From NCBI GenBank assembly GCA_965240325.2, contig OZ251243.1:1240001-1304000 (forward strand): a stretch of DNA of 64,000 nucleotides, read 5' to 3'. How positions within the stretch are numbered: position 1 is the stretch's first letter; every line of letters starts with the position of its first letter. The translations under genes were made by a program, and so were the position numbers. Under the pieces are notes generated by a model. The model had not been told where the DNA came from, did not search any database, and saw nothing but the letters and a program-made list of their open reading frames with translations. Of this stretch, positions 1 through 64,000 are shown in pieces. This DNA comes from Rebecca billardiae RCC1528. Lineage: Eukaryota; Protista; Haptophyta.

Positions 1-129
1 CTCGCTCGCTCGACCCCGGCGCGGCGGGCAGGCAGCAACCCAGCAGCGGCAGTAGCGGCAGCGGCAGCCGCAGCGGCGGCAGCGGCGGCAGCTCCTCCCG
101 CACGAGGGGCCGCGCAGAGGCCCCCCCCG

Positions 130-667
130 TCAGAAGGCGGTGCCGAAGTTGTCCAGCCCTTTGATGAACTCCTCGTCCAGCAGCGCGCCAAAGATGGCGG
201 CGGAGTCGCCGCCGCCCTCGCTGCTGCGTCGCTTGCTCACGCTCGGCGGCGGTCCGCCCACCACCGCGGGCGCGCCCGGCAGCAGGGGCGGCGGCGACGA
301 GCTCGCCAGCGCGGCGCCAGAGGGCGGCATGACAAACGGTGGTGCCGGCGCGCTCGCGCTCGCGCCGCCGCCATTGGGCTGCGGCGCCGATGCGGCCGGA
401 CCGAGCGCGAAGCCGGGCGGCACGGGTGGCGCGAGCCCGCGGCCGAACCCCGCGCCCACCGCGCCGGCCGGCTGCCCGCCGAACGCGCCCGCACCCACCG
501 GTGCCCCCGTCGCCGCCGCCGCCGCCATCGCCCGCGCCGCCGAGAAGCTGCAGGGTGCCGCGGGCGGCGCGCCGCTCGGCTGCAAACCGTTGGCGAGCGC
601 AGGGGCGCGGCTCGGCGCCGGCGCGGCGTGCTGCTGCGGCGGCGGCTGCGGCGGCTGCTGCTGCTCG

Positions 668-720
<53 letters not shown>

Positions 721-1290
721 TTTCTGCTGACGTCTCCTGCTGGCGCCCGACGCGCCTGAAGCGCCGCTCGGCCGCCGCTTGACGCCGTTCGCGCCGATGG
801 TGGGCTTGCGCTTCTCGGCGGGGGCGGGCGGCTTGACGGCGTCCTTGGAGGGCCTGCCGCCCTTCTTGCCCTTCCGCCCGCCCTTCCGCACGCCGTTCGC
901 GATCGGCGGCTGCTGAATATCCGACAGCTTATTCGGGGGTCGGCGCACGCGCGGCGAGGTGAGCACCAGGCCGGGCTCGCCGCTCGCAGACGCGGCGGCG
1001 TGCTGGAGGTCGATGGGCGGCGGCAGGGCGGAGGCCGGCAGGGTCGTAGGCGGCACGATCGTCACGGGCGCCGGCGCCGGCGCCACCGCCGCCCTGGCGG
1101 GGAGCGGTGGCGCCGGCGCAGCGGCCGCGGCGGGCACGGCCGCGGCCGACGGCCCGGGCTTGGCGCGCAGCGCGGCGGGCTTGCGGGCGGGCTTGGGGCG
1201 GGTGGCGTTGGCGATCTCCTGCGGCGATCCCGTGTAGTCGCCGCCGTGGTACGTCAGCCGCGCGGGCGGCGCGCGCGCGCGGAGCGACAT
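130..1290 (-). CDS. Low-complexity Ala/Pro/Lys-rich hypothetical protein
   Basis: ORF from ATG MSLRARAP to a non-repetitive C-terminus (AIFGALLDEEFIKGLDNFGTAF); basic NLS-like stretches and poly-Ala; no domain recognised. Confidence 0.45.
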
Positions 1291-1737
1291 CGCTCGGGCG
1301 GCGCCCAAGGTCGGCGGGAGGGTGGGGGGCCTGCGCTGGAGGCCCCCTCTGCTGCTGCTAGCCAGCGCGTCAGGGTCGCGACTCGAGAGGCGGGTGCCGC
1401 CCGAGCAAGCTCGCCGAGCGCAGCACTCCTCCACTGGCGGGCGCGATGCGCAAAGCGACGAAGCACGGAGGGGCGCGCGCCTTTTCGACGGCTTTTCCTA
1501 GCCGACCTCGGCCGAACCCGCATGAAATCGAAGCTACAGGAACAGCCACCGGCTCTGATTGGCTGAGAATGACTGGGTGAGAGGGCGTTCGTGAGGCGGG
1601 GAAGCCGGATTTGAACCGTCCGGACATTGAACCCGGACTCCACTCCGAGTCCGGATGAACCACACGAAGCCGGTGCTGCCTGAGCACAATGATGGCCACG
1701 GCCGCGCTCGCCCACCCAGACCTTCCGGCCGCCGGGC

Positions 1738-4567
1738 TCACTGCTCCTCCTCGTGCTTCATCAGCTTGTGCTCGCGCAAAAAGTCCAGGAAGAGCTCCGT
1801 GTCCAGGAAGTCCTCCGCCGACTGCATGATCCGCACGAACGCCTGCGGGTGCAGCGCGTCCCCGATCGTCGGCTCGATCGCCTCCGACGCCTCCTGCACC
1901 TCGAGGAAGAGGGAGGAGATGTGCTCGGCGGCGACGGTGGGGTTGAGCTTGGCGCAGATCGAGGCGAACTCGTCGAGCGAGAGACGCCCGTCGTTGTTCA
2001 CGTCCGCCTGCTTGAACAGCAGCGCCAACCCCTCCGCTTGCTTCTGCGCTCGGCAGAGGCCGCGGGGCGCGCCGCGCGCGGGCGCACGGATGAGCGCGTG
2101 AGCGCGCGCCGCGGGCGCGCGCGCGCGGCAGCGGGCGCGCGCACCTGGAACATCTCCTCGCACGTCTCGATCACGAGGAGCACCAGGCTGTCCACGTCCA
2201 CCATGCTCTTCGCCCCGAGCAGGTGCTCCTCCGTCATCCGCACCATCCGCTGCACATACGTGGCCAGGTGGCGCTCCTTGACGGATTGCAGCGCCTCGGT
2301 GGCCGACATCTCGGCGGTCGAGTCTCTGAACGGCACGGTGAGCTCGCCGTCGGCGGTGTTGGCGAGCTTCTCGCCCACCTCGTTGGGGAACAGCGTGCCC
2401 AGCACGCCGAGCACCGCGTCCACCCGGCTCGGGTTGATCGTGTACCCGGGCTGCAGGCCGCACAGGATCGCAAAGTTTGCGATGCGCTGCGAGCTGGCCG
2501 CGTGCCGCACAGCTCCGTCCAGCAGCGCGCCGAGCGCGTGCGCGGCGCGCGACTTGACCATGTGCCGCTGCATCATCCAGATGTACACGAACTGCGCCCA
2601 GCCCGTGCGCGACTGGTCGGTCAGGTCCGCCGTCCGGTTCGCGCGCAGCTTGTCCTCGTACAGCTCCGCAATGCTCTGCCGGATCTGGTCAGCGTCCAGT
2701 GCGTCCACAGGGCTGGTCTCTTCGGCCGAGGCAAAGCGCGCCCACGCGTCCGTGCTGTCGAACGGCACCCAGACGGCCTGCCCCGAGCGCGCGGCGAGCT
2801 CGATGGCCTCGGCGACGTCGACGTCGCGCACGAGCGGCGCGAACGCCTCCTCGGGCGACGCCTGGCACCCCACGTCCGCGGTGGTCGCGTTGCCCGGCGC
2901 GGGCGCGCGCTGCTGCGCGCGCTGCGCGAGCCGCGTCTTGAGTGTGTCCTTCTGCCGCTCTGTGAGGCCGTGGCCGAGCAGCGCGATGTACTCCTCGTCC
3001 GAGAGGTTGGAGCGGAAGGAGGAGAGCACGGACAGCCGGTCGTCGGTCGACAGGCCCTCGAAGAGCGTGATCGCGTACTGCGCGCCGTCCCCTGACCACG
3101 CCTGCGGCCGCGCGCGCGGCGGGAGTGCGGGTGCACGTCGCGCAGGGGCAGTCTCTCAGCGTGGGCGCAGGCGCGGCGGCGGTGCCAGGGGCGGCAGACG
3201 ACGCGCGGCAGCGCTGTGTCTCGCGCGCCGGGGGAGGGGCGTGTGGTCACCACACACGCACACACGCGCGCACGCACGCACGGTCCACGCAACCCGCCAG
3301 AAACAAAACAACGGGGCCAACAAGGGGGGATGTTCACGCAAAGAATGCACGAACGAGACAGCAGCCGCGCTGTGCTCGGCAGCGCTGCAGCACGCACCGC
3401 CACCAGCTGGTCGACCAGCTCGATCATCTTGCGCGCGGGCAGCTGCTCGAGGACGATCTGCAGCACGCCCGCGTCCTCGCGCCCGCCGCCCGCGTCCGCC
3501 GCCTCGCGCAGCGACGTGTGCAGCAGCTCGACCACGTCGCCCGGGCCCATCACCTCCAGCTGCTCCGCGATGAGCGCCCCCAGCTGGTCCTTGGGCAGCG
3601 ACTCGAGCGCGCGCGAGAGGACCGACAGCTGCTCGTGCGCGTCCAGACGCGTCACCACCTCGGAGAGGAGCTGGAGGCGGTCGGCGACGGAGCGGATCCG
3701 GCGGAACTCGGAGATGAGCGGGTTGGGCGCCTTGTGCGCCCGCTCCTCGCGCACCGCGTGGCTCAGCTGCCGCCGCGTCGGCAGCTTCGAGTTGGCGCGA
3801 GAGAGCCGGTTGCGCGAGGCCGTGAGAGCCGCGTGGTCGCTGCGCATCGCCTCGAGCTGCTCGAGCCGCTCCTGCAGGGTGTGCTCGACGGACTCCATCC
3901 GGTCGAGCTTGGGCAGCGCCTCGGCGGTGTGCGCGTAGTACAGATGGCGCAGCCGCAGCAGCAGCTGCGCGCGCTCGGCGCAGTGCACGTGCTCCTGCCG
4001 CGCGAGCTCTGAGAGCGCGATGTCTCGCGCGTCCAGCTGCGCGTGCGGGTCGTCGCCCGCCGCGCGTAGCAGCGTGTCGTACGCGCGCGAGAGGTGGGCG
4101 ACCTCGGCGCGGGAGGTGGGCATCGCGCTCGGGAAGACCAGCTCGCCGCCCGGCCCGCGCACGTGCAGCTTCTCCGGGATCTCCGTCGGCGGCGGCGGCG
4201 TGAGCAGCCCCTGCTGCGCGGCCGCCCACGCGCTCTCCTCGTCACCGGCGGCGTAACGGCCGTGGCCGGCGAGGTCGGAGAGCGCGGAGACCTCGATCCG
4301 CGCGCCGGCCGACTCCTCGCGCGGCAGCGGGCGCAGCACCAGCTGGCCGCCCGGCCACACGCGCACGCGCTCGTGGTCGTCGACGCCGCGCGGCTGCGGC
4401 GGCGAGGGACTGCCACCGACCGCGCGCGCGTCGGCGCGCGGCGCGGAGCCCGCGCCGATCGGGCTGAGCGGCGAGCGCGAGAGGTCGCGCCCGCTGAGCA
4501 GCGAGTGCTGCAGCTGCGGCGCGAGCGACGGCTGCTGCCGCTCGCCGCGGAGCGGCGGCGACGACAT
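1738..4567 (-). CDS. Axonemal dynein light chain domain protein (AXDND1-like) with C-terminal EF-hand; about 3 exons
   Basis: VFPSAMPTSRAEVAHL...ELARQEHVHCAERAQLLLRLR resembles the Ax_dynein_light domain; last exon has EF-hand loop DVNNDGRLSLDEF; GT-AG introns near 3102-3398 and 2044-2144. Confidence 0.65.
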
Positions 4568-4740
4568 GCCGCCAACGCGCGTGCTGCGGCCTTCGCGGCC
4601 GCCCTGCTGCGCGCAGCTGAGTTAGTGATGCAAAGGACCCGTAACCGCTGCTCATCGCATGATTTCGCGCAGCAAGGTTTTTTGTACGCATCAGCAACAA
4701 TTCCTCCTCGACATCAGCTGCCGGGCTCGCTGCTCACAGC

Positions 4741-5943
4741 TCAGCCGTAGCGCACGTCGAGGTCGCAGCGCCGGCGCACCTCCTCGACCGTGCCGCCGGG
4801 CGGCTCGTCGAGCGGGCGCACGTCGATGCGGTAGAGGTGGTCCCACTGCTTCCCCGTCACGTACAGCTCGCGCAGCGCGCCGCCCTCCGCCGCGTCCGCC
4901 GCGGGCGCGCTGCCGTTATATGCGATTCCATTCAGAACAAAGTGCAGCCGGTGCCGCGCCACGCGCGGGTCCTGCTCCGCCTCGAGTCCGGTCAGATCGA
5001 CCCAGCCGAGCACGACGCCGTCGGACGGGCGGATGCGCGCGATGCAGTACGAGGCCTTGCCCACCCACATCGGGTACACGTTCGCCCACAGCTCCGCCCC
5101 CACCATCTCCAGCTCGTTCAGCCCCTCGATGCGCGCGACGCCCGCGCCGCCGCCCGCGCCGCCGCCCGCGCCGCCGCCGCCGCCGCCGCCGCCGCCGAGC
5201 CGCGGGTCGGTGACGACGATGGTGTGCTCGACGGCGAGCGAGTCGGGCTCGATCACGAGGAGCACGGACGAGCCGTTCGACGCGATCAGCCGGTCCGCCG
5301 CCGCGTCGTACGCCAGCCCCCACATCTCGCGCACCGGCATGCGGCGCACCTCGCCCTCGGCCGGCGCGGCCGCCGCCTCGTCCGCGTCCGGCACGGGCGA
5401 GGCGCGCATGCGCGTGGGCGTGGGCCGGCCCGCGCGGCCGGTGTACTCGAGGACGAGGTTCTCGCGCCAGGTGAGCTGCACCAGCGCCCGCCCGGGCAAG
5501 CACGCGAGCCCCTCGCCGAACACCATCTTCGGCAGACGGTACGTCGCGCTCGGCGCCGGCGCGCGGCCGGTCGCACGGTCGACGCGCCGCACCTCCGACT
5601 CGCCGTACTGGCCGGTGGACTCCCAGAGGGCGCCGGCGTCGTCGACGCAGAGGCCCTGCGTGAACGCGGACGGGTCGTGCGGGTACCGCTCGAGCACCAC
5701 GTGCTCGCTCAGGTACGCGCTCGGGAGGGTCGGCTGGTGCGCGGCGCGCGGCGCGGCGTGCCGGAGCGCGGCCGACTCGCGCGCCGCCGGTCGGTCGGCG
5801 GCGGCGCTCGGCCGGCCGCGCGACCATGCGCGTGCAGCGATGGCCGCGCAGAGCGCCACGCCGCACGCGCCCACGAGGGCCCACGGCACGCGCCGCCGCG
5901 CCTCGCGCGAATGGCGTGGCGGCTTGCCGCGGGAGGCCGCCAT
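4741..5943 (-). CDS. Glutaminyl-peptide cyclotransferase (plant/bacterial type, Glu_cyclase_2)
   Basis: Motifs YPHDPSAFTQGL, ESTGQYG, FGEGL, LTWRE, WGLA, LNELE, VLNGIAY, VTGKQW; N-terminal hydrophobic anchor. Confidence 0.9.
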   Translation of the reverse strand: MAASRGKPPRHSREARRRVPWALVGACGVALCAAIAARAWSRGRPSAAADRPAARESAALRHAAPRAAHQPTLPSAYLSEHVVLERYPHDPSAFTQGLCVDDAGALWESTGQYGESEVRRVDRATGRAPAPSATYRLPKMVFGEGLACLPGRALVQLTWRENLVLEYTGRAGRPTPTRMRASPVPDADEAAAAPAEGEVRRMPVREMWGLAYDAAADRLIASNGSSVLLVIEPDSLAVEHTIVVTDPRLGGGGGGGGGAGGGAGGGAGVARIEGLNELEMVGAELWANVYPMWVGKASYCIARIRPSDGVVLGWVDLTGLEAEQDPRVARHRLHFVLNGIAYNGSAPAADAAEGGALRELYVTGKQWDHLYRIDVRPLDEPPGGTVEEVRRRCDLDVRYG

Positions 5944-6086
5944 GCTGGGCCCGCGCACGCGGGATTTTGCGCTGCGCCCGCGCTGGCTCCAGCGTCGTCC
6001 GAAGCGACACGTCGATCGCGCGCGCGGAGGACCTCTGCAGCACCTCGCTGCGCTCGCGAGCGGCGGGTCGCAGCGCGGGCGCGACC

Positions 6087-6625
6087 ATGGCGATGATGAA
6101 GAAGCGCGCGCTCGCGGCGCTCGAGGCCGCGGCGCGAGAGGCGGACGAGCGCGCCGACGAGCCCGCATCCGCGCCCGACGCCGACGCCGCGCCCGCCATG
6201 TTCGCTCCGAAGAAGAAGCTCGCGGCGGTGGCGGCGGCGGCGCTCGTGGCAGAGGGCGCGGAGGAGGGCGCGGCGGCGCCGAGCGCGGCGGCGGCGGGCG
6301 GCGGCGGTTTGGCGGTGCGAGGGGTCACCACCGCCGCCGCGCTTCCCGAGCAGCCCGCCTCCGCGCCCTCGCCCGGCCTCGGCCGCCTGGGCAGCTTCCG
6401 AATCCCGAAGAAGAAGAAAGGATCGGCGGCGGCGGCGGCGGCGCCGAGCGCAGACGCGCCGTCCGCGCCGCCGCCGCCGCCGGGCGCGAGCACACCGGTG
6501 GGGGCAGGCGGGGCGGGGCTCGGCATGTCGCCGCGCGCCGCGCCCTCGCCCTACGCCGCGCCGCACCCCAGAGCAGCGGGCGCGCAGCAGCAGCACGAGG
6601 CGGCGGCGGCAGCGGCCGCGCTCGC

Positions 6626-6659
<34 letters not shown>

Positions 6660-7730
6660 ATGGAGGGCGTCGGCGTGGGCGGCGCGGCTGACGTGCTGGC
6701 GGAGCTCGGCGCGAGCGGCCCCGTCGGCCCCGGCACGCCGCGCAGCGGCATGAGCGCCGCCGCCGCCCCCGTGCCGCGCAGACAGCCCGCCCTCCGCTCC
6801 GGGCCAATTCCAGAGGGCTGGCGGGAGTGTGCGCCGCACGGGCACGTGACGCATCGGCTGCTGCCGTGCAAGACGTTCCTCGGCGCGGCGTTCGACGGGC
6901 GGATCGAGCCGCACGCGCGCTGGGCGCCGCCCATGATCCGGCAGGTCGCCAACGGCCACGTCCGCCTCGTCGTCGACCTGTGCGCCACCTCCCGCTACTA
7001 CGAGCCTCAGGAGCTGCCGCCTGGGGTCGCCTATCACAAGGTGCTGGTACCGGGGCGCTCGGTGCCGCCGCCCGAGGCGGTGGCGGAGTTCGTGAGGCTG
7101 GTGGACACGTACCTCACCGACCCGCGCTGGCCCAACGCCGTCGCCGCCGTGCACTGCACCCACGGCGTCAACCGGACCGGGTACATGATCGCCAGCTACC
7201 TGGTGTGCCGCCGCCAGCTGAGCGTGCGGGACGCTCTGGGCTGCTTCACCGCGGCGCGCTTCCCGGGCATGTGGCGGCAGGAGCTGGTGGACGCGCTGCA
7301 CGCGCAGTACGGCGGGCCGCCGCCCGAGCCGAGCGCGCAGCCGCCGCCGTGGGCCGACGCCGAGCGCGCCGGCGCCGCCGGCGCCGTTGGCGACGAGCTG
7401 CACGCGCAGCGCGGCGGCGGCGGCGGCGGCGGCGGCGCGGACGGCGGCGTTGGTGGCGGGCCGCTCGCGCCGCGCGCGCCGCCGCCGCCGATGCACGCGC
7501 GAGCGCTGCCGCCGGGCGGCATGGGCGTGCCGGGCGGCGGCGGCGGCCCGCTGCCTGGGGGGCTGCCGCCGCCCGCCGGCGCGGGCGCGGGCGGCGCGGA
7601 CATGCGTCAGCCGCCGTGGGGACCGCCGGGTCACAGGCCGCCGCCATACGGCCCGGGGCCGGGCGGCGCGCCGCCCGAGTCTTGGCCCCCCGAGTGGGCC
7701 GGCGGCGGGATGCCGCAGAGGCGCATGTGA
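6087..7730 (+). CDS. RNA 5'-triphosphatase-like dual-specificity phosphatase (capping-enzyme/DUSP11 type)
   Basis: HCTHGVNRTGY active-site loop, preceded by IPEGWREC...LLPCKT...VDLCATSRYY. Confidence 0.85.
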
Positions 7731-7857
7731 GCGGCCGCGCTGAGTGGCGCAGGGGCGTGCCGGCGCGCGCGCGCGCGGTGGGGACGCGCCGGCGACGCCC
7801 GAGCTGGCGGACATGCCGCCGCTCGCGCTGCGGCTGCCCCCGGCCCGGCCGCTGATG

Positions 7858-8766
7858 GGCCTGTTTTATTTCTACGAGAGCCCAAAGGCGACATTCGCCA
7901 AGACGCGGTACAATGGCGGCTTGCCCGCTGGTGCGGGCCCCGGAGCTAGTCCGGAGAAGTGATGGCACGTCATTCGCGCATTCTCGTGTTGAGGCGCTGC
8001 GCTGTGGCGAAGGATGTTGTCAGACATGCTGATTCGCCTTGCCGTGGTGCTTCGCCTTGACACAGGGGTCACTCGCGGTGCACGGCAGTGTGCACGATGC
8101 AGCGGCGGCGAGCGGCGGCAAACCGCTGCAGCTGGAGGCCCTCTGCAAGCTGCAAGCACTCTGCCTTGGCTGCTGCGTCGCACCCGTGTCAGTTAGCGAC
8201 CAGTTCACAGCCAGATGGACTGCAATCGCCACCAGCTCTAAACGCTCCGCCGCCACTACCTTGTCGAGCTTGAGATGCTTCCGTTCGGCGTGCGCTTGCT
8301 TGCAGCTTGCCGCCTGCATTTGAACGTGATCGCGGAAGGTTAGTAGGCCGGATGCTCAGGCCTCCTCGGCGTATAATATTACAAGGTGCGTGCCACGCGC
8401 ACCCATGACGCGCGGAAAGGCGTGCACACGCGTCCTCGCGCATCTTTCAGGCTGCAGTCTTGGCCAAGATGATGAGAACAAGCCTGCCAGTGCCGCGCAG
8501 GCGCGAGCGCGCGGAGAGTTCTGGGATCCGACCCATGGTGTTGGGTGTACCTCGTGTGCGACAACGACGAGGCGGACGAGCGCCGCAACTGGATTCGTGC
8601 ACTCACCGGTCACCGAGGAGTGCACGAATCGCATTCCTTGCGCACGTGGGGGCCGCCATCGGCCGTGAGAGGTACACCCAACGGGGCGTGACACCGATTC
8701 CCACTGGCGAGCACGGGTTTGTCGCCGTGACATAGTAAATGGAATCTGGTAGAAATAAAACAGGCC
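7858..8766. mobile_element. Non-autonomous TIR element (~909 bp)
   Basis: 18-bp perfect TIR GGCCTGTTTTATTTCTAC (7858-7875; reverse complement at 8749-8766), GATG on both flanks, lower-GC interior with no convincing ORF. Confidence 0.7.
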
Positions 8767-9375
8767 GATGAGTCGTGCTGCTCGCGCTGATTGATGCGGC
8801 AGCGGCCGCCGCCGGACGAGTACGCGCCAGGCCATAACTAGTCGCCGTCAGCAGCGGACGATGTCTCACTGTGCTCATCGTCGATTGTCAGCAGCATATT
8901 ATAACTGCTATTTATTATTATTAATTATATATATAATTAATACTAATAATAACGACATAATTAGAGCCCGACGATGGCAGAGTCACTCATTAGACCGGCG
9001 GGGCCTGACGGTCTTCAGTCAGTCATCACTGGCATCCGAGCGGCAGCCAGTTAAGTACTACCTTGTAGTCTATAGTCGCGGGCTCCAGTGACGCATCATC
9101 AGGACTCGGTCTCAGAAGTGGCAGAGACAGAGCCAGAGGCGGGCAGTACTCGGACTATGAGTACTGTCTAGTCGGTAGTCTGTAAGATCGAGCGAGTAAT
9201 ATATCTGATGAGGGCGAGGCGCCGCGCTGCCGGCGGCCTGCCGCGGCCCGCGGCGGCCGTATAGTGCGGTCGTCTCACTCTCCGAGTCTCTCATCCCGTT
9301 GCAATGGCCGCCGTGTTTAACGCGCAGCGGCCGCCTATTCATTACGTCCGTCGCCGGAGCTGCGGAGCAGCCCTA

Positions 9376-9916
9376 CAGGCAATCGCGGGCAATAAGAAGT
9401 CAGAGGTCTCACGGCTAGTCTCGGTTTCTTAGCCGTTCGGTAGCCCGAGCGCCTACGGAGTCTCAGTTTCTTAGCTAGGTCCGCCCGCCGCGCAGGCGCG
9501 GGGGGCGCAGGGGGGCAGAGCCCCCCGCTGAGTCTTTAGGCCCGGCCGGCGAGGCCGAAGAAAATTTTGGGCCTTTTTGGAGCAAATCTGGCATGATGTT
9601 GCATGGATGCTGCGGTGCACTGGCCAGGAGTCAGTCATCAGGAGAAGTTGGGACTTGGCCTGTACTCGTAGTCGGGCCGCGCACCGCGTCCCCGACGTAC
9701 GCGGGCCGACTGCGGCCTCGCCCTCGGCGGACTGCCACTCCGGCACTCGTCAGCCGGGACGACGTAGTCCCGGTTTCTTAGTGTGACTATGCGTATAGCG
9801 AACCAGCCAATCGCTAGTCTCAGTTTCTAGGCCAGATCCGCAGATCGATAGCAAGCCCCAGTTTCTTAATAACGTGACAGCTCCGCGCCTTATTGCGCCC
9901 GCGATTATTGCCCGTG
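9376..9916. mobile_element. MITE-like element with imperfect TIRs and internal repeats
   Basis: Left CAGGCAATCGCGGGCAATAAG versus right CTTATTGCGCCCGCGATTATTGCCCGTG; five copies of a GTCTC(A/G)GTTTCTTA-like motif at about 9418, 9460, 9767, 9817 and 9855. Confidence 0.5.
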
Positions 9917-10239
9917 TCACAGTCTCTGACTCACTAGTCTGACGGCACTGGAATCACGGATCAGAGAGACAGGGTAGTAGCGCCTGCTGGTTCATCCCCC
10001 CCATCAAAAGGACATCCTGGGGGAAGGGGGTCTTCAACATACTGAAACTGGTGCAGCATTTCTAAGGCAGTAAGCTAGCTATCAGTATATGTCGCGGTGT
10101 CGATTGGACCGATGGATCGGCAGCCGGACTCGGACGGCGACGCGGTGCCGTGACCCAGCCGCCACGCGCAGTAGTTGTGCCGTGGTGCCCCGGCTCGCAG
10201 GCAGGCCCCACCCGCACGCTCGGCACGCCCCCTCCAGGC

Positions 10240-11078
10240 TCACACCAGCGCCAGCCGCTCGTCCAGCAGCAGCGGCTCCACCTGGTGGTACCGCAGCACG
10301 CGCACGTCTCCCGCCTGCAGCTCGATGCTCTCACTGCGCGCACGGCAGCGCGCGTGCGAGGAAGGGGGCGCGGGGCGCGGGGTGCTCGGGGCGGGGCGGG
10401 TTTGGGGTGCGCTGGGCTCGCCGCCGCCACCCACCGCGCGCGCCGCGCGCAGCGCCGCCGCCGCGCACCCGCCCGCGTCGAAGGCGCCAATGTGCTCGAG
10501 CACGCGGCAGAAGACGTGGGTACTTTCGTTGGGCGTTGGCGTCAGCTTGCGCAGCTCGTCGGGGCGGAGCCTGCGCATCTCGGCGGGGCCCTGCTCGAGC
10601 CGGTCGGTCATCTGCGACGTCATGTGCGCATCGATCAGCGTGACGTACCCCTTCGCGTAGTTGAGCTCCGCGTCGGAGAGGCGCGCGGCCAGCTCAGGCG
10701 AATCGAGTATCGACATCACGTTCGTGTTGATCTTGTGCAGCCGCACGCGGAGGTAGGCGCGGACGAGCCAGCGCACACGCTCGAGCTCGAGCTCATAGTA
10801 CGGCCGCAGCTGGTCGTCCGCGGACAGGTCGTTGCTGATGTGGTCCTCCTGCGCGCGCGTCGCGCACCGGAGGCGGGCGCGCGCGCGATCGCGCGCGTCG
10901 GCGCTGCGCGGCGCCGCGCGCGCGCGGGACGTTGGGCGGTCCAGGCGCGCACCTGCGAGGTGATCAGGTTCATCATGAGGGACACCTTGTCCTCCTCGTA
11001 CGGCAGGATGATCGGCGCGCACTTCTCGTTGATGTACGCCTGCGTGAGCTGCTCGACGTCCTCGTTGACCGTCGCCAT
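10240..11078 (-). CDS. SLD5: GINS complex subunit Sld5/GINS4; 3 exons
   Basis: AYINEKCAPIILPYE, ELERVRWLVRAYLRVRLHKI, LSDAELNYA, PNESTHVFCRV, GDVRVLRYHQV; introns about 10849-10952 and 10334-10468. Confidence 0.9.
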
Positions 11079-11278
11079 CCTTGCCCGCGCGGGCGGGCTG
11101 GGGTGACCGTTGGTCGAATATGAATTCCTCGCGACATCCACGGTTGCGAGCAGCGCTTTTGACTGCACACGTTCAACGTGCGCAGGCCTGCGCGCCCTCG
11201 CGGGTCGGCGAGGAAGCACTGGCGCCGCTGCAGCTCCGGCGGCGGCCAACGATCTGCACGGGCACGCACGGGGGGGCG

Positions 11279-12854
11279 ATGAGCAGCAGCGCAGCACCGG
11301 CGGCGGACGCGGCGCCGGCGTGCGCCGCGCCGGCGGCGGATGCGGACGACACGCTGCCTGGCACGGCGGAGGAGTGCACCGCGCGCGCGCGCGAGCTCAC
11401 CAAGGCCGGCGACCTCGAGGCCGCCATCTCGCACTTCTCAAAGGCGCTCGAGCTGAGCGTCGCGGCGTACGGCGACATGGACGCGCGCTGCGCGGACGCG
11501 TACTACCGGTACGCGGACGCGATCGTGCAGAAGGTGCGGTCGGAGAACGACCCGTTCGGCGCCGCGCTGCAGAAGCCGCAGGACGCGGACGAAGACAATG
11601 ACGACGACGAAGACACCGGTGCGCGCGCGATCGCGCGGCACTGGCGCGCGCGCTCCGCCCCGCTCCGCCCCGCGGCTGAGCCGTCCGCCGCCCGGCGCGC
11701 GCGCTCTCTCCGCGCGGCGTAGGCCTGCCGAACGGCCCGACGCCCGCGCCCGCGCGCGGCGGCGCGTCCTCCTCCGGCGCGGGCGGCAGCGCGGACGCGG
11801 CGGCTGCGGAGGAGGAGGAGGGCGCTGAGGACGAGGCGGAGGCGGAGGCGGAGGCGGAGGGCCCGGTGGGGGAGCTGCAGGTGGCGTGGGAGTGCCTGGA
11901 GACGGCGCGCGTGCTCTTCGAGGCGCAGCCGGGGAAGGAGGCGCAGCTGCGCGCGGCGGACTGCTACATCGGCCTGGGCGACATTCGCATGGAGAACGGT
12001 ACGCGCCCGACGCACGCGCGCCCGCGCCCGCCGCCGCCGTGGGCGGCAGCCGCGCGCGGCGCCGCGCGCCAGGCGGCGCTGACTGGCGCGCGCGCGGCCG
12101 CCGCCCCCGCGCCGCGCGCGCGCGCGCAGAGGACCTCGAGGGCGCGATCTCCGACTACGGCGCCGCGCTGTGCCTCGCGCGCGCGCACCTGCCCGCGCAC
12201 GACCGCACGCGCTCGCACGTCCACTACCAGCTGGGCGTGGCGCGGCAGCTGAGCGGCGACGGCGCGGGCGCGCGCGCGGAGTTCGAGGCGGCGGCGGGCG
12301 CGCTCCGCGCGCGCGTCGCGCTGCTGGAGCGCGCGCCGGCGGAGCTCGGCGCCGGCTCGGCCGAGCACGGCGCGGACGAGGCGCGCGCGCTGCGCGAGAT
12401 CATAGCGGAGATCGAGGACAAGTTGGACGCCGAGGCGGAGGCGGAGGCGGCGCAGGCGGAGGCGGCAAGCGCGGTGCCGGGCGGCGGCGCGCGCGACGCC
12501 GGCGGCGCGGGCGGCTCGGGCGGCGCGGGCTCGGCCTCGGGCGCGCAGCCGGCGGCGGACACGGCGGGTGCCGGCGCGCAGGCCGCGCGGGCGGGCGGCG
12601 CCGCGGCCGAGCCGCAGAGCGGCTTCGGCAGGCCACAGCTCGGCGGGGGCGCGGCCGCCGATGGCTTCGCCGACGGAGCCGGCGGCGCGGCCGGCACCGC
12701 TGGCGCGGCGCCGGTGAGCGTGCTCACCGTCCGGCGGAAGCAGGACGGCGGCGCGCCGGCGGCGTGCACGGGCGCGGCGGGCAAGGCGGCGGCGGACGGC
12801 GAGCCGGCGGCAGATGGGGCGGCGCGCAAGAAGGCGCGCATCGCGCTCGAGTAG
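11279..12854 (+). CDS. NASP: NASP/Sim3/Hif1-type histone chaperone (SHNi-TPR); 3 exons
   Basis: Interrupted TPR with acidic insert: YGDMDARCADAYYRYADA...ELQVAWECLETAR...DCYIGLGDIRMEN/DLEGAISDY; C-terminal NLS RKKAR. Confidence 0.85.
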
Positions 12855-13246
12855 GGCGCGCCTCGAGTGCTCGCGCGCCCAGGCCAGGGGCGCCAGCCGC
12901 GCCCTTGGTACCGCTCGCGTGTCCGCGCAGTGCCACCGTGTGCGCGACCCGCGCGCGCGCACTGGCGCTGCGGGCTTGGGGCGCTCGGCGCCGTACGCGC
13001 GGCCACATTGCCTGCGGCGGGCCTCAGAGTCAGAGAAAAGCCTCAGACGGCTTATGCGCACCAGACGTGCAGCGCGGCGGGCACCACGCCCTATACGCCG
13101 CGGCACGCAGCAGCTGCGTCAATCTCAAACTCGAGGCGGAGCCTCAGAGAGCTAGGTCTAGGCTCAGGAACACTTCTCACCGCAGTGACCACGTCAGCCG
13201 TCAATCCTACCGCCGCTACCGCGCCGACCAACGGTCGACGCGAGTA

Positions 13247-13286
13247 CAGTTTACTAAGAATAAGAGACGCACACAGCTCAGGCAGG
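13247..13286 (+). repeat. Solo copy of a Tc1/mariner-like terminal repeat
   Basis: TA|CAGTTTACTAAGAATAAGAGACGCACACAGCTCAGGCAGG; same sequence recurs at 15867 (+) and ends at 16739 (-). Confidence 0.75.
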
Positions 13287-13359
13287 ATGCGGCGCCTTCC
13301 CTCCACCCCGGACCGGACCACGGCGACGGGGGACGGGCCACTTTGCGCGCGACGACACA

Positions 13360-15696
13360 ATGAGCAAGCGGGCGCGTGCGGACGGCGAGGGCGCCGACCC
13401 GGCGACGGTGGCGACGGTGCGGCTGAACGTGGGCGGCACGCACCACGAGGTGTCCCGCTCCCTCCTCCTCTCCGCCGGCGGCCTCCTCGCCTCCCTCGCC
13501 TCCGGCCAGTGGACGCCGACGCTCGACGGCACGGGCCGTGTCTTCCTCGATCGGGACGGCGACGTGTTCGGCGGGATCCTGACGCTGCTGCGCTCGGGCG
13601 TCGACCTGCGCGCGCTGCCGCGCGCGAGGCTCGCCGCGCTCCGCGCCGAGGCCGACTGGCTCTCCCTCGACGGCCTGTGCGACAGCCTCGAGCGCGCGCT
13701 CGGCGACCGGCCCGTCGCGCTGCGGGCGGACGCGTGGGCGCGCGTGCGCGGCGGCACGCGCGGTCGAGCGCGCCACCTGTACGGCACGTTCGACGGCGCG
13801 GGGTACGAGCGGCTGTGATCGCCCGTCACCAGCCTGCCCTGGCCCGACTCCGACTCGACCGCCGTGCACGTGCGCGAGGGCGGCGCGTACCTACTGCTGT
13901 TCAAGCGCACGATGCGACTGGGCGCACACGCGCCGCCCAGGCTGGGGTCAGGCGCGGCGGGGGCGGCGTGCGTGACGCTGGCGCTCAACGGCAAGCCGTG
14001 GCTCGTCGCGCACGGGTACGACCCCAACACGCCGTCCGGGGGGCCGCACGCCCAGCCCGCCCGGCAGCCCAGCGCCACGCCGCCCCTCGCGTCTGTGCAG
14101 CTGGTGGCCCTGGTGCACCTGCGCGCGGGAGATTGCATCTCGGCGGTGCCGTACAACGGCACGCACACGATGCCGGTGCCGCCGAGCGTGACCGACGACC
14201 TCGGGCTGCCCAGAGACACGCCCCACGCGCTGCTCCACTCGCTCACCCTCCTCCTCGCCGACGGCGAGGCGCACGCGACGCTCGAGCGACAGCCGCCGCC
14301 GGCCGGCGCGGGCGTGAACAGCGAGGCGCGCGCCCGGTGGCGCGCGCCTCCGGGCTGCGGCGGCGGCGGCGGCGGGAGCGCCGCCGGCGCCGGCGCGGAC
14401 GGGCGCTGGCGGGTGGCGCTCGAGGACGACGGGTGCGCGGTGCGCGTGCCGCGCGCGGGCCTGCACCTGCTCAGCGCGCGCGTGACCGCCACCACGCTCG
14501 GCCTGTGCGCCCTCGAGGCGCAGGACGAGGGCGGCGCTGTGGAGGTGTGGGCAAGCAGGCCTGGGGCTGTGGAGGTGTGGGCAAGCAGGCCTAGGGACAC
14601 GCGGCCGCGCGCGGCGCTGGTGGCGGCGCAGCCCGCGCACCCGGGCGAGGCCGACGACGGCCTCGCCGACCTGCAGCAGCCGGCGGTGCAGGAGCGGCTG
14701 CGCGCGCTGCCGGACGGCCAGTACACGGTGCGCGAGCAGGAGCTGAGCGCGCAGCGAGCGTACCAGCGCGCGCGCTCGCGCGGCGAAGCCGAGTCGAGCG
14801 ACGAGACGCGAGGCGCGCGGCTCGCGGCGGAGGCGCGGCGCCGCGCGCTGCTCAGCCCGAACCTGTGCGAGCCCGTCTGCCTGTGCGACGTGCTCGAGCT
14901 TGCCGCGGGCGAGTCCCTCGAGCTCCGCACCACGGGCGCGTCCCGGCTTGAGCTGGACGCGCTGGCGCGCGCCGCGGCCGAGGGTGCGGCCGAGGGCGCG
15001 ACGCGCGTGCCGAGCACCAACGCGCTCGCGCTGCTGATGCTGCACGGCGCGCACCGCGCGGAGCGCTTCGTCGCGCTCCAAGGCGCGTGGGCGTGGGTGC
15101 GCGCGGAGGGGCTCGGGCTGGCGCCGAGCCCGCCCCTCTCGCCTCCGCTCGCCGACCCCACGCCCCCGGCCGCGGCGGGCCCGGCGGGCCGCCCCGGCCG
15201 TACGCCGTGCCTCAGCCTCACGATGCGCACGAGGGGCAGCTTCCTGCTGCTGTGCGCGCTCCACCTCGAGCTCAGGGACGTGGAAGCGGGCGGCACGGAG
15301 ACCGACCGCTGGCGCAACTCGACGCTCGCGCTGCGCGTGAACGGCGCGGAGCTCAGCCTCAGCCTCGCCCCCGGCACCGGCACGCTGCTGCCCCACCGCT
15401 TCGCTGAGGTTGTGCCGCTGCAGGAGGGCGACGTTCTCGACGTGTGCGCGCTCGGCTTCCCGCCCCCGGCTGCTGCTGCTGCTGCTGCCCACGCCGACGG
15501 CGACGGCGGTGGCGCCAGCCGCGGCCGGCAGTACGCGCAGCGCCAGAGCTCCGCGCTCGACTCCCTGCCGAGCGGGCGCGCCTGGCGGTCCTCTGAGTGG
15601 CTCTCACGCGTGGGCACTGTCGAGATGGCGTTTGCACGGCTCACGCTGCTCGAGCTGCTCCCGCCGCGCCGCCGGACCCAGCCGGGGGCTTGCTGA
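13360..15696 (+). pseudogene. BTB/POZ (KCTD-type) domain gene interrupted by one in-frame TGA at 13816-13818
   Basis: VRLNVGG...VFLDRDGDVFGGILTLLR...LRAEADW is the BTB_2 pattern; the downstream 610-aa ORF (13864) is in the same frame. Confidence 0.65.
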
Positions 15697-15866
15697 CTCG
15701 GCTGTCTAGACTCGAGTGCTGACTCGCTCGGACTGACCGCTGGCGCTCTTCAGCGGGAGCCGTCCCGGCGTCACACGGGCAGGCAGCGTGCGGCCGCGGG
15801 CACGGGCACGCGGCTGATGGCGGAGTCCGCGCAGCCTCCCGGAGAGTCCTACGCCCGCATGCGCTA

Positions 15867-16739
15867 CAGTTTACTAATAAGAATAAGAGACGCACACAGC
15901 TCAGGCAGGCGAGATTGACGCCCGCCAACTGTCACCGCCCATGAAGCCGTCGCCGATGGTAGCGCCGCCGGAAAAATTCGTTCCAGTACGCATATGCCGG
16001 CCATATCGGCGGCCTCCGAGCTGAAGCGGGGTTCGGTCCTAGCCGCGCGCGCACGCCCGTATATATATAAAGTCGCGGTAGACGACGACGGTATATTATT
16101 CTGATGCGTCGTACGACCGTTCGTCATCGGCCCGAATAATCGCATGTACCTGTGTCGTGCTAACATGTGCAGTTCCATAAGGATTTACTATTATTTAGAC
16201 GAATTTTAGTTATCGCGTAGTATTATATAATAATGGCCCGCGGTGCAGGGCGGAGCGCGCAGCGTGGAGCCCGCGCACCAGCGGGCCCGAACCACGTTTC
16301 AAAAAGATCTTTGATCAAGAAAAAAGGGACGGGGGGCGATTTTTAGGGCTGGCGGAGACCGAGTTTCGAGTTTTTGAGATCGCATAGAGAGGTCTATTAG
16401 GCCGAAAATAACCGCGCCCAGCTGATTCCCTTAAGTAAAGTGCGATCTGGACGTCAGCTGGACGTGACATTAGTGTAACGGTTCGTTACGAGCGCGATTT
16501 TATATTGTGGGTAGACTCTCGTTCATGTGTGATAGTTTGCCTCCGCCTTGATGAATATGACCGCGTTCCGCGGTCCTTTTCCGTAGAACGAACGTAGTTC
16601 GGGGCCCGCGGTGGCGGTGCACCCTCCGTCGCGCAGTCGTCTAACTCTACCATCGGCGACGGCTTCATGGGCGGTGACAGCTGGCGGGCGTCAATCTCGC
16701 CTGCCTGAGCTGTGTGCGTCTCTTATTCTTAGTAAACTG
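15867..16739. mobile_element. Tc1/mariner-like MITE or pair of inverted TIR fragments (~95 bp arms, TA flanks)
   Basis: TA|CAGTTTAC...GTAAACTG|TA; arms 15867-15962 and about 16647-16739 are near-identical inverted copies. Confidence 0.6.
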
Positions 16740-19700
16740 TAGCAGTAGACTCCAGCGGCGCGCCGCCGCCTCGGCCGCGCCGGGCCGCCGGGGCGCCCGG
16801 GGCCGGGCGGGCCCAGTCGCAGCCGCCGCCGCGGCGCCGATATTGTGTACAGGCGGATGCGACGAGGCGTGATCGACGCATGAGCGCGACTCCACGTGCA
16901 CGCCAGGCCACGCGGAGCAGACAGCCAGGGAGCACGGTGCGGGGCCGCGGATTCGTTCGGGCCGCTGCGCCTGCTGCTGACCGCGCTGTCCCGTCACCGC
17001 GCGCCGGCAGCGGCCACGGGATAGATGATTTGCACTGGTCCGAGTAGGGTTCGACCAGCGCCTGCGCGACGGCCGACAGGCGGGCGCGAGGCGTGATCGA
17101 CGCATGAGCGCAACTCTACGTGCACGCCAGGCCACGCGGAGCTGACAGCCAGGGAGCACGGTGCCGCGGTGCGAGGCGAGGCCGCGGATTCGAGCCGAGC
17201 AGCCACAGCACCGGTGCCTTCGCGCGCGCCGCGCGTGGACCGGGTGACACACCTCGGTCAGGCTCGGCACGCGTCGCAGAGGCACGGCCAGCTCTGGGAG
17301 CGTCGCGCACCACCGTCGCCCGCGCTGCTCGTCCTCCTATGTCCGTCCGTCCAGCGCTAGACAGACTTGCCGGCGCGGGCTGATGACCCAGCCATTTCAA
17401 CTTTCATGCAAGCATGCCGCTCTGCGCATCGATGGGACACGCGTGCGGAGGCGCGTGGCGGCGCACTCGAGGTGAGCAGGGCGCGAGGGGAAGACTGACG
17501 TCCGCGGGACCCCGCCACCACTGCCCGCTGCCCAGGCGCCGTGTGTCACGGCAGCGTACAGACAGTACCGTCGCCTGCTCGGTTAGTCCGTCTTCCGTGG
17601 GAGACCCCGGGAAGGCATGACGAGGGGGGCGCGTGGTGAAGTCGGAGACTCAGATGTCGATCAGTCCGCCATCAGGCGCCGCTGCCCCCGTGCTTGCGAG
17701 AGCCCGAAAGGGCGGCTCGGGCCTGCCGCGGCCGGTCGCGGGCGGCACGCGCGGTGCACGATTCCGCGCGCAGGCATCGATGATCGATCGATAGGGCGGC
17801 GGGGGCGCGCGGAGTTCAGAGTGAGCGGGGCACGAACGCGATGTCGACGGCCGTCGGGGCCCACCACAGCCGCGCGCTCCAGACGCCACTCGCCGCGCGC
17901 ACCTCGTGAGACGTGCTCGGCATCATGTCCACGTGAGCGGCAAAAAAGTGGCCTCGAGCCTGCTCAGGCCTGCTCTTAAAGTGCGCACAACTGGCTCGCC
18001 AGAGGGCAAAACATTATAATGTATGAAAACGAAGCGGTGCAAATGATGTTCTCCAGTATAGTGGATACGACCCCGACGAAGCGATTTTATGCCTGCGTGA
18101 ACCATACATATGAATACGAAGCGCGGTGCATTATAATGTATGAAAACGAAGCGGTGCAAATGATGTTCTCCAGTATAGTGGATACGACCCCGACGAAGCG
18201 ATTTTATGCCTGCGTGAACCATACATATGAATACGAAGCGCGGTGCAAATGTTCTCCAGTAGTGAATACGACCCCGACGAAGCCAATATATATATCGGTT
18301 GGTTACTTCGCTGATCCCGTAAGGACGTGCAAAAATAGCCTCAAAGAAGCTGACGCTTGTATTGGACTTGTAACCGTCCTACTTCACACAGAAGTGAACT
18401 CTCACGCCCGGCCGTCCACGATTGATTAGGGGAATGTCGTGGACGCGGTTTTTTTCTCCGTGATGCATCTGTAGAGAGGGTCTCAAAATTCGAAACTCGG
18501 TCTCCGCCAGCCCTAAAAATCGGCCCCCGCGTCCCTTTTTCTTGATCAAAGATCTTTTTGAAACGTGGTTCCGGCCCGCTGGTGCGGGCTCCACGCTGCG
18601 CGCTCCGCCCTGCACCGCGGGCCATGAACAGTTTGGCTTCGCGGCGGTTGGTATCTAGAGTCTAAAACCCGCAAGCCTTATTGAAAATACCCGCGCAGCT
18701 ATTCGTTGCCAGCCCATTCCATAGTCACTGACTTACCGAGCTGGCGAGCTCAAAACCTGCCGCCGTCGCAAGGACGACGTGCTGTGCAGGTTTCTTCTGG
18801 GGTGGCGAGCGAGCCGCGACGACTCTTGGTTGGTCCGCAAGGGGGCGCTCGATGGGCAGGTGCGCGTGGCAAGTGCCGAGTGGCGCCTGGAGCGCGCGTC
18901 TGCGGCGGGTCCCGACGGCCGTCGACATCGCGTTCGTGCCCGCTCACTAGTCACTCCGCACGCCCCTGCCGCGCCCTGTCGATGCCTGCGCGGCCGGCCG
19001 GCGCGCGGCCGCGCCGCCGCCGCCGCAGCCGCCGCCCTGTGTTCGGGCTCTCGCAAGCTCGGGGGCAGCGGCGCATGATGCCGGACTGATCGATCTCTGA
19101 GTCTCCGACTTCACCACACGCCCCCCTTGCCATGCCTCTCCGCCAGGGTCTCCCAGAACTCTTCTTCAGAGCAGGCGCAAGTCGAACTCGGAACTGGCCG
19201 CGGCCCCGCGCGCCGTCGGCTCCCCGTGGCTGTCAGCTCCGCGTGGCCTGGGCGCCTGGCGTGCCCAGAGCTGGCCGTGCCTCTGCGACGCGTGCCGAGC
19301 CTGACCGAGGTGTGTCACCCCGTGCACGCGCGGCGCGCGCAAGCACCGGTGCTGCATGGCTGCTCGCACCGTGCTCCCTGGCTCGCGGTCAGTCAGCTCG
19401 GCCGCGTGGTGCCTGGTGTGCACGTAGAGTCGCGCTCATGCGTCGCTCACGCCTCGCGCCCGCCTGTCGGCCGTCGCGCAGGCGCGCAGGTCGAACCCTA
19501 CTGACCTGCAGATCATCTACTCCTGCGCTGCTGGCGTCGCGGCGACGACGGTCAGCGGCAGGCCCGAACGAACGGTCGAATCCGCGCGGTCCCGCGCCGT
19601 CCGGCTCCCTGGCTGTCAGTCACTCACTCAGTCAGCTCCGCCGGTGGCCTGGCGAGCAAGAGTCGCGCTCGTGCGTCGATCACGCCGAGTCGCATCCGCC

Positions 19701-19940
19701 TGTCGGCCGTCGCGCACGCGCAGGGGGTCAGGTAAGGGCCGTCTGTGATGAGGGCAGCTCGGCCGACGACCGACATCCACACTCGGCGCACGCCGGCGGC
19801 GGCGCGGCGCTGGGGCGGCGCGCCGCTGGATGGAGTCTAGTTACACGTGTACGGGACGACTGCGACGGAGGGTGCACCGCCACCGCGGGCCCCGAACTAC
19901 GTTCGTTCTACGGAAAAGGACCGCGGAACGCGGTCATAAT
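16233..19940. repeat. Degenerate inverted-repeat complex (two opposed copies of one repeat family)
   Basis: Inverted matches: 16233-16380/18480-18625, 16558-16640/19855-19937, 16850-17300/19260-19700 and 17597-17892/18877-19155. Confidence 0.8.
18012..18283. repeat. 117-bp tandem repeat, two copies plus a partial third, AT-richer than the host
   Basis: CATTATAATGTATGAAAACGAAGCGG... begins at 18012 and again at 18129; degenerate third copy to about 18283. Confidence 0.9.
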
Positions 19941-20088
19941 TATTCAGGAGATCATAGACATAGTAACCGCCTGTGTGACCCACATAGGGAGATCGTTTTT
20001 CCCCTCAAGCCCGCCCAAATCACTGCCATCAAAGCGTGTCGTTATATTTTTTCGGCGCTCGATCGTCACGCCTGCAACTGGTCGTCTA

Positions 20089-21510
20089 CTAGATAGCTTC
20101 TCGCGGCCAGACGATCTCCGCAATGCAGCGCTCGAGCTCGCACGCCCAAGCCTCTGCCGCGCTTGCAGGCTGCGGCGGTGCATCAGGCCGGCTTGCGAGC
20201 GGCTGGATCTCGTCGTCCGCGGCGGCACGATCCACCTGCTGCGCAGCACTCTCGGCCGAGAGTGCCGAGCCGCCCCAGCCACCGTCGGCCGCCGCATCCT
20301 CAGACGACCCGCCAGCAGACAGCACGCCGCCTCCCGCGCCAGCTGAGCGTGCGGGTGAGGTGGGCGACCATGGCTCGTCGGCGATGCTGCTGGCGAGGCG
20401 CAGCGCGGCGTCTCCGTGCTCGAGCACGAGCGCGCGCTTGGCCGCGAGGCAGTGCCGAGCGTACGCGCACCAGAACGCCCGCTCCGACAGCCGGCTGGGC
20501 ACGAGCGCCCGCCGCGCCGCGGGCAGCCCAGGGTCGCCGGCGATGGCGGCGCGCGCGAGCGGCAGCAGCGCCTCGAGCTGCTCGCCGCTGAGCGCGCCGC
20601 CCGGCGGCAGGCGCGCGGTGAGGGCGGCGGCGGCGTCATCGGGGAGGTCGTCCGCGCGCAGCAGCCGCCGCCCGCCCTGCGCCGAGAGCCGCAGCATCCG
20701 CGCATGCGCTTTCGGCTCGAGCGCGCCGAGCGTGGGCTCGCGGAAGCACCAAGGCGCCGCACGCTCGTCCACGGCCGCATGCGCCGCACGGTCGGCGTCC
20801 GCGCCCGGTCCGAGCGCGAGCACGCGCTGGAAGAGCGCGTCGAGGGTGCCGTCGATCCAGCGGTCGACGGCGCCGAGAGACGAGGCGAGCGAGGTCGCCA
20901 TCTCCGACGCCTCCGAGATCGCGATCTCGGAGAACTGCGAGATGTTGATCTCGGAGATCTCGCTCGAGAGCTCGGCCCAGAGGTTGGCGCCGTTGGGCTC
21001 GGGCGGGGTCCCCGGGGCGCTGGTGTACACGCGCAGCGCGATCTGCGCGCGCCTTGGCGAGGCTGGCGCCGAGGCCGCCCGGCATGCAGCGCCGGCACCG
21101 CCGTCCGCCGCGTCGACTCCCAGCCGCTGCTCGCGCTGAGCGTCCGGCCGCTGCGCCGCGCGCGCCGCCGGCATGAGATCGTCGCTCGCGCGGTGCAGGG
21201 CGCCATCGTGGCGGGCCTGGGGCTTACTCGACGCGAGAGACCTGTCCTCTGGCGGCCTGGTGCCCTCGAGGCGCTCGACCACCTCGTCGAGCGTGGAGAT
21301 GACGGAGGTGGCAAGCTGGAGCAGGCTGAAGCTGCCACCGCCCGAACCGCCGCCGATGCCGGGCTCGGTGACGGGCGGCGCGGGCTTGGTGACCACGGTG
21401 GTGGGGGAACGCGCGTCGGACCTCTCAGCGTGCGCTCCGCACGGCGCGCACGCCAGGCCGTGCGCGGGCGCCGATGGCGGCATCGGGAAGGGCAGCACGT
21501 CGGTCGGCAT
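20089..21510 (-). CDS. BSD domain-containing protein
   Basis: DPGLPAARRALVPSRLSERAFWCAY matches the BSD motif (LVP...SE..FW..Y); the 3' end is uncertain. Confidence 0.65.
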   Translation of the reverse strand: MPTDVLPFPMPPSAPAHGLACAPCGAHAERSDARSPTTVVTKPAPPVTEPGIGGGSGGGSFSLLQLATSVISTLDEVVERLEGTRPPEDRSLASSKPQARHDGALHRASDDLMPAARAAQRPDAQREQRLGVDAADGGAGAACRAASAPASPRRAQIALRVYTSAPGTPPEPNGANLWAELSSEISEINISQFSEIAISEASEMATSLASSLGAVDRWIDGTLDALFQRVLALGPGADADRAAHAAVDERAAPWCFREPTLGALEPKAHARMLRLSAQGGRRLLRADDLPDDAAAALTARLPPGGALSGEQLEALLPLARAAIAGDPGLPAARRALVPSRLSERAFWCAYARHCLAAKRALVLEHGDAALRLASSIADEPWSPTSPARSAGAGGGVLSAGGSSEDAAADGGWGGSALSAESAAQQVDRAAADDEIQPLASRPDAPPQPASAAEAWACELERCIAEIVWPREAI

Positions 21511-21750
21511 GGCGCGCAGCGGAGGAGCGGACGGCCAAGAACTTGCCTTGCTGCGCGCCTTCAGTTGCGCGCCCGTTTCGTCTATCGACTTTTCCTGGCC
21601 CCTTTCCTTAGGAGACTTTAAAAATCCACCTTATTGAAGAGCAACCGGAACCCAACGGCAACCCGCGTGGTCGACGGGACCGGATCCGGCCCGGCTCGGC
21701 GAGTCGGCGCGCGCGGCACACACACACGCGGGCCGCGGCCGAGCAGCAGC

Positions 21751-23685
21751 ATGGTGGTCGGCGCGCGCTGGGGCGCGCGGCTGCTGCTCGCGGGCAGCGC
21801 GGTGGTGGCGTCGGCGGCGATGCGGGGCTCTGCGCTCCGCGCGACCCCGACCCGCCGCCTCGCTTCGCACGTGCTCGCGCTGCGGATGGCTGAGCCGCCG
21901 CCGCCGTACCCCGCGCCGTCAGGCCGCGGCGCGCATGCGGAGGCCGCGCCGGCCGACAATCCGTCCGCCGAGCGCGAGCTGCGCGCGCAGCTCGCGGCGT
22001 CGCACGCGGAGAAGGTGGAGCTGACCGACGAGCTGCGCCGCCTGCGCGCCGAGCTGTACGCGCGCCAGCAGCCCTCGTGGCGCGCGCTCGACGGCGAGCT
22101 GAGCGCAGCGGCGCCCGCAGACCTCGGCGCCGCGCGGGACGAGGGCGCGGCGCGCGCGGCGGAGCCGAGCACGGTGGTGCTGCGCGTGCCGCCGCACTTC
22201 CGCGCGCCCGAGTGGTGGGCCTCCGCCTCCGAGCTCGAGACCGCGCGCGCGCTCGAGCTGCTCCCCCGCCTCGTGTCCTTTGTCTCCGGTCTGGAGGACG
22301 AGCGCCTGTCGCAGCTGCTGCAGCTCGAGGCGCGGCTGGCGGGCGTGGACGAGGGCGCGCGCGCGGTGGCGGAGGAGGTGCAGAGCGGCGTGGAGGGCGT
22401 GTGGCGGGAGCGCGTGCGCGCGCTCGAGGCCGCGGCCAACGCCACCGCCGCCGACAAGGCCGCCCTCGTCGCCTCGTTCGAGGCGCGCGTCGCGGCGCTC
22501 GACGCGGCGCTCGGCGCCGCGCGACAGGACGGCGCGCGCGCCGCGGCCGAGGTGCGCGCCGCGGCGGAGCGCGCGGCGAAGGAGTCGGGCGCGGCGCGCG
22601 CGGCGCTGCAGACGGCGCTGAGCGCGCTGTCGGGCGAGAACGAGCGGCTCAAGGCGCGCTGCGAGGCGAGCGACGCCGCCGCCGCCGCCGCGGCCGAGCA
22701 GGCCGCGGCCGCGGCCGCGAGCGCCGCCCCACTCGTGAGCGCGGTCGCGCGCGGCTCTCTGGCAGAGTCGGAGGTGGAGGCGGTGATCGCGCGCGCGCTG
22801 CCTTGCGCGGTGGAGGACACGTCGCACCTCGACGGCGCGGGCGACCGGCTGGTCACCACGCCCGACGGCATGCGCATGCTGCAGGAGACCAAGGCGAAGG
22901 AGCGGCTCAACCCCAAGACTGACCTGGACAAGTTCCGCGCGGACGTGGCGCGCGGCGCGGGCGCGCGCGGCGTGAACGCTGCGCTCTTCGTCTCGGTGGT
23001 CGCTCGGACGCTGCCGAACGGCGGGCCGTACGCGGTGGAGTGGATCACGGCGGAGGTGCCGCGCGACGCGCCCGCGCCCGCCGCCGCGCCCTCCGCCGCC
23101 GCCGCCGCCGCCGCCGCGCCCACGTCGCGCGTGCAGGTGCCGGCGGTGTTCGTTTGCACAGACTCGGCGGACGCGGTGGCGCTGGGCGCGCAGGCGGCGC
23201 ACTGGCTGTGCTGCCGCGCGCGCGAGGACGCCGCCGCCGCGCGCCGCGCCGCGGCGGGCGAGGCGGACGAGCTCAGGGCGCTGATGGACGAGCGGCGCGC
23301 GCTCGCCGCCGCGCTCCCGCCCATCTTCGGCCGGCTCGAGCTGGGCGCGCGCGAGGCGGACGAGAAGCTGCGGCTGCTGGCGCAGCTCACGAGGCTGGCG
23401 GAGGCGGAGCGCGCGCGGCACGTGTCGATGGCGGCGCTCGTCGAGCGGCTCTCGGCCGAGGTGCCGTTCGTCGCGGCGCCCGGCGCGGCGGAGGCGGCGG
23501 CGCTCGAGGCGGCCGTGAGCGTCGTGCTCGAGCACATGCGCGCGCACGGCGGCGCCGCGCCCAAGCTCGCCGAGCTCTCGGCGGCGCAGCGCGCGGCGGT
23601 GACGGCCGCGGGCGGGATCGCGAGCGTGCGCGCCGCCGCGCGCGAGCGGCTGCGCGAGGAGCAGCAGCAGGGGCAGGCGCCCTGA
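21751..23685 (+). CDS. Coiled-coil protein with PD-(D/E)XK nuclease-like domain (DUF2130/RmuC-like), intronless
   Basis: Long coiled coil then RGSLAESEV...EDTSHLDGAGD...LQETKAK...DLDKFRADV...AALFVS; start could instead be 21886. Confidence 0.55.
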   Translation: MVVGARWGARLLLAGSAVVASAAMRGSALRATPTRRLASHVLALRMAEPPPPYPAPSGRGAHAEAAPADNPSAERELRAQLAASHAEKVELTDELRRLRAELYARQQPSWRALDGELSAAAPADLGAARDEGAARAAEPSTVVLRVPPHFRAPEWWASASELETARALELLPRLVSFVSGLEDERLSQLLQLEARLAGVDEGARAVAEEVQSGVEGVWRERVRALEAAANATAADKAALVASFEARVAALDAALGAARQDGARAAAEVRAAAERAAKESGAARAALQTALSALSGENERLKARCEASDAAAAAAAEQAAAAAASAAPLVSAVARGSLAESEVEAVIARALPCAVEDTSHLDGAGDRLVTTPDGMRMLQETKAKERLNPKTDLDKFRADVARGAGARGVNAALFVSVVARTLPNGGPYAVEWITAEVPRDAPAPAAAPSAAAAAAAAPTSRVQVPAVFVCTDSADAVALGAQAAHWLCCRAREDAAAARRAAAGEADELRALMDERRALAAALPPIFGRLELGAREADEKLRLLAQLTRLAEAERARHVSMAALVERLSAEVPFVAAPGAAEAAALEAAVSVVLEHMRAHGGAAPKLAELSAAQRAAVTAAGGIASVRAAARERLREEQQQGQAP

Positions 23686-23900
23686 ATATTCTGAGCCGAG
23701 CTGAGCCGTCGTATCGGACCGCTCGACTGCCGAGCGGTAGTTCGGCCGGCGACATATAGCTAGTGAGCCGATTGGTTTATATATATTATTTATAATTTGA
23801 TGATGGTCGCTCAAGTATACTGTAGTACGACGTATCAGCAGCGCACGCATACCTATACATCATGGCTACTACGTGGCTGCGTCCGGGGCCCCGCGTCAGC

Positions 23901-24336
23901 CAGCGATCCCGGTTCGTTGAAAAAGTTCGCGAACGGGTTCGCGAACGGTCTTCGTTCGCCTAGGTTCGCGTTCGTTCGCCTCATCGGCTGGCCTCGGGCG
24001 AAGTTCGCGAACTCGCGAACCGGTTCGCGAACTACGCGAACCTGTTCGTGAACCCCCCACTGTCAATCTCCCATATGTAAGCGGCCAATCTCAAGGTAAT
24101 CTTGGGTCGATATTCCAATACGATTTCCGCCAAACTGGGAGAATATTCAATATTTAATCAAGTTTTCCTATTAAATCGAATAAATAATCGGTTCGCGTAC
24201 GGTTCGCGAAAGTTTGCGAGTTCGTTCGCGAGAGGGCCGTCGGGGAGGCAGTGAGTTCGCGAACTCCCGTGGTTCGCGAACCAAGGTAGTTCGTGAGTTC
24301 GTTCGCGAGGCCAGATTACACGAACCGGGATCGCTG
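23901..24336. mobile_element. hAT-type MITE (436 bp)
   Basis: 16-bp TIR CAGCGATCCCGGTTCG, perfect 8-bp TSD GCGTCAGC (23893-23900 and 24337-24344), and many subterminal GTTCGCGAAC-like palindromes. Confidence 0.92.
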
Positions 24337-24730
24337 GCGTCAGCGCCATCGGCCAATCGGTGCGGCGGTGCCGGCAGCGTCCGTGCGCGGCGTGCCGCGG
24401 CACTGCCACTTCAGCCGCCAGCCGAGCACGGCCTCTGCTCGGCAGAGTCATCGTCCAGCCGAGCAGTAGTCAGTTCGTCACGGTCGTAGCGCGCGCGCGC
24501 ATATTGCTGACTACATCGTCGTAGTAGTTATTAGTTACTACACATCATGCGCACTTTCGTGGCGGATGCCGCTGATGAGGCCGCCGGATTAGACGACACC
24601 GATATGTAGGTCACGGACAGCTCGGCGCACAGCACCCACCGAGGCGCTCGGTAGCCTGGACTGCACGTCGCCTCTCGCCTGCGCCACCCCCCTAGCTAGT
24701 CGGCGCGCCATGGCCGCATCCCGGCGCTCC

Positions 24731-25903
24731 TCACTCGTGATGGCTCCGCAGCGCCACGCGCGCTCCCATGCCCTCGAGGTCGGCCAGCGTGCGCGCGGGC
24801 TCGACCGCCGAGCCCATCAGGTGGAGGCCCGGGCGGCGGATGGTGCCGTCGAGCAGCTGCGCGGCGCACGAGGCCACGGCGGCGGCGGTGAAGTCGTACG
24901 CGTCGGCGCTCGTCACGGTCAGCACGGCCCGAGTCCGGGCGCCAGGGTCCGGTGCGCTGGGGTCTGCCGCCCGCCCGTGGTGGCGCGGCGGCGCGGCCGT
25001 GCTCGCCGCCGCGGCGCGCGTGCCCTCCACCTCCGCGCGGAAGACGACGCCGTCGCCGCGTGTGCCAAAGGTGCGCACGCCCCAGTTGAACGCGCCGGTG
25101 AGCGCGCCCACGCTCCGACGCCCGAGCACCATCGCCGCCGGCATCAGTACAAAGTCAGTCAACCAGTTGAAGCCTGCGGCATAGGAGCCCGCGCTCTCAA
25201 GGCCCGGGCGTGCGGCATCGAGCGCCTCGAGCTCGAGCATGCGCACCGGGAAGCACTCCTGCTTGCCGAAGGTGGCGCCGAGGTCGGCCACCGCGCTGTC
25301 CCTGTACGTCGCCGCGCGCCACGCGCCGCCCTCCAGCACGCGGCCCGAGTAGCTGGCGCACTCCTCCAGCAGCTCGCGCGCGGCGGCGGCCGAGTCGAAC
25401 GAGGCGCCGCCAAACGCCATGAAGACGCGCGCGGTGCGCAGCGTGGCGAGGCCGCGCGCGGCGTGGCGCACGAGCGGGGACACCAGCCCCGGGTGGCACC
25501 CCGCCTGCGTCACGACCACGCGCCCCGCCGCCGCAATCTCAGACTGCATCTCGGCGAGACGTTGATAGACGTCCGCCCTGAAGAGCACGTCGATCGTGTC
25601 GGTGTGCGTGGCGAGGGCGGCTCGGACGATGGACGGGATGGCGTCTGGGGTGGTTGTGGTGATAACGAGCAGGTCGATGGACCGGAGTGCTTCCGTCAGC
25701 AACGTTGCATCCGTCGCGTCCACACGCGCGCCGCGCACGACCCGGCCGGGGAAGTCGGTGGCGAGCGCGGCCGCGTGCGCGTGGGCACGCTCGAGGTCAC
25801 GACCGGCGACGACGACCTCGCACGAGAGCTGCTCGAGGAGGCGCCGTGAGACCAGGCGGCCCGTGCCGCCGTATCCGCCGAGGACCATCACACGGACGAC
25901 CAT
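24731..25903 (-). CDS. Saccharopine dehydrogenase-like NAD(P)-dependent oxidoreductase, intronless
   Basis: N-terminal Rossmann VMVLGGYGGTG, VVVAGRD, QAGCHPGL, C-terminal RPGLHLMG. Confidence 0.8.
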   Translation of the reverse strand: MVVRVMVLGGYGGTGRLVSRRLLEQLSCEVVVAGRDLERAHAHAAALATDFPGRVVRGARVDATDATLLTEALRSIDLLVITTTTPDAIPSIVRAALATHTDTIDVLFRADVYQRLAEMQSEIAAAGRVVVTQAGCHPGLVSPLVRHAARGLATLRTARVFMAFGGASFDSAAAARELLEECASYSGRVLEGGAWRAATYRDSAVADLGATFGKQECFPVRMLELEALDAARPGLESAGSYAAGFNWLTDFVLMPAAMVLGRRSVGALTGAFNWGVRTFGTRGDGVVFRAEVEGTRAAAASTAAPPRHHGRAADPSAPDPGARTRAVLTVTSADAYDFTAAAVASCAAQLLDGTIRRPGLHLMGSAVEPARTLADLEGMGARVALRSHHE

Positions 25904-26116
25904 GCCGGCGCGAGCCTTGCGCGGGCTGGACGGACGTTCGTGGACGACGATGACGATGTGTTGTTCAACCCGATTTCGTCATTTTCAGACCATCAACAGG
26001 AGCGGGTCCGCAGGTCCGGTCGTGACTCGTCACGTCACAAGTGAATGACACAACCTGCGTCGCAATCACATCGGATGGATCCTGTTGGATGGATATCATC
26101 GTCGTCGTCGTCAGAC

Positions 26117-28447
26117 TCAGTACGCGCCGTCTGAGTCGCGCCCGCCGCCGCCCGCGCCGCCCGACGCCTCGGGCCGGCGCACCGCGCGCAGCTGCCCCCC
26201 CACGTACGGCTTGAGGTAGTTGTCATCGATCAGCCGCCACGCCTGGTGGAACGCCGAGGCGGGCGGGTCCTCGAGCGACGAGCGCAGCGCGGACGGAACC
26301 CGGCGCATCGGGTGCGACGCACCGCCGCCGCCGCCGCCCGCCCCGCCGCCGCCCCCTCCAGACGCGTCCAGCAGCGTCTGCGCCAGCGGCGGGCGCGCTC
26401 CCGGCGCCTCGTCCTCGGCCAAGTCCATGCTGAGGAGAGCCGTCAGCCGTCAGCCGTCAGACACGCCCGGGGCCGGCAGGGGCAACGGGGGCGCGGGGAG
26501 GGAGGGGCTCAGCAGCCGCACTCGCTCGGCCGCACCGCGCTCGGTGGCGCCCCGCTCGGCGGTGCGGTGCGGTGCGCGGTGCGGCGGCGCGGTGCGCGGT
26601 GCGGCGCGCGGTGCGGCGCGCGCACCAGCGGAGCAGCGGCTTGGTGAGCGGCCCGACCACCAGGTTGGTGAAGAGGATGATCACGAGGGTGGAGGTGACG
26701 ATTGCCGGCGCGTACGTCCAGCGCGTCTCGTCCAGCGTGATCGCCAGCGCGAAGGCGATCGCGCCGCGCAGCCCCGCAAACCACACCACCACCGCCATGC
26801 GCCACCCAATCACGTGCCGCCGGGAGCGCAGGCAGCAGTTGGCGAGCGCGAGCAGCGGGAAGACCGCCAGCGCGCGCGCGGCGAGGGTGAGGCCGAGCGA
26901 GGCGCCGATCAGCGCAAAGTCCCACTCGTGACGCTCCCGGAACGAGAAGGGCGCGAGCCCCAGCGTGAAGCAGATCGACGTGTCCGCCACCTGCGCCAGC
27001 GCCTTGAGCGTCACCTCCGCCGAGGTGCGCGCGTGCGGGGACAGGTTGTAGTGGCCGTAGTGCCGCATCACAATGGCAGCCACAAACAGGGCGAGGATGC
27101 CCGAGAGGCGGAGCGCCTCGGCCAGGACGTAGCTCCCCGTCGCGAAGATCAGCTGCAGCGCGACCTCCATCTCGGGCTCCACCGCCACGCCGCCGCCGTC
27201 CGCGCCGCCGCCGCCGCCGCCAAACCCGGCTGCTGCGCCCGGCAGCGCGCCGCCCGCCGCCGAGCGCACACTCGGGATCGGCACGTGCACGGGGGCGTGC
27301 ACGGGGCACGCCGGGCGGCCGGCGGCGCGGCCGGAGGCGGCGGCGGAGAGCGCGGCGTCCGACTCGCGCTCGGCCGCGGCGAGCGCCTGCACCGCGCGCA
27401 CTTGCGCCTTGTGCCGCCCCGCCAGCCCGCGCACGCGCAGCGACGTCGCGGAGCTCCCCACGCCCACCGCAGCGCCCAGCCCCACCGCGCCCACGATGTT
27501 GCGCACAAAGTCGCCCACAATCGACGGCGCGTCGAACGACTCGAGCGGCGAGTCGGCGTGCGCGATCGCCGCCGTGCGGAACACGTTGAAGATCACGATG
27601 CTCACCGCGTCGTTGAGCGCCGACTCGCCGAAGATCAGATTGGACAAGACCGTCGGCGCCTTCATTTCTTTGAGGATCGAAAGTGTCGCCACCGGGTCGG
27701 TGGAGGCGATCAGGCAACCGAACAGGAGGCAGGCGAGCAGCGCGTTGCCGCCGCCGAGCAGCGTGGGCGAGGCGATGACGCCGCGCGTGATCAGCGCGTA
27801 CAGCGAGAAGCCCATCGCCAGCGCCGCGATCAGCGTGCCGGGCACCGCCTGCGCCGCACCGCACCGCACCCCGCGGCAGTCGCGCGGCAGCAGCAAGCGC
27901 GCGCGGCGGCGGCGCGTGAGGCCGGGCTCGCGCTCGGCGCGCGGCGCGCGCGCCAAGCCGAGCGCGGCACGCGGCGGCGCGCGGCGGCCTGTGGCCAACC
28001 TCGCTCGCTTCCTCCTCTGCCCCCGCGCGCGCCCGCTCCCGTCCCTCCGCGCGCCGCGCGTGCCGGCTGCCGCACCAGCAGCAGGATGGTGAAGAAGTTC
28101 TGGAAGAAGTGCCGCTTCCGCATCGTGTAGCCGGCGACGAAGATGAGCGGCGGCAGCATGGCGTAGTAGATGAGGTCGTGCAGCGCCTGCGCGCGCAGGA
28201 TCTTGAGCGGCGCGACCGGGAGCACGAGCCACGCCACCCACCCCGTGAGCAGCCCGATGAGCATCGCCACGCCCGACTCTGTCACAAACGTGACGTCGTG
28301 CCGCTTGAGCGTGTGCGCGAGCAGCATGGAGACGAGCAGCATGGTGGCGCCAAGGAGGAGGACTACGGGCGTCACCTCCTCCTCCGACCCGTCGCCCTCC
28401 GGCGCGGGCGACGGCGGCGCGAGCGGCGGCGGCGGCGACTCGAACAT
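26117..28447 (-). CDS. Na+/H+ exchanger (CPA1, NHX/NHE type); 3 exons
   Basis: MLPPLIFVAGYTMRKRHFFQNF, IASTDPVATL, IFGESALNDAVSIV, LSGIL, WFAGLRGAIAFAL. Confidence 0.92.
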
Positions 28448-29225
28448 GCTCGCGGCGCCGTGGGCCACCGGTCCGCGCGGGGCGTCGGCGGAAGATGCGG
28501 TCACTGTGGTCACCTTGAGCGCTCACCGACGAGGCGGGCAAAAACAAATCGCGCGCACAAAAATATGCGCGGGCAGAATGGCGGCCCGCGCGTCCCGTTG
28601 ACCCGTTCTGAACACGACACCGATTCCAGGTGCCACGCCCACGGCAGCCGCACCGACGACCGACGACGGGCACGGATTGACACAGCAGTGTACTTGTATC
28701 AGAAACGTCAGTGGTGTTCAGAATCGTGCATCGGACAGAGCGGGCGGCACGGGTCAGACGGCGGCTGCGCACAGCCCAACCGGCGCACGCGCCCCGGGGC
28801 CGACTGTCATCAATGCTGTCTCGCTGAAAGTGAAACGCGGAGGGAGGCACCAAACGCCGAAACGGTTGGCAGCACGGACGAGCAAACTGCAGAGTGACGA
28901 CGCGCGTGTCCCGCGGCTTGCGGTGGTAAGCCTTGGGTCGTTGCATGACTGTCACGCGGCGCCGCAGCTGCCATCCTGCGCCGTCGGCCCTTTGCTCCGT
29001 CCGCAGCAGCTCGAGGCTCGAGTGTGCATGTCAGCGCGCGGCACGCCCGCCACGGCGAGCGTCGCGCGCGTCACAGTCGCCGCTCCGCCGCCGCCGTCCG
29101 CACGGCCGGCGGCGGCCATTGGCGCGCGGCCGCGCGGCCCACCAGGGCGCGCGCGGGGGAGCACGGCGTGGCCCGCGCGGGCGGCGGCGGCGGCTGCGCG
29201 GCGCAGGCCGCGCATCTCTGCCCGC

Positions 29226-31740
29226 CTATGGCGCGTACGCCTGTGCGAACTCGGTGAGGAAGTCGTTGCCCTTGCGGTGGCAGAAGTCGCCAAACGCCTG
29301 CGCGGCGCGGCGCGGCGCGGCGCGGGCGCGGCGGCAGCGCAGCGGGCGGGCAGGCGAGCGCGGGCGCGCGCGCGGGCGTGAGCGGGCGTGCGCGGCGGTG
29401 AGCGGCGCGCGCGCGCCCGGCGCCGCCGCCGCGCCGCCGCGCACCTCGTCGTCCGACTCGCGCCCGTCCCGCCACGCGGCGAGCAGCGGCTCCATCGTGA
29501 TCTCGAGGTCCGAGATCTTCATCTTGTCCATGAGGGGCGTCCCCACGCGGGTGAGGACAGGCGAGCCGCCCACCCACACCTGGTACTGGTTCGGGCCCTG
29601 GCCGACGAAGGCGAGCTCGGCCATGTACGGCCGCGCGCAGCCGTTGGGGCAGCCGGTCACGCGCGTGAGCCACGACGCGTCGTCGCTCAGCCCGACCTTG
29701 CGCGCGGTCGCGCGCAGCCGCTCGTTGATCTCGGGCATCACGCGCTCCGCCTCGGTCTGCGCCAGCCCGCACAGCGGCAGTGCGGGGCACGCCATCGAGT
29801 TGCGCGTCAGCAGGTCGATCTGCGCGGCGCGGCGCGGAGGGAGCGGGCGGCGGGAGGAGCGCGCGGAGGGCGCGTGAGCCAAGCGCGCGCGCCGCCGCGG
29901 AGCGCGCGCCGGCGCCTTGCGCCTTGGCGCGCCTTGCGCCTCCTCAGCGCATGAGCTGACCTCAGGGCCGCGCGCGCCCCAGGGGGCGCGCGCGGCTCGG
30001 CCTCTAACGCAGTATGATTGCAGCGTGCATCAGCGGAGGGCAACGCCGCCCACCCCAGCCCCGCCGCGCGGCCCCGCGCGGCCTCCTCGCGCGCCGCGCC
30101 GCGCCGCGCCGCGCCGCGCCGCGCACCTCCTCGATGGGCTTGACGCCGTGCTCGACGAGAAGGTTCTCAATCTGTGGCTTGGCGTCCGCGGGCACGTCCT
30201 GGAACATGACGTTCTGTCCGGGCGTGAGCAGCATGGTGAGGCCGTACCCGTCGACGATCTTGCGCAGCGCCGTCTTGAGCCGCAGCTCGCCGCGGTCGAT
30301 GATCCGCCCCTGCTCCACGTTGATCCCGACGAACCACTTGCCGTCGCCCTGCTCGTGCCAGCCGAGCCAGTCGATGCCCGGCACCCACGGCGGCAGCGGC
30401 ACCGCCGGCTGCACCGGCTGCCCGAAGTACTTGGAGACGAGCTCGCGGAAGCCGTCGATGCCGAGGGTGTGCACGAGGTACTTCATCCGCGCGTTCGCGC
30501 GCACCTCGCGGTTCCCGTGGTCGCGCTGCACGGCGAGGATCGCCTTGGACAGCTCGAAGATCTCGTCGGCGGGCACAAAGCCGAGGCTGTCGGCCGCGCG
30601 CGCGAACGTGCTCTCCTTGTTGTGCGTGCGGCCCATGCCGCCGCCGACGTAGACGTTGAAGCCCTTGAGCGTGGTGCCGTCGGGCTCCATGATCACCACG
30701 AACCCCAGGTCGTTCGTCAGCAGGTCGATCGAGTTGTCCCCCGGCACCGTCACGCCGATCTTGAACTTGCGCGGCAGGTAGGTCGTGCCGTACAGCGGCT
30801 CGTTCTCGTGGCCCGTGATGATGCCGGTGCCGCGGTCCTCGGCGCGGATGGCGTCGATGTCGGCGGGGGTCTTGACGCGCTGCGAGAGGTCGTACAGGTC
30901 GCGCGACCAGTACTCCACCGTCGCCGCCTTCTCGCCGTCGAGCCACAGCTCGGAGAACGCGCCGGTCATCGGCTTGAAGAGCTCGGCGAGCGCGCTCGCG
31001 TACTTGTGCGCGTACACGTACGCCTTGTTGGTGGGCAGGTTGGCGGCGGGGACCATCACGTTGCGGTTGATGTCGCCGCAGCCGCCGAGCGTCGAGCCGC
31101 CCACGTTCGCGATCGCCGCGATCACGCCCTTCAGGTCCGCCTTGAGCACGCCGTGCAGCTGGAACGCCTGGCGCGTGGTCGCGCGCAGGTCGCCCTGCCC
31201 CTTGTGGGTCGCGAGGTCGTCGAGCTCCTTGTACAGCGCGGGCGGCACCTCGCCCGAGGGCATCTTGAGGCGGAGCATGAACTGGTACGACTTGGCCCGG
31301 TCCGCGCCCTTCGCCTCGCGGTCCTGCTGCTGGTACGAGCCGTGGTGCTTGAGCACGACCACCGCGTCCTTCGAGACCGAGATCTCGCCGAGATCGGCCA
31401 TCTCGTCCTTGAGCGGCTGCAGCAGCTGCGCGCCGACGGGGCCGGACTTGAGCTTGACCGGTTCCACCGAGTTCAGCTTCTCCAGGTTCGTGTACGGCTT
31501 CTCCGCCGGCTGGCCCGGCCGCTGCGGGCCGTACTTCTGCCCGCCGACCATCCACTCAGACGCGCTGTCCGTCGCGACCGCGAGCGGCGAGGCTCGGCTG
31601 CGCCGCGCGACGGCGCGCGGCGCGGCGGCGCGCGCGAGCATCGCCGAGCGCGGCGCGGCGGCCGCGCCCGCCGAGAACCGCGCCGCCGCCGCGCCGAGCA
31701 GCGCGACGACGACGCGGAGTCGTAGTTGCCAGCGGAGCAT
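29226..31740 (-). CDS. SIR: Ferredoxin-dependent sulfite reductase, probably plastid-targeted; 3 exons
   Basis: [78 protein letters not shown]; N-terminal signal peptide followed by a transit-peptide-like stretch. Confidence 0.93.
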
Positions 31741-33145
31741 GACGCCGTCCTTGCGGTTGCGCCGACGATCGCACAGCCGCCGCGCGGCCCACGTGGGAAA
31801 GGGCGTGCAGGGACAACGCGCGCCGGCTGCCGGCGCTGGGACGGCGCCGCGCTCGGCGCTGATTGGCTGGCTCCCAGCGGCCGCGTCGCTTTGCGCGAAG
31901 CGCCTGTTCGGCCCTTCTCCGCGTCGCCCCTCGTTTACCCGCGTCGCGCAAAACGTACTGCGCAGTGCGCACGCGATGACGATCGATGACAAGGACAAAA
32001 ATGACAGTCTGAACTCATTCAGTCCTTTACCCCCATACTGAAGTACTCAGTACTGCATCGCACGATGCACGCGACCGCACGGCGAGCACAGATCGCGCGC
32101 GTGATGGCCGCCGTCCAGCCTGACATGCGACGGTTGCCTGGCAATACACAGCCACCGTGCTGGCAACGGCATTAGCGACGCCCAGCGCACTTAGGCCGGC
32201 GTCGCAGGCACACCGTATTACGACCGCTTCGGCGCGCCGGCGCGGTAGTCCGTACGGTGAGGGCGTGGGCGCGCCCGGGCACATCGAGCCGGCCGAGGAT
32301 GCCATTACTTCTTCTTGGTGAGACGCGATGCGAGCCACTGTGGTGCTACGTGTCTCGATGATGGACGTACCCAACGTCGTCTGCTGGGCTCCAACGGCAA
32401 CGGCCACCGCAGTCTGACGCATAGCTGAATGCTGATGACTGGCGGCGGCAAGCCGCCGCGAGCAGTATTACCGCGATCGGCATTCGGCTGATCTGGACCG
32501 TCGTCGCCTGATGATCAGGCGGCCTCGGCTAAGGCGGTTAATAATTATTAGCAGCATATCGGCGCGGCCAGCAGGATTCGTTCGCATCAGGCGTACGAAT
32601 CACGGCGACCAGGCCCCCGTGCCACTCCGTGCCGCACTCTGTCTCTCACGACTGCGCGACGCCGGCCACCCGGTGACGGGTGAGGCCGGTCCGACGGGAT
32701 TCCGGTGACGATTTACAGTGAAGGCCTCAGAGTCAGGCTCAGGCTCAGCGGTCAATAAATAAGGCGCCGGAACCGGCGCGCCCGCGCGGTGCGGCCAGGC
32801 CAGCAATCAGCATATCGCGGATATCGCCCGGACAGTCCGATGCGGCTGCGACTGCCCCGCCCGCCATCAGATCGACGCCATATACCGCCGGGCTCCGCTC
32901 CGACCCGTCCCGGCGTCCCGCCGCCCCACGCCGGATCTCCAGCTGTCCAGCCCGGCGGCCCCGGGCCGCGAGCCGCTCAGCGGCAGAGCCGAGCGCGCGG
33001 ACCGTGCCCGGGCTTCGGGCGGCTGACGAGAGCGTCCTCCGCCGGGGTATGTGCTGTCGTCCGTGTGCTGCCGCCGGCACCGCCGCGTGGCGCCTGCGGC
33101 CTGAGGGCCCACCTGTCGCACTCGCAGCGTCGCCCCTTGCGCCTG

Positions 33146-34795
33146 TCAGCGCCACCGGCGCTCGTCGGCAACCGAGCGCGGCGCCGGGCCCCGTCCGCTG
33201 CCATCCTGCCCGGCGGCGCGCCCCTCGCTCTCGGCAGCGCGCACGTGCGCACGCACCGCCGCGGAGAGCGCCTCGTACTCCGCCAGCAGCGCCGCGACCT
33301 CGCCCATCCGCAGCTCCTCCGCGCGCCGCACGTGCGCAAAGCGAAGCCGGCTGGGCGGCGCGGGCGCGGGCGCTGTGCGGCCGGCAGAAGCGTCGGCCGC
33401 GGCGCCCCGCGCCACGGCGGCTCGTGCGGGCACGCTGCCCGGCGCCGTGCGCCCGTCCTCCTCCTGCCGCTCCGGGGCTCGCGCGCCGGGCCCGGACTGC
33501 TGGGCGCTCCGCTGCTCGGGGGCGGCACAGGCAGCGCCCTCTGGAGCGCCCTCCGACGCCGCCATCGCCCCGGCGCCCGCGCGCTCCGCACCCGCCGCGG
33601 CGGCGCCGGGCTGTTTGAGCTGGGGGGCGGCACTCGCGTCTGCGTCCGCGCCGGCGTCAGTGTCGGGCGCAGCGGCCTCGCGCGCCAGCTCGCGCGCCAG
33701 GGCCGCGTCGAACGCCGCCGCCGGGTCCTCCGCCAGCGCCTCGCACAGCCCGTGCCCTGCGCCGCGCGCGCCGTCGCGCCCGCCCGCGTGCGCTTGGGCG
33801 TGCGCGGGCGGTGGGCGGTGCGCGTCCGGCGGCGGCGCGTGTGCGAGCTGCTGGCCGCGGCAGCCGTCGATGAAGGCGAGGGCGGAGAGGCACGCGGTGA
33901 GGAAGTAGTGCGCCTCGCCGTGCAGCCGCAGCGGGTGCCGGCACACGCTCACGTACTGCAGCGCCGCGTGCAGCGCGGGCATGCGCGCGTGCGCCAGCGC
34001 CAGCACGATCGCAGGGAACAGTTCGTCCGCGCCGTGCGCGGCCGCGCACTCCTCCGCCCCGCCCGCGCGCCGGTGCGCGTGCGCCGCGTCGGCGAGCGCG
34101 CGGTTGAGCGTGCGCCCAAAGTTGAGCACGCAGACGAGCTTGTCGCGCGGCGTGCGGTACCGCCCCATCTGCGCGAGCGCCGCCTGCGCCGCCGGCCACG
34201 GCGCGCCCTGCGCGTACGGCGCGCCCAGCCCGAGGTGCGATGGCAGCAGCAGCCGCGACAGCGCGCGCCGGCGCGCGTCGAGGGCGCGCTCGCGCTCGCG
34301 CGCCGCGCCGGCGGGCGGGAGGAGGCGGTCGTGCAGCCGCCCCATCACGTACTTCTCCACGCCGTCGCGCGCCGCGTCCAGCTCCGTCGCGCCCGCGGCC
34401 GACCAGAGCGGGTGCGCGCCCAGCAGCCCGTCCACCTCGTCGTACAGCGCGCGCACGCTGGCGGCGAGGGCGTCGGCGTCGAGGTCGGGCCGCGCGTGCA
34501 CAAGCGAGACAAACCGCTTGAGCAGCCTCACCACATCCGACGCCTCGGGCCGCTGCAGCCGCTCCACGAACGCGCGGCCGGCGTCGGCGAGTGCGCGCGT
34601 GTCGTCCTCGTCGTCCGCGTCGGCGATGCTGATCCACGCGCTGGGCTGCGGCGCGGAGGGCGGCGCGGCGCGCGTGGTCGTGCGGGCGGCGGGCTTCTCC
34701 GGCGCGCCCGCCGTGACCGCGGCGGCCGAGGCCGCCACGCCGGTCGACGGCGCGAGCGGCACCACCTTCAGCGCCGCGGGTGCCGTGGAGGCCAT
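33146..34795 (-). CDS. VPS9 domain Rab5 GEF (Rabex-5/VPS9a-like)
   Basis: DGVEKYVMGRLH, TPRDKLVCVLN, GADELFP, GEAHYFLT, and a C-terminal LRMGEVAALLAEY helix. Confidence 0.85.
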   Translation of the reverse strand: MASTAPAALKVVPLAPSTGVAASAAAVTAGAPEKPAARTTTRAAPPSAPQPSAWISIADADDEDDTRALADAGRAFVERLQRPEASDVVRLLKRFVSLVHARPDLDADALAASVRALYDEVDGLLGAHPLWSAAGATELDAARDGVEKYVMGRLHDRLLPPAGAARERERALDARRRALSRLLLPSHLGLGAPYAQGAPWPAAQAALAQMGRYRTPRDKLVCVLNFGRTLNRALADAAHAHRRAGGAEECAAAHGADELFPAIVLALAHARMPALHAALQYVSVCRHPLRLHGEAHYFLTACLSALAFIDGCRGQQLAHAPPPDAHRPPPAHAQAHAGGRDGARGAGHGLCEALAEDPAAAFDAALARELAREAAAPDTDAGADADASAAPQLKQPGAAAAGAERAGAGAMAASEGAPEGAACAAPEQRSAQQSGPGARAPERQEEDGRTAPGSVPARAAVARGAAADASAGRTAPAPAPPSRLRFAHVRRAEELRMGEVAALLAEYEALSAAVRAHVRAAESEGRAAGQDGSGRGPAPRSVADERRWR

Positions 34796-35142
34796 CAGCC
34801 AGCTCACACTTGGCCTGAAATCTGGTGCTGCGTTTCGTCCGCGTTCGAAATCGTCCAAATGTGGGCACACGCCGAAGAAGATTCCTTCATCAATCATCAT
34901 CATCAGGCATCAGCACGTACTATTTCATCATCGTCAGGTTTTTGTTAGGCATTGCAGTTTTGCTCACCAAGCGCAAGCCGCCCGCGATGGCGGCCCACGG
35001 CCGGCCTGCCTCGCGCCCCCCCCCCCCGCCTGCGGGTCATGCAGTCATCGTGCAGGCGCGGGGGGCGGCGACGGCGGAGCACCGGGAGCGGCGCCGACAC
35101 GCCGACGCCCTGCCCCGCGCCCACGCGCGCGGCCCGCGCGCC

Positions 35143-37717
35143 CTAGCGCCACATGCCCGTCTTCGACTCCTGCCGGCGAGACGACGACGCAGCGCGCGCG
35201 TGACGCCAAGGAGACGGCGACGGGTGACGCACGCGGCGGCGCGCCCGAGCGCGTCAGAGTGGGCGGGGGCCATGCCCGCGGCAGACGGCGCGGGCCGCAC
35301 GCGACGGCGCGCCCGCGCGTGCGCCGCGCGCACCTCCTCCACCTTGAGCTCGAGCGCCTGGAGCTCGGCGAGCAGCGCGTCCTCAGATGCAATCTTGTCG
35401 AGCTGGTTCTTCTCGAGAACCTTCCCCGCCTCCTGCGCCTCCCGGAGCTCGGCGATCTGGCGGATCTTCTTCTGCAGCGCGCGCGCCTTCTTCACCGAGT
35501 CGGAGGGGCCGTCGGCGGCGGCGCCGCCCGCCGTCCCGCCGGCCGCGCCGCCGCCCGCCGGCGCAGCGTCGCCCGCCGCGCCGCCGCCCGCGCCGCCGCC
35601 CGCCGCGCCGCCGGCGGGCTTCTTGCCCTTGCGCCCGCGCTTGGCGTCTTCGGGGTCGGCGCCGACGGGGAGGCCGGAGCGCGCGGCGGCGGGTCCTGTG
35701 CCCGCGCGGTCGGTGGCTGGGTCGTACGCGTGGATGTCGTAGCCGGCGGTGCTGCCCGCCTGCCCGCGCCGTGACGGCGGCACGTACTTTTGCGGCTTGG
35801 CCGCCGCACCGCCGCCCGCGCCGCCCGCGCCGCCCGCCGCGGCCGCCGCGGTCGGGCCGGGCTTGACGGGCGGCGGCTTGGGGTGCGCGCCGTGCGGCGC
35901 GGGCGCGAGGGTGGCCTCCTCGAGCTCGGTGAAGAGCGCGTGCTTCGCCACCGTGCCGTCGGGCCGCCACAGCCTGTACCCGTTCTCGACGCGCAGCCGC
36001 GGGAAGAGCGTCGAGGTGAGGAGGAAGTTGGAGTCGGCGGTCCACTCGCACCCGACGGTCATGTGCGCGTCCACGCAGGCCAGCCGCGCCTTGCGCTCCA
36101 CGTCCCACAGCTCGAGGCCGCCGCCCACGTTGCCGAAGCCGCCGAGCGCGACGAGGTGGCCGTGCGGGCACCAGCGCACCGTGTTGCGCGCCGCCTCGCC
36201 GCCAAAGCTGAAGAGCGGCGTGAACTGCGTGTCGTACAGCACGATGGCTGCGGGCATGAAGCCGTGGACCACGATGAAGGTGTCGGCGGTCGGGCACCAG
36301 GCCACGTCGTGGATCGGGCCTGGCGGGGGGGCGCGCGCGCGGAGAGGGGCGGGGCGGAGGCGAGGCGGGGCGGAGGGGAGGTCGGGGGCCGAGCGGGCGC
36401 GCTCGGCCGCGCACAAGCGGCGCGCGCGCGCGCGCGCGGCCGCCTTCGGCAGTGGCCACCCCGCGCGGCAGGCAGCGGACACCGACCGCGCGGGGCGTGC
36501 GTGGCCGCGTGCGCGCGCGCGGTGTGCGCAGCTGCTGTGCAGGAGCTACTATCAGAAAACCCCTCATGGCGAGCAGCGGGGCTGTCAGCGAATCTCCCGC
36601 CCGCGAGGCGCGCGCGCGCGCCCCGCGGTGCATGTCGGCACGCGCGCCCCCCGGAGCGCGGCCACGCGGCCAGCGAGGGCCGACGGCCGCGCCCCGGCGT
36701 CCGTGGGCGCGCCCTGTGCCGTGTGTGCCCGTGTGCGCGCTGTGCGCTGTGGTGCCCGCTGCCGTGCGCGCGGCGCGCTTGCTTCGCGGCCGCGCGCGCG
36801 CGCGCACCCTCCTTGACGCGCGGCACGTTGCCCTCGCCCTTGCCCCCCTTGCCCGCGCTGCTCGCGGGCAGCCAGAACAGGTTGCTCTCGCCGTAGTACG
36901 AGCGGCCGCTCTTGTCCTCGTCCGTGTGCGTCTGCACCAGCAGCCCGCAGCCGGAGGGCGCCCACTTGAGCTCGACGTGCTGCGCCTTGTAGAACGACTT
37001 GGTGGCGACGTACGCGCCGGGCTCGAGCTGCGGGTGCTCGTACACGCGCACCAGCGCCGGCCCGCCCTTCTGCTCCGGCACGAACGTCGCCAGCCGGTAC
37101 GGGCCGCCGCTCCCCGCCGACGGCGCGGGCGCGAGCGCAAACTTGGAGACGCCCGCCAGCTTGAGCCGCGCGCTCACCGGGCCGGCGCCCGGGCCGATCG
37201 TGCCGTCGTAGAAGTGGATCTCGTTGGTGACGAGCTGCGCGGAGAGCGCCTCGTCCGACGTCCACGGCGTCGACGGCCACTTGTCCCGCGCGAAGTTCTT
37301 CTGCTTGAAGCGCGAGACGACGGCGGCGCCGCGGCCGCCGTCCGCGTCCGCCGCGCCCGGCGCCGCGCCGCCCGCGGGCGGCGCGAGGCGCCAGACGAGG
37401 AGGTTGCCGTCCGAGCCGTCGACGAGCTTCTCCCACGTCACGAGGAACGTCGAGCGCGGCGAGAACGCCACCGCCGTCACCGCCGGCCGCTCGATCGCCG
37501 CGAGCACGCGCCAGTCGCCGCCGTTCGCATGCACGCGCACGCCGCCCTGCCGCGCGTCGAGCACGGCCATGAAGCGGCCGTCGGCGGAGAAGACGGCGGA
37601 GGAGGCGGCGCCGATCGGCGCGTCGGGCAGCGCCTCGAGCTCCGGCGCGCCCGAGAGCAGCTGCGCGCCATCCTTGCTGCGCACGAAGAGCGCGATCGGC
37701 GGCGGCGACGACGCCAT
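35143..37717 (-). CDS. EIF2A: Eukaryotic translation initiation factor 2A; 3 exons
   Basis: FSPRSTFLVTWE, KSFYKA, DKSGRSYYGESNL, GPIHDVAW, GFGN, PRLRVENGY, KKIRQIAEL...LEKNQLDKI. Confidence 0.92.
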
Positions 37718-38393
37718 CGCGCTGCGCCCTCGCCTCGACGTGGCGGTCCGGGGGGCTGGGCTCGCAAAGTCGCCACCGGACTCAAAACCTCCGCCATCAT
37801 TACCCCCATTCGAGGAACTGCAGAACTCACGACGGTAAAACGCAATCAAGGAATCAAGCTGCGCTTCAGGTTCGAGTGATACAAATTGATATGCGAGACA
37901 TCCATTTTATCGTGCGCTTCCACGCCTCATAATCATGTGCAGGGGCTGGAGGTCGAACTCCAACGAAAATCTGCTGCTCATCAGCAATTCCAACGGTACA
38001 GACGTTTATTACCCGTAGTTTGAACCCCCTTATACTTCCTTATCACTGACCGATCATATGCATACCGGTTCCAACCGGCGCGGATGATTGTGAGCACCCT
38101 TTTTACCAAGGGAGACTTGGCTATCTCCCTTGTTTTTACATTTTGTTTGAGTCGTTTGGGCACCGAGATCACATGAAGGAGGAGAGATCTCGCAGTCTCG
38201 CGCCGCTTCGCTACTTTTGGCTTGATGAATCTTGTGGGAATCTTTTAACCTCCACTCCGCCGCCGGGTATGTAAATATGTATCTCCCGAGCGACCGGTGG
38301 TTCCTGCGCGGGCAGATTCAGGATTGGCATCGGTTGGGGTCGCCAAAGCCCAAACCGAGCTGCCGTCGTCGCCACCCGCCGATCCACCTGCTG

Positions 38394-39845
38394 ATGCCTC
38401 CGCCCAACTGTCCAACGCCGTCCACGCCCGGCGCGGCGGCCGCGGACGGCCTGCTCTCGCTCGACGAGGACGCGCTGTTCGGCGTGCTCTCCCAGCTCGA
38501 CGCGCGCTCGCTCGCGCGCGCCGGGCACACCTGCTCCGCCCTGCGCGCCGCCGCGGCGAGCGAGGCGCTCTGGGCGCCACACGCCGCCGCCGCGCTCGGC
38601 GTCCCGCCGCACCTGCTGGAGGACGCGCCGCAGGCGGGCGGCGGCGCGGCGGGCGCGTACGCCGCGGCGCGCTACGCGCACACCTGCGACCTCTGCCGCC
38701 AGCGCATGCGCCGCGCCCGCCCCGTCGACGCGTGCGGCGGCGCGCGCCGCTCGCGCGCGAGCGCGCGCGAGCCGCCGTGCGAGTGCACCGTGCTCCGGCG
38801 CTCGCGGCTGCGGATGCCGCGCGTGGGGAAGCCGCCGCTCGTGGTCGCCTCGCTCTCGATGGACCGCGTGCGCGACTCGGGCTCCGTCGACTGGCCGCCC
38901 ATGCGCGACGCGCTCTCGGACGTGCTCGCGCCCGCGTTCAACCTCGAGCTGCGCGCGGCCGTCACGCTCGACGAGCGGCTGCTGGGCGGCGCGCACGTGC
39001 TCGTGCTGAACATGACGAGCGCGGAGGAGGCGCTGAGCGGCGCGGAGCGCGAGTGCCTCCAGCGCTACGTCCAGCGCGGCGGCGTCGCCATCCTCAACGC
39101 CTTCTCCTCCTGGAGCGCCAACGCGTGCTGGAACGAGGACGTGGTCGGCTGGCTCGGCGTGGCGACCGCGCGCGGCGCGCCGTTCGGCAGCCGGCGCAAG
39201 TGGCCGGTGTCGGTGCAGACGAAGCGCTCGCTCGCGACGCTGCTCGACGGCGGCGCGCTGCTCGACGGCCCCTTCGGCTCGGTGCGCTACCTCGAGAACG
39301 TCGGCGCCACCGAGTACGCGCTCTCATCGCGCTTCTACGGCGCGGGCGGCATCGCGCGCGCGCTGTGCGGCGGCGGCCGGCCGGGCGCGACGGACGCGTC
39401 CGACCTGGCGGTGCTCTCGCACGGGCCGGTGGGCGACGGGCTGGTGCTGCTCTGCTCGAACATGCACTGGATGGTCGGCGAGGCCGGCTGGCACGGCGGC
39501 TTCCTCGCCGCCAGCGCCGCGGCGCCGAGCGCGCCCGACGGGCACTGGTGGCAGTACGAGACGGCGCGCGCGGCGCGCGCCGCGCACACAAACGGCGCCG
39601 GCGCGGAGGAGCTCAAGGCGGCGCCGGCGCTCGCCGCGGCGACGTTCCGCGCGTGGCAGCAGAGCCAGCACGCCAACGACAACGCCGTGCTGCTGCTCAA
39701 CCTCGCCGCGCACGCCGCGTGCTCGCAGCCGGGCGGCGTCGCCCTGCGCGCGCCGCGCGCGCCGGGCACGGCGCCCGCGCGCGGCTCGGCGCCGGACGGC
39801 GCCGAGCTTCGCGGCCGGCCGCGCCGAGTGAGCGGCCGCGCGTAA
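38394..39845 (+). CDS. F-box protein with uncharacterised C-terminal alpha/beta domain
   Basis: LLSLDEDALFGVLSQLDARSLARAGHTCSALR...SEALW is the F-box pattern. Confidence 0.65.
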   Translation: MPPPNCPTPSTPGAAAADGLLSLDEDALFGVLSQLDARSLARAGHTCSALRAAAASEALWAPHAAAALGVPPHLLEDAPQAGGGAAGAYAAARYAHTCDLCRQRMRRARPVDACGGARRSRASAREPPCECTVLRRSRLRMPRVGKPPLVVASLSMDRVRDSGSVDWPPMRDALSDVLAPAFNLELRAAVTLDERLLGGAHVLVLNMTSAEEALSGAERECLQRYVQRGGVAILNAFSSWSANACWNEDVVGWLGVATARGAPFGSRRKWPVSVQTKRSLATLLDGGALLDGPFGSVRYLENVGATEYALSSRFYGAGGIARALCGGGRPGATDASDLAVLSHGPVGDGLVLLCSNMHWMVGEAGWHGGFLAASAAAPSAPDGHWWQYETARAARAAHTNGAGAEELKAAPALAAATFRAWQQSQHANDNAVLLLNLAAHAACSQPGGVALRAPRAPGTAPARGSAPDGAELRGRPRRVSGRA

Positions 39846-40265
39846 CGCGCGAGGCCGCGAGCAGCCGCCGCCGCCGGGTAGCGGTGCACCCCCGCCGCGC
39901 GCGCGCGGCCCATTGTCCGTTCAGCGTCCGCCCCTGCGCCCTCGGCCCTGCCCGCCGTCCCGTCGTTGCACGGCCGGACTGGCGTCGGACCGGAGGCGCT
40001 CGTCTGACTCTGCTGCTGGCAGCGGAGATGCAGCAGGCCGCGCTGCCAATGAGCTTTCAGTCTGATCAGCATCAGTGCATCAGTCGTAGCAGCATATATG
40101 AGTCTGCGCTGTGACAATATATCAGTTCATTATTCGTATCCGCCGCGTCGCGTCGGCGGTATCGATCCGGCCTCATCGGAGAGTCTCAGTGGTGATCGAG
40201 ATTCGAGTATATCGACGACTCAGCACAGCAGGCCACGACAGCGCGGCACTGGCGACGCTGCGCCG

Positions 40266-42083
40266 TCACCCCCGTCGATACGGCGGTGCTGCGGCAGCCG
40301 TCGCCGCGCGTCGCGCGGCGCCGCCGGCATCGTCGGTTGTGGCTGCGCCGCGCTGCGCGGCGCGAGCGGACGGTGCGCGCTGCCACGCGGCCGCGTGAGC
40401 GGGCGCGGCGGTGCGCTTCGCCTCCGCCCTGAGCCGCCTGGCGACCGGGTCGAGCTCGCGGATCGCCTTGAGCACGGCGGCGATGTCGACGACGGCGTCG
40501 TGCTCGTTCGAGTTGTACTTCCACGGGGGCGGGCACGGCCGCGCGGGCATCGTCGCGCTGCGCGGCGCGGGCACGATCCGCGCGGCCGAGCGCATCTGGT
40601 ACGGCACGCCGCGCGCCTCCTCCGCGCACGGCGCCGTGCGCAGCTCGAGCACGGCCGCGTCGCGCGGCGTGAAGTAGCCGAGGGTGAGCCCGGCGCCGTG
40701 CACGCCCAGCAGCGTGGAGGAGTTGGCGACGACGCCCACCTGCGCCTCGAGCGGCATGCACTCGAGCGACGCCACCGTCACCGCCATCCCCTCGTCGCGC
40801 AGCGCCTCCGCGAGATAGTCGATGTTGAGGATGCGGCGCGCGCGCAGCCGGTGCACGATCGTGACGCGCGGCGCGCGCCACACGCGGCCCACGTGCTCGG
40901 GTGGCGGCGGGAGGCGGAGCCGGCGGTGCGCGGCGGCGACGATGTCGGGCGGGCCGCGGAAGACGCTGCCGTTCGGCTTGGGCCAGCCCTCCCACGCGTG
41001 CGCGCCGCCGCCCGAGCGCGCGTGCGCGCCCTCGCACGCGCGCGAGAGGCGTGCGCGCTGGCCGTGCCGCGCGGCCGTCTCCAGCCACGCCTCGACGTGC
41101 GCGCGCCGGAAGCAGAGGGCCAGCTCGCGCTCGGCGGCGGGGTGCACGAAGTAGGAGGGCGCGCCGTCGGCGGCGAGCTCCCACATCCGCCCCGCCGCCG
41201 ACGGCCGGAGCAGCTGCCTGTTCACCCCGAGCAGCAGCCGCAGCCCCGGCCCCACGCCCTCGCGCGCGCACCGCAGCGCGCGCGTGAGGCTGCCGACCTC
41301 CTCCAGCAGTGCGTGGAACACGTTGCGGATGCCGAAGCGGAAGTGCGGCGTGACGAGCGCCCAGGTGCCGCCGAGCCAGACGCGGTGGGGCGCGGGCACG
41401 TCGTCCGCCGAGCGCGCCTCCGCCAGCCGGTACGCAAAGTGCCGCGGCCGCGCGACGCTGCCCCAGCGGCCCGCGTGCAGCGGCAGCGGCGGCGGCGCGC
41501 CCGGCCCAGATCGCATCTCGCCGCCGCCGCCGCCGCCGCCGCCGAGCAGGTAGAGCGTGCGGTTGAACCAGCACACGTCCTGCGCGGCGAGCATCTGCTT
41601 GCCGTCGCCCTCGCGGCACGCGCGGATCGAGCAGCGCGACGTCGCGCCGGGCGGCGCGGGCTCCGCGCCCTCGGCGGCGGCGAGCGCGCGCGCAGACTCG
41701 ACGGTGAGCGGCTGCTGCCACAGCCGCGCGGCCACCGCCGGGTCCGGGTCCATGGCGAAGGGCGCGCACTGCGCGGTGCGGAAGCGGATCGTGTCGGGGG
41801 CGAAGCGGATCCCCTCGCGCACCGCCGACGTCACGTGCGGCCGGCCGTCGCCCGGCGGCGCCGCCGGCTCGGCGGCATCGGCCGGCGCGGCCGGCGCGAC
41901 GCGCACCGCCGCGCCCGGCGCCGCGTCGCCGGCGCGCTGCGCGGCGAAGGGCAGGGCGAGCAGGGCGCAGCCGAGCACGAGCGCGAACGCGGGCAGCGCC
42001 GCGTGCGCGCAGCCGCTCGCGCCCTCGCGCGCCGCCGCCGCGCGCCGCGGCGAGCTCGCTCCCGCGCCGTGATTCGGCTCCAT
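40266..42083 (-). CDS. Glycosyltransferase family 61 (DUF563) protein
   Basis: Type II TM anchor; PRVTIVHR...RRILN...MPLEAQV...LLGVHGAGLT...VLEL. Confidence 0.85.
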   Translation of the reverse strand: MEPNHGAGASSPRRAAAAREGASGCAHAALPAFALVLGCALLALPFAAQRAGDAAPGAAVRVAPAAPADAAEPAAPPGDGRPHVTSAVREGIRFAPDTIRFRTAQCAPFAMDPDPAVAARLWQQPLTVESARALAAAEGAEPAPPGATSRCSIRACREGDGKQMLAAQDVCWFNRTLYLLGGGGGGGGEMRSGPGAPPPLPLHAGRWGSVARPRHFAYRLAEARSADDVPAPHRVWLGGTWALVTPHFRFGIRNVFHALLEEVGSLTRALRCAREGVGPGLRLLLGVNRQLLRPSAAGRMWELAADGAPSYFVHPAAERELALCFRRAHVEAWLETAARHGQRARLSRACEGAHARSGGGAHAWEGWPKPNGSVFRGPPDIVAAAHRRLRLPPPPEHVGRVWRAPRVTIVHRLRARRILNIDYLAEALRDEGMAVTVASLECMPLEAQVGVVANSSTLLGVHGAGLTLGYFTPRDAAVLELRTAPCAEEARGVPYQMRSAARIVPAPRSATMPARPCPPPWKYNSNEHDAVVDIAAVLKAIRELDPVARRLRAEAKRTAAPAHAAAWQRAPSARAAQRGAATTDDAGGAARRAATAAAAPPYRRG

Positions 42084-42216
42084 CGTGCGCTTCCCTTCAG
42101 CCGTTGCATCGGCAGGCGGCAGATTCGTCAATGCCGACAGCCAAAGCGACTCTTGTCGTTCAGTCTTCAAGCCGTGTTCAGCGGGTGGGAGGGCTGGGCA
42201 TTCGGTAACGACCACG

Positions 42217-43482
42217 ATGGCGCTGCCGCCCAACTACTACGAGCGCCTGGAGCTCGAGCGCGATGCGACGCCGCAGGAGGTGAGCAAGGCGTTCAGGAAG
42301 CTGGCGCTGAAGCACCACCCGGACAAGCACGCCAACTCGGAGGAGGCGCAGCTCGCCTTCAAGCACATCGCCGAGGCGTACGAAGTGCTCTCGAGCGCCA
42401 AGCTGCGCGCGCTGTACGACCAGTACGGGGAGGCGGGGCTCAAGGACGGCGTGCCCGACGGGCAGGGCGGGCTGGTGGGCGGGAGCTACCGGTTCTCGGG
42501 CGACGCGCAGCGCATCTTCGAGACCTTCTTCGGCTCGGCCTCGCCCTTTGCAGACATCTTTGGCGGTGCGCGGCGCGCGGCGCGCGAGTCGCGACGCGTG
42601 CGCCCTCGCCGCGCCGCGCCGCGCCCGCCGAGCCGCGCGCCGCCCTGCACGGCTGGCTGCGCTGCCGCGCGCAGAGCTGAAAGACCCGACGTCCTCGACG
42701 GGCGACGCCTCCGCGCCCGAGTTCTACGGCCAGCTCACCTCGCTCGCCAAGCCGGTCGTCCCGCAGCAGCCGCGCGCAATCTCGCGCAATCTCGCCGTCT
42801 CGCTCGCGCAGCTGTACACGGGCGACTCGCTCACGGTGCCGCACGCGCGCAAGCGGCTGAACGCGGACGGCGTGACGACGCGGCTCGAGACCACCGAGCT
42901 CAACATCCAGATCGAGCCCGGCTTCGCCAGCGGCACCAAGATCGTGTTCCCGCAGATGGGCGACGAGGGCCCAGCGGTCACGCCCGCAGACGTGGTGTAC
43001 ACGCTCAAGGAGAGCGCCTCCGCCTCCGCCTCCGCCTCGGCCTCGGCCTCGGCGGCGGGGGAGAAGGGGCCGACGGCGTACCGGCGCGCGGGGAACGACC
43101 TGGTGTACACGGCGAGGATCTCGCTCACGGTGCGAACGCGCCGCCGCGCGCTCATCGCGCACGCCCGCTCGAGGCTCAGCCGCGCGCCCACGGGTCTGCG
43201 CCGCCCGCCCCTCTCCCGCCCACCTGCGGCCGCGCGGCGCGCGCGCAGGACGCGCTGTGCGGCTGCCTGCTCGCGCTCGAGACGCTCGACGGGCGCACGC
43301 TCTCGATCGGCGTGACCGAGGTGGTCGGGCCCACCACCGTCAAGAAGGTGGTGGGCGAGGGCATGCCCATCCCGCACCGGAAGGGCGAGAAGGGCGACCT
43401 TCTGATCGAGTTCGACATCCGCTTCCCGGAGAAGCTCACGCCCAAGCAGCGCGCGGCCGTGAAGGCGGTCAAGATGGCGTGA
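42217..43482 (+). CDS. DNAJB13: Type II DnaJ, DNAJB13/radial spoke RSP16-like; 3 exons
   Basis: J domain with HPDK, YGEAGLKDGVP...YRFSGDAQRIFETFFG, GTKIVFPQMGDEGP, GEGMP...KGDLLIEFDIRFP. Confidence 0.8.
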   Translation: MALPPNYYERLELERDATPQEVSKAFRKLALKHHPDKHANSEEAQLAFKHIAEAYEVLSSAKLRALYDQYGEAGLKDGVPDGQGGLVGGSYRFSGDAQRIFETFFGSASPFADIFGGARRAARESRRVRPRRAAPRPPSRAPPCTAGCAAARRAERPDVLDGRRLRARVLRPAHLARQAGRPAAAARNLAQSRRLARAAVHGRLAHGAARAQAAERGRRDDAARDHRAQHPDRARLRQRHQDRVPADGRRGPSGHARRRGVHAQGERLRLRLRLGLGLGGGGEGADGVPARGERPGVHGEDLAHGANAPPRAHRARPLEAQPRAHGSAPPAPLPPTCGRAARAQDALCGCLLALETLDGRTLSIGVTEVVGPTTVKKVVGEGMPIPHRKGEKGDLLIEFDIRFPEKLTPKQRAAVKAVKMA

Positions 43483-43884
43483 CGGCGCGGGGCGTCGTGG
43501 GACGTCGTACTCGCGCCGTGAGCCGCGTCGGCTCGCGCCGCAGGCGGACGGCCGACTAATGTCCTACTCGGCGCGGAGTTGCGTCCCGGTTGAACTTGAG
43601 ACTGCGTGATGAGTTGATGCGAGACTTCGGAGGCTGCGGCGGCCCCACCGCTAGTCACGTCTGCTGACTGCTGGCGCTGAGTGAGTCGCTGACTCACATC
43701 GTCCGCCGACGAGCGACCCGACTACCGGCCGCCAGCGGCGGCCTACGAGCGCCCCGTAGGCCGTACTCCCGGGATCAGTCCGCCGCGGGCGGTCAGACGT
43801 CCGCGGTCACGGGCAGTGCCCCGTCAGGCGGACGAATAACATTAACTATACGACTTCATCGATCGTAGTCCGATTATTGATGAT

Positions 43885-44741
43885 GACCCGTTGCAAGCGT
43901 GAGCGCCGAAAAAACGACACTTCGGCGGCCTAGAGTGACGATACAGTCTTGCAGGCGGCGGCGGCGGCGGCGGGAGCGTGACAGTGCGTCTACCATCACC
44001 TTCCGTCTAGCGCGCTACGCCGCGCGTGCCGGGTAGTGCCCCCGGCCCGCCGCAGCAGCAGCCTCGACAAGTGAAGAGACGATGACCGCGGACGCAGTGC
44101 CGCCGAGTACAGCCTGCATCCACTTGCCGCGCGGCGCGCACTGTAGTTGCACTTGCAGCGCTCGCGCTCGGCGAGCATGGGCGTGCGCTCAGGCGTGGCA
44201 AGTGCTGTCTCGTCGGCGCGCTTTCGCCTGCCACCTCGTGCACCCGTGCACGCAGCTTCATCGTCTTCATGAGGACTGCTGTGCTGCTGTCGCCATCACC
44301 CGAGTCCGAGTCGCGCGCGGCGCGCGCGGTGGCAGCTGTGCACCGCAGAGTGTCACCGCTGCTGCTTCGCAGCAGTCATCAGCAGCTGCGTCGTCATCCT
44401 CCTCGTCGTCGGCTTCCACTGCCGCAAGAGGGAACGCTGCCAAAGCTGCAGTTGGGAGGCAAGCCCTTCTCTCTTCCCACCGCGGCGCGCGCGCTGCGAC
44501 AGCCCTCCCCGTTTCCTTCTCTTGACCACCTGCTGAGGGTTTTGCAGCTCGATCTCGGCAACGGCAGCACCTGGCGACGAACGGATTGGATTGGTGCACG
44601 GGGAATTGGATTCCCCGTGCACCAATCCGCTCGGCTCGTCGCGCCCGGCAGCCATCGCCCAGCGCTAGTTGCAAAACCGTATTTTCACCGGTACGTCGCA
44701 TTTTCACCGCCCTGTACGGTCACTCACCCGTGCAACGGGTC
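43885..44741. mobile_element. Non-autonomous TIR element (857 bp) with an internal 19-bp hairpin
   Basis: TIR GACCCGTTGCA (43885-43895 and 44731-44741), TGATGAT on both flanks, perfect hairpin at 44588-44628. Confidence 0.7.
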
Positions 44742-45080
44742 TGATGATGACGATATATATGCTGACACTACGATCATCGTCGATCGACTATTAGTTATTC
44801 GTCTCGGACTGGCGGGTCTGCGGGCGGCACTGGGGCCCGTGGGCCTTATGAGTTATGGCACGCGGACGCGACTCAGTCTGCTGCACTCAGCACTGTCTGC
44901 AGTCAGACTCAGCAGTATATAGACGATCGACGCGTATTCAGTCCGTAGTATCGGCTGCTGACCCGCAGCTCGGACCGTGACTCGTGAGTACCGGATCGTC
45001 AGCGCCGTCCCGGACTACTGAGCCGTATAGTCGCCCGGCTCGGCTCACTTCGCGGCGCGGCCCGGTCGACGCAGGGCGTC

Positions 45081-45345
45081 GTGTGTGGGGGTAGACGGTG
45101 CCGCCACCCCACCCCGCCTCCCCAGCCCTCCCCAGCCCTCGTCCCTGATTCTCAGACGAGCCACATCGAGCCACATCGAGCCACGTCGAGCCACGTCGAG
45201 CCACATCGAGCCACCCCGCCGCCACCCCACCCCGCCTCCCCAGCCCTCCCAGCCCTCCACCGAGTCTACGGCTCGTCATCCCCGATTCTCAGTCGAGCCA
45301 CGACGACCCCCGCCGAGCCTTCGGTGCCGCCGCCCCACCCCGCCC
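45081..45345 (+). repeat. Left terminal inverted repeat of the PLV
   Basis: Starts GTGTGTGGGGGTAGACGGTGCCGCCACCCC; about 53 bp identical to the reverse complement of the right end, then modular CGAGCCAC(A/G)T repeats. Confidence 0.92.
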
Positions 45346-45414
45346 ACGACCCACGACGACCCACGACGACCCACGACGACCCACGAGCCACCATCCCACC
45401 ACGAGCCCCGAGCC

Positions 45415-45755
45415 GCCCCACGAAGCCCCACGAAGCCCCACGAAGCCCCACCGTACTGAACTCATTTTTGAGCATCCGGACTCATGTGCAGTTAAAGGAT
45501 AGCGACCCTCATGAAAAGCGCCCTCACAGAGCCCCACGAAGCCCCACGAAGCCCGTGGCGGTTCGTAGTTAAAGACAAGCGGTCTAGGTGAAAAAGCGCC
45601 CTCACGGAGCCCCACGAAGCCCCCACGAAGCCCGTGGCGGTTCGTAGTTAAAGACAAGCGGTCTAGGTGAAAAAGCGCCCTCACGGAGCCCCACGAAGCC
45701 CCACGAAGCCCCACGGCTCGTAGTTAAAGACAAGCGGCCTAGGTGAAAAAGCGAC
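45415..45755 (+). repeat. Iteron-like direct repeats upstream of the Rep-like gene
   Basis: GCCCCACGAA decamers plus three 76-79 bp units with GTAGTTAAAGACAAGCGG(T/C)CTAGGTGAAAAAGCG at 45565, 45644 and 45720. Confidence 0.85.
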
Positions 45756-45766
45756 CGAAGCGGAAT

Positions 45767-46714
45767 ATGCCGTCCAAGCACACTCCGCTCGCGCGATCGC
45801 ACTGGGAGTTCGTTTTTGCGGGCTGCGATGAGCACAACGCCCTGCACGAGCACGTGAAGGCAAAGACGCTCGACACGCTCGAGGGCGGGAAGCACGGCCG
45901 GCTGACGTCAGCGAGCACGCTCGAGGGCATCACGCTCGTCCTCACGCTCGACTACCGCCGCTCGTGCCGCGTGCAGGAGATCAACGGCGAGGTGCGCATG
46001 CCCTCCCTCAAGTTTGGCACTGCCTTCGCCAAGATCAAGCACGGCTTCAACACGCCGTGCGCGGAGTACTTTGCGAGGCGCGAGGCGAAGCTGCTGGGGC
46101 AAGTCGACGTGCTCCAGACGTCCACGTTCGACCCGCTCCCGACGAGCTCGCTCCCACCGCCGTTGCTCTTCGAGCCCAACGTGATGCAGAAGGAGTGGAT
46201 GGAGACCTTTGCCAAGCCCTTCCCGCAGGACGCGACGGCGAACACGGTCTGGTTCGCGAGCGACAAGACTGGCCAGATCGGCAAGTCGACGATGTGCGAC
46301 TACATATCGGAGCAGCCCATGTCCACGGGCGTGCTCCCCCTCATCGAGTACTACGACATCCCAGGCAGCACGCGAGCGATCATCGTCGCACGCCTCCGCA
46401 ACGGGCCCATCGATCACATTTTCTTTGACCTGACGAAGATCACGACTTTGGTGGGCGTGCCGAACTGGTTCTGGGGCCTGCTCGAGAACCTGGCGGGTGG
46501 GAAGGTGCCGGGCACGTCGAAGATCCCGTTCAAGCGCATCCGCAAGCCGTGGGTGATCGTCGCGGCGAACTTTGCGCCGGACGTCGAGGTGATCAACCAG
46601 CGCAAGCGCATGATCGTCGTTGACGTGAACGAGACCTACACGCCTGAGGAGCTCAACACGGGTGCTCCAGGCGCTCGCTACCCGGAGCTTCCGAAGCGCT
46701 TCAAGGTTTCTTAG
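45767..46714 (+). CDS. SF3 helicase resembling a CRESS-DNA virus Rep
   Basis: Walker A VWFASDKTGQIGKST, Walker B HIFFDL, motif C PWVIVAANFAPD, Arg-finger-like RKRMIVV; 315 aa. Confidence 0.75.
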   Translation: MPSKHTPLARSHWEFVFAGCDEHNALHEHVKAKTLDTLEGGKHGRLTSASTLEGITLVLTLDYRRSCRVQEINGEVRMPSLKFGTAFAKIKHGFNTPCAEYFARREAKLLGQVDVLQTSTFDPLPTSSLPPPLLFEPNVMQKEWMETFAKPFPQDATANTVWFASDKTGQIGKSTMCDYISEQPMSTGVLPLIEYYDIPGSTRAIIVARLRNGPIDHIFFDLTKITTLVGVPNWFWGLLENLAGGKVPGTSKIPFKRIRKPWVIVAANFAPDVEVINQRKRMIVVDVNETYTPEELNTGAPGARYPELPKRFKVS

Positions 46715-46849
46715 GCTTCTTTAGCGGTGTCGCCTTAGGAGCAGGCGCCAAGAACGCAAGCCAAATGAACTGGCCAATGCTAGTTCCAACTACAAGCGCA
46801 AACAGCAGAGCACACCACATAGGAGCGGCTAAGATTTGATTAAATTTGA

Positions 46850-47653
46850 TTAAGCAGATCCACGAAGCGATGCCAGCGCCTCGGCAGCATCCCTCTCTCG
46901 CAGGATTTCTCGGACGAGATTTACTCTGATCTTTAGATTTGACGCAATTGTCTGCTCTAGAAATTCGGGAGTCCAGCCCAGCTGATTAGATCTCGTCAAG
47001 AATGAATTGAGGTATGAATTGATTCTGCCTTCGGCAATAGCCTTGTTAGTAGTTCGAGTGGAGCTTCTAACTACAGGCAGTTCATTATCAACGGATGCAC
47101 CCCCAGACAAGTCCGGTACTGACGGGACTCTGGACCTGGCAGAACTGGAGCGGCTTGGTCCGGCGGGGGAAGGCGTCGCGGGCACGAGGATCTTCGCGGG
47201 CGTTGTGGGCGCCGTCGCGGGTCTCCCCGCAGGACGATTGGCGGAGTCAGAGCTCGTCATAGTAGGCGCCGGCTGCGACCGCACCACCAGCCGCGAGATC
47301 GGCTGACCGCTGGCATCGCGTTGCGGGAATTTTAGGTGCTTTGCATCGTAGTGGCCCTCATCCGTCGTGAACTGGCCGAGGTCGTACACGCCGGGGGCGA
47401 CGCGCCCAAAGCTGGTCTTGGTCTTTTGGGGTGGCCCTCGCCTGGCTATCGTGACCAGCGCAGGCAATATCATGGGTTTCTTGTGGTGCACGAGCTTACG
47501 CGAGCTTGGACCTGGATGCAAGCCTGACCACCACCCGTCTTTCTTACCTCGATGATGCATGGCGCCGGCATACGGCGTGCCGTTCAGCGTGAAGTGGGTC
47601 ACTCGCGCTGGCACCGTGTCGCGGAAGGTATGATGATGGACTGCAGTCGCCAT
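46850..47653 (-). CDS. PLV hypothetical protein (267 aa)
   Basis: ATG in AT-rich context, fills the gap between viral genes; no motif recognised. Confidence 0.6.
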   Translation of the reverse strand: MATAVHHHTFRDTVPARVTHFTLNGTPYAGAMHHRGKKDGWWSGLHPGPSSRKLVHHKKPMILPALVTIARRGPPQKTKTSFGRVAPGVYDLGQFTTDEGHYDAKHLKFPQRDASGQPISRLVVRSQPAPTMTSSDSANRPAGRPATAPTTPAKILVPATPSPAGPSRSSSARSRVPSVPDLSGGASVDNELPVVRSSTRTTNKAIAEGRINSYLNSFLTRSNQLGWTPEFLEQTIASNLKIRVNLVREILRERDAAEALASLRGSA

Positions 47654-47670
47654 ATTAATGCTACCGCGGA

Positions 47671-64000: not shown

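Follow-up and report, generated by a model that had tools for sequence, protein, structure and literature searches.

Introduction

Gene flow between Rep-encoding ssDNA viruses and polintons has so far been inferred mainly from its end products, namely the bidnaviruses and the initiator proteins of polyomaviruses and papillomaviruses. The polyomavirus large T antigen and papillomavirus E1 are Rep-derived initiators in which an inactive nuclease fold, serving as an origin-binding domain, precedes an SF3 helicase. The bidnaviruses combine a stand-alone SF3 helicase of parvovirus type with a polinton PolB and TIRs (PMC4061559, PMC11071296), and a parvovirus/polinton (that is, ssDNA-virus/polinton) hybrid intermediate has been proposed for their origin (PMC4061559). 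In surveys of PLVs, the replication modules consist either of a protein-primed family B DNA polymerase (pPolB) or of SF1/SF3 helicases fused to a primase or to PolA, and HUH genes occur in the mriyavirus-related clusters only (10.64898/2026.06.19.733378). Encoded in polymerase-less genomes, the mriyavirus HUH proteins stand alone, resemble that of SIRV1 and are catalytically intact (PMC11253617).

Here we analyze a Rep-like gene in a 64,000-nt stretch of contig OZ251243.1 of the haptophyte Rebecca billardiae RCC1528 (the window; all positions are counted from its first letter), in which a CRESS-type SF3 helicase is encoded within a pPolB-bearing polinton-like element. The bidnaviruses are its closest architectural parallel, and the likeness is one of architecture only: in both cases a replicon with a protein-primed PolB and TIRs also has an SF3 helicase of the Rep family that lacks a working nuclease for rolling-circle replication. 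The bidnavirus helicase, however, is of the parvovirus NS1 type and belongs to a small, segmented ssDNA genome with a jelly-roll capsid, whereas the helicase described here is of the CRESS type and is carried on a ~16-kb polinton-like dsDNA backbone with an A32-like ATPase. Large T antigen and E1 provide a working model for a Rep-derived initiator in a dsDNA replicon, and the fold matches of the protein in the PDB include E1 and AAV Rep40. Unlike those systems, the replicon here is linear and protein-primed rather than circular; furthermore, no sequence or profile link connects the protein to large T antigen or E1, its fold matches in the PDB are weak (E ~1e-3), and an origin-binding role of its N-terminal region would be putative.

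The SF3 proteins of PLVs and virophages (AEP-S3H, TVpol/PolA-S3H and D5-like proteins) resemble the present one in placing an SF3 helicase in a replication module. In contrast to them, the protein has no primase, PolA or D5 domain and no D5-type Pfam match, and it accompanies a pPolB, while theirs usually replaces it. With the mriyavirus HUH nucleases it shares the occurrence of a rolling-circle-type replication gene in mid-size dsDNA viruses of protists; the present protein, however, retains a helicase and lacks the nuclease signature, and its element encodes a pPolB. In the literature searched, we found no prior description of a CRESS-type Rep helicase within a pPolB polinton-like element.

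Results

The Rep-like gene lies inside a polinton-like element

The GC content of the window falls to ~0.57-0.62 at about 44-62 kb, compared with 0.72-0.80 in the flanks. This block is bounded by TIRs, of which the first 54 nt on the left (from 45080) and the last 54 nt on the right (up to 61652) are 100% complementary, and from these termini the TIR arms reach ~250-300 nt as arrays of 10-bp sub-repeats. On the basis of the TIRs, the pPolB gene, the A32-like ATPase gene and the low-GC block, we define the unit as a polinton-like element of ~16.6 kb with the following features:

45080-61652: integrated polinton-like element of ~16.6 kb, TIR-bounded and of low GC content (~0.58-0.62)
45080-45386: left TIR, with an interior of 10-bp tandem sub-repeats
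45767-46714, plus strand: Rep-like gene, an intact and uninterrupted ATG-to-stop frame of 315 aa
47671-48374, minus strand: A32-like packaging ATPase gene with one frameshift (Pox_A32, E 1.4e-4)
52615-54324, minus strand: gene for a 569-aa protein with a concanavalin/LamG-like domain (Laminin_G_3, E 5.9e-13)
55981-60582, minus strand: intact gene for a protein-primed family B DNA polymerase of 1533 aa (DNA_pol_B_2, E 1.3e-7, residues 990-1283)
61403-61652: right TIR

Of the hallmarks of polintons and polinton-like viruses, the element shows a protein-primed PolB and TIRs bounding a unit of 15-40 kb. The DNA_pol_B_2 match of the polymerase scores 31.4 bits (cut-off 25.8), and the protein carries a long N-terminal extension without a family match; the Pox_A32 match, at 21.9 bits, falls just below the Pfam cut-off of 22.8. 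Several further ORFs of the element have no family match, and the candidate ORFs for a double jelly-roll major capsid protein and a penton protein, at 49810-51123 and 48815-49777, gave no sequence match in Pfam or the PDB. No integrase family (rve or tyrosine recombinase) was found at E<=0.1 in the ten largest other ORFs of the element. The bases just outside the two TIR ends differ from each other, and there is no clean target-site duplication (TSD). The only recognisable gene flanking the element encodes a Na+/H+ exchanger.

The Rep-like gene is the first gene inside the left TIR, and an alternative in-frame GTG start at 45743 would lengthen its product to 323 aa. The original prediction, which placed a Rep-like gene inside a pPolB dsDNA virus, is confirmed as to location by the TIRs at 45080 and 61652, the drop in GC content and the DNA_pol_B_2 match. 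Most of the motif strings on which it relied (SHWEFVF, AEYFAR, IFFDL, LLENL..G and PWVIVAANFAPD) are present in the order given; one other string that it quoted is absent from the window. We also considered whether the product might be the packaging ATPase, an identity that is excluded by the separate A32-like gene of the element.

Relatives of the Rep-like protein

The Rep-like protein is nearly an orphan, belonging to a family of three. An exhaustive phmmer search of 1.84 billion representative proteins returned only two relatives, P0001 (236 aa, E 2e-17) and P0002 (365 aa, E 5e-10), with alignments confined to residues ~121-296 of the query. Each is encoded on a ~1.4-kb JGI contig without neighbouring genes (JGI samples 3300016822 and 3300009469). 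A further sequence, P0003, comes from the same sample as P0002 and is a variant that has lost the helicase core through a single internal deletion. Cluster look-ups gave no informative names. A word-indexed protein search with the Rep-like protein was empty, no relative was found among viral contigs or in bacterial and archaeal genomes (GTDB representatives), and none turned up in a comparable genomic context. The window did not match itself among the GTDB representatives either, which is consistent with, though no proof of, a eukaryotic host, and exact look-ups of the Rep-like protein (as 315 aa and as 323 aa) and of the pPolB retrieved no record. Contigs L001-L003 show no similarity to the window at the DNA level, and the pPolB and a 437-aa ORF of the element likewise have no relatives among viral contigs. 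As a single sequence, the Rep-like protein matched nothing in Pfam, PHROGs, NCBIfam or the PDB at E<=10, and single-sequence searches with it retrieved no Rep; its link to CRESS Reps is visible at the profile level only.

The C-terminal half carries an SF3 helicase domain related to those of CRESS Reps

For profile comparison we aligned the Rep-like protein with P0001 and P0002, leaving out all Reps (alignment A1). A pattern scan of metagenomes with A1 returned a single contig, L004, whose termini share a 55-nt overlap and which is therefore a circle of ~1.83 kb. It carries genes for a capsid protein, the N-terminus of which is rich in arginine, and for a Rep; the nuclease part of this Rep shows an HUH-type motif pattern and a weak Viral_Rep match, and tandem 9-mers (iterons) and a stem-loop lie upstream. 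The L004 Rep spans the contig junction, and its two halves were searched separately. Adding its helicase half to the alignment led to 38 proteins of 190-360 aa encoded on ~2-kb contigs, which form a Reps-only family (A3). These are bona fide Reps: 14 of the 38 match Pfam Viral_Rep, and the A3 profile matches solved Rep nuclease domains (6h8o/2hwt, E 2e-11; 8fr5, E 3e-9; 2hw0, E 0.52), the best being the nanovirus-type structures 2hwt and 6h8o. This accords loosely, and for the window protein only indirectly, with the nanovirus/alphasatellite affinity in the original prediction. Since A3 was reached through one metagenomic contig, which Rep family counts as the nearest depends on the search path.

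Two tests that avoid circularity connect the Rep-like protein to this family. First, hhalign of A1 against A3 gave a probability of 97.3% (E 1.7e-11) over 138 columns, covering residues 139-290 of the window protein, which correspond to the helicase domain. Second, an HMM built from A3 alone and run over the 566 window ORFs together with P0001-P0003 retrieved P0002 (E 4e-11), P0001 (E 1e-10) and the Rep-like ORF (E 1.5e-6), with the next match at E 1.6; all matches lay within the helicase positions of the model. A PDB profile search with a four-sequence alignment returned noise only. The domain and its motifs are as follows:

46181-46654, plus strand: CRESS-Rep-type SF3 helicase domain (residues ~139-296)
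Residues 169-174: Walker A; D221: Walker B; E240: conserved glutamate; N268: motif C; R281: candidate Arg finger

The Walker-A-like GxxGKS occupies residues 169-174, and the columns kept in comparison with the 38 Reps are G169, G172, K173, S174, D221, E240, G245, N268, P271 and R281. These helicase motifs go beyond chance because their columns are invariant or nearly so in the 38 CRESS Reps and because the matches to Rep profiles are significant; a chance open frame in GC-rich DNA is excluded by the homology and the motif conservation. The protein thus shares with the CRESS Reps (A3 and L004) a homologous SF3 helicase with the same order of Walker A, single-Asp Walker B, Glu, Asn-x-x-Pro and Arg, and it also resembles the A3 Reps in overall size and in its layout of ~125-140 N-terminal residues, a linker and then the helicase. 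In contrast to the A3 Reps, it has no detectable HUH motifs and no confident nuclease fold, and the three-member clade does not keep the invariant hairpin residues (the K..D.RY columns). The genetic setting of the gene, a TIR-bounded pPolB element of 16.6 kb, differs as well from a circle of ~2 kb equipped with iterons, a capsid gene and a nonanucleotide stem-loop.

Structure prediction was confident over the helicase. An AF2 model from a five-sequence alignment was too poor for use (mean pLDDT 42.9), and a 41-sequence alignment gave pLDDT values of 80-93 over residues ~130-300. Against the PDB, Foldseek with the 41-sequence model found generic AAA+/SF3 folds only (RuvB, MCM, AAV2 Rep40 and papillomavirus E1; E ~1e-3). 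Against BFVD, the same model had 95 matches at E<=1e-3 (best 3e-8), and among the best 50 of these 95 every named entry was the Rep of a CRESS virus or satellite and none was a D5-like helicase; helicase-only alignments to BFVD entries spanned ~150 columns at an rmsd of ~3 Å. The 41-sequence alignment consists mostly of Reps and may bias the model toward a Rep-like shape, and Foldseek with the shallow-alignment model of mean pLDDT 42.9, run as a control for this bias, was uninformative.

The C-terminal half is therefore, as the original prediction held, an SF3 helicase of the CRESS-Rep type with its ATPase motifs retained and not a D5-like one, as hhalign, the Rep-only HMM and the top named BFVD matches concur. 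We rejected a D5-like identity: at E<=10 the protein matched no D5_N, primase or D5-type helicase family in Pfam, NCBIfam or PHROGs and no other SF3 family in Pfam, so that these comparisons do not place it among ordinary PLV or D5 SF3 helicases. Parvo_NS1 (Pfam) gave no match either.

Homology leaves the direction of descent to be weighed. The helicase could represent an old SF3 lineage of polinton-like elements or their hosts, from which CRESS Reps took their helicase or with which they share an inheritance. Several observations fit this account: identity of the helicase to Reps is only ~20-25%, the Rep-invariant DNA-contacting hairpin residues are absent from the whole three-member clade, and the Pfam SF3 models match neither this clade nor the A3 Reps. 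Moreover, chimerism between Rep nuclease and helicase domains is documented (PMC5923481). However, the clade is vanishingly rare (three proteins) while Rep helicases are abundant, a full-length Rep as ancestor would suit both the length of the N-terminal region and the collinearity of the linker, and published PLV replication modules are without Rep-type proteins (10.64898/2026.06.19.733378). We therefore judge the old-lineage account unlikely. Capture of a Rep-type helicase by the element is supported, and the transfer would have run from an ssDNA virus to the element.

The N-terminal region has no detectable nuclease signature

The region ahead of the helicase is defined as:

45767-46141, plus strand: N-terminal region without detectable HUH motifs, residues 1-125

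Residues 1-125 have no Pfam match (Viral_Rep included) and no PDB profile match, and an hhalign alignment of the region with the HUH domain of Reps reached a probability of 0.13%. The AF2 pLDDT was 31-62 over these residues in both runs, even with 35 nuclease domains aligned. A forced alignment with MAFFT puts SHWEFVF at motif I and Y101 at the Tyr column of motif III; the His and Gln of motif II, present in 35 of 35 Reps, correspond to T60 and D62. The motif III Tyr column holds a G in P0002 and an H in P0001. The N-termini of the window protein and P0002 show no significant similarity, and P0001 is without the region altogether. The proposal that SHWEFVF and AEYFAR may be relics of motifs I and III found no statistical support, given the hhalign probability and the dissimilar N-termini, and neither sequence, profile nor a confident fold gave an HUH signal.

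The region might nevertheless be an active, highly diverged HUH nuclease that nicks the terminal repeats, with Rep-type integration replacing the integrase. Such a nuclease would account for element ORFs without an integrase domain and for the want of a clean TSD, and some features of the region and its surroundings are of the expected kind: residues 1-125 have the length of a nuclease domain and are collinear with it, ahead of the same linker as in Reps; the MAFFT placements of SHWEFVF and Y101 fall where motifs I and III would be; iterated repeats lie immediately upstream of the gene; and the low-confidence model runs through a strand, a helix, a hairpin, strands and a helix from near Y101, an order compatible with an HUH-like layout. 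Against it stand the missing Pfam, PDB and profile signal, the restriction of the Rep HMM matches to helicase positions, the replaced His and Gln of motif II, the unconserved candidate Tyr, the dissimilarity to P0002 and the loss of the region in P0001, the low pLDDT, and the fact that neither a nonanucleotide-type stem-loop nor a significant DNA fold was found near the gene. A surviving nickase is thus unlikely, and we give this particular scenario of nicking and integration very little credence. The suggestion that the Rep serves as an integration enzyme, and so explains the missing integrase and TSD, gained no support from an N-terminus without HUH signal.

Two other readings of the region were weighed. 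It could be a cryptic, catalytically dead Rep nuclease fold that now acts as an origin-binding domain recognising the 10-bp repeats beside the left TIR, a possibility that we hold only tentatively. As part of our preferred explanation, we lean toward an N-terminus whose nuclease signature has been lost or whose domain has been replaced by something else. Since the N-terminal half bears no sign of a DNA-nicking domain, the Rep-like protein probably represents a helicase that the element has borrowed rather than an enzyme of integration.

Repeats upstream of the gene and residence in the element

The interval between the left TIR and the start codon is occupied by two overlapping sets of repeats:

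45415-45707, plus strand: cluster of 10-mers with eight exact copies of GCCCCACGAA, candidate iteron-like binding sites
45514-45753, plus strand: three tandem 79-bp units, which stop a few bases short of the start codon

The eight copies of GCCCCACGAA compare with 0.2 expected by chance, and the 10-mer occurs nowhere else in the window, the right end of the element included. Each 79-bp unit contains 10-mers, a small hairpin and the 18-mer GTAGTTAAAGACAAGCGG. As ssDNA, the repeat region folds no better than shuffled sequence (z 0.36), the nonanucleotide of L004 has no meaningful match near the Rep-like gene, and neither a stem-loop of the nonanucleotide type nor another origin-like hairpin was found there. 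The repeats may be putative protein-binding sites or promoter elements.

The location of the gene behind this array bears on whether it belongs to the element at all. It could be a passenger or fossil, that is, the endogenised remnant of a CRESS Rep, or a copy resident in the host, that inserted into the element or was taken up by it and has no role there, its N-terminus having decayed. The element is decaying, as the frameshift in its ATPase gene indicates, and for this reason the Rep-like gene may be non-functional now; moreover, its N-terminal region is unconserved, a deleted variant of a relative (P0003) is known from another sample, and its GC3 of 0.90 exceeds the 0.62-0.69 of several neighbouring genes. 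However, a full 315-codon frame with all ATPase motifs is unexpected under neutral decay, the GC3 is close to the 0.85 of the element's own pPolB, the gene is placed in an orderly way, with the TIR and a repeat array of its own on one side and the next gene on the other, and no flanking repeats mark a nested insertion. We consider a passenger improbable and, within our overall explanation, favor with moderate confidence a resident gene of the TIR-bounded, pPolB-encoding element.

Discussion

The explanation that we prefer, and regard as somewhat probable when taken as a whole, is that the gene encodes a Rep-derived two-part protein with a complete SF3 helicase and a lost or replaced nuclease signature, which serves as a resident helicase for pPolB replication and takes no part in nicking or integration. 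The protein would descend from the Reps of CRESS ssDNA viruses or share a recent ancestry with them. It may assemble at the terminal region of the element, possibly on the upstream 10-bp repeats, and its helicase could open and unwind the origin for protein-primed synthesis by pPolB; it would neither nick DNA nor integrate the element. That pPolB elements do not strictly require a helicase counts against this replicative role.

An element with a pPolB, TIRs, a packaging ATPase and a nuclease-stripped Rep helicase would exemplify the hybrid stage that scenarios of exchange between ssDNA viruses and polintons require, and the Rep-type helicase would extend the known range of replication modules of polinton-like elements by a new kind. 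The integration route of the element is left unexplained by the Rep-like gene. With only three members, the family is almost unsampled, which points to a gap in current surveys of viruses and transposons. If the origin-binding reading of the N-terminal region is true, a CRESS Rep would have turned into the initiator helicase of a linear, protein-primed dsDNA element. Such a conversion would independently repeat the step presumed to underlie the polyomavirus and papillomavirus initiators, and the element would be an extant equivalent of the ssDNA-virus/polinton hybrid from which the bidnaviruses have been proposed to originate.

Genes of the polinton-like element

Two genes and one further ORF of the element, all on the (-) strand, are considered here.
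Window 47671-48374, (-): A32-like packaging ATPase gene, with one frameshift
Window 48390-48839, (-): proline-rich ORF of 149 aa with 12-bp tandem repeats, inside the element and adjoining the ATPase gene
Window 55981-60582, (-): pPolB, 1533 aa, with the polymerase domain from about residue 990

Because the A32-like ATPase gene is broken by a frameshift that leaves its Walker A and Walker B motifs in separate frames, the element is probably not fully intact, unless the apparent frameshift stems from an error in the assembly or marks a short intron. In pPolB, the polymerase domain is preceded by an N-terminal extension of ~900 residues. Except for a weak Endonuclease_7-like stretch (E = 0.015), no domain was assigned to the extension, and a PDB sequence search with the extension returned no match.

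DNA surrounding the element

Directly outside the left terminal inverted repeat (TIR), about 1 kb of DNA has a reduced GC content (0.63-0.66; window 44000-45079) and holds a 69-nt near-palindrome (window 44538-44678). This lower-GC stretch could belong to the target site or be what is left of a different insertion. On the other side, a 12-bp tandem repeat of about seven copies (window 61827-61907) lies ~175 bp beyond the right TIR, and a long repeat with a 6-bp period is found close to the end of the window (63745-63994).

Further low-GC islands (GC 0.55-0.64) occur in the wider flanks at window 8001-10000, 16001-17000, 18001-19000 and 24001-25000, within DNA whose GC content is otherwise ~0.75. 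They may be remnants of other mobile elements or intergenic DNA; the Rep-like protein had no match in these four islands. Only one flanking ORF was clearly assigned to a family.
Window 26460-28955, (-): Na+/H+ exchanger ORF (E = 9e-40)

The Pfam search of nine other long flanking ORFs gave no match, and no tRNA genes were found within the 64-kb window.

The SHWEF. string and sequences related to the Rep-like protein

The SHWEF. string of the Rep-like protein (residues 9-16; window 45791-45814), which the original prediction read as motif I, resembles AHW[QD]xV in the two metagenomic relatives, P0001 and P0002, at a BLASTP E value that is not significant (0.042). In both relatives AHW[QD]xV is located immediately upstream of the helicase domain. 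The string may be a family-specific linker motif rather than a nuclease relic.

The metagenomic contig L004 (1-1889), whose ends overlap by 55 nt, represents a complete CRESS-virus genome, circular and ~1.83 kb long. It encodes a Rep and a capsid protein whose N-terminus is rich in arginine, and upstream of rep it has a stem-loop as well as tandem 9-mers. In JGI sample 3300016822 the P0002 gene is present twice, on contigs L002 and L003. The two copies have diverged and are 97% identical across their common 5' part, and one of them lacks the helicase core through a single internal deletion. The family is thus multi-copy in the source of that sample.
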